From contig OY781066.1 of NCBI GenBank assembly GCA_963676395.1, positions 448,001-512,000 of the forward strand: 64,000 nt of DNA, given 5' to 3'. Of the stretch, positions 1 through 64,000 are shown piece after piece. This DNA comes from a bacterium. Lineage in GTDB: Bacteria > Fidelibacterota > Fidelibacteria > Fidelibacterales > Fidelibacteraceae. How positions within the stretch are numbered: the stretch's first letter is position 1; the number at the start of each line of letters is the position of its first letter. The translations under genes and the position numbers were made by a program. The notes beneath the pieces were generated by a model. That model made no database searches and was not told where the DNA came from. It saw nothing but the letters and a program-made list of their open reading frames with translations.

Positions 1-25687: not shown

Positions 25688-26130
25688 AATACTATAGCCT
25701 TTCCACCTGCTTTTTCGATCTTTTCTTTAGCAGTTTCGCTGAATGCATCCGCAGTGATTTCCATTGCTTTAGTCATTTCACCGTATGCGAGGATCTTTAC
25801 AGGTATATTCAGTTTCTTGATCAGTCCGAATTTTTTCAATGTTTCAGCATTGACCGTTTTAACATCTTCAAGCAAGTTTAATTCTTGAAGATTAACGATC
25901 TGATATTCTTGACGGAAGCGTTTGTTTGAAAATCCGCGTTTAGGTGTACGACGCTGTAAAGGCATCTGACCACCCTCAAACCAAGGGCGATGCTTTGAAC
26001 CTGAGCGAGATTTCTGGCCGTTCATACCACGCGCTGCGGTTGTACCCCAACCGGAACCCGGTCCACGACCAATTCGCTTTGTCTTTTTAACTTTTGCACC
26101 TTTTGCAGGTGTTAATTTAGATAGACTCAT
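25684..26130 (-). CDS. rplO: 50S ribosomal protein L15
   Basis: GRGPGSG, FEGGQMPL. Confidence 0.97.
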   Translation of the reverse strand: MSLSKLTPAKGAKVKKTKRIGRGPGSGWGTTAARGMNGQKSRSGSKHRPWFEGGQMPLQRRTPKRGFSNKRFRQEYQIVNLQELNLLEDVKTVNAETLKKFGLIKKLNIPVKILAYGEMTKAMEITADAFSETAKEKIEKAGGKAIVL

Positions 26131-26324
26131 TATACTTCCTCCACTTTTAATAGATGAGGAATTTTATTGATCATACCACGAACAGAAGGATTATCGGGCA
26201 ATACGACAGTTTTATGCATTTTGCCAAGACCCAAAGCTTCAATAGTGAGACGAGTCTTTTCACGATAACCGATCGTGCTTTTAATCTGTGTGATCTGAAG
26301 TTTTGCTTCTTTTTTCTTTGCCAT
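26130..26324 (-). CDS. rpmD: 50S ribosomal protein L30
   Basis: ITQIKSTIG...ALGL; start moved to the ATG at 26324. Confidence 0.93.
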   Translation of the reverse strand: MAKKKEAKLQITQIKSTIGYREKTRLTIEALGLGKMHKTVVLPDNPSVRGMINKIPHLLKVEEV

Positions 26325-26325
26325 T

Positions 26326-26829
26326 TTAATTAAAAACCTCCTCAATCGTCACACCGCGTCTTTTTGCAACCATGTAAGCATCTTCGAGTAATTCCAAAGC
26401 GCGCATAGTAGCTTTAACAACGTTATGTGAGTTTGCAGAACCGATAGATTTGGCAAGAATGTCTTTAACTCCAACCTGTTCCATGATAGCACGAACAGGA
26501 CCACCGGCGATAATACCGGTACCGGGAGAAGCCGGTTTGAGCAAGACTTTAGCCGCACCATATTTGGCTGTGATCTCAAAGGGAATGGTTCCGTTTATTA
26601 CAGGCACGCGAATAAGGTTTTTCTTTGCGTCTTCACGTCCTTTATTGATCGCGTCAGTTACTTGGTTTGATTTACCAAGGCCGATTCCAACATGGCCCTT
26701 TGAATCACCGATCGCAACAATAGCGTTGAAACGAAAACGGCGACCACCGGTAACCACCTTAGCGACGCGATTCAGCTTGATTAATTTGCCTTCACTCAAT
26801 TCGAGTTCAGCTGGATTAATTGATCTCAA
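26326..26829 (-). CDS. rpsE: 30S ribosomal protein S5
   Basis: [26 protein letters not shown] start. Confidence 0.96.
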
Positions 26830-26844
26830 TGCGTTACTCCTTTG

Positions 26845-27216
26845 TTAGAATTCTAAACCGTTTTTACGGCATGCGTCGGCTAAAGCCTGAACGCGGCCGT
26901 GGTAGATGAAACCATTACGATCAAAAACTACAGATGTAATACCTTTAGCTTTTGCTTTTTCCGCAATGGCCTGACCAACACCTTCACTCAATTCAGTCTT
27001 TGACTTGCCTTTAAGGCTTTCACGAAGGTCTTTAGCATATGATGATGCTGAGCAGATTACTTCATGAGTATCGTCATTCACGATTTGAGCAGACATGTGC
27101 ATATTACTTCTATACACAACGAGGCGAGGTCTAGCGGCTGTCCCGGAGAAACGTTTTCTGATACGGGTCTTTTTCTTGATCCGTGCGTCTCGTTTTAATT
27201 TACTTTTACTTTTCAT
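26845..27216 (-). CDS. rplR: 50S ribosomal protein L18
   Basis: RPRLVVYRS, VFDRNGFIYHGRV. Confidence 0.96.
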   Translation of the reverse strand: MKSKSKLKRDARIKKKTRIRKRFSGTAARPRLVVYRSNMHMSAQIVNDDTHEVICSASSYAKDLRESLKGKSKTELSEGVGQAIAEKAKAKGITSVVFDRNGFIYHGRVQALADACRKNGLEF

Positions 27217-27250
27217 TATTGATCCTTTTTCAAATTGGCGCTATTGCTTA

Positions 27251-27793
27251 TTAAGCACCGCCGGCAGCTTTACCGGCCTTACGCTGAATTTGTTCACCCA
27301 CATAACGAACACCCTTACCTTTATAAGGTTCAGGTTTGCGTAATTTGCGGATCTGAGCGGCAACTTCGCCGACCAGTTGTTTATCAATACCATTAACTTT
27401 AATAATGTCACGCTGCATACTGAATTCAATACCTTCAGGAGCGTCCATCAAGATCTGATGTGAGTAACCAAGTGAAAGAAGCAAGCGTTTGTTAGCTCTA
27501 ACTTCACCCTGGTAACCAACGCCAACAATCTGCAAAGCGATCTCATAACCATTTATTACGCCTTCTATCATATTGGCGATAAGGGCACGAGTCAAACCAT
27601 GCAAAGCACGAAATTTCTTTTCGTCGTTTGGACGTTCAACAACAACTTGATTTTCTTCAACTTTGACTGAAATACCTTCAGCGAAGGATTGACTAAGTTC
27701 CCCTTTGGAACCTTTTACAGTAATGACATTATCTTTAACGTCTACCGTTACACCGGCTGGTATATCGATAGGTTTTTTTCCGACTCTCGACAT
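27251..27793 (-). CDS. rplF: 50S ribosomal protein L6
   Basis: MSRVGKKPI, PEPYKGKG. Confidence 0.97.
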   Translation of the reverse strand: MSRVGKKPIDIPAGVTVDVKDNVITVKGSKGELSQSFAEGISVKVEENQVVVERPNDEKKFRALHGLTRALIANMIEGVINGYEIALQIVGVGYQGEVRANKRLLLSLGYSHQILMDAPEGIEFSMQRDIIKVNGIDKQLVGEVAAQIRKLRKPEPYKGKGVRYVGEQIQRKAGKAAGGA

Positions 27794-27805
27794 ATCAATC
27801 CTTTC

Positions 27806-28201
27806 TTACCAAATCTTACATAGATATTCGCCGCCGACCTGCATCTTGCGAGCATCTTTATCGGTGATAACACCGTGAGATGTTGACAGGATACCGATAC
27901 CTAAACCATTGTTTACACGGGGGATATCTGTACTTTTAACATACATTCTACGACCGGGTTTACTAACTCGTTCGAGAGTGTAAATCACAGGACGTCCGTC
28001 TTCCTGATATTTCAGGTATAAACGGAGCATTCCTTGTTTACCATCTTCGATCAAGATAAAATCCTTAATGTAACCCTTTTCCTTGAGCACAAGAGATATC
28101 CTGGCTTTCAATTTTGAAGCCGGGATCTCTACCCAGGGATGTCCTGCTTTAGACGCGTTTCTAATACGTGTCAAAAAATCTGCAATGGGATCTGTTACCA
28201 T
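27806..28201 (-). CDS. rpsH: 30S ribosomal protein S8
   Basis: DPIADFLTRIRNA, SKPGRR. Confidence 0.97.
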   Translation of the reverse strand: MVTDPIADFLTRIRNASKAGHPWVEIPASKLKARISLVLKEKGYIKDFILIEDGKQGMLRLYLKYQEDGRPVIYTLERVSKPGRRMYVKSTDIPRVNNGLGIGILSTSHGVITDKDARKMQVGGEYLCKIW

Positions 28202-28214
28202 TTTTTACCTCTTT

Positions 28215-28400
28215 TTACCAACTTGCCTTTGTTACACCGGGAATTTCACCCCTTAAAGCCAGTTCACGAAAACAGATTCGGCAAAGGCCGAATTTTCTGT
28301 ACACGGATTTTGGACGACCGCAACGTGAGCAGCGGGTGTACTTCCGTGATGAGAACTTGGGTTCGCGCTTAGCTTTAGCAATTAATGATTTTTTTGCCAT
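28215..28400 (-). CDS. rpsN: 30S ribosomal protein S14 (type Z)
   Basis: CSRCGR...CRICFRE...KASW. Confidence 0.96.
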
Positions 28401-28414
28401 AACAACACTTTTCC

Positions 28415-28975
28415 TTATTTTTCGTCACGTCTTACAAAGGGGAAACCAAAACCTTTCAGCAATTCATGTGCTTCCTGGTCTGTGTTTGCCGTTGTAGTAA
28501 ACGTAACATTCATTCCGCGAACAACGTCAACTTTATCGTAATCAATTTCAGGGAAGATGATCTGTTCGGTAATACCGATAGAATAGTTTCCCTGACCGTC
28601 GAAGGCTTTATCCGATAGGCCGTTGAAGTCACGCACACGCGGTAACGCAACATTGATGAATCTGTTTAAAAATTCATACATATTGACATCACGGAGGGTG
28701 ACCATAAGACCAACAGGATCGCCTTTACGGATCTTGAAGTTCGAAATAGCTTTCTTCGCATAGGTTATCACCGGTTTTTGACCGGCAATTGTTGTTAGAT
28801 CATTCAGAGCATTTTCCAATATGCTTTTGTCATCACGAGCATTGCCTAAGCCGATGCTTAATGTGATTTTTGTAAGCTTTGGAACCTGCATCACATTCTT
28901 ATACCCGAAGGTTTTAATAAGAGCTGGTGTGATCTCTTCTTTAAATTTCTTGTGTAATGATGGGATATTGCTCAT
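28415..28975 (-). CDS. rplE: 50S ribosomal protein L5
   Basis: [23 protein letters not shown]; start moved to the ATG at 28975. Confidence 0.96.
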
Positions 28976-28977
28976 TC

Positions 28978-29289
28978 TTATTTCCCTTCCACAGTTTCGC
29001 CCGTTTTCTTGGAATAACGTACTTTTGAACCGTCTTTCAAAATACGATTTCCAATCCGGGTCGGCGTACCATTTACAATCAACATACAATTGGACGCATG
29101 GATTGCGGCTTCTTTTTCAATAATGCCGCCTTGAGGATTTTGCTGACTGGGACGGGTAGCGCGTTTTACAAGGTTTACACCTTCGACGATCACGCGATTT
29201 TTATCAAGAAAGATCTTAAGAACCTTTCCTTCTTTACCCTTGTATTTGCCGGCAATAATCTTTACTACATCACCTTTTTTGATATGCAC
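28978..29289 (-). CDS. rplX: 50S ribosomal protein L24
   Basis: [17 protein letters not shown] motif; GTG start. Confidence 0.96.
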
Positions 29290-29300
29290 AGTTATTCTCC

Positions 29301-29669
29301 TTACAGTACTTCAGGCGCCATTGACACGATCTTCATGTAATGCTTCTCGCGCAATTCACGAGCGACCGGGCCAAAAATACGAGTTCCCAGAGGTTCTCCC
29401 TGCGCGTTGATCAATACGACCGCATTATCGTCAAAACGAATATAAGATCCATCCTGACGGCCAACTTCTTTATTGGTACGAACAATGACAGCTTGTGAAA
29501 TATCACTCTTCTTAGCACTGCCACCCGGTATCGCTTGTTTTACTGTGACAACGATCACATCGCCAACACTCGCATAACGGCGACCGGTTCCGCCCAATAC
29601 CTTAATGCATTGAACAACTTTTGCACCTGTGTTGTCAGCAACTTTTAATTTACTTTCAACTTGAATCAT
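29301..29669 (-). CDS. rplN: 50S ribosomal protein L14
   Basis: [20 protein letters not shown]. Confidence 0.97.
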
Positions 29670-29695
29670 CGTTTATCTGCCTTTCAACTTTGATG

Positions 29696-29959
29696 CTATT
29701 TAGCGTCTGGTGCGTGATCAAGTATTTCATTGACCCGCCAACGCTTATTACGACTCATCGGGCGTGCTTCAACAATGGAAATGGTATCACCAATTCTGCA
29801 AGCATTCTCTTCATCATGAGCCATGAATTTCTGGCTCTGTGAGATGTACTTCCCATATACGGGATGTTTGATACGCAGGCTGACCTTTACGGTGACCGTT
29901 TTATCCATCTTGTTGCTTACAACAACACCGATTTTCTCTTTACGATTTTTATATGACAT
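29696..29959 (-). CDS. rpsQ: 30S ribosomal protein S17
   Basis: [20 protein letters not shown]. Confidence 0.96.
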
Positions 29960-29973
29960 TTCTGAACTTCCTG

Positions 29974-30177
29974 TTATTTACGCAATCCGAGTTCATATTC
30001 ATGAAGAATTGTTTTCAGCTGAGCAACTTCCCTTTTCAAATATTTCATTTGACCGGGGTTTTCAAGCTGCTGTAGAGCGTGCTGGAAACGAAGATTCATC
30101 AATGCTTCTTCGTCATCACGTAATTTTACAATCACTTCATCTTTCGTTAATTCTTTTAATTCGGCTTTCGATAACAT
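29974..30177 (-). CDS. rpmC: 50S ribosomal protein L29
   Basis: LMNLRFQ...LENP; position in the S10 operon. Confidence 0.93.
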
Positions 30178-30181
30178 TTCA

Positions 30182-30601
30182 TTATCCTCCCAACTCGCGT
30201 CTTTTGACCATTTTAGCCTTGATGGGCAATTTGTGAGCGGCCAGACGGAAAGCTTCTTTTGCCATCTCTTCCGTTACACCTTCCACTTCGAATAGAATTC
30301 GACCGGGTTTAACCACAGCAACCCAGAACTCAGGTCCACCTTTACCTTTACCCTGACGGGTTTCAGCAGGTTTCTTTGATACTGGTTTGTCGGGGAAGAT
30401 ACGAATCCACATTTTACCGTGTTTACGAACGATACGTGATATGGCAACACGGGCGGCCTCAATCTGACGAGAAGTGATCCATGCAGCTTCGGTGGCTTTT
30501 AAACCATAATCACCAAAACTAACTGTTGAACCACGGTAAGCCAAACCTGTTCGGCGTCCGCGATGTTGTTTTCTGTATTTTACCTTTCTAGGCACTAACA
30601 T
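30182..30601 (-). CDS. rplP: 50S ribosomal protein L16
   Basis: [16 protein letters not shown]. Confidence 0.97.
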
Positions 30602-30619
30602 TGTCTAACTCCATTCCTG

Positions 30620-31249
30620 TTAGATTGTAGAGACTTCACCGTTGCAGATCCAAATCTTAATACCGATCGCACCGTATGTGGTGAACGCTGTTACTTCAGC
30701 ATAATCGATATCTGAACGCAGGGTATGCAATGGAACACGACCTTCGCGGGCTGTTTCCTTACGAGCCATTTCGGCACCGCCGAGACGACCTGACAATTGG
30801 ATACGAATACCTTCAGCTCCCTGACGCATAGTATTTTGAATGCTACGCTTCAATATACGGCGGAAAGGCATTTTTTTAACCAACTGCTGTGCAATATTCT
30901 CACCAACGAGATGCGCATTCAGTTCGGGTTTTTTGATTTCTACAACATTTACGTTTACGTCAAATTGGGTCAGCTTCCTGATCTCTTCACGTAACTGGTC
31001 AACTTCTTTACCTTTGGCTCCGATCACTACACCGGGACGCGATGTGTGAATCGTAATGGAGATCGCTTTTGATGTACGTTCAATTTCGATCTTAGCAACA
31101 CCGGCATTAGCCAGACGCTTTTTCAAATATTTACGAAGCATCAGATCTTCATTGAGTTTTGCAGCAAAATTGCGCTCATCATACCAGTTAGAGAGCCATT
31201 CCCTTGTTATACCAAGACGAAAACCATATGGATGTGTTTTTTGACCCAA
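30620..31249 (-). CDS. rpsC: 30S ribosomal protein S3
   Basis: MGQKTHPYGFRLG, GRVPLHTLR; TTG start. Confidence 0.97.
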   Translation of the reverse strand: MGQKTHPYGFRLGITREWLSNWYDERNFAAKLNEDLMLRKYLKKRLANAGVAKIEIERTSKAISITIHTSRPGVVIGAKGKEVDQLREEIRKLTQFDVNVNVVEIKKPELNAHLVGENIAQQLVKKMPFRRILKRSIQNTMRQGAEGIRIQLSGRLGGAEMARKETAREGRVPLHTLRSDIDYAEVTAFTTYGAIGIKIWICNGEVSTI

Positions 31250-31252
31250 GGT

Positions 31253-31630
31253 TTACTCCTTCTCTTTCGTATCGGCGACAACTTCTTCTTCAAGAGTTGA
31301 CACTACGATCGTTAAATGACATGTGCGCTTGCGAATCATATAGGCACGCCCCATTGAACGCGGTTGGATTCGTTTCATAACCGGACCCTGATCCGCGTAA
31401 GCTTCGGCGATGATCAATTCGTCTGTGTTAACTTTTGCACCTTCTTCTGTATTCAAAAGATTTGAAACAGCTGAGCGTGTTGTCAACTCAACGATCTTCG
31501 CTGATTTTTTGGGCATGTATGCAAGCATATTCAAGACTGTGTTCACCTGTTTGCCACGGACCATGTCCAGCAAAGGCTTCATTTTCTTGGCACTATGTCT
31601 TATGTACTTATTTACTGCACGAGCTTTCAT
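31253..31630 (-). CDS. rplV: 50S ribosomal protein L22
   Basis: PRSMGRA..IRKRTCHLTI. Confidence 0.96.
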   Translation of the reverse strand: MKARAVNKYIRHSAKKMKPLLDMVRGKQVNTVLNMLAYMPKKSAKIVELTTRSAVSNLLNTEEGAKVNTDELIIAEAYADQGPVMKRIQPRSMGRAYMIRKRTCHLTIVVSTLEEEVVADTKEKE

Positions 31631-31647
31631 TATTTACCTACTCTTGT

Positions 31648-31905
31648 TTATGACTTATGTCCGCGGTATGTCCGCGTAGGTGAAAATTCGCCTAATTTAT
31701 GTCCGACCATATTTTCGGTGACATAAACCGGGATGAATTTTGTTCCGTTATGCACTGCAAAAGTGAAACCGACGAAATCAGGTAGTATTGTAGAACGACG
31801 TGACCAAGTTTTGATCACTTTCTTCTTCCCCGATTCCACCATTACATCAACTTTCTTTACCAGTGAAGCGTCGACATAAGGACCTTTTTTTAATGACCTA
31901 GGCAT
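31648..31905 (-). CDS. rpsS: 30S ribosomal protein S19
   Basis: [22 protein letters not shown]. Confidence 0.97.
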
Positions 31906-31917
31906 ATGTATTCACCT

Positions 31918-32748
31918 TTACTTTTTCTTCCGACGTGCAACAATGTATTTGTTGCTCGGATTATTTTTCTTACGGGTTTTATAACCTTTGGTCGGTTTAC
32001 CCCAAGGTGTACGTGGATGTCCACCACCGGAGGTTCTACCTTCACCACCGCCCATGGGGTGGTCAACCGGGTTCATAGCAACACCACGAACTTTCGGGCG
32101 TTTGCCTTTCCAGCGGTTACGGCCGGCTTTACCCAAGGTAACATTCTGATGATCTTTATTACCTACTTCGCCAATTGTTGCCAGGCAAGTCTCAAGGATC
32201 ATTCTCATTTCACCTGAAGGTAATTTGATCGTTACATATTTTCCCTCTTTCGCCATGATCTGTGCGCCAGCACCTGCACCACGTGCGATTTGGGCTCCCT
32301 TACCAGGTTTCATTTCAATGTTATGTACCATTGTACCTGCAGGGATATCTTTTAAAGGTAACGCATTCCCTCTTTTGATGGGTGCGTCTGAACCGGAGAT
32401 CAGCTGGTCACCAACTTGAATGCCCTCTGGTGCGATGATGTATCTTTTTTCACCATCTGCATAAATTAGCAGGGCAATATTAGCCGAACGGTTAGGATCG
32501 TATTCAATAGCTGCAACGCGTGACGGTACCCCAAACTTTTCGCGTCTGAAATCGACGATACGATAATGACGTTTATGTCCGCCACCTCGTCTACGTGAGG
32601 TTACTCGACCGTTATTGTTACGACCACCGCTTTTTGGATTCGGTTTCAGCAATGATTTTTCCGGTGCTTTTTTTGTCAATTCGTCAAAAACCAATGTGGT
32701 TTTGTAACGTTGACCCGGAGTGTGCGGTTTGTAGCTCTTTAAAGCCAT
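31918..32748 (-). CDS. rplB: 50S ribosomal protein L2
   Basis: [25 protein letters not shown]. Confidence 0.98.
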
Positions 32749-32762
32749 ATGATTCCTATTCC

Positions 32763-33080
32763 TTAAACAGCAGTTTCGCCTTCAAAGAAATCAATACGAT
32801 CACCTTCAGCAAGGGTTACGATCGCTTTTTTCCAATTTGATCGTCTACCTTCTGTGCGGATCACGCGTCCACCCGAGCGGACTGTCATTGATTTCACTTT
32901 ACCTTTTCTATTCATCGTTGCAACGTCGGTAACTTTAACATTGAAACGATCTTCTATCGCCTTCTTGATCTCAATCTTGTTAGCATCAGGAGCTACGACA
33001 AATGCATACTTGCCCATCTCTTCGCCCATGATACTGATCTTTTCTGTCAAGATCGGCCGGATGATGATATTTTTTTTCAT
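32763..33080 (-). CDS. rplW: 50S ribosomal protein L23
   Basis: [21 protein letters not shown]. Confidence 0.96.
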
Positions 33081-33095
33081 TCTTTCACCATTCCC

Positions 33096-33722
33096 CTACT
33101 TTAGGGCCTCGTTGATGCTCTTAACGGCTGATTTTTCAATAACAAGAACGTCACAGTCCATGATCTCATAAGTTGAAGCTCTTTCAGCAGACACAACATA
33201 TACATTGGGGATATTGCGCGCTGCCAAATAGAGGTTCTCTTCAATTTCAGGAACCAGGATGGTTAGTTTCTTGCCCGACAAACCAAGTGTGTCAAGAATT
33301 GTTGCAAGGCTTTTTGTTTTTGCTTCTTTCAGTTTGAAATCGTTGACGACCTTGACGGCTTTTTCGTTCATCTTCATGGAGAGAGCTGAACGACGAGCCA
33401 GTCGTTTAACCTTTTTAGGAAGCTTGGTTGTATAGAGGTGAGGTACGGGACCAAACGCTCTACCACCGCCAACCCAGACAGGAGAACGACGAGAACCGGA
33501 ACGAGCCGTACCGCGTCCTTTCTGTTTCCAGGGTTTAGCGCCACCACCACGTGCTTCGCCGCGAGTCTTGGTTTTATGTGTACCTTGACGCATATTAGCC
33601 AATTCGGCTTTTACAGCGAGGTAAATGGTATGTTCATTAGGTTCAATACCAAATACTTCTTTCGCCAGATCCACTTTCTTTTCAAGCTTTTCGCCATTTG
33701 CTTTGTAAACGTCTAATTTCAT
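33096..33722 (-). CDS. rplD: 50S ribosomal protein L4
   Basis: [17 protein letters not shown] overlaps the rplC stop (ATGA). Confidence 0.96.
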
Positions 33723-34348
33723 TCCCAATCTCCCGCTTTAACAAGTTGAACTATGCCGTTCCGGGATCCGGGAACGCTTCCTTTTACCAGCAAAATGTTT
33801 TTGTCTGATCGGATCTCAACTACTTCGAGATTCCTTACTGTCACTGTTTCGTTACCCATTTGACCGGCCATGCGCATACCTTTCCAAACTCTGGAAGGGG
33901 ATGAACCAGCACCGATCGAACCGGGTGCACGTAAACGGTCTTTCTGACCGTGTGACTTTGGGCCGCCGCTGAAGTTGTGTCGTTTCATAGTACCCTGAAA
34001 ACCCTTACCTTTGGATTTTCCGGTTACTGCTACAATGTCGCCTTTTTCGAAAATGTCAACATTGATCACGTCGCCAACTTTAACACCGTCCACTTCTTCC
34101 AAACGAAATTCTTTCAAGGTACGCAATACTTTGCCGGCGCTTTTCAAGTGACCAAGCTCAGGTTTGGTAACTACCTTTTCCCTTACTTCGTCAAAGCCGA
34201 CTTGTACTGCGGTATACCCATCAGTCTCGTCTGTCTTGATCTGTGTTACATAGCATGGGCCCGCTTCGATAACGGTTACCGGAATGTTCCGACCGAACTC
34301 ATCGAAAATACGAGTCATACCAATTTTTTTACCTATGATTCCGTTCAC
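33719..34348 (-). CDS. rplC: 50S ribosomal protein L3
   Basis: GKKIGMT, KGKGFQG, RAPGSIG; GTG start. Confidence 0.97.
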
Positions 34349-34356
34349 AGTTTTAA

Positions 34357-34405
34357 CCTTTTCTATTCATAGGGGCGTATCCTATGCGAAAAGAGGCCCC
34401 TAATG
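34357..34405 (-). promoter_or_regulatory. Structured rpsJ-rplC intergenic element (two alternative folds)
   Basis: AGGGGC/GCCCCT stem versus nested TCTTTTC/GAAAAGG plus CATAGG/CCTATG stems. Confidence 0.45.
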
Positions 34406-34417
34406 TTTTGGTTTTCG

Positions 34418-34726
34418 TTAAACCTTAATTTCAATATCCACACCTGCCGGAAGATCCAGCTTCATCAATTCATCGATGGTTTTAGTCGTGGTATTCAGGA
34501 TTTCAACAATACGTTTGTGCACTTTGATCTGAAATTGTTCACGTGATTTTTTATTAACGTGAGGTGAACGGTTAACCGTTACAACCGAACGTTTTGTAGG
34601 CAGAGGAATGGGGCCTGAGATAACGGCTCCGGTTGCCTTTGCACGCTGAACAATCTTCTCTGTTGATTTATCAAGAAGGTTGTGATCGTATGACTTTAAC
34701 GCAATGCGTATTTTTTGTCCTGCCAT
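34418..34726 (-). CDS. rpsJ: 30S ribosomal protein S10
   Basis: [31 protein letters not shown]. Confidence 0.98.
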
Positions 34727-34744
34727 AATGCTTTATGCCTTTAG

Positions 34745-35938
34745 TTATTCAATAATTTTTGTTACAACACCGGCACCTACGGTACGACCACCTTCGCGAA
34801 TAGCGAAGCGTAGCTCTTCTTCCATAGCGATCGGTACGATAAGTTCAACTTCAGCTTCGATATTATCGCCGGGCATTACCATTTCAACGCCATCAGGAAG
34901 TTTGATCGAACCGGTCACGTCCGTTGTACGGAAGTAAAACTGAGGACGATAGCCATCCATGAACGGAGTATGACGGCCGCCTTCTTCTTTCTTCAGGACG
35001 TAAAACTTAGCCATGAACTTGGTGTGAGGTGTAATGGATTTCGGCGCTGCGATAACCTGTCCGCGACGCAACCATTCTTTGTCAATTCCGCGTAGCAAAA
35101 GACCTGCGTTATCTCCGGCTTCTCCACGATCCAACAATTTGCGGAACATTTCAACGCCTGTTACAACTGTCTTCTTGCCTTCAGGGTGGATACCCAGGAT
35201 CTCAACTTCTTCTCCGACCTTGATCACACCGCGTTCGATTCTTCCGGTACCTACCGTACCACGACCCGTGATTGAAAATACATCTTCAACCGGCATCAGG
35301 AAGGGTTTGTCTACCGCGCGCTGAGGTTCAGGAATATAATTGTCGACCGCTTCCATCAATTCCATGATGCTTTTGGTCTTTTCCGGATCTGTAGGATTGT
35401 TCAATGCTTCAAGTGCTGAACCTTTGATGATCGGAATGTCATCACCGGGGAAATCATATTCGCTTAAGAGTTCGCGAAGTTCCATTTCTACCAGTTCCAA
35501 CAATTCAGGGTCATCTACCATATCAACTTTGTTCATATAAACAACCATTGAAGGAACGTTAACCTGGTGGGCCAACAGAACATGTTCGCGAGTCTGAGGC
35601 ATAGGGCCGTCAGCTGCGGATACAACCAGAATAGCTCCGTCCATCTGTGCTGCTCCGGTGATCATATTTTTAATATAATCGGCATGTCCGGGACAATCAA
35701 CGTGAGCATAGTGTCTACTCTCTGTTTCATATTCAACGTGAGCGGTGGCAATTGTGATACCGCGTTCGCGTTCTTCTGGTGCGTTGTCAATACTATCGAA
35801 CGAACGAACTTCTGCGCCACCTGCGATAGCCAATACTGAAGTAATAGCTGCCGTCAGTGTCGTCTTACCATGATCTACGTGACCGATCGTTCCTACGTTC
35901 ACGTGCGGTTTAGTACGTTCAAATTTTGCTTTAGCCAT
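34745..35938 (-). CDS. tuf: Elongation factor Tu (str-operon copy)
   Basis: [18 protein letters not shown]. Confidence 0.98.
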
Positions 35939-35960
35939 GTGAAATACTCCTTTGTTTCAC

Positions 35961-38018
35961 TTATTGTATTTTTTCCGCAATACTTGCGGGAGCAGGTGCG
36001 TAATGATCGAACTGCATCGTAAACACCGCTCTTCCTTGGGTGATAGATCTCAAGTCTGTTGCATAACCGAACATCCCGGCTAAAGGAACATCGGCATTCA
36101 AGACCTGGGCATCGTTTCGAGGGATCATTCCTTTGATCTGTCCTCTCCTCGAAGTGAGGTCACCCATTACATCTCCTAGATACTCATCCGGAGTAACTAC
36201 CTCAACGGCCATGATCGGTTCAAGCAAGATAGCTCCTGCTTGACGGACGGCTTTTTGAAAAGCAATACTTCCGGCTGCTCTAAACGCCATTTCAGATGAA
36301 TCAACCGGATGGTGATTACCGTCAACTAGCGTGATTCTTACATCTTCAATCGGATATCCCTTAAGAACACCGGTCTTACATGCATCTCGCATTCCGCGCT
36401 CAACAGCGGGAATATATTCTTTAGGGATTGCTCCACCCACGATCTTATTCACAAATTCGAAACCCTTACCAACTTCTGAAGGTTCCACATTGATCTTAAC
36501 GCGAGCATATTGTCCTTTACCACCGGTCTGTTTTTTAAAAATCTCATCAATCGTCGCTGCTTTCGTGATCGTTTCTTTATAAGCGACTTGAGGTTTACCG
36601 ACGTGTGCTTGAACTTTAAATTCGCGTTTTAGGCGGTCAACAATGATATCAAGGTGAAGTTCACCCATACCCCAAATAATTGTCTGACCCGTTGACTCTT
36701 CAAACTTAACCTGAAAAGTCGGATCTTCATCGGCCAATTTTATCAAACCGTCTGTCAATGCATCATGATCTGCTTTTGAAGCAGGCTCAATAGCTACATT
36801 GATCACAGGATCCGGAAAGTCCATTTCCTCCAAAACGATCTGATTCTTCTCATCACATAATGTCTGGCCCGTTCTTGTGTTTTTTAAACCAACAACCGCA
36901 ACGATCTCACCTGCATATGCAACTTTGATATCTTCACGTTTATTGGCGTGCATCTTGAGAATTCGGCCAAAGCGTTCACGCTTGCCGTTCTCAGAATTTA
37001 TCATATATTTACCCGCTTCAACCGTACCACTGTATATACGTAGGTAAGTTAAGCGTCCGACATAAGGGTCGGTCATGATCTTAAAAGCCAAGGCTGAAAA
37101 AGGTTCATCAGCGTCCGCTTTGCGAACGACAACCTTATCACTCTTGGGGTCTTTTCCTTCAACTGCAGGTACATCCAACGGTGAAGGAAGATATTCAACA
37201 ACAGCATTCAATAATTCTTGAACACCCTTGTTCTTGAAAGCTGAGCCGCATAGTACCGGGATTAAATCTCCCTTGATGGCACCTACGCGAATCGCATCTT
37301 TCAATTCTTTTTCTGTCAACTCTTCACCCTCAAGATATTTCTCAAGTAGTGAATCGTCGTAGGAAGCGACTTCTTCGACCAAATGATAGCGGTATTCTTC
37401 AACCTTCTCAGCCATATCCTTAGGGATAGGACCATATTCAAAATCCATGCCCAAAGATTCTTCTTTGTAAAGGATCGAACGATTATTAATAAGATCGATA
37501 ATACCTGTAAACATATCACCTGAACCGATAGGCAGGAATACCGGAAGTGGATTAGCGCCTAAACGCTTACGAATCATATCCAGTACATTATAAAAGTCTG
37601 CGCCCGCACGATCCATTTTATTAACAAATGCGATACGAGGCACAGCATATGTATTTGCCTGCTTCCAAACGGTTTCGGACTGAGGCTCTACCCCACCGAC
37701 ACCACAAAATAACGCAACCGCTCCGTCAAGTACTCGTAATGAGCGCTCAACTTCAGCGGTAAAATCTACGTGTCCGGGTGTATCAATAATATTGATACGA
37801 TTTTTACCCCAGGAACAGGTGGTAGCAGCTGATGTGATAGTAATACCACGTTCACGCTCCTGATCCATCCAGTCCATAACAGCCGTACCTTCGTGTACTT
37901 CACCAATTCGATGAGAAACGCCGGTATAGTACAGAATACGCTCAGTCGTCGTGGTTTTGCCCGCGTCGATATGAGCCATAATTCCAATATTTCGTACTTT
38001 TGATAAGTCTACTGCCAC
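35961..38018 (-). CDS. fusA: Elongation factor G
   Basis: [27 protein letters not shown] start. Confidence 0.98.
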
Positions 38019-38043
38019 GTATTTTTACCTTTCCCTCACGGGC

Positions 38044-38514
38044 TTATCGACTGAAATGAGCGAACGCTTTGTTCGCTTCAGCCATTCTGTGCGTATCATC
38101 TTTCTTCTTGATGGATGAGCCTTCACCTTTTGAGGCAGCCATCAACTCTGAGGCCAATTTATTAGCCATTGCGTTACCTGAACGAGCACCGGCATACGAG
38201 ATGATCCAGCGCATTGCAAGTGCATAGCGACGATCGCGACGAACTTCAACAGGCACCTGATACGTAGCACCACCGATACGTTTGGATTTTACTTCCAAAA
38301 CGGGGGCAACATTATCTAAAGCTTTCTGAAATGTCTCTAGACCTTTACCGCCTGTTTGTTCATTTAAAATGTCGATAGCACCGTACATGATCTTTTCGGC
38401 AACACCCTTTTTACCCTCTTCCATCAAATTGTTGATGAATTTTGTGAGAGTTTTTGATTTGTACTTAGGGTCCGGCAATACGTCGCGTTTAGGTGGCTTA
38501 TTTCTTCTTGACAT
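38044..38514 (-). CDS. rpsG: 30S ribosomal protein S7
   Basis: GGATYQVP, HRMAEANKAFAH. Confidence 0.98.
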   Translation of the reverse strand: MSRRNKPPKRDVLPDPKYKSKTLTKFINNLMEEGKKGVAEKIMYGAIDILNEQTGGKGLETFQKALDNVAPVLEVKSKRIGGATYQVPVEVRRDRRYALAMRWIISYAGARSGNAMANKLASELMAASKGEGSSIKKKDDTHRMAEANKAFAHFSR

Positions 38515-38531
38515 AAATAATTTTCTCCACT

Positions 38532-38906
38532 TTAGGATTTCGGCTTCTTAGCGCCGTAACGTGATCTGCTCTGTCGTCTACCTTCCACACCGGCAGTATC
38601 CAGTGTGCCTCGAATGATATGGTAGCGAACACCCGGAAGATCCTTTACACGACCACCTTCGATAAGCACAATTGAGTGCTCCTGGAGGTTGTGACCTTCA
38701 CCCGGGATGTATGCCGTGACTTCTGTGCTCTTATCAAGACGAACACGAGCGACTTTACGAAGCGCTGAGTTCGGCTTCTTAGGCGTCGTTGTATAGACGC
38801 GTGTGCAAACGCCTCGGCGTTGCGGATTTGCGTTCAAAGCAGGGACCTTGTTTTTCTTCGTGATCTTTTTTCTGCCTTGACGGACTAACTGATTGATCGT
38901 TGGCAT
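38532..38906 (-). CDS. rpsL: 30S ribosomal protein S12
   Basis: MPTINQL...[20 protein letters not shown]; true start at ATG 38906. Confidence 0.98.
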
Positions 38907-38940
38907 AAGTGTTTTTCTCCAATTTTCACAAAAGCTCAGT

Positions 38941-38969
38941 AAGATAATGCATAAACTGCTTGTTTGCAA
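38941..38969 (-). promoter_or_regulatory. str operon sigma70 promoter
   Basis: TTGCAA-17nt-TATCTT followed by ACTGAGCTTTTGTGAA. Confidence 0.7.
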
Positions 38970-39060
38970 GATTTTGTTTAATTTTTGACAGGAATTTTTC
39001 CACACACATCATTTATTCGATATACGTGGGTTTAAAGCCATGCATATTCCTTTATTTTAC

Positions 39061-39092
39061 AAATAAAATAAAGGCTCGACAATGTCGAGCCT
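39061..39092 (-). terminator. Intrinsic terminator after rpoC
   Basis: AGGCTCGAC-ATT-GTCGAGCCT followed by TTATTTTATTT. Confidence 0.85.
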
Positions 39093-39115
39093 CTACATAT
39101 AAATATCCGTTCCGT

Positions 39116-42100
39116 TTATTCGACAGGTGCTTCAGTTACTTCTACATTTTCAGCAGGAGCTTCTTCGGGAGCCTGTTCGTCAACGATGGCTTTATCGGGA
39201 ACGGGTAATTCAATTTCTTCAACTTCGGGTTCAATGACTTGAACTCTACGATATTCACTCATACCGGTACCGGCAGGGATCATACGTCCGATGATGATAT
39301 TTTCTTTCAAACCACTCAAATCGTCGATCTTTCCGGAGATAGCTGCGTCAGTAAGAACACGAGTCGTTTCCTGGAATGATGCGGCTGAGAGGAATGATTC
39401 AGTATTCAATGATGCGCGCGTAATACCAAGCAGCAGCGGATCAAAAGTTGCAGGTTTTGCAGCTTTGAATTTCGCAGGGCGCTTTTCGGCAGCTTTATGG
39501 CGAGCATTATCTTCTTTAACGAGATCACGAGGATAAACATTACCTTCGATCAATGATGTATCACCGGCATCGTTGATACATACCATATCAAAGAGTTTTT
39601 CATTCTCGATTTGAACTTCCTGACGACCAACGCGATCTCCAACTAGGAAATCGGTATCGCCCGGATCTTTGATCTCTACCTTCTGCAACATTTGTCGAAC
39701 GATAACTTCGATATGTTTATCGTTGATACGCACACCCTGCAGACGGTAAACGTGCTGAATTTCATTCAAGAGGTGTTTCTGTACTTCTTTCACACCACGG
39801 ATCTTAAGGATCTTACGTGGAGGAATAGCACCGTCACATAGAGGTTCACCTGAACGAACATAATCGCCTTCGTGAACAAGAATGTGTTTACCTTTTGGAA
39901 TTTTATATGTGAAAACTTCACCAAGTTCGTTCGTTACGCGAATAGTTTGAATACCGTGTTGTAATTTATCAAAGCGTACATGACCGTCAACTTCAGAAAC
40001 AACTGCTTCGTTGCTGGGGTTACGAGCTTCAAACAACTCTGATACTCGGGGAAGGCCACCGGTAATATCGTTTGATCTTGCAGATTCTTTTGATCGTTTC
40101 GCCAATGTCTGTCCCTGTACAACTTTATCACCTTCTTTAACGATGATAGATGAGTTTTCGGGAAGCGCAATTGGTTTTCCAACCATCTCGCCGGTTTTAC
40201 CGTTCATAATCGCGATTCGTGCTGTCTTTTCACGGTCTTTAGAGGCGATAATCTGCCATTCCATGTGCCCCGACGAATCGGTCACTTCATCATAAGTAAC
40301 ACCGGGGATCAAGTCGAGGAATTTAACCAAACCATCATAACGGGATACAATGTGTTCATTGTAAGCATCCCAATCATAAAGAATTGAATCGGGGCCGACA
40401 TGATCATCATTATTAACATGAACTTTCGCACCCTGAGGAATGGTATATGTGATCAGATTACGGTTATCATCATCAATGATGGATACCTTACCGTTACGAA
40501 CCAATACAATGTTTAAATCGTTTTCAGAGATCAAGAGGTTATCACTAAACTCTACTCGACCTTTAAAGCGAGCTGTCTGGTGTGATTCCTGGATAATACG
40601 GCTGGCTGTACCACCAATATGGAAAGTACGAAGTGTCAGCTGGGTACCCGGTTCACCAATTGACTGTGCAGCCATAATACCTACAGCCTCACCTGTGTTC
40701 ACCAGTTTATCGGTAGCAAGGTTACGTCCGTAACATTTTGCACAAACACCGGTTTTAGCTTCACAAGTCAATACTGAACGAATGTAAACCGATTCAACAT
40801 TAGAGCTTGCAATTTTTTCAGCAAGTTCTTCATCGACATAAGTATCAACTTCAGCGATAACTTCATCGGTTAAAGGATCGATCACATCTTCTTGCAGAAC
40901 ACGACCAACGATACGTTCTTTGAGGTGCTCAATAATATTTTCGCCTTCTTTCAAAGAGGCAACGCGGATACCGTTAATAGTTCCACAATCAATACTATTG
41001 ATCACAACATCCTGAGATACATCAACCAGACGACGAGTCAAATAACCGGCATCGGCTGTCTTCAACGCTGTATCCGAAAGACCTTTTCGGGCACCGTGAG
41101 TTGAAATAAAGTATTCAAGTACGGTCAAACCTTCTTTAAAGTTCGAGGTAATCGGCGTTTCAATAATATCACCGCCGCCACCACCGGTGTTCTTTTGAGG
41201 TTTGTTCATCAAACCACGCATACCGGCCAACTGTTTGATCTGATCTTTAGATCCACGAGCACCGGAATCGGTCATAATGAATAAGGGGTTAAAACCTTCG
41301 TTATCTTGAACCAGTTTCTTGTTCATTACATTCTGAACAGAATCAGTGGTTTTAGACCAAGCGTCAATAACCTTATTATAACGTTCATTTTCGGTAATGA
41401 TACCGCGTTTACGCTTATCATTGATGTCATTAACGTTTTTTTCGGTTTTTTCAATAATTTCAAATTTATCATCGGGAATGATAACATCACTCAAACCGAT
41501 GGACACACCCGAACGAGTCGCCATTGAGAAACCAAGATTCTTGAGGTCATCAAGAAATTCTACAGTTCTGTTAATGCCAACTTCACGGTTACATTCACCC
41601 ACAATACTTTCAATACGCTTCTTGGTAAGCAATTCATTAAAGTAAGGCATACCTTCAGGAACAATAGAGTTGAAAAGAATTCTTCCAACTGTTGTTTCAA
41701 TGATCTTACCATCAACGGCCAACTTAACCTTTGCATGAAGAGTAACCCATTCATTATCTAAGGCAAGAAGTGCTTCGTCGGCACTATAATAAACCGAGCC
41801 TTCACCGGGCTGATTAGAGCGTGCACGGGTAATATAGTAAGATCCAAGAACCATATCCTGAGAAGGAATAGCAATAGGATGACCGTGTGCAGGGTGAAGA
41901 ATATTATTAGATGCAAGCATCAACATTCTTGATTCGATCTGAGCTTCAAATGATAGCGGTACGTGAACAGCCATCTGGTCACCATCAAAATCAGCGTTAA
42001 ACGCAGAACAAACCAAGGGGTGAATTCTAAGAGCTTTACCGTCAATAAGAATAGGCTGAAAAGCCTGGATACCCAGACGGTGAAGTGTAGGAGCACGGTT

Positions 42101-43444
42101 AAGAAGTACAGGATGATCTTTAACCACGTATTCAAGAAGGCTCATTACCTCCGGATCACGGGCTTCGACCATGCTTTTAGCAACTTTAGCGGTACCTGCT
42201 TTTCCACGAACCAGTAGTTCATGGATCAAATGCGGCTTAAACAGCTCAGTTGCCATCTTCTTGGGAATACCACACTCATGCATACGCAATTCGGGACCCA
42301 CACAAATCACTGAACGAGCAGAATAATCAACACGCTTGCCAAGCAAGTTCTGGCGGAAGCGGCCTTCTTTACCGTTCAGCATATCTGAAAGAGATTTCAA
42401 CGGACGGCGTGTGCCCGAACGGACAGCCGCACGTTTTCTACCGTTATCAAATAGTGAATCAACAGCTTCCTGAAGCATACGCTTTTCGTTACGTAAAATA
42501 ACTTCGGGAGCTTTAATGTCTATCAACTGTTTCAAACGGTTATTTCGAATGATCACGCGACGGTAAAGGTCATTCAAATCCGAAGCTGCGAAGCGGCCAC
42601 CTTCAAGGGGAACCAAAGGACGCAATTCGGGTGGAATAACCGGTAATACCTTCAGGATCATATATTCCGGACGATTGATGGGTTGTTCATCTTCATTCAT
42701 GGTTGTGAATGATTTTAAGATCTTCAAACGTTTTACAATGTCATCACGTTCTGAAACGGATTTTGTATTACGCAGTCTGGTCTTAAGTTCACTTACCAAT
42801 TTTGTTACATCCAGGTCAAGCAAGAGCTCGTACACTGCCTGAGCACCTGTTTTTGCAACGAAGAGATCATCTTCATCAATGGGCTCTTCCGCTTCTTCAC
42901 CATAGGTGTAAAGAAGGTCAAAGTATGTGTCTTCGTCAAGTAGTTCCATAGCTTTTACGGGACGTACTTTACCGTTATCCTCTACTTCGGCTTTTCCGGG
43001 TTGGATCACTACATATGATTCATAGTAAATGATCTGCTCCAGTTCTTTAGCGGCAATACCCAAAACATTCGCAAGTTTTGAAGGAATTGATTTAAGAAAC
43101 CAAATATGAACCACGGGAACGGCCAGGTTAATATGGCCCATACGTTCGCGGCGCACAGATTTGCGGGTAACTTCAACACCGCAACGGTCACAAATAATAC
43201 CTTTGTAACGAATGCGTTTGTATTTACCGCAGTGACATTCCCAATCCTTAACCGGACCAAAGATCTTCTCACAAAACAAACCGTCTTTCTCAGGTTTATA
43301 TGAGCGATAATTGATGGTCTCGGGTTTTAGAACTTCACCGCGGGACTTTTCTAATATCGATTCCGGCGATGACAAGCGGATTTGAATCTGCTGAAAGTCT
43401 TTTTTCGCCGTTTTTTGTTGTAATGTACTCAATGCCAATGTCAT
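39116..43444 (-). CDS. rpoC: RNA polymerase beta' subunit
   Basis: NADFDGD active site, zinc-finger cysteines, QLTLRTFH. Confidence 0.98.
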   Translation of the reverse strand: MTLALSTLQQKTAKKDFQQIQIRLSSPESILEKSRGEVLKPETINYRSYKPEKDGLFCEKIFGPVKDWECHCGKYKRIRYKGIICDRCGVEVTRKSVRRERMGHINLAVPVVHIWFLKSIPSKLANVLGIAAKELEQIIYYESYVVIQPGKAEVEDNGKVRPVKAMELLDEDTYFDLLYTYGEEAEEPIDEDDLFVAKTGAQAVYELLLDLDVTKLVSELKTRLRNTKSVSERDDIVKRLKILKSFTTMNEDEQPINRPEYMILKVLPVIPPELRPLVPLEGGRFAASDLNDLYRRVIIRNNRLKQLIDIKAPEVILRNEKRMLQEAVDSLFDNGRKRAAVRSGTRRPLKSLSDMLNGKEGRFRQNLLGKRVDYSARSVICVGPELRMHECGIPKKMATELFKPHLIHELLVRGKAGTAKVAKSMVEARDPEVMSLLEYVVKDHPVLLNRAPTLHRLGIQAFQPILIDGKALRIHPLVCSAFNADFDGDQMAVHVPLSFEAQIESRMLMLASNNILHPAHGHPIAIPSQDMVLGSYYITRARSNQPGEGSVYYSADEALLALDNEWVTLHAKVKLAVDGKIIETTVGRILFNSIVPEGMPYFNELLTKKRIESIVGECNREVGINRTVEFLDDLKNLGFSMATRSGVSIGLSDVIIPDDKFEIIEKTEKNVNDINDKRKRGIITENERYNKVIDAWSKTTDSVQNVMNKKLVQDNEGFNPLFIMTDSGARGSKDQIKQLAGMRGLMNKPQKNTGGGGGDIIETPITSNFKEGLTVLEYFISTHGARKGLSDTALKTADAGYLTRRLVDVSQDVVINSIDCGTINGIRVASLKEGENIIEHLKERIVGRVLQEDVIDPLTDEVIAEVDTYVDEELAEKIASSNVESVYIRSVLTCEAKTGVCAKCYGRNLATDKLVNTGEAVGIMAAQSIGEPGTQLTLRTFHIGGTASRIIQESHQTARFKGRVEFSDNLLISENDLNIVLVRNGKVSIIDDDNRNLITYTIPQGAKVHVNNDDHVGPDSILYDWDAYNEHIVSRYDGLVKFLDLIPGVTYDEVTDSSGHMEWQIIASKDREKTARIAIMNGKTGEMVGKPIALPENSSIIVKEGDKVVQGQTLAKRSKESARSNDITGGLPRVSELFEARNPSNEAVVSEVDGHVRFDKLQHGIQTIRVTNELGEVFTYKIPKGKHILVHEGDYVRSGEPLCDGAIPPRKILKIRGVKEVQKHLLNEIQHVYRLQGVRINDKHIEVIVRQMLQKVEIKDPGDTDFLVGDRVGRQEVQIENEKLFDMVCINDAGDTSLIEGNVYPRDLVKEDNARHKAAEKRPAKFKAAKPATFDPLLLGITRASLNTESFLSAASFQETTRVLTDAAISGKIDDLSGLKENIIIGRMIPAGTGMSEYRRVQVIEPEVEEIELPVPDKAIVDEQAPEEAPAENVEVTEAPVE

Positions 43445-43462
43445 TCCTCCTATAGAAGGATA

Positions 43463-46400
43463 TTATACCAAATCCATTTCAATACCCAGACCCTCAAGTT
43501 CCTTCAAGAGAACGTTGAATGATTCGGGTGTTCCGTATTCGGGAAGGTTTTCACCTTTCACGATCGCGTTGTAAATTCGCGTTCTACCGTCAACATCATC
43601 GGATTTGACTGTCAGAACTTCCTGAAGTGTATGCGCGGCACCGTATGCTTCAAGAGCCCAAACCTCCATTTCTCCAAATCTCTGCCCACCAAACTGTGCT
43701 TTACCACCGAGAGGCTGCTGAGTAATCAGAGAATAAGGTCCGGTTGAACGGGCATGCATCTTATCTTCGATCATGTGTGACAATTTCATCATGTATATCT
43801 GGCCACAGGCAACAGGATTATCAATCTTGTTACCGCTGCGTCCATCATACAATGTTTCTTTACCGTTAGCTGGTAAGCCAGCCTCTGTCATCAATTTAGA
43901 GATATCATCGTAAGATGCACCGTCAAATACAGGTGTTTCAAAATGAACACCCAATTCTTTTCCGGCCCAACCCAGCATTGTCTCATAAAGCTGACCAAGG
44001 TTCATACGAGAAGGCACACCCAGAGGATTCAATACGATATCAACGGGAGTTCCATCAGGCAAGAATGGCATATCTTCTTCAGGTACGATAATTGAAACCA
44101 CACCTTTGTTACCGTGGCGACCGGCCATTTTATCACCCACAGAGATCTTTCGCTTACTAGCAATATAAACCTTAGCAAGTTTCAAAACACCCGGTTGCAT
44201 GTCATCACCGGCACGAACTTTAAATTGTTCGTTCTGAACATCTTCTTTGATCTCATCATCGATCTTCTGGAAGTTTTCAACCAGTTTCAAAACGCGTGCA
44301 TACACTTCTTCATCGTTAACCCATGCTTTTTCGAGATCAATCTCGTCAAAGTCAACAGTTTCGAAAAATTCCCAGTTCCATGTCTTGCGTTTTGCATGAA
44401 CAGCATTGCCACCTTTGTTATAAATACCTTCGCAGGCTTGGCCTTCAAGAAGGTTCTGTAACTTAGCGATAAATTTATTGCGATGAATGATGAGTCTTTC
44501 AGCCAACTGTTTTGCAAGCTTTTCGAGTTTCTCTTTTTCATCGCGACGTGATTCTTTACCCTTGCGTTCAAACAAACGAGTATCGATAACCACACCATTG
44601 GTTGATGGGTCAGCTCGTTTTGAAGCATCCTTAACGTCGCCGGCCTTTTCACCAAAGATCGCCCTAAGAAGTTTTTCTTCGGGTGTAGGATCGGTTTCAC
44701 CTTTCGGTGTTACCTTACCAATGATGATATCGCCATGAGTAACGGGAGCACCGATACGAACGATACCGTTTTCATCAATATTTCTTGTAGCTTCTTCGGA
44801 AACGTTGGGGATTTCACGGGTCAATTCTTCAGAACCGCGTTTTGTATCACGGACTTCGAGTTCAACTTCTTTCACATGAACAGAGGTTAAAATATCTTCT
44901 TTAACCAATCGTTCATTAAGAATGATAGCATCCTCGTAGTTATATCCGCGCCAAGGCATAAATGCAACCAATACGTTACGGCCAAGTGCCAATTCACCCT
45001 GGTCGGTTGATGTACCGTCAGCAATGGGTTCGCCGGCTTTGACCTTTTGGTTCTTCCGAACGATAGGACGTTGGTTGATCGATGTATCTTGGTTTGTTCT
45101 TTGAAATTTCTTCAAATTAAAGACCACACGGCCTTCATTTTCATCCAATGAAACGTCAGCATCGAAATCTTCCAGCGGACGAAGCACGATCTTTCGTGCA
45201 TCCACATATTCGACAATGGCGTTAATGGGTGATGTGACAACGGCACGAGAATCGCGAGCTGCATCAGGTTCCATACCTGTACCGACGATCGGGGCCTTCG
45301 GTGTTAGCAGCGGAACTGACTGACGTTGCATATTTGAACCCATCAATGCACGGTTGGCATCATCGTGTTCCAAGAATGGGATCAAAGCCGCAGCGGCTGA
45401 AACCATTTGGATCGGCGAAACGTCCATGTAGTTGACATTTTCAGGAGATGAAATTGGATAATCAGCCTGATGACGACATTTAACATGGTCTAACTGGAAT
45501 TCATTTTTGTCTGTCAGTAACGCATTGGCCTGTGCGATCGTGTTACGATCTTCATCATCGGCAGATAGGTATTCTACGGATGCCGATACGCGTGTACCGT
45601 TTTTATTGTGGTTGACCTTCCTATATGGTGTTTCGATGAAACCCAAACGGTTGACGACTGCATAGTTCGCCAATGAAGAGATCAAACCAATATTGGGACC
45701 TTCAGGGGTTTCAATCGGACAGAGACGGCCATAATGAGTATAATGCACATCTCGAACCTCAAAACCTGCACGTTCACGAGTCAAACCTCCCGGACCTAGA
45801 GCTGACAAACGACGTTTGTGAGTCAATTCGGCCAAAGGATTCGTTTGGTCCATAAACTGTGACATCTGTGAGGTACCAAAGAAAGTATTGATCACTGAGG
45901 TAAGAATACGAGAGTTGATCAATTCCTGAGGTGTTAGATTTTCCGCATTGTGAATGTTCATACGATCTTTAATAGTACGAGACATACGAGTAAAAGCCAA
46001 TGAGAACTGGTTAGCCAGCTGTTCACCAACAGTTTTAACGCGACGGTTACCCAAATGATCGATATCATCAGACGCCTTTTCACCTCGACGCATCGAGATA
46101 AGCTGTTCGACAATCATCACAAAATCTTCAGGTGCAATCACGGTATTTTCAAGCGGAAGATCCAGATTGAATTTTTTATTCATGCGATAACGACCGACCT
46201 GACCCAGATCATATTTCTTAGGTGAGAAGAAAAGTTTCTCAAAGAATTTCTGAGCAGTGTCAACATTGGGCGGCTCGCCATTTCGCAAGTTACGATATAG
46301 ATAGATCAATGCTTCATCGGCTGTCGGTTCGCGTTCTTCTTCATCAGAGATACCGATCTTATCGCGTTCACGACGAATAGAATTAGCAAGAAGTTTAAAA

Positions 46401-47278
46401 TCCACTTCGCGGTCGAGATCTACAACTTCTAGATTCTTAACCTTAGCTTTCTTTAGCTCTCCGATCAGCTTTTCATCAAGAATGATCTGTTGATCTTCAG
46501 ACGTCCCCGCATTTAAAATGACTTCGCCACTTTTATTATCGATAATAGGAGTAACGACCATGCGTCCTTCCAGGTCACCGGTAATGGGAAGAGTTTCCAA
46601 TACTTTGAATTGCTGAAGAATATCATAATTTGTTTCAAAACCGATAGCGCGCAAGAAAATCGAAACCGGAAATTTTTTCCGGCGATCGATCGTTACATAG
46701 ATCGCATCGAAAATATCGGTGGTAAGGTCAACCCATGAACCACGCATCGGGATAATACGAGCGTTATATAATACGGTTCCGTTGGGATGCCGGGCATCAT
46801 TAAAAAACACACCGGGTGAACGCTGTAGCTGAGATACAATAATACGTTCGGCGCCGTTAATGATAAAAGTACCGCGTGGGGTCATATAAGGGATATTACC
46901 AAAGAATACATCTTGTTCAACCGTATCGGCAAGAGCCGGATTGTCAGAATCTTCTTCAGCAACCTTAAGCACCAATTTTGCCTTTAAAGGCACTGAATAG
47001 GTAATGCCTCGTTCGACACATTCCTGTTCTTCGTAACGAGGTTTTCCGATCGTATAATACTTATATTCTAAAACGAATGTATCGTGATTATCTTCGATCG
47101 GAAAGATGGTACGGAATACATTTTCAAGACCTAAGTCCTGACGATTTCTTGGACGCACGCGGGTTTGAAGAAAATCTTCAAACGAGCTTAACTGAACATC
47201 CAAAAGATCCGGGGTATCAAGAACTTGCTTGATCTTGGAAAAAGATGTCCGTTTGATCTTTCTTTTGATACTAGCCAA
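43463..47278 (-). CDS. rpoB: RNA polymerase beta subunit
   Basis: SQFMDQTNP, GDKMAGRHGNKG, GGQRFGEME; TTG start with GGAGG SD. Confidence 0.98.
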   Translation of the reverse strand: MASIKRKIKRTSFSKIKQVLDTPDLLDVQLSSFEDFLQTRVRPRNRQDLGLENVFRTIFPIEDNHDTFVLEYKYYTIGKPRYEEQECVERGITYSVPLKAKLVLKVAEEDSDNPALADTVEQDVFFGNIPYMTPRGTFIINGAERIIVSQLQRSPGVFFNDARHPNGTVLYNARIIPMRGSWVDLTTDIFDAIYVTIDRRKKFPVSIFLRAIGFETNYDILQQFKVLETLPITGDLEGRMVVTPIIDNKSGEVILNAGTSEDQQIILDEKLIGELKKAKVKNLEVVDLDREVDFKLLANSIRRERDKIGISDEEEREPTADEALIYLYRNLRNGEPPNVDTAQKFFEKLFFSPKKYDLGQVGRYRMNKKFNLDLPLENTVIAPEDFVMIVEQLISMRRGEKASDDIDHLGNRRVKTVGEQLANQFSLAFTRMSRTIKDRMNIHNAENLTPQELINSRILTSVINTFFGTSQMSQFMDQTNPLAELTHKRRLSALGPGGLTRERAGFEVRDVHYTHYGRLCPIETPEGPNIGLISSLANYAVVNRLGFIETPYRKVNHNKNGTRVSASVEYLSADDEDRNTIAQANALLTDKNEFQLDHVKCRHQADYPISSPENVNYMDVSPIQMVSAAAALIPFLEHDDANRALMGSNMQRQSVPLLTPKAPIVGTGMEPDAARDSRAVVTSPINAIVEYVDARKIVLRPLEDFDADVSLDENEGRVVFNLKKFQRTNQDTSINQRPIVRKNQKVKAGEPIADGTSTDQGELALGRNVLVAFMPWRGYNYEDAIILNERLVKEDILTSVHVKEVELEVRDTKRGSEELTREIPNVSEEATRNIDENGIVRIGAPVTHGDIIIGKVTPKGETDPTPEEKLLRAIFGEKAGDVKDASKRADPSTNGVVIDTRLFERKGKESRRDEKEKLEKLAKQLAERLIIHRNKFIAKLQNLLEGQACEGIYNKGGNAVHAKRKTWNWEFFETVDFDEIDLEKAWVNDEEVYARVLKLVENFQKIDDEIKEDVQNEQFKVRAGDDMQPGVLKLAKVYIASKRKISVGDKMAGRHGNKGVVSIIVPEEDMPFLPDGTPVDIVLNPLGVPSRMNLGQLYETMLGWAGKELGVHFETPVFDGASYDDISKLMTEAGLPANGKETLYDGRSGNKIDNPVACGQIYMMKLSHMIEDKMHARSTGPYSLITQQPLGGKAQFGGQRFGEMEVWALEAYGAAHTLQEVLTVKSDDVDGRTRIYNAIVKGENLPEYGTPESFNVLLKELEGLGIEMDLV

Positions 47279-47306
47279 GAGATTGTCCTCCCTTGTTATT
47301 TAAATT

Positions 47307-47340
47307 AAAACAAAGAGAGCCATCGCGTAGGTGACGGCTC
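47307..47340 (-). terminator. rplL-rpoB intergenic attenuator/terminator
   Basis: GAGCCGTC-8nt-GATGGCTC followed by TCTTTGTTTT; same position as the known rplL-rpoB attenuator. Confidence 0.7.
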
Positions 47341-47374
47341 ATTTTGAACTCACTGAGCGTTACCTGTACAACCA

Positions 47375-47755
47375 TTACTTAAGTTCTACAGTAGCTCCGA
47401 CTTCTTCTAATTTTGTTTTAATTTCTTCTGCACTGTCTTTAGGCAATTGCTCTTTAACAGCTACAGGAGCGCTTTCAACCAATTCTTTGGCTTCTTTTAG
47501 GCCTAAACCGGTCAATTCGCGAACAACTTTAATGACGTTGATCTTCTTTTCGCCAAAGCTCTGAAGCATCACATCAAATTCAGTTTTTTCTTCTTCAGCG
47601 GCAGCAACGGGTGCAGCACCGGCAGCAGCTACAGCTACGGGAGCGGCGGCTGTTACACCAAATTTTTCTTCGATCTCTTTAATGAGTTCTGAGATTTCCA
47701 GCATGTTTGCTGTTTCCAAGTATGCTAATACATCGGCACGTTTGATATCGGCCAT
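47375..47755 (-). CDS. rplL: 50S ribosomal protein L7/L12
   Basis: [25 protein letters not shown]. Confidence 0.97.
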
Positions 47756-47791
47756 GATAATCCTCCTTTAATTTCTGAGGGTTTTTTTATG

Positions 47792-48319
47792 TTATTGTTT
47801 TGTTTCTTCTAATGATTTCAATAGACCCTGTACATCACGCATAGGTGATTGCAAGCAACCAAGAACCTTCTGCATCGGTGATTGAAGAGCTCCAAGCAAC
47901 ATAGAAAGAAGTACTTCTTTTGAAGGTAGGTCAGCAATCTGATCAACCTTACTTTTGTCGCATAGTTCGCCCTGAAAGATCAATGCCTTAACATCAGGTT
48001 TTTTAAGATCCTTCATTTTCTTTTTGTAATCTTGCAGGATCTTAGCGGGTGCTACGGGATCTTCACCATAAACAAGAGCGGTTGAGCCGGTGAGGAAATC
48101 TTCTTTCTTCACTTCTTCATAACCTAAGTCTTGCAATGCTCGCAGGATAAGAGTGTTCTTAACAACCTGCATCTTGACATCTTTTTCAAAGAGTTCCGAA
48201 CGGAGCTCATTTACTTCTGCCACAGTAAGGCCAAGATAATCTGAAAAGTAAACAGCACCTGCTGCTTGAATCTTTTCTGTTATTTCTTTAACCTGTTCAA
48301 TTTTTTTCGGGGTTGGCAT
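47792..48319 (-). CDS. rplJ: 50S ribosomal protein L10
   Basis: DYLGLTV, VVKNTL, LPSKEVL; ATG 9 nt after AGGAGG. Confidence 0.95.
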   Translation of the reverse strand: MPTPKKIEQVKEITEKIQAAGAVYFSDYLGLTVAEVNELRSELFEKDVKMQVVKNTLILRALQDLGYEEVKKEDFLTGSTALVYGEDPVAPAKILQDYKKKMKDLKKPDVKALIFQGELCDKSKVDQIADLPSKEVLLSMLLGALQSPMQKVLGCLQSPMRDVQGLLKSLEETKQ

Positions 48320-48332
48320 ATTCACAAACCTC

Positions 48333-49025
48333 CTAAGCTAATGCAGATTGTTTATCAATTTTAACACCAGGGCCCTGTGTTGAGGAAAGGGTAATCTTTT
48401 TAAGATAAGTACCTTTCAAGGCCGTGGGTTTTAATTTCATTACCGTACTCATCATCCCTTTTACATTTTCTTCAAGCTGTTCAACTGAAAAAGATGCTTT
48501 ACCAACTAAAACATGGAGTATTCCATATTTGTCAACACGGAAAGAGATCTTACCGGCTTTGGCTTCATTTACCGCCTGAGCAACATCTTGTGTTACCGTA
48601 CCTGTTTTAGGATTAGGCATTAAACCACGTGTACCTAAGGCACGACCCAGTTTTCCAACGTGACGCATCACATCGGGTGTTGCTATACAGACATCAAAAT
48701 CAAACCAACCACCTTCGATTTGTTTGACATATTCTTCCAAACCCGCATAATCTGCACCGGCTTCTTCTGCTTCTTTTACTTTCTCACCTTGAGTTAGTAC
48801 AAGAACACGAACTTTCTTACCGGTTCCATGAGGGAGAATGACTGTACCACGAATATTTTGATCAGCATATCGAGGATCAACACCAAGATTTAGTGTCAAT
48901 TCAACTGATTCGTCGAACTTGGCGTTAGCAGCTTGTTTTATCAAACTTACACCGTCGGCAAGAGCGTATTCACGTGTCTTGTCAACCAGTCCCTCATTTG
49001 CCGAATATCGCTTACTATGATTCAT
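48333..49025 (-). CDS. rplA: 50S ribosomal protein L1
   Basis: KFDESVE, LPHGTGK, GLMPNPKTGTV; start moved to the ATG at 49025. Confidence 0.97.
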   Translation of the reverse strand: MNHSKRYSANEGLVDKTREYALADGVSLIKQAANAKFDESVELTLNLGVDPRYADQNIRGTVILPHGTGKKVRVLVLTQGEKVKEAEEAGADYAGLEEYVKQIEGGWFDFDVCIATPDVMRHVGKLGRALGTRGLMPNPKTGTVTQDVAQAVNEAKAGKISFRVDKYGILHVLVGKASFSVEQLEENVKGMMSTVMKLKPTALKGTYLKKITLSSTQGPGVKIDKQSALA

Positions 49026-49041
49026 TAATTCTTGCCTCCAG

Positions 49042-49467
49042 TTAACCTTCAACCTTTAATCCCATGCTTCGAGCGGTTCCTGCAATCATTCGCGCGGCCT
49101 GTTCGATGGTATGGGCGTTTAAATCTTTCATTTTCAACTTGGCAATTTCTTCAAGATCGGCCTGTGTTACCGTACCAACTTTTTCTTTATTCGATACGCC
49201 AGAACCTTTTTCGATCTTTGCTGCTTTTTTAAGCAAAACGGCTGCAGGGGGTGTCTTTGTAACAAATGTAAAGGACCTATCTGCATATACCGTGATCACT
49301 ACCGGAATGATCAAGCCCATTTGATCTTGGGTCTTAGCATTATAAGCTTTACAGAATTCCATAATATTCACACCGTGCTGACCGAGTGCCGGACCGACGG
49401 GAGGTGACGGGTTTGCCTTACCCGCAGGAAGCTGTAGTTTGATCAATGCTTCTACTTTTTTTGCCAT
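49042..49467 (-). CDS. rplK: 50S ribosomal protein L11
   Basis: [21 protein letters not shown]. Confidence 0.98.
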
Positions 49468-49500
49468 ACTACTTTTACCATTTTTTTGGTTTTATCGTTC

Positions 49501-50028
49501 TTATTTCTCTTTTTCTACTTGAAGGTAGTCCAATTCAACCGGCGTTGAACGCCCGAAAATACTGACCATTACCTTCAACTTGCGCTTTTCTTCATTAACT
49601 TCTTCGACTACACCGGAAAAATCAACAAAGGGACCGTCAACCACCTTAACAGGTTCACCTACATTAAAAGGTGTCGCCATCACTTCGCGTCCGTCTTTCT
49701 TTTCAACTTCGCCAAGAATTCTTGCGACTTCTTTCTCTGTAAGAACCTGGGGAACACCCTTCGAACCGACGAAACTAATTACGCCGGAGATGTTCTCAAC
49801 AAAATATTTGGTTTCCGCAGACACATCCATCTTAATCATAATGTAACCGGGGTAGAAAACCTTTACCCGGGTACGTTTTTTCCCGTCTCGCATTTCCACT
49901 ACGTTTTCAGTGGGAACCAAGACGTTTTCGATGGATTCAGCAAATCCGCAAGCTTCAGCTTCGAACATAATGCGTTCTGCAACCGCTCTTTCTTTTCCGG
50001 ACAATGCTTTCAGGGTATACCATTTCAT
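49501..50028 (-). CDS. nusG: Transcription termination/antitermination factor NusG
   Basis: KWY...YPGYI, KOW DGPF.DF.G, IFGRSTPVEL. Confidence 0.96.
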   Translation of the reverse strand: MKWYTLKALSGKERAVAERIMFEAEACGFAESIENVLVPTENVVEMRDGKKRTRVKVFYPGYIMIKMDVSAETKYFVENISGVISFVGSKGVPQVLTEKEVARILGEVEKKDGREVMATPFNVGEPVKVVDGPFVDFSGVVEEVNEEKRKLKVMVSIFGRSTPVELDYLQVEKEK

Positions 50029-50032
50029 TGTA

Positions 50033-50230
50033 TTACATCCATTCGATTAATTTTGCGACGAGGGTACCAACACCCATGTCAACGATTGCGATGAACAGAG
50101 TGATAAGGATCGAAAAGATCAAAACCACACCCGTTGAGGATCTCAATTCATCCCAAGAAGGCCAATTTACCTTCTTCATTTCATAGCGAACTCCGCTAAA
50201 AAACTCTTTTATTCTGTCAAACAATTTCAT
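50033..50230 (-). CDS. secE: Preprotein translocase SecE
   Basis: EMKKVNWPS plus a single TM segment. Confidence 0.95.
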   Translation of the reverse strand: MKLFDRIKEFFSGVRYEMKKVNWPSWDELRSSTGVVLIFSILITLFIAIVDMGVGTLVAKLIEWM

Positions 50231-50252
50231 TCTTTTGTCCTCGTTTGTCTTG

Positions 50253-50325
50253 CAGGCCAGGAGGGATTCGAACCCCCAACTTGCGGTTTTGGAGACCGCT
50301 GCTCTGCCAGTTGAACTACTGGCCT
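50253..50325 (-). tRNA. tRNA-Trp(CCA)
   Basis: AGGCCAG...CTCCAAA...TTCGAAT...CTGGCCTG cloverleaf; canonical position before secE. Confidence 0.95.
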
Positions 50326-50334
50326 GACACTATT

Positions 50335-50499
50335 TTAGCGTGTTTCTTTATGATTTGTATGCTTTTGGCACCACGGGCAGTACTTTTTATATTCCACGCG
50401 TTGAGGATGTAAGCGTTTATTCTTTGTCGTAGTATAATTACGACGTTTACATTCCTCGCATGCCAAAATGATGTTATTGCGTATTTTTTGTCCTGCCAT
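50335..50499 (-). CDS. rpmG: 50S ribosomal protein L33 (zinc-binding type) with an S10-like N-terminus
   Basis: Not in the ORF track. Hand translation: [54 protein letters not shown]. Confidence 0.95.
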
Positions 50500-50521
50500 T
50501 GTACTCTAGCCTTTAATCTTA

Positions 50522-51715
50522 TTATTCAATAATTTTTGTTACAACACCGGCACCAACTGTACGACCACCTTCACGAATGGCGAAGCGTAGTTCTTCTTCC
50601 ATTGCGATTGGTACGATAAGTTCTACATCAGCTTCAATATTATCGCCGGGCATTACCATCTCTACACCGTCAGGTAACTTAATTGAACCTGTCACGTCTG
50701 TTGTACGGAAGTAGAACTGTGGGCGATATCCATCCATAAATGGAGTGTGACGTCCGCCTTCTTCTTTCTTCAATACGTAGAATTTGGCTTTGAATTTTTT
50801 GTGAGGAGTTATTGATTTAGGTGCTGCGACAACCATTCCGCGACGCAACCATTCTTTATCAATACCACGAAGCAATAAACCAGCATTGTCACCGGCTTCT
50901 CCGCGATCTAACAGCTTACGGAACATTTCCACTCCCGTACATACTGTCTTCTTACCTTCTTCGTCGATACCTACGATCTCTACTTCATCACCTACCGTGA
51001 TAACTCCACGTTCGATTCTTCCGGTTCCTACGGTACCGCGACCTGTAATTGAAAATACATCTTCAACAGGCATCAAGAATGGTTTGTCGATGGCACGTTC
51101 CGGTTCTGCAATATATGAATCTACAGCTTCCATCAATTCTATAATGCTTTTTGTCTTTTCTGCATCATCAGGATTGTTCAAGGCTTCCAAAGCTGAACCT
51201 TTAATGATTGGAATGTCATCACCGGGGAAATCATATTCGCTCAACAATTCGCGTAGTTCCATTTCTACCAGTTCCAACAACTCAGGATCATCAACCATAT
51301 CTACTTTGTTCATATAAACAACGATATAAGGTACGTTAACCTGATGTGCCAATAGAACGTGTTCACGTGTCTGTGGCATAGGACCGTCTGCAGCTGATAC
51401 TACCAAAATCGCACCATCCATCTGGGCTGCTCCGGTGATCATATTTTTAATATAATCGGCATGTCCCGGACAATCAACGTGGGCATAGTGTCTGCTCTCT
51501 GTTTCGTATTCAACGTGAGCGGTGGCAATTGTGATACCACGTTCGCGTTCTTCAGGTGCATTATCAATACTGTCAAAAGAACGAACTTCAGCGCCGCCAG
51601 CTTTTGCCAATACTGTTGTAATTGCAGCTGTCAATGTTGTTTTACCATGATCCACGTGACCTATCGTTCCGACGTTCACGTGGGGTTTAGTACGTTCAAA
51701 TTTTTCTTTAGCCAT
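50522..51715 (-). CDS. tuf: Elongation factor Tu (tRNA-linked copy)
   Basis: Second full-length 397-aa EF-Tu, downstream of tRNA-Thr. Confidence 0.98.
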
Positions 51716-51761
51716 CGTAGTATTCTCCTATAGAGTTTTACTTTAACTTAATTTTCAATTG

Positions 51762-51835
51762 AGCCCTTGACCGGATTTGAACCGGTGACCTCATCCTTAC
51801 CAAGGATGCGCGACTACCGACTGTGCTACAAGGGC
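51762..51835 (-). tRNA. tRNA-Thr(GGT)
   Basis: GCCCTTG...TTGGTAA...TTCAAAT...CAAGGGCT; extra C in the D-stem. Confidence 0.9.
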
Positions 51836-51837
51836 AT

Positions 51838-51876
51838 AAAAAAAGCCCATAACCGAAAACATGCGATTACAGGCTT
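51838..51876 (-). terminator. Intrinsic terminator inside the tRNA cluster
   Basis: 13-bp stem AAGCCTGTAATCG/CGGTTATGGGCTT (3 G-U pairs) and a run of 7 U after GGGC. Confidence 0.8.
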
Positions 51877-51887
51877 AATTAGCTTGC

Positions 51888-51945
51888 GGCGTGTTTTCTG
51901 GTGCATACGAGCTTTACATTTACAAAGCTCTCCCAGGTCTCTGCC
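51888..51945 (-). ncRNA. Candidate structured RNA domain upstream of the terminator (attenuator or sRNA)
   Basis: Nested stems GGC/GCC, CTGG/CCAG and GAGCTTT/AAAGCTC; family not recognised. Confidence 0.4.
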
Positions 51946-51956
51946 AAAATTTCAAG

Positions 51957-52027
51957 AGCGAGTGATGAGAATCGAACTCACATAGTCAGCTTGGAAGGCT
52001 GATGTTCTACCATTGAACTACACTCGC
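51957..52027 (-). tRNA. tRNA-Gly(TCC)
   Basis: GCGAGTG...CTTCCAA...TTCGATT...CACTCGCT. Confidence 0.95.
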
Positions 52028-52068
52028 GGCACGAGTGCCAAGTTCATATGATCTCAACACACGCAATG

Positions 52069-52151
52069 TGGGCCAGGATGGATTTGAACCACCGTAGACT
52101 TCCGTCGTCAGATTTACAGTCTGATGCCATTGACCACTCGGCCACTGACCC
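52069..52151 (-). tRNA. tRNA-Tyr(GTA)
   Basis: GGGTCAG...CTGTAAA, long variable arm, TTCAAAT, CTGGCCCA. Confidence 0.95.
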
Positions 52152-52165
52152 ATTTTATTGTGCGG

Positions 52166-52238
52166 AGCCTCTAGCCGGAGTCGAACCAGCGACCAACGGT
52201 TTACAAAACCGTCGCTCTACCATCTGAGCTATAGAGGC
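52166..52238 (-). tRNA. tRNA-Thr(TGT)
   Basis: GCCTCTA...TTTGTAA...TTCGACT...TAGAGGCT. Confidence 0.95.
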
Positions 52239-52244
52239 TTGTGT

Positions 52245-52288
52245 TTCAAAAAGCCAAGAAATATAAGAAATAATTCGAGATGTGCAAA
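52245..52288 (-). promoter_or_regulatory. Promoter of the tRNA-tuf operon
   Basis: TTGCAC-16nt-TATATT followed by TCTTGGCTTTTTGAA, the same start-site motif as the rrn promoters. Confidence 0.7.
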
Positions 52289-52415
52289 TAGTTTATCGCA
52301 ATTTTTTAAATATTTTTTCATCAGACAAAGCTTTAAATATGATAGAATCACTAATAATATCTAATCCTTAGCGGTATACAAAAATATCCATTAATCCGAT
52401 CTGAATTTCGTGTTT

Positions 52416-52445
52416 GAATTTTGATTTATTACTTAATCAAAATTC
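52416..52445. repeat. 11-bp AT-rich inverted repeat
   Basis: gaattttgatt-8nt-aatcaaaattc downstream of the thioesterase gene; could be a terminator or an operator. Confidence 0.4.
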
Positions 52446-52553
52446 TTCAATCAAGATCGAGATGCATCATTTATAACTCGATATTAAAATTTGCTTATTC
52501 AATTGTTCGATTGCAGTTTCCATCGTCCTCTCCTCCACTCTCCACTCATCTTC

Positions 52554-53003
52554 TCAATGTTCAACACTCATTTTCTTTCGCGCTAATGCATTCTCCCAGC
52601 GTCTCTTTTGATCTTCGCTTTCAGGTGTCAACTTAGGCACTTCAATAGGATTCCCTTTATCACACATGGCAACCATTGTAAAGTAACAGGAAATACTATG
52701 TCGTTTGGTATTGCTTTTAAGGTCTTCGGCAATCACTTTTATACCAACCTCCATAGATGTTCTACCGGTATAATTAACCGAAGCATAAAATGTAACAAGC
52801 TCGCCAACATTTATGGGTTTTTTAAATAGTACCTTATCAACACTTAGAGTTACTACATAACATCCGGCATATCTGGCTGCACATGCGTAGGCAGTTTCGT
52901 CCATAAGTTTTAACATCTGACCTCCATGAACCTTTCCTGAGAAGTTCGTCATATCCGGGGTCATCAGCTTGGTCATTTCGAGCGTTGGTTTGCGATTGTT
53001 CAT
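52554..53003 (-). CDS. Acyl-CoA thioesterase (hotdog fold, YciA-like)
   Basis: NFSGKVHGGQMLKLMDE, TGRTSMEVG. Confidence 0.92.
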   Translation of the reverse strand: MNNRKPTLEMTKLMTPDMTNFSGKVHGGQMLKLMDETAYACAARYAGCYVVTLSVDKVLFKKPINVGELVTFYASVNYTGRTSMEVGIKVIAEDLKSNTKRHSISCYFTMVAMCDKGNPIEVPKLTPESEDQKRRWENALARKKMSVEH

Positions 53004-53188
53004 ATTGCCACCTTTATTCTTTATCGAATTTAAGCAAATATACTCAAAATACCATTTAATTATAATTGAAGGATTTAAGGGTTTAGTAAGTTGGGAATTG
53101 ATGCTAATAGACTATAATTACTTTTCACTTATTAAAAATGATTAATCCAATCTTCGTTACTAATTATTAATCTCAGTGATAGTACCTA

Positions 53189-55120
53189 TCAAATTCCCCC
53201 GTTCATTTTTCTGATAACCCAATCGGCAACTAACAATAGAAACAATAATAGATAAAGATAATACTGATCACGAAAAGTATAGGTTCGAGAAAGCATCGTT
53301 TCTTTGTCGTTTCTTTTTAGATCATAGACAAAGGTATCTAAAGAACCAGAGGAGATATACCTACCACGATTATTTGTGCAAAGCTTTTTAAGATCAATTT
53401 CATTTAAACCCAGGCGCGTCCTTTCAAGATCATTCAGCAAAATACTTACTTTTGCACTGTCTTCCGCAAGAATCTCTCCATTAACAAACAAACTAGCACT
53501 TAGTGAGTATTCTCCGGCTTCATCAATCTTTAGATATAATGTTTTACTGGCATCAGACGTCTCTATTCTCTTTTGCTCTGAACGGTTTGAATCCCGAAGT
53601 GATACAATGAGCTTATAGTCTTGCGATAAATCATCGGCAAGATCAAGATTAAAGCCAAGCGGCCTAAATGCAAAAGTGTTATACTCATTTTCATTAAATG
53701 AAAGTGTTTTTGCGCTTTTCGTTCCGATTAATTCTTCGATCATACCAATAAACAAATCTTCATACAGTCCATCCCAATCTTTATTGAAAGCGGCTAAATT
53801 CCATTTCCACAAACCTTCGGCATTCACTTGCAGTGCACCACCAACATCTACGATCACAGGATGAGCGTTTGAGTCTTCTAACAAAACTTTCCCGGCAGGT
53901 GCCTGACTTACAAGTTTCACAGGTGGTAACTGAGACCAATTTCGCATATTTTCAAATGGATCTGCATAGATCATTAACCAAGAACGATATGATTTAATCT
54001 TAAAATCTTCAGATGATATATACTCTCTGTTCTTATTTCTATAGAAAATTAAAGTCGGTGCGATTTCAAGTTCCGGAACAAGAAAACTTGATGAATTGGT
54101 AATAAATACATCCGGAGTCTCTTGAGGATGCTCCTCGTTCCATTCCTTATAATGATAGCAGTTATAACGATCAATATCATCCAAAACAAATTTCAACATT
54201 GCAATATCCCTATCGGGTGGATCTGCGTAAAACACAAGATTCAATGTCGCGGCTTTCACGGTAATAATCTCCTCGTGCAAAAGAACATTGTTATCCGTAT
54301 CGTTGTAACGCCACTTTAATAAATTATTTCCAATATTTTCAAATGCTATCTTTTGAGTGATCCCTACACTTCTGAAGGCACTAAGTTCATATACAGACTT
54401 GCTGATACTTTTATCCGCGAGCACTTCCAATTCGAATTTCACGCTTTTCTCAGAAGGATTATAGATCTCATACTTTACATCGACACTGTCGCCCTGTGAA
54501 ATATAACCCGGATAACGAAGAGAACGGATCTCGGGTAAAGCGCTTTCTGCTTTCTTTCCAACAGCGATAACATTGAGGTTTATGTTATTATTTATCTTAA
54601 GGGATGACAGATCTTCACCTAACCATGATTGACCATCGGTAACCAAAAACAGCTCATCATAAGGCGCCGCCTTTTCCGCAAAACGAATGAGTACAGAATT
54701 ATCACTCAATGTCTCTTTCCTGTCCATACGCCTGATTTGTCCCAAGCTGTAAATTTCGGGAACCGCCATATTTGAGATATGTGCGATATCTGCAGTCTTA
54801 TTGAGGTTCCGGTATAGGTCAGATCTTAAAATCTTATTTTGGGAGTAAGCTGAATCGGCAGACATGCTTTGTGACATATCCCATAAAAAGGCAAGCTTTG
54901 GCTGATATTTGGAAAAACGATGATGCTCAACACTTAAATCAAGCAATAATAAGATAAAGATAAGAATCGCAAAACTTCTTAAGATCACCAGAGTAACCTT
55001 TACCTGAGATGAATAAAAATCGCTCTTCAGTGAGCGATACAGGTAAAAAACGCCATATAAAAGAAAGATGGCCGCAAGCAGCCATAGAATTTTCGACGAT
55101 GTTACAGAAAATTCAAACAT
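53189..55120 (-). CDS. Membrane-anchored vWA-like domain protein
   Basis: Two N-terminal TMs, MIDAS-like DMSQS and VTDG, C-terminal TM ending DWVIRK. Confidence 0.6.
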   Translation of the reverse strand: MFEFSVTSSKILWLLAAIFLLYGVFYLYRSLKSDFYSSQVKVTLVILRSFAILIFILLLLDLSVEHHRFSKYQPKLAFLWDMSQSMSADSAYSQNKILRSDLYRNLNKTADIAHISNMAVPEIYSLGQIRRMDRKETLSDNSVLIRFAEKAAPYDELFLVTDGQSWLGEDLSSLKINNNINLNVIAVGKKAESALPEIRSLRYPGYISQGDSVDVKYEIYNPSEKSVKFELEVLADKSISKSVYELSAFRSVGITQKIAFENIGNNLLKWRYNDTDNNVLLHEEIITVKAATLNLVFYADPPDRDIAMLKFVLDDIDRYNCYHYKEWNEEHPQETPDVFITNSSSFLVPELEIAPTLIFYRNKNREYISSEDFKIKSYRSWLMIYADPFENMRNWSQLPPVKLVSQAPAGKVLLEDSNAHPVIVDVGGALQVNAEGLWKWNLAAFNKDWDGLYEDLFIGMIEELIGTKSAKTLSFNENEYNTFAFRPLGFNLDLADDLSQDYKLIVSLRDSNRSEQKRIETSDASKTLYLKIDEAGEYSLSASLFVNGEILAEDSAKVSILLNDLERTRLGLNEIDLKKLCTNNRGRYISSGSLDTFVYDLKRNDKETMLSRTYTFRDQYYLYLLLFLLLVADWVIRKMNGGI

Positions 55121-55125
55121 TATAC

Positions 55126-55386
55126 TTAACTCAAACCGCGTTTTCCGTGTTTTCGGGAAATTGTAATAATATGCTCAAACAATTCCATTACTTCGTTATC
55201 TCGGATACATTCTTTGGGCAAAGCTTTTAAATTGTTAAAGACTTCTTCTTCGCGTGAACCATCAAACACATCACGACCTTTTTCTTTTTTTATTTTACCA
55301 ATTTCAAAGGCAATACCCATGCGTTCATCCAGTAATTTTACGAGCTGCTCATCAATCTTATCGATGCGTTTTCTTAATTTGTCCAT
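55126..55386 (-). CDS. Chorismate mutase (monofunctional AroQ type)
   Basis: LRKRIDKIDEQLVKLLDERM...IGKIK...DGSRE. Confidence 0.85.
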   Translation of the reverse strand: MDKLRKRIDKIDEQLVKLLDERMGIAFEIGKIKKEKGRDVFDGSREEEVFNNLKALPKECIRDNEVMELFEHIITISRKHGKRGLS

Positions 55387-56622
55387 TTAATACTCACTTA
55401 AAGGTTCACTTAATTGATAATCACCAAAACCTGTATTATCAATAAAAATAAAACTGCGATTTACCGAATAATAATACCAGATCATATATGGTTTTGTATC
55501 CATCTCCATATAATGCTCTTCAGTGGCATCGGGTTCACCATAAATAATATAGATCATGCCCCGGTCAGACCGCCACCCTTCTCGCTGTCCCGAAAAACGC
55601 TGATTCGCCACATATACTCTGTAATAATATTCGTTCATCAACTCGTTCTCATCTGTACGAGGTGTCGGGTCAATTTTTTTCCATGTTTCTGTAAAGAATT
55701 TTTGTTGATCTTCACCTTCAGCATTTTGAATACGCTTAAATTCTCGTGAAGGAAAATAACCGGTAAAAGAAAGATAGCGCATTTGTTTAATTGCTTCTTC
55801 CAAATTAGGGATCAGGGCAGAATTACCTCCCCATTGAATCCTCATAGGAATATTGCGGATATAACGTTGTCCCATTATCTCTGTTTCAAGCGTTAAAAAA
55901 TATTGATTAAAATTTAAATCTTTTGTCACAACCGGGAATATATATTCATGCTTTTCTTCTATAAGATCAATTTTAAATTTCGCTTTAGAAGCGATCTCTT
56001 CACGATTGTGAACCGTATAGGTAAACTCATGAGCACCCGAAATACCACTGGCCGTAAAAGCTAAAAATATTGCTTCTGGCATATCCTTTTCAAATACCAT
56101 TTTAGAGGAATCTTTTACAAAATAAAGATCACCCAACATCCAAGATCCTTGAGCCAGTTGAGTCATATCGATCTCACGCACCTGTTTACGTCTATTTTGA
56201 GTTTTAAGGTCTGTAATTAATACTTCCAAACGATATTTTTTAGGAGGAAGGTCATACGTCTTTTTTAGACGAATCAATTTTTTCCTCGAGTTGGTCATTT
56301 TAAATTCCTGCAAGGTCATTTTTTCTATCCAGCTCTCGGAAACAACTTTTTTATTTTCCTCAAAGATCATGATCGACACATCGAATCTACCCTTAAACAG
56401 ATCATTTTTTTTTACAAAATGAATCTCATCATAAGGTAAGGTCAGCTCAATAGATAATTCACCTTTACCCAGTATAGATGAAGGTTTTATAACATGTTGG
56501 ATCTTATATTCCGGCCCGATCTTCCATTTTCCACCATCACGGATTTGAGCATGCAATACCGAAAAAGCGATGTTCAGTACAAAGAAAAGAAATAATAATT
56601 TTGGTGTTTTATTTTTCATCAT
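55387..56622 (-). CDS. GWxTD domain-containing secreted protein
   Basis: Signal peptide; W...DPTP.T..NE...EYY.R...AN..F...GWRSDRG.IYI.YGEPD. Confidence 0.85.
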   Translation of the reverse strand: MMKNKTPKLLFLFFVLNIAFSVLHAQIRDGGKWKIGPEYKIQHVIKPSSILGKGELSIELTLPYDEIHFVKKNDLFKGRFDVSIMIFEENKKVVSESWIEKMTLQEFKMTNSRKKLIRLKKTYDLPPKKYRLEVLITDLKTQNRRKQVREIDMTQLAQGSWMLGDLYFVKDSSKMVFEKDMPEAIFLAFTASGISGAHEFTYTVHNREEIASKAKFKIDLIEEKHEYIFPVVTKDLNFNQYFLTLETEIMGQRYIRNIPMRIQWGGNSALIPNLEEAIKQMRYLSFTGYFPSREFKRIQNAEGEDQQKFFTETWKKIDPTPRTDENELMNEYYYRVYVANQRFSGQREGWRSDRGMIYIIYGEPDATEEHYMEMDTKPYMIWYYYSVNRSFIFIDNTGFGDYQLSEPLSEY

Positions 56623-56753
56623 AATAAAATTAGCGGTTATTGATTAAAAAAACAATTAATAAACATGCAAATAAAAGATTCGTTCCCCAATTATACAAGT
56701 AAGGAGTATGCGGTAGTTAATTAAATTAGGTATTCAATTTACAATCTTCAATT

Positions 56754-56787
56754 AAAAAGGTCTCAACTTCTTTTCGAAATTGAGACC
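56754..56787 (-). terminator. Intrinsic terminator after the CPBP gene
   Basis: GGTCTCAA...TTGAGACC followed by TTTTT. Confidence 0.8.
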
Positions 56788-56796
56788 CTCTTACTC

Positions 56797-59700
56797 TTAA
56801 TTCTCAACTGCCTTCTTCGGTTGTAATATCCTTAGCATATACATGCCATATACCGTTAACAAAGTTAGAGCTATGGTAACAAGAGAAGATATAAGTACAT
56901 AGCCCCATGTTAATGTAGCGGGATTTACAAAAAGATATTGCAATAGCTCCAGTATGATCATTACACCGGCCATAACCGGGATATAAATCATATTAAATCG
57001 TAACACAAAAACATATAGTAAGATCATAATCACACCACATCCCAGCCCACAGATTAGCCACCAACTTAAAGATAATTTGCCTACCATCGCAAATCCCGAA
57101 AACAATAAAATAACGATGGTCCAACCCTTTGACTTTTGCCATCCATGACTGACTCTCTCAGCTATAACAAATGGTACAATCAAAGTAATTAGCTGAATAA
57201 AATATCCTTCCAAGGCCGATAGACCTGAAAACAGTATAGGTAAAGCCGCATCCAATTGAAGTGGCGATAAAATAATAGGACTCTTAGCAAGAAAATTTCC
57301 TTGAGCAAATGCCATAGCAGTTGCCAGTACCAAACCAAGGCTTGCTCCCTTTAATCCAATGACATGTTCATTTCTTTGTACGTGTAAGGGTATTCGCACT
57401 ATATAGCCCAAAGGCAATGCATAAAGAAAACCTGAAAATATAGCACCAATAACCATAGAAATAATCAGCATAAGCATCATATTTGAGTATGGTTCAGATG
57501 TAGGATATTGTGCAATGATCATCTTGTTCATCAAAATTCCTTGAACCAATGACACGGCAACAAATCCAAGCAAGAAACCGATAAAGACTCTTACATTGAA
57601 ATTCTTTTTGGTCCAAGCTACGATCGCAAAGATCAAAACACTTACCAACATTGCAACTCGTACGAAAACCGAAATAGCTTTCAACACCGTTTTAAGTACA
57701 GATGCTTTCTTTTGCTCACGATCCCACTTTTCGGGAGTATGAACGTATTTTTTTAATCCGCACAATTCATCTCCGGCCAAAGATACTTCGTAGCGTAATT
57801 CACCTTCTTCTAATCCACTGTTTTTTACACGATAAACAATAGACCAATCCGTACGGGATTTACGTTTTTCGGGTATAATCTTTACCAGCTCCAGATCTTC
57901 AATATCTTTATCGGAAAATTGTTTAAAAGTACTTTCTGCCGCTTTTTGTGCACTAAGTTCATCAAGTTGTGCACCGGGACGAGGTTCCGGGACACTATGG
58001 AACCAGGAAAGGATCTCACCGTCGCGACCAACATTCACCTGCAATGTTTCTGATCTCCGAACCACATCGCCATGAAAAGTTTTATACTTTATGGAGTAAT
58101 AATTTGCAGCTAATTCAGAGTTATACAAGTCTTTAAAGACCTCTTTTCCACCCTTTTCCCAAACAAAACGTCCACCCTTACCTATTCCCGTATCCATAAG
58201 AACATAAGGTTTTAATTCCAATGAATCGGTTCCCGAATAATGCTGAGCTATAAAATCGTCAGCGATTTCAATGGCCGCTTTTTTATCTATCTCTAATCTT
58301 GAAACATCTTGCGTTTTGGGCGTAAGGAAATACCATCCAGCAGCACCCACAATGAGCAATACCACCGCTATGAGTATGGGTAATTCTCTATGTTCAGTCG
58401 TTTTAGCTGAGTTATTGATCTTTTCTTCTTTTACTTTTGGTTCAGGTGCAACATAGCCGGAATTAAGATCTTCAGCTTGAATGTTGTACCATGCACCCGC
58501 TTGTATACGTCTGAAGACAACCACCAATAGTGGAATAAGCATAAAAATGATAGCTAAAATTCTATTTACCCAAATACCCGGTGCAGATAGAAGGAACAAG
58601 GGCATTGCCATCAATACAATATCATATACAAAGTGAGAAACCACAACGGGGAGAAGACCCCAATTCATATATATCAAACCATATAATACAAAAGGAATGA
58701 TCATCTCAATAATTCTTGCATAAGCAGGTTGTTGCGGGTAATTAGCATGCATAGCACCAAAGATCATGGCTTGCAGTACCAAAGCAATGCCTATCCATAA
58801 ACCTTTTTTCTTGAAATTTTTCCCTATCAATACAGCGCCTGCAAGCGGTACAGCACGAAACAGTGTTTCTTCCCAGAAACCGGCTTGCAAAGATTGCGCT
58901 GAGGGTAACAACCAAGGGAAAGGTATAGCAAGAATATTTGGATCCATCATATTATCGGCAGGTGACCACCAATTGAACACATGATTGGTCAGCCAATAAA
59001 AGAATGTAATAAAACCAACCATAAAAAATGCCCAGAGATAACCAAAGGTCGTGTGGCGCATAATCTCTTTAGAAGCACCTACACCACGCCCCCAGGATTT
59101 CCAGAATTGGATCTGTTCGGGAAAAGCCTGACGCCCCAGACCCTCACCCGCAGTTGACGATACAAAGAAAATTACCGAAATCAGTACACCATTTAACAGA
59201 GCGAATAATACTTGTTGAAAAATAAACTGCCCCGATAACAATGAAGTATCATAATTATACCATGATAACGCGATTGATGTTAAATGTGCCATAAAAACGA
59301 GCACACCAATAACAACAGACCATTTCAGAGCAGGTCGCCAAATAAATGTTCGTTTCCGGATCATATAAAATAAGGCCAATGCAACTCCGACAATACCATA
59401 AAGAATCAACATAATAGCTTGTCCAACATATGCAATGGTCGTATTAGCGGAACGCATTTCTTGATATCGGTCATCAAAGGTTTCGGGTATTTTTACGCTG
59501 GGCATCACCATCGTGATCCTATCACCTGAGATCTTTACCTTAATTCGGTATGAGGCTTCACCTACTTCTTCATATTTGTGTTTATATACTAAAATATGGT
59601 CGCGACGACCACCTTCTTTTAGCTCCGATGAACTTTCAAACAACTCATAATTGCTTAGATCAGGAATCAATTCCCCGCGCGTATCTGCTTTCGCGATAGC

Positions 59701-60138
59701 GCTAAGATCAACAGATGCCAAATCAGCTCCATCCAAGGAATCGGGAACAACCAGTTTAAAACCCAAGAAAATTCCATCAGGAGAAAAAACATAATGACAT
59801 TCTTCTATCTCATTATGATTAAATTGACGTACGCGCCATGTATAGGGATAATATATCTGACTGTTAACGATCTGCTGGAACACTTCTACGCCGCCGCCTT
59901 CTAGCTCTACATAATTCTTAAAACGGGAATCAGTATCAAAAATCACAACTTTTTCACTGCCTTCATCCATCAGTTGTAATGCTTTATTGAGCGAATCAAC
60001 ATGGTTAAGTATTTGAGCCTTATCGGCACTAATTTTAACATTTACGATAGGAAAAGCCGTATCAAAAGAGAAGATACTGTAAATTATCCCCAATACTGCC
60101 AGTACTGCAACAACATAAATAAGTGTATTTTTTTTCAT
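56797..60138 (-). CDS. Large CPBP (CAAX protease/Abi) family intramembrane metalloprotease with an internal duplication
   Basis: EETLFR, FGAMH and HFVYD motifs; many TMs; start moved to the ATG at 60138 (GGAG SD). Confidence 0.8.
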   Translation of the reverse strand: MKKNTLIYVVAVLAVLGIIYSIFSFDTAFPIVNVKISADKAQILNHVDSLNKALQLMDEGSEKVVIFDTDSRFKNYVELEGGGVEVFQQIVNSQIYYPYTWRVRQFNHNEIEECHYVFSPDGIFLGFKLVVPDSLDGADLASVDLSAIAKADTRGELIPDLSNYELFESSSELKEGGRRDHILVYKHKYEEVGEASYRIKVKISGDRITMVMPSVKIPETFDDRYQEMRSANTTIAYVGQAIMLILYGIVGVALALFYMIRKRTFIWRPALKWSVVIGVLVFMAHLTSIALSWYNYDTSLLSGQFIFQQVLFALLNGVLISVIFFVSSTAGEGLGRQAFPEQIQFWKSWGRGVGASKEIMRHTTFGYLWAFFMVGFITFFYWLTNHVFNWWSPADNMMDPNILAIPFPWLLPSAQSLQAGFWEETLFRAVPLAGAVLIGKNFKKKGLWIGIALVLQAMIFGAMHANYPQQPAYARIIEMIIPFVLYGLIYMNWGLLPVVVSHFVYDIVLMAMPLFLLSAPGIWVNRILAIIFMLIPLLVVVFRRIQAGAWYNIQAEDLNSGYVAPEPKVKEEKINNSAKTTEHRELPILIAVVLLIVGAAGWYFLTPKTQDVSRLEIDKKAAIEIADDFIAQHYSGTDSLELKPYVLMDTGIGKGGRFVWEKGGKEVFKDLYNSELAANYYSIKYKTFHGDVVRRSETLQVNVGRDGEILSWFHSVPEPRPGAQLDELSAQKAAESTFKQFSDKDIEDLELVKIIPEKRKSRTDWSIVYRVKNSGLEEGELRYEVSLAGDELCGLKKYVHTPEKWDREQKKASVLKTVLKAISVFVRVAMLVSVLIFAIVAWTKKNFNVRVFIGFLLGFVAVSLVQGILMNKMIIAQYPTSEPYSNMMLMLIISMVIGAIFSGFLYALPLGYIVRIPLHVQRNEHVIGLKGASLGLVLATAMAFAQGNFLAKSPIILSPLQLDAALPILFSGLSALEGYFIQLITLIVPFVIAERVSHGWQKSKGWTIVILLFSGFAMVGKLSLSWWLICGLGCGVIMILLYVFVLRFNMIYIPVMAGVMIILELLQYLFVNPATLTWGYVLISSLVTIALTLLTVYGMYMLRILQPKKAVEN

Positions 60139-60233
60139 GTCCAAACTCCAATTTGTATGGTAAAATATAATCATAAATTATCTTAAAACTATAATATTAA
60201 TTTCTATGTATAACATGCTTATATTCAATAGAC

Positions 60234-60262
60234 TTGACAAAGAAGAATAATTTATATATATT
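60234..60262 (+). promoter_or_regulatory. sigma70 promoter of the ArsR gene
   Basis: TTGACA-17nt-TATATT; AAGGA SD before the ATG at 60295. Confidence 0.75.
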
Positions 60263-60294
60263 AGCAAGTTAAATATTTAAAAGAAAGGAAGCTT

Positions 60295-60582
60295 ATGGCA
60301 ACCTCAAAGGATTATCAACAATTGGAGCAGAAAGCTGAAATATTAAAAGCAATTTCTCATCCCGTTCGTCTTTGCATCCTTCGTGGATTGGTTTTAAACG
60401 GTCCATCCAGTGTTGGCAAAATGACAATTTGTCTTAATATCCCTCAAGCAACCGTATCACAACATCTTGCAAAAATGAAAGCCGTTGGCATTATGTCCGG
60501 CAAACGCCAAGGTACAAAAGTTATTTATTCTTTAGAGAACAAAGAAAAAATTGTAGAACTGGTTAACAGTTTTATTCTCTAG
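60295..60582 (+). CDS. ArsR/SmtB family transcriptional regulator
   Basis: LKAISHPVRLCIL, QATVSQHLAKMK, RQGTKVIYSL. Confidence 0.92.
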   Translation: MATSKDYQQLEQKAEILKAISHPVRLCILRGLVLNGPSSVGKMTICLNIPQATVSQHLAKMKAVGIMSGKRQGTKVIYSLENKEKIVELVNSFIL

Positions 60583-60605
60583 AAACAGGTTAAATACTCA
60601 ACTTT

Positions 60606-60636
60606 AAAAGCCTCATCTAAACCAGATGAGGCTTTT
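60606..60636. terminator. Bidirectional intrinsic terminator
   Basis: aaaagcctcatct-aaacc-agatgaggctttt between the convergent arsR and GH13 genes. Confidence 0.85.
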
Positions 60637-60699
60637 GGTATTATGATTATAATTAAATCAATTACTAAATACTTGTATCGTGCTACTAGTTTCCAATTT

Positions 60700-62496
60700 T
60701 TAATAGCCGGTTACTATCATAACCGCTTCTCCCGGTGGAACAATGATCTTCTTTTCACTTACCTTAATGGTCGCTTCTCCTTTTAAGGGTCCTTTGATCC
60801 AATCGAGTTTTGTGATCTTTTGATCTAATATTGTTGAAAAGTATGCTTCTTCGGTTTTTGCACCGGAGTTATATGCCATAATTAGCGCATGTCCTTCCGC
60901 CTCTCGAGTTAACAAATAAATGTCATTCTGAAGATCATGTTTCATTTTGCTCAGAAATACTTCCGGGTAATCTTTTCTTACTTTCGTAAAAGCTTTCATT
61001 TGTTCAAAAATTATATTTTCTTTTTCAGTGCGAGTATCCGCATTAAAAGCACTTCGCTTGGTATAAGTAAATCCCCCCGGAAACTCCTTGCGATTTTCCG
61101 GATCATGTCCTCCGGCCATACCAATTTCATTTCCGTAATAGAGCTGAGGTATACCCCTCATGGAAAAGATCATTGTGAAAGCATTCAAGTATTTCTGCAG
61201 ATCACCGTTAACCGCAGAATAGAAACGGCCCATATCATGATTATCCATAAAGGTTAACATTCTATTGGGATCACGATAAATAAAATCGTTGGCGATCTCA
61301 CGATAAAAACGATCAATAGCCTTATCCTCAACGATCAACTGATAAATTTCCGAAGAGAAGCCAAAATCCGCAATAGACGACAATCCATTATCGACGGCTT
61401 CGCCGAAATAAAAAGCAAGGCGTGTTCTATCAAAATCCATGATCTCACCAACAAGATATAGATCTGGATATTCACGTTTAAGAGCCTTACCCCAGCGGCT
61501 TAAACCGACGTGATTGGAATACGCATAAGTATCTTCTCGAATGCCATCCAATTTCATGGTTTCTATCCACCATATCGCATGGTAAATAAAATAATCTACA
61601 ACATCGGGATTCGCCATATTCATATCAGCAAGATAACCTGCAAACCAACCTTCGGTTGGGAATTCTCGTTTTGCCGTTGGACCATAGGTATCGGTAATGT
61701 CAAGAATTTGATAATTACAAGATTCATGATCATCCAACGACCCATTTAGCCAATCTTTTGAAGGGGGATTTACCGCCAAAGGATGCGTGGGTGAAATATG
61801 ATTAACAATATGATCTTGAATAATCTTGATGCCACGAGCGTGACAGGCACTAACCAAATTATGGTAATCATCAAAGGTACCCATAAATGGATCTATAACG
61901 TAGGAATTTGTCGGTGTATAACCATGATAGCAATTAATGTAATTATTTTCATAAATTGGTGTCATCCAAAGAGCCGTTATTCCTAATTCATCCAAATAAT
62001 CCAAATGATCAATCACTCCGCGAATATCACCACCTCGCCTCCCCCACTTATGATCGCGACGAACGGGATCTTTATGTCCCTTAATCGTATTATTTTGTTG
62101 ATTACCATCAGCAAAACGATCGGGAATAAGCAAATAGACCACATCTCTCGCATCAATGGTCTTAATGGAATATTTATCCCGTTGTTTAATCTCATAGGGA
62201 ATACTCAGCTCGGTGTCTTTGTTTTTAAAAACAATATCAAAATAACCGACTTTTTTAACCTTAAGAGATAATCCGTAATAATGTTTATCATCATACTTAA
62301 TTTTTTCAAGAAGTTTAACATTACGAGATTTGATTTTTACATCACAATCGGAAAAATCATCACCATATATAAGAAGTTTTAAGGTATCATGCTCCATATC
62401 TACCCACCAATTGGGTGGCTCTATACGGGAAACGTCTAAAGCAAAGGCGCCAGATATGGTAATAAACAGTAAAAATATTATTAATGATCTTTTCAT
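60700..62496 (-). CDS. Secreted GH13 cyclomaltodextrinase/neopullulanase-like alpha-amylase
   Basis: Signal peptide; N-domain EPPNWW; PDRFADG; catalytic regions GIREDT, VGE, DNHD. Confidence 0.88.
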   Translation of the reverse strand: MKRSLIIFLLFITISGAFALDVSRIEPPNWWVDMEHDTLKLLIYGDDFSDCDVKIKSRNVKLLEKIKYDDKHYYGLSLKVKKVGYFDIVFKNKDTELSIPYEIKQRDKYSIKTIDARDVVYLLIPDRFADGNQQNNTIKGHKDPVRRDHKWGRRGGDIRGVIDHLDYLDELGITALWMTPIYENNYINCYHGYTPTNSYVIDPFMGTFDDYHNLVSACHARGIKIIQDHIVNHISPTHPLAVNPPSKDWLNGSLDDHESCNYQILDITDTYGPTAKREFPTEGWFAGYLADMNMANPDVVDYFIYHAIWWIETMKLDGIREDTYAYSNHVGLSRWGKALKREYPDLYLVGEIMDFDRTRLAFYFGEAVDNGLSSIADFGFSSEIYQLIVEDKAIDRFYREIANDFIYRDPNRMLTFMDNHDMGRFYSAVNGDLQKYLNAFTMIFSMRGIPQLYYGNEIGMAGGHDPENRKEFPGGFTYTKRSAFNADTRTEKENIIFEQMKAFTKVRKDYPEVFLSKMKHDLQNDIYLLTREAEGHALIMAYNSGAKTEEAYFSTILDQKITKLDWIKGPLKGEATIKVSEKKIIVPPGEAVMIVTGY

Positions 62497-62609
62497 CTAA
62501 TACATCCTTCTTGAACTTCAATAATCTTGATATCCACCTAAGCGCACAACTTGTGGAGTGTTTTCAATTCAAACTCGACATGTCCAGTCTTAACAATAAA
62601 TCAACAAGA

Positions 62610-63977
62610 TTATTTCATCATTTGTTTTTTAAACAATAATAACCAGACCAGCACCCACAAAACAATAGCCGCAAGTGAAATAAAAAATACTACCCATGAG
62701 CCGGTCATCACGCATAAAGGCATGGCAATGGACGTCCATAAACCACCACCCATAAAGGGTTCATGTAAAAGCTGTTTATAACCGAAAGCAGCATAGGCCG
62801 GAGATTTTTGTTCGGGATCTACCACACGCAACAGCAATAATCCGGTGGCCGTAACACCCATAGATTGTCCCATTTCGGCAATCGCTCGTTCGAACCAGGC
62901 ATTCGGGAGCAATCTGCGAGCGAGAAACATCACACAGAACACATTCCATACCACACCGGCAAGAACAACGATCATAATAGGCAACATCTGTGAACCAACA
63001 ATCGATATGTTGATCATTGCGATGGCAGCAACGATAAGAAAATCTAAAGCCGCCCCGGATACGCGTTGCATCATTTCTCGATCCATAATGCTTTCCTTTT
63101 TAAGCACTCTGGTCATAAATAACTGCACAATCAAGCCACCGATCATGGATAGAGGAAACATAGGAAAAGAAGATAATATACCGTTTTCTTGCATTGCAGG
63201 TGAAAGTGACTCAATAGCTATCAAGCCCTGTTTAATTAAAAAAGCAATAAATATTGCGCCCCCCACCAAAGCGATGTGCAGTGATAAAGTGTCTATTGAT
63301 GCAGGCAATACCGTTTGTTTCCCGGCAGACGGTTGCTCCTGAGGATCGTAAATTCCCACGATATTGCTTTCGGAGATATCCGATATCTTTTGCATTTTGC
63401 TTACATGGCCACGTTTTACAGCCCAGTTAATCAACCAGGTTCCGGTAATGATTGCAAATACAATACCCATAGTTGCCGAGGTCAATGCAAAATCGGCACC
63501 GTCTTCCCAACCATACGAAGCAAATACTTCGGCAAGGCCGGCGGCAGTTCCATGACCACCCTCAAAACCAATGGGAATGATCACACCAAAATGTTGGGGT
63601 AATTTAAATAACGGGGCAATGATCAATAAAGACAATCCTATACCCACGACATACTGTCCCCAGGCAACAATTTGCCCATAAGCCAGTTGAGGTCCGCTTT
63701 GTCGCCAAACCTCACTGAGTTTAGGTATTTTAACGCCCATGAACAGACATGCAAAAATAATATTGATCAGAAAACTCGGAAGTTTATTCCATCCGGCCGT
63801 AACCGTATCGGGTAATCCATTGCCCAAAACTTGAATGATCAGCAAGCCAAGAAGTCCACCAATCACAGCCGCAGGTAAATACAATCGCTGAAGCAATTTT
63901 ATTTTCACCCGCAGGACTTTGCCTAATATCAACAGTAAACATAATGAGGCAAATGACAAAATGATCGTCATAATCAT
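62610..63977 (-). CDS. gltS: Sodium/glutamate symporter family protein
   Basis: PAAVIGG, GFEGGHGTAAG, GQSMGVTATG. Confidence 0.87.
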   Translation of the reverse strand: MIMTIILSFASLCLLLILGKVLRVKIKLLQRLYLPAAVIGGLLGLLIIQVLGNGLPDTVTAGWNKLPSFLINIIFACLFMGVKIPKLSEVWRQSGPQLAYGQIVAWGQYVVGIGLSLLIIAPLFKLPQHFGVIIPIGFEGGHGTAAGLAEVFASYGWEDGADFALTSATMGIVFAIITGTWLINWAVKRGHVSKMQKISDISESNIVGIYDPQEQPSAGKQTVLPASIDTLSLHIALVGGAIFIAFLIKQGLIAIESLSPAMQENGILSSFPMFPLSMIGGLIVQLFMTRVLKKESIMDREMMQRVSGAALDFLIVAAIAMINISIVGSQMLPIMIVVLAGVVWNVFCVMFLARRLLPNAWFERAIAEMGQSMGVTATGLLLLRVVDPEQKSPAYAAFGYKQLLHEPFMGGGLWTSIAMPLCVMTGSWVVFFISLAAIVLWVLVWLLLFKKQMMK

Positions 63978-64000
63978 TCCTATTTAAGTAAAAGCATTTT

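What the first reader, a model, noticed from the sequence alone, without database searches (positions are those of the whole stretch)
51836..51956. Structured RNA with terminator and possible antiterminator inside the tRNA cluster, upstream of thrT-tuf-rpmG-secE-nusG-rplKAJL
Seen: the Gly-Thr spacer is 121 nt, against 14 and 41 nt for the other spacers. On the transcript it reads GGC-AGAGAC-CUGG-GA-GAGCUUUG-UAAAUG-UAAAGCUC-GUAUGCA-CCAG-AAAACAC-GCC, then a 13-bp hairpin with a 7-U run ending 2 nt before tRNA-Thr. GAAAACACGC in the first domain can pair with GCAUGUUUUC across the terminator loop (9 of 10), which would disrupt the terminator. A boxA-like GCUCUUGAAA sits at the tRNA-Gly 3' end. 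I found no convincing promoter between here and tuf. Established: thrU-tyrU-glyT-thrT-tufB is normally co-transcribed, and ribosomal-protein leaders can act by attenuation (B. subtilis L10 and L20 leaders). I do not recognise this element as a known riboswitch or T-box. Inference: an undescribed attenuator uncoupling tRNA output from EF-Tu/ribosomal protein/RNAP gene expression, or an sRNA released by tRNA processing.
Basis: partly seen in the sequence, partly recalled or inferred. Interest (0 to 1): 0.72.

Follow-up and report, generated by a model that had tools for sequence, protein, structure and literature searches.

The report
L1-sensing attenuator inside a tRNA operon
The long gap between two tRNA genes upstream of the EF-Tu and ribosomal-protein genes holds a conserved RNA switch whose sensor looks like the binding site of ribosomal protein L1, so these bacteria probably use spare L1 to stop transcription of the whole gene block.

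Summary
It is conserved in all 20 genomes of its class (35 held) in which the tRNA cluster is assembled.

- **Structure.** Covariation supports the sensor hairpin, the terminator and the antiterminator. The antiterminator overlaps the 3' strand of sensor helix P1.
- **Folding order.** In 20 of 20 sequences the nascent-RNA minimum-energy fold has the antiterminator and not P1. Something must therefore lock P1 for termination to happen.
- **Likely effector.** The invariant sensor core (UGG-GA-G[stem]C-G.....A-CCA) has the architecture of the published uL1-binding mRNA consensus, of the E. coli rplK operator and of this genome's own 23S L1-stalk site.
- **Operon context.** Downstream lie tRNA-Thr, tuf, rpmG, tRNA-Trp, secE, nusG, rplK, rplA (L1), rplJ and rplL, with no room for classic L1 or L10 leaders.
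- **Sister families.** Two sister families carry the same motif in the Tyr/Gly spacer. Their antiterminator spans tRNA-Gly and masks a terminator before tRNA-Thr.

Best reading (0.6): a uL1-sensing transcription attenuator. It is a new variant of a known kind, because known L1 sites act on translation next to rplK or rplA. L1 binding and termination are untested. The boxA-like motif is not conserved.

The parts
52260..52288 (-). Candidate sigma-70-like promoter (TTTGCA-17-TATATT) upstream of the first tRNA of the cluster
   Evidence: Consensus scan, 9 of 12 matches. This is a weak consensus match only. The number of such sites in the region was no higher than in shuffles.
51956..52238 (-). tRNA-Thr(UGU) 52164-52238, tRNA-Tyr(GUA) 52068-52151 and tRNA-Gly(UCC) 51956-52027: the upstream part of the transcription unit
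   Evidence: ARAGORN; Rfam tRNA model at 60-74 bits.
51836..51955 (-). The whole 120-nt Gly-Thr spacer, read here as the attenuator
   Evidence: Covariance model R1 scores it at 110 bits. R1 gives E <= 2e-13 in 20 of 35 genomes of the class, once per genome and always in this spacer.
51898..51936 (-). Sensor domain with L1-site architecture.
- P1 5' strand CUGG: 51933-51936
- Bulge GA: 51931-51932
- P2 hairpin GAGCUUUG..UAAAGCUC: 51909-51930
- 3' internal loop GUAUGCA: 51902-51908
- P1 3' strand CCAG: 51898-51901
   Evidence: - P1 is invariant at 3 of its 4 pairs; P2 has compensatory changes at 5 of 6 pairs.
- The architecture matches the published L1 RNA consensus and the E. coli operator and the genome's own 23S site.
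51889..51902 (-). Antiterminator 5' strand, ACC-A-GAAAACA-C-GC. It overlaps the P1 3' strand.
   Evidence: - RNAduplex gives -12.8 kcal/mol here and -8.4 to -14.6 across the 20 sequences.
- Its 10 modelled pairs are 91.6% paired, and 3 of them show compensatory changes.
- It is present in the nascent minimum-energy fold in 20 of 20 sequences.
51852..51864 (-). Antiterminator 3' strand, GC-A-UGUUUUCGGU. It consists of the last base of the terminator 5' arm, the terminator loop and the first 4 bases of the terminator 3' arm.
   Evidence: Within the genus the loop sequence stays conserved while the terminator stem covaries.
51838..51876 (-). Intrinsic terminator: a 13-bp stem with an 8-nt loop (51843-51876) and a U7 run (51838-51844) ending 2 nt before tRNA-Thr
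   Evidence: Terminator scan. 6 of 13 pairs have compensatory changes and 96.5% of cells are paired.
51761..51835 (-). tRNA-Thr(GGU), the first gene downstream of the terminator
47375..51715 (-). Putative regulated block:
- tuf 50522-51715
- rpmG 50335-50499
- tRNA-Trp 50252-50325
- secE 50033-50230
- nusG 49501-50028
- rplK 49042-49467
- rplA (L1) 48333-49052
- rplJ 47792-48325
- rplL 47375-47755
   Evidence: - Pfam assigns every ORF; ORF coordinates come.
- Gaps between genes are at most 45 nt: nusG-rplK 33 nt, rplA-rplJ 7 nt.
- No minus-strand terminator-like site lies between tuf and rplL.
- Co-transcription is inferred, not shown.
11630..11684 (-). The genome's own 23S rRNA L1-stalk site, GGUGG-GA-GACU..AGUC-AAUCUUGGAAUA-CCACC. 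It is the presumed competitor for L1.
   Evidence: - The 23S gene was located with RF02541 and its sequence read.
- This site is one of only 10 genome-wide hits of the signature derived from the spacer alignment.

Best explanation
The Gly-Thr spacer is a transcription attenuator whose sensor is a mimic of the 23S rRNA binding site of ribosomal protein uL1.

**Proposed sequence of events**
1. Transcription starts upstream of tRNA-Thr(UGU). It passes tRNA-Tyr and tRNA-Gly and enters the spacer.
2. The sensor forms first: P1 CUGG/CCAG, a GA bulge, hairpin P2 and a 7-nt 3' loop.
3. On naked RNA, the 3' strand of P1 and the A-rich run after it (ACCAGAAAACA) leave P1. They pair with the terminator loop and the start of the terminator 3' arm (UGUUUUCGGU).
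4. This antiterminator keeps the 13-bp terminator from forming in time. RNA polymerase reads on into tRNA-Thr(GGU), tuf, rpmG, tRNA-Trp, secE, nusG, rplK, rplA, rplJ and rplL, and possibly rpoBC.
5. When uL1 (encoded by rplA) exceeds free 23S rRNA, it binds P1/GA/P2 and locks CCAG into P1. The antiterminator cannot form, the terminator folds, and transcription stops 2 nt before tRNA-Thr.

**Shown here:** the three conserved, covarying, mutually exclusive helices, their overlap, the order in which they fold, and the match to the L1 motif.

**Inferred:** that uL1 is the effector, that termination happens, and that rplA is co-transcribed.
For: **1. Conservation.** The element was found in 20 of 20 class genomes that have the tRNA cluster (20 of the 35 held). 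It always lies in the Gly-Thr spacer, across 5 genera in 2 families.

**2. Structure.**
- 96.6% of cells are paired and 11 of 23 pairs have compensatory changes.
- P2 covaries at 5 of 6 pairs, while the P1 and bulge letters are invariant. That pattern fits a site read by a protein.

**3. Switch.**
- The antiterminator's 10 modelled pairs are 91.6% paired, with 3 compensatory; the whole modelled structure (P2 plus antiterminator) is at most 48% paired in slid controls.
- Its duplex energy is -8.4 to -14.6 kcal/mol. That beats at least 94% of shuffles in each of the 20 sequences.
- The nascent-RNA minimum-energy fold has the antiterminator and no P1 in 20 of 20 sequences. The full-length fold has the terminator in 17 of 20.

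**4. L1 identity.**
- The published L1 RNA consensus, GUGG-GA-Gggu..gaccC-GUUAaA-CCAC, and the E. coli operator, GGG-GA-GCCUC..GAGGC-GUUAUUA-CCC, have the same architecture.
- Both the E. coli operator and this spacer have a 7-nt 3' loop that starts with G and ends with A.
- A signature built only from the spacer's invariant columns hits 10 places in the 2.34-Mb genome (2-5 in shuffles). One of them is the true 23S L1-stalk site.
- A looser descriptor hits the 9.2-kb E. coli tufB-rplL locus exactly once, at the known L1 operator, where 0.2 hits are expected by chance.

**5. Context.**
- rplA lies downstream in a tightly packed block.
- The nusG-rplK gap (33 nt) and the rplA-rplJ gap (7 nt) leave no room for the usual leaders.
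- No other minus-strand terminator-like site lies before rplL.

**6. Independent replicate.**
- Families f5 and f12 carry GGG-GA-GGCAAY..RUUGCU-GUNNGNA-CCC in the Tyr-Gly spacer (8 of 8 loci).
- They also have a terminator in the Gly-Thr spacer.
- A leader-trailer helix across tRNA-Gly pairs the 5' half of the motif with the terminator 5' arm.
- Both alternative folds are 94.3% paired in 15 sequences.
Against: - No binding, termination or expression data exist. The only RNA evidence is metatranscriptome contigs of relatives that bridge tRNA-Gly, the spacer and tRNA-Thr (and the start of tuf). These may be DNA carry-over, and at most they show read-through.
- The L1 motif carries little information: the descriptor hits 51 places in this genome.
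- Covariance model R2, built from the sensor alone, found neither the genome's own 23S site nor the E. coli operator at E <= 10.
- The site lies about 2.4 kb upstream of rplK, unlike every described L1 site.
- Co-transcription through two tRNAs and five genes is inferred from spacing alone.
- At equilibrium the terminator fold wins (-32 kcal/mol), so the antiterminator must act kinetically.
- Promoters that do not fit the sigma-70 consensus would have been missed.
- The A2 and A6 pair counts come from alignments fitted to the models, so they lean towards the tested structures.
- Most genomes used are metagenome bins.
Confidence: 0.6

Rival explanations
1. It is a real attenuator with the same three helices, but the P1/P2 domain is read by something other than uL1. 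Candidates are another protein of the block (L11, L10/L12, NusG, EF-Tu), a small ligand, or only polymerase speed, pausing or ppGpp.
For: - The switch anatomy does not depend on which effector acts.
- The L1-type descriptor is degenerate, with 51 hits per genome.
- Sensor-only model R2 did not cross-detect known L1 sites.
- The element precedes many genes, not only rplA.
Against: - The invariant letters are exactly those of the published L1 consensus: GG, GA, the G-C closing pair, the G..A 7-nt loop and CC.
- The spacer-derived signature picks out the 23S L1 site.
- No Rfam family matches the spacer, including the L10, L20 and riboswitch models, even at E <= 10.
- A 39-nt hairpin with one internal loop is small for a metabolite pocket.
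Confidence: 0.15
2. The hairpin and U run form a constitutive terminator that ends a three-tRNA unit, while tRNA-Thr and tuf have their own unrecognised promoter. The conserved domain is then part of a stable spacer RNA released by tRNA processing. Such an RNA could act as an L1 sponge or chaperone site, a trans-acting sRNA, or an RNase processing signal.
For: - A stable 3' hairpin and flanking tRNAs would release a discrete RNA of about 118 nt.
- At equilibrium the terminator fold is favoured.
- A second tuf copy, 94% identical, lies at window 34748-35938, so this operon need not supply all EF-Tu.
- Promoter types of this phylum are unknown.
Against: - Only 2 nt separate the U run from tRNA-Thr, and only 45 nt separate tRNA-Thr from tuf. 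No promoter-like site was found there.
- Terminator stems covary, which argues for an RNA function rather than a promoter function.
- The conserved, covarying antiterminator is unexplained by a constitutive stop, and so is its counterpart in f5/f12.
- RNA-library contigs of relatives bridge the terminator (weak evidence).
Confidence: 0.15
3. The spacer is a chance fold or a remnant, such as a decayed tRNA, with no function beyond spacing.
For: The single-sequence folding z-score is only -1.74.
Against: - The element is conserved across the class, with invariant core letters inside otherwise diverged spacers (mean column identity 70%).
- Compensatory changes occur in three helices.
- ARAGORN and Rfam find no tRNA-like match in the spacer.
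Confidence: 0.02

Closest known systems
uL1-interacting mRNA motif of rplK/rplA leaders (E. coli L11-operon operator; Fu et al. 2013, PMC3616713)
   Same: The architecture is the same:
- a helix ending in GG/CC
- a 2-nt GA bulge
- a second stem closed by G-C
- a 6-7-nt 3' loop starting with G and ending with A

The logic is the same too: mimicry of the 23S L1 site gives feedback by excess L1.
   Different: - Described sites lie directly before rplK or rplA and block translation.
- This one lies in a tRNA-tRNA spacer about 2.4 kb upstream of rplK, next to no ribosome-binding site.
- It is wired to a terminator and antiterminator.
- It would also govern tRNA-Thr, tuf, rpmG, tRNA-Trp, secE, nusG and rplJL.
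23S rRNA L1-stalk site (helices 76-78; the helix numbers come from the review read and from recall)
   Same: This genome's 23S reads GGUGG-GA-GACU..AGUC-..A-CCACC. The spacer reads CCUGG-GA-GAGC..GCUC-..A-CCAG.
   Different: - The rRNA site has a 35-nt second helix and a 12-nt 3' loop.
- The spacer has a 14-23-nt hairpin and a 7-nt loop, as mRNA operators do.
Ribosomal-protein transcription attenuators of Bacillus subtilis: the L20 infC leader (PMC1865079, abstract seen) and the L10(L12)4 rplJL leader (named in the review passage; its mechanism is recalled)
   Same: A ribosomal protein binds a leader RNA and favours an intrinsic terminator over an antiterminator.
   Different: - The proteins and RNA folds differ. 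Rfam's L10 and L20 leader models do not match the spacer.
- Those leaders are 5' UTRs of mRNAs, not spacers inside a tRNA cluster.
E. coli thrU-tyrU-glyT-thrT-tufB operon
   Same: The gene order Thr-Tyr-Gly-Thr-tuf-secE-nusG-rplKAJL is the same.
   Different: - In E. coli the glyT-thrT spacer is 6 nt and holds no structure.
- The E. coli L1 operator lies in the 158-nt nusG-rplK gap.
- Here that gap is 33 nt, and the motif lies in the Gly-Thr spacer.

Membership tests
uL1-interacting RNA (Fu et al. 2013 L1RNA alignment) | Outer helix whose two inner pairs are G-C (5' ..GG / CC.. 3') | tested here: met
   G21-C55 and G22-C54 (alignment A2 columns) are G-C in 20 of 20 sequences; U20-A56 is U-A in 20 of 20. 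The published consensus has <<<< GUGG ... CCAC.
uL1-interacting RNA (Fu et al. 2013 L1RNA alignment) | Two-nucleotide 5' bulge GA between the helices | tested here: met
   GA in 19 of 20 sequences; AA in one (L041).
uL1-interacting RNA (Fu et al. 2013 L1RNA alignment) | Second stem closed by a G-C pair directly after the bulge, with the stem otherwise free to vary | tested here: met
   The closing pair is G-C in 20 of 20 sequences. The other 5 modelled pairs all show compensatory changes.
uL1-interacting RNA (Fu et al. 2013 L1RNA alignment) | Asymmetric 3' internal loop of about 6-7 nt that starts with G and ends with an unpaired A | tested here: met
   The loop is 7 nt in 19 of 20 sequences and 5 nt in L051. 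The first base is G in 17 of 20 (A in the three g3 sequences). The last base is A in 20 of 20. E. coli has GUUAUUA.
uL1-interacting RNA (Fu et al. 2013 L1RNA alignment) | Lies directly upstream of rplK or rplA and overlaps or abuts their translation start | tested here: not met
   It lies between tRNA-Gly and tRNA-Thr, 2431 nt upstream of the rplK start. The nusG-rplK gap is 33 nt and holds no motif.
uL1-interacting RNA (Fu et al. 2013 L1RNA alignment) | Binds uL1 with a specificity that is lost when the GG core is mutated | not testable with these tools
   This needs filter binding or EMSA. The complex predictor on hand takes protein chains only.
uL1-interacting RNA (Fu et al. 2013 L1RNA alignment) | Detected by a profile that also detects accepted members | tested here: inconclusive
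   - Sensor-only model R2 found neither the E. coli operator nor the genome's own 23S site at E <= 10.
- A hand-written descriptor finds the spacer domain in 19 of 20 loci, the E. coli operator (the only hit in 9.2 kb) and the genome's own 23S site.
- Rfam 15 has no model that detects the E. coli operator.
Terminator/antiterminator attenuator | Intrinsic terminator: a G+C-containing hairpin followed by a U run, upstream of the regulated genes | tested here: met
   A 13-bp stem and a U7 run. The stem is 96.5% paired and 6 of 13 pairs are compensatory.
Terminator/antiterminator attenuator | A conserved alternative helix that excludes the terminator | tested here: met
   It crosses the terminator pairs, so the two folds cannot coexist.
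Terminator/antiterminator attenuator | Read-through changes with an effector | not testable with these tools
   The only data are Logan contigs of metatranscriptomes, which cannot show 3' ends or RNA levels.
rrn-type boxA antitermination site | A conserved boxA sequence in relatives | tested here: not met
   The GCUCUUGAAA string spans the tRNA-Gly 3' end. The trailer part differs in relatives.
Any Rfam family (riboswitch, T-box, L10, L20 and other leaders) | A covariance-model match | tested here: not met
   The spacer gets no match at gathering score or at E <= 10.

The most novel reading that the evidence does not exclude
In this phylum (record titles of same-genus contigs read Candidatus Neomarinimicrobiota or Fidelibacterota), uL1 would be the master feedback signal for a super-operon that starts with tRNAs.
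- The L1-site mimic has been built into the Thr-Tyr-Gly-Thr tRNA cluster at three different spacers in different families.
- In two architectures it drives transcription attenuation upstream of tRNA-Thr, tuf, rpmG, secE, nusG, rplKAJL and possibly rpoBC.
- In one architecture a complete tRNA-Gly sits inside the antiterminator loop. Folding or processing of that tRNA could then feed into the decision.
Probability: 0.4. Interest if true: 0.78.

Novelty: new variant of a known kind. Interest (0 to 1): 0.66.

Why it matters
Autoregulation by uL1 is a textbook case of translational feedback at rplK or rplA. If this reading holds, it adds three things.

- **Mechanism.** The same small rRNA mimic can be rewired to control transcription instead of translation.
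- **Position.** A regulatory switch can sit inside a tRNA cluster. In sister families it can even wrap around a tRNA.
- **Regulon.** One ribosomal protein would gate a tRNA, an EF-Tu copy, L33, SecE, NusG, L11, L1, L10 and L7/L12 together. This would tie several parts of the translation and transcription machinery to the supply of free 23S rRNA.

It also gives a concrete, cheap test system for a phylum with almost no experimental genetics: a 120-nt RNA and one protein. Finally, it shows that missing classic leaders in compact ribosomal-protein clusters can mean relocated regulation, not lost regulation.

Tried and rejected
- **Rfam.** Nothing matched the spacer at gathering score or at E <= 10. 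This says nothing about L1, because Rfam 15 also fails to detect the E. coli L1 operator.
- **Sensor-only model R2.** It did not find the genome's own 23S L1 site or the E. coli operator. The model is over-fitted to CUGG..CCAG and a short hairpin. I count this as inconclusive.
- **Weak R1 hits.** G004:C129, G011:C86, three g15 genomes and G063 turned out to be ordinary terminators at gene ends without the UGGGAG..ACCAG core. Two further weak hits, L063 and L064, were not examined.
- **Other genome hits of the strict signature.** The one at genome 1925810-1925838 lies antisense inside a 486-aa reading frame and is taken as chance. The other seven were not examined.
- **Leader peptide.** The AUG in the 3' loop is present in only 8 of 20 sequences. 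Rejected.
- **boxA.** Not conserved.
- **Promoter inside the spacer.** There is no sigma-70-like site, and the conserved letters are explained by helices. Other promoter types were not covered.
- **Cognate versus non-cognate antiterminator energies between genera.** The matrix was not cleanly diagonal, because all share CCAG/CUGG. I did not use it.
- **Expression data.**
  - No RNA run holds more than 0.17 of the sampled words, and all runs are kept as contigs.
  - Laying four runs gave only bridging contigs from relatives.
  - No 3' ends or RNA levels can be read from them.
- **L1 sites at nusG-rplK or rplK-rplA in five other families.** Those junctions are at most about 15 nt, and the loose descriptor found no convincing motif there.
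- **Earlier findings of this scan.** Nothing was on record by place, by words or by sequence.
- **Literature.** Five searches found no description of an L1-dependent attenuator or of an L1 site upstream of tuf or in a tRNA spacer.
  - For Fu et al. 2013 I read passages of the main text and parts 1, 29 and 36 of 78 of supplement 3.
  - Parts 30-35 hold the rest of the L1 alignment. I did not read them, so a stray instance of this element there cannot be excluded.
Full report
**1. What is there**

On the minus strand the window carries these genes in order:
- tRNA-Thr(UGU), tRNA-Tyr and tRNA-Gly(UCC)
- a 120-nt spacer (51836-51955)
- tRNA-Thr(GGU)
- tuf, rpmG, tRNA-Trp, secE, nusG, rplK, rplA, rplJ, rplL and rpoB

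The other tRNA spacers are 12-14 and 40-41 nt. The downstream genes are packed tightly: 33 nt separate nusG from rplK and 7 nt separate rplA from rplJ. The usual L1 and L10 leaders therefore have no room.

It has an outer GGC/GCC helix, then P1 CUGG/CCAG, a GA bulge, an 8-bp hairpin P2 and a 7-nt 3' loop. A 13-bp hairpin follows, with a U7 run that ends 2 nt before tRNA-Thr.

On its own the fold is unremarkable: z = -1.74, and 10 of 200 shuffles fold as well. Rfam has nothing for the spacer, even at E <= 10.

**2. Conservation**

A BLAST search with the tRNA cluster against 41 related genomes found the spacer at similar length in:
- 9 same-genus genomes (112-120 nt)
- 3 same-family genomes (104-120 nt)
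- 2 same-order genomes (104-108 nt)

Other families of the phylum have 3-54 nt spacers or unrelated long ones.

Covariance model R1, built from 14 spacers, gave strong matches (E <= 2e-13) in 20 of the 35 genomes held for the class. The class consists of a single order. There is one match per genome, always between tRNA-Gly and tRNA-Thr.

The 15 genomes without a match are fragmented bins in which the full-length cluster match seen in the other 20 was not found. For the six of them complete enough to be re-searched, no cluster match was found at E <= 1e-15. The element is thus present in 20 of 20 genomes where the locus can be seen.

Among 116 genomes of other classes, only six weak hits appeared. 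The four I examined are plain terminators at gene ends.

**3. Structure counts**

On the model-fitted alignment of the 20 sequences (A2), I counted the following:

| Measure | Value |
|---|---|
| Cells paired | 96.6% |
| Cells paired in shuffles | 87.8% |
| Cells paired in slid controls | at most 48% |
| Pairs with compensatory changes | 11 of 23 |
| P2 pairs that covary | 5 of 6 |
| Terminator pairs that covary | 6 of 13 |
| P1 pairs that never vary | 3 of 4 |

RNAalifold predicts the same helices on its own.

The letters that never change are UGG, (G)A, the G and C that close P2, the A that ends the 3' loop, and CCAG. A stem that is free to vary, flanked by frozen single-stranded and helix-end letters, is what a protein-read site looks like.

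**4. The switch**

In the window, ACC-A-GAAAACA-C-GC (51889-51902) pairs with GC-A-UGUUUUCGGU (51852-51864). That is 12 pairs at -12.8 kcal/mol.

The 5' strand includes the 3' strand of P1. The 3' strand consists of the terminator loop, the last base of the terminator 5' arm and the first four bases of the terminator 3' arm. The helix crosses the terminator pairs, so the two folds exclude each other.

The pairing changes in step across genera, read directly:

| Genus | 5' strand | 3' strand |
|---|---|---|
| g1 | CC-A-GAAAACA | UGUUUUC-GG |
| g2 | ACCAGAAA | UUUCUGGU |
| g3 | CCAGGAAACA | UGUUUCUUG |
| g5 | ACCAGACGCAU | AUGCUUCUGGU |
| g4 | GACC-A-GGAC | GUCC-GGUC |

Further counts:
- All 20 sequences have a duplex of -8.4 to -14.6 kcal/mol. 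At most 6.2% of shuffles reach the observed energy in any sequence, and at most 5% in 19 of 20.
- On an alignment fitted to this helix (R3 and A6), its 10 pairs are 91.6% paired and 3 are compensatory. The whole modelled structure (P2 plus antiterminator) is at most 48% paired in slid controls. The fit biases this count towards the structure.
- Folding each RNA only up to the end of the antiterminator puts the antiterminator in the minimum-energy structure and leaves P1 out in 20 of 20 sequences.
- The full-length fold has the terminator in 17 of 20 sequences.

So naked RNA should read through by kinetics, and termination needs something that holds P1 shut.

**5. What holds P1 shut**

The frozen core has the anatomy of the uL1 binding site. 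Four observations support this.

- **Own 23S.** This genome's 23S L1-stalk region reads GGUGG-GA-GACU..AGUC-AAUCUUGGAAUA-CCACC. The spacer reads CCUGG-GA-GAGC..GCUC-GUAUGCA-CCAG.
- **Published consensus.**
  - The L1-interacting mRNA alignment of Fu et al. 2013 (PMC3616713, supplement 3; I read parts 29 and 36) has the consensus GUGG-GA-Gggu..gaccC-GUUAaA-CCAC, with structure <<<<--<<<..>>>------>>>>.
  - The E. coli operator in that alignment reads GGG-GA-GCCUC-UCA-GAGGC-GUUAUUA-CCC.
  - The main text describes a stem with an internal bulge holding a possible G-A pair and an unpaired A, with nanomolar binding that is lost after two G-to-A changes.
- **Spacer-derived signature.** It was built only from the spacer's invariant columns. 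It hits 10 places in the whole 2.34-Mb genome, against 2-5 in ten shuffles. Two of the 10 are the spacer and the true 23S L1 site.
- **Looser descriptor.**
  - It hits the 9.2-kb E. coli tufB-rplL stretch once, exactly at the known operator before rplK, where 0.2 hits are expected by chance.
  - It hits the spacer domain in 19 of 20 loci; the exception has GGAAG.
  - It also hits 51 places in this genome, so the motif alone is weak evidence.

Against this reading, a covariance model of the sensor alone (R2) found neither the 23S site nor the E. coli operator at E <= 10. I put that down to a narrow training set, but it is a failed cross-check.

Rfam's silence carries no weight here, because Rfam 15 does not detect the E. 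coli operator either.

**6. Mechanism proposed**

- When uL1 is scarce, because it is captured by new 23S rRNA, P1 gives way. The antiterminator forms as soon as the terminator loop emerges, and polymerase continues into tRNA-Thr(GGU), tuf, rpmG, tRNA-Trp, secE, nusG, rplK, rplA, rplJ and rplL.
- When uL1 is in excess, it clamps P1/GA/P2. CCAG is then unavailable, the terminator folds and the transcript ends before tRNA-Thr.
- The direction of the response (binding leads to termination) follows from which strands overlap, and that overlap is shown.
- That uL1 binds, that the hairpin terminates, and that rplA is on the same transcript are all inferred.

Support for one transcription unit is indirect:
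- Gaps between genes are at most 45 nt.
- No minus-strand terminator-like site lies between the spacer and rplL. One hairpin lies between rplL and rpoB at 47317-47340.
- No good promoter match was found.
- In two marine-sediment metatranscriptome runs of one study, contigs from relatives span tRNA-Gly, the spacer and tRNA-Thr (51751-52027), and the tuf start through to tRNA-Gly (51686-52012). These contigs cannot rule out DNA carry-over and show no RNA ends.

A second tuf copy, 94% identical, lies at window 34748-35938. EF-Tu supply therefore does not hang on this operon alone.

**7. A second architecture in sister families**

I extracted the tRNA cluster from 55 genomes of 21 families. Before counting I dropped two loci that had hit a different tRNA-Gly (L107, L110) and one that was cut by a contig end (L020).

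An L1-type motif occurs in a cluster spacer in 24 of the 55. The descriptor's background rate of 0.005 per 100 nt predicts about one chance hit.

| Families | Spacer | Loci with the motif |
|---|---|---|
| f1, f2 (this class) | Gly-Thr | 5 of 5 representatives |
| f5 | Tyr-Gly | 6 of 6 |
| f12 | Tyr-Gly | 2 of 2 |
| f9 | Thr-Tyr | 8 of 8 |
| f14 | Thr-Tyr | 3 of 4 |
| Remaining families | any cluster spacer | none; one doubtful hit lies in an f10 leader |

In f5 and f12 the motif GGG-GA-GGCAAY..RUUGCU-GUNNGNA-CCC abuts tRNA-Gly, and the short Gly-Thr spacer carries GCCCC..GGGGC followed by a U run. The two spacers are complementary across the tRNA, with duplex energies of -21 to -28 kcal/mol:
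- GCUGUC pairs with GACAGY next to the tRNA.
- GGCAAUUC pairs with GAAUUGCC. This takes the 5' half of the L1 motif and the 5' arm of the terminator.

On 15 sequences from 6 genera (A5, a plain MAFFT alignment):
- The cross-tRNA fold is 94.3% paired, with 4 compensatory pairs; slid controls reach at most 47%.
- The L1-fold-plus-terminator alternative is also 94.3% paired.

This is the same three-way logic built differently, with a whole tRNA in the antiterminator loop. It is the strongest indirect support for the reading of the window's element.

The f9/f14 variant has UCA in place of CCA. It sits inside a larger structure of 155-200 nt, and I saw no obvious terminator. I did not work it out.

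**8. Comparison with what is known**

- Described uL1 sites precede rplK, rplA or both, and act on translation. Sources: Fu et al. 2013, passages read; a 2024 review, PMC10931766, section 3.1 passages read.
- Ribosomal-protein attenuators are known for L20 in B. subtilis (PMC1865079, abstract seen) and for L10(L12)4 (named; its mechanism is recalled). These use other folds.
- In E. coli the same tRNA-tufB cluster has a 6-nt glyT-thrT spacer, and the L1 operator lies in the 158-nt nusG-rplK gap.
- Five full-text searches found no report of an L1-dependent attenuator, nor of an L1 site in a tRNA spacer or upstream of tuf. The library lacks most subscription journals, and I did not read parts 30-35 of the L1 alignment.
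- On sensor anatomy the element passes four of four tests for the L1-RNA family. It fails on genomic position and on the implied mode of action. Binding could not be tested.
- I file it as a new variant of a known kind.

**9. Taxon**

Seven of eleven exact matches to a 19-base piece of the terminator in the species-representative genome collection are this element. Their record titles read Candidatus Neomarinimicrobiota (4), Fidelibacterota (1) or uncultured bacterium (2). The other four matches have no tRNAs and are chance hits.

**10. Verdict**

| Claim | Estimate |
|---|---|
| Observation | confirmed |
| Conserved terminator/antiterminator switch | about 0.8 |
| uL1 as its effector, giving the full statement | 0.6 |

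The boxA idea is rejected, and the released-sRNA idea remains a minor rival. Interest is moderately high. The sensor is a known motif, but its coupling to transcription termination, its place inside a tRNA operon and the breadth of the implied regulon are new. The tRNA-embracing version in sister families is also new. All of this can be tested directly with one RNA and one protein.

Noticed in passing
L016, L019, L021, L071-L075, L123-L129 (families f5 and f12): the Tyr-Gly and Gly-Thr spacers around tRNA-Gly: A second attenuator architecture. An L1-type motif abuts the 5' end of tRNA-Gly, and a terminator lies in the Gly-Thr spacer. A conserved leader-trailer helix across the whole tRNA pairs the 5' half of the motif with the terminator 5' arm. 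Both alternative folds are 94.3% paired in 15 sequences.
   Followed up: partly
L023, L026, L079-L084 (f9), L086-L088 (f14) and, by eye, L024 (f6): the Thr(UGU)-Tyr spacer, 91-201 nt: A third placement of a GGGAG motif, UGG-GA-GAGAGU..ACUUUC-GYUAAG-UCA. It has a G-U pair where the L1 consensus has G-C, and it sits inside a larger conserved structure. I saw no clear terminator, and its function is not worked out.
   Followed up: partly
L027 and L028 (family f8): Gly-Thr spacer of 127-135 nt: A different conserved element at the same position as the window's attenuator. It includes the hairpin GCAUGACU..AGUCAUGC and no GGGAG motif.
   Followed up: no
L017, L022, L076 (family f3): Gly-Thr spacers of 472-627 nt: Very long spacers between tRNA-Gly and tRNA-Thr. 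Their content was not examined. L017 also has a 108-nt Tyr-Gly spacer with a helix/bulge/helix of L1-like shape, but with a UUA bulge.
   Followed up: no
window 34748-35938, minus strand: A second tuf gene, 94% identical in protein to the one downstream of the attenuator. Its neighbours were not examined.
   Followed up: no
window 47317-47340, minus strand: A terminator-like 8-bp hairpin followed by a U-rich tail in the 96-nt rplL-rpoB gap. This is where E. coli has its rplL-rpoB attenuator (that comparison is recalled).
   Followed up: no
window 51945-51955 and the same position in relatives: A short UUG(G/A) motif about 7-10 nt after tRNA-Gly is conserved across the class and recurs after tRNA-Gly in other families (UUUGAAA). 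It may be a 3'-processing signal.
   Followed up: no
genome C1:1925810-1925838, plus strand (outside the window): This is one of the eight other genome hits of the strict L1-type signature (10 hits in all, counting the spacer and the 23S site), UUGG-GA-GCUUU..GAAGC-UCAAA-CCAA. It lies antisense inside a 486-aa reading frame and is taken as chance. The other seven hits were not examined.
   Followed up: partly
window 10917-13894, minus strand: The window also holds the genome's only detected 23S rRNA gene (RF02541, 2884 bits). The natural L1 site and its proposed mimic therefore lie 40 kb apart.
   Followed up: yes
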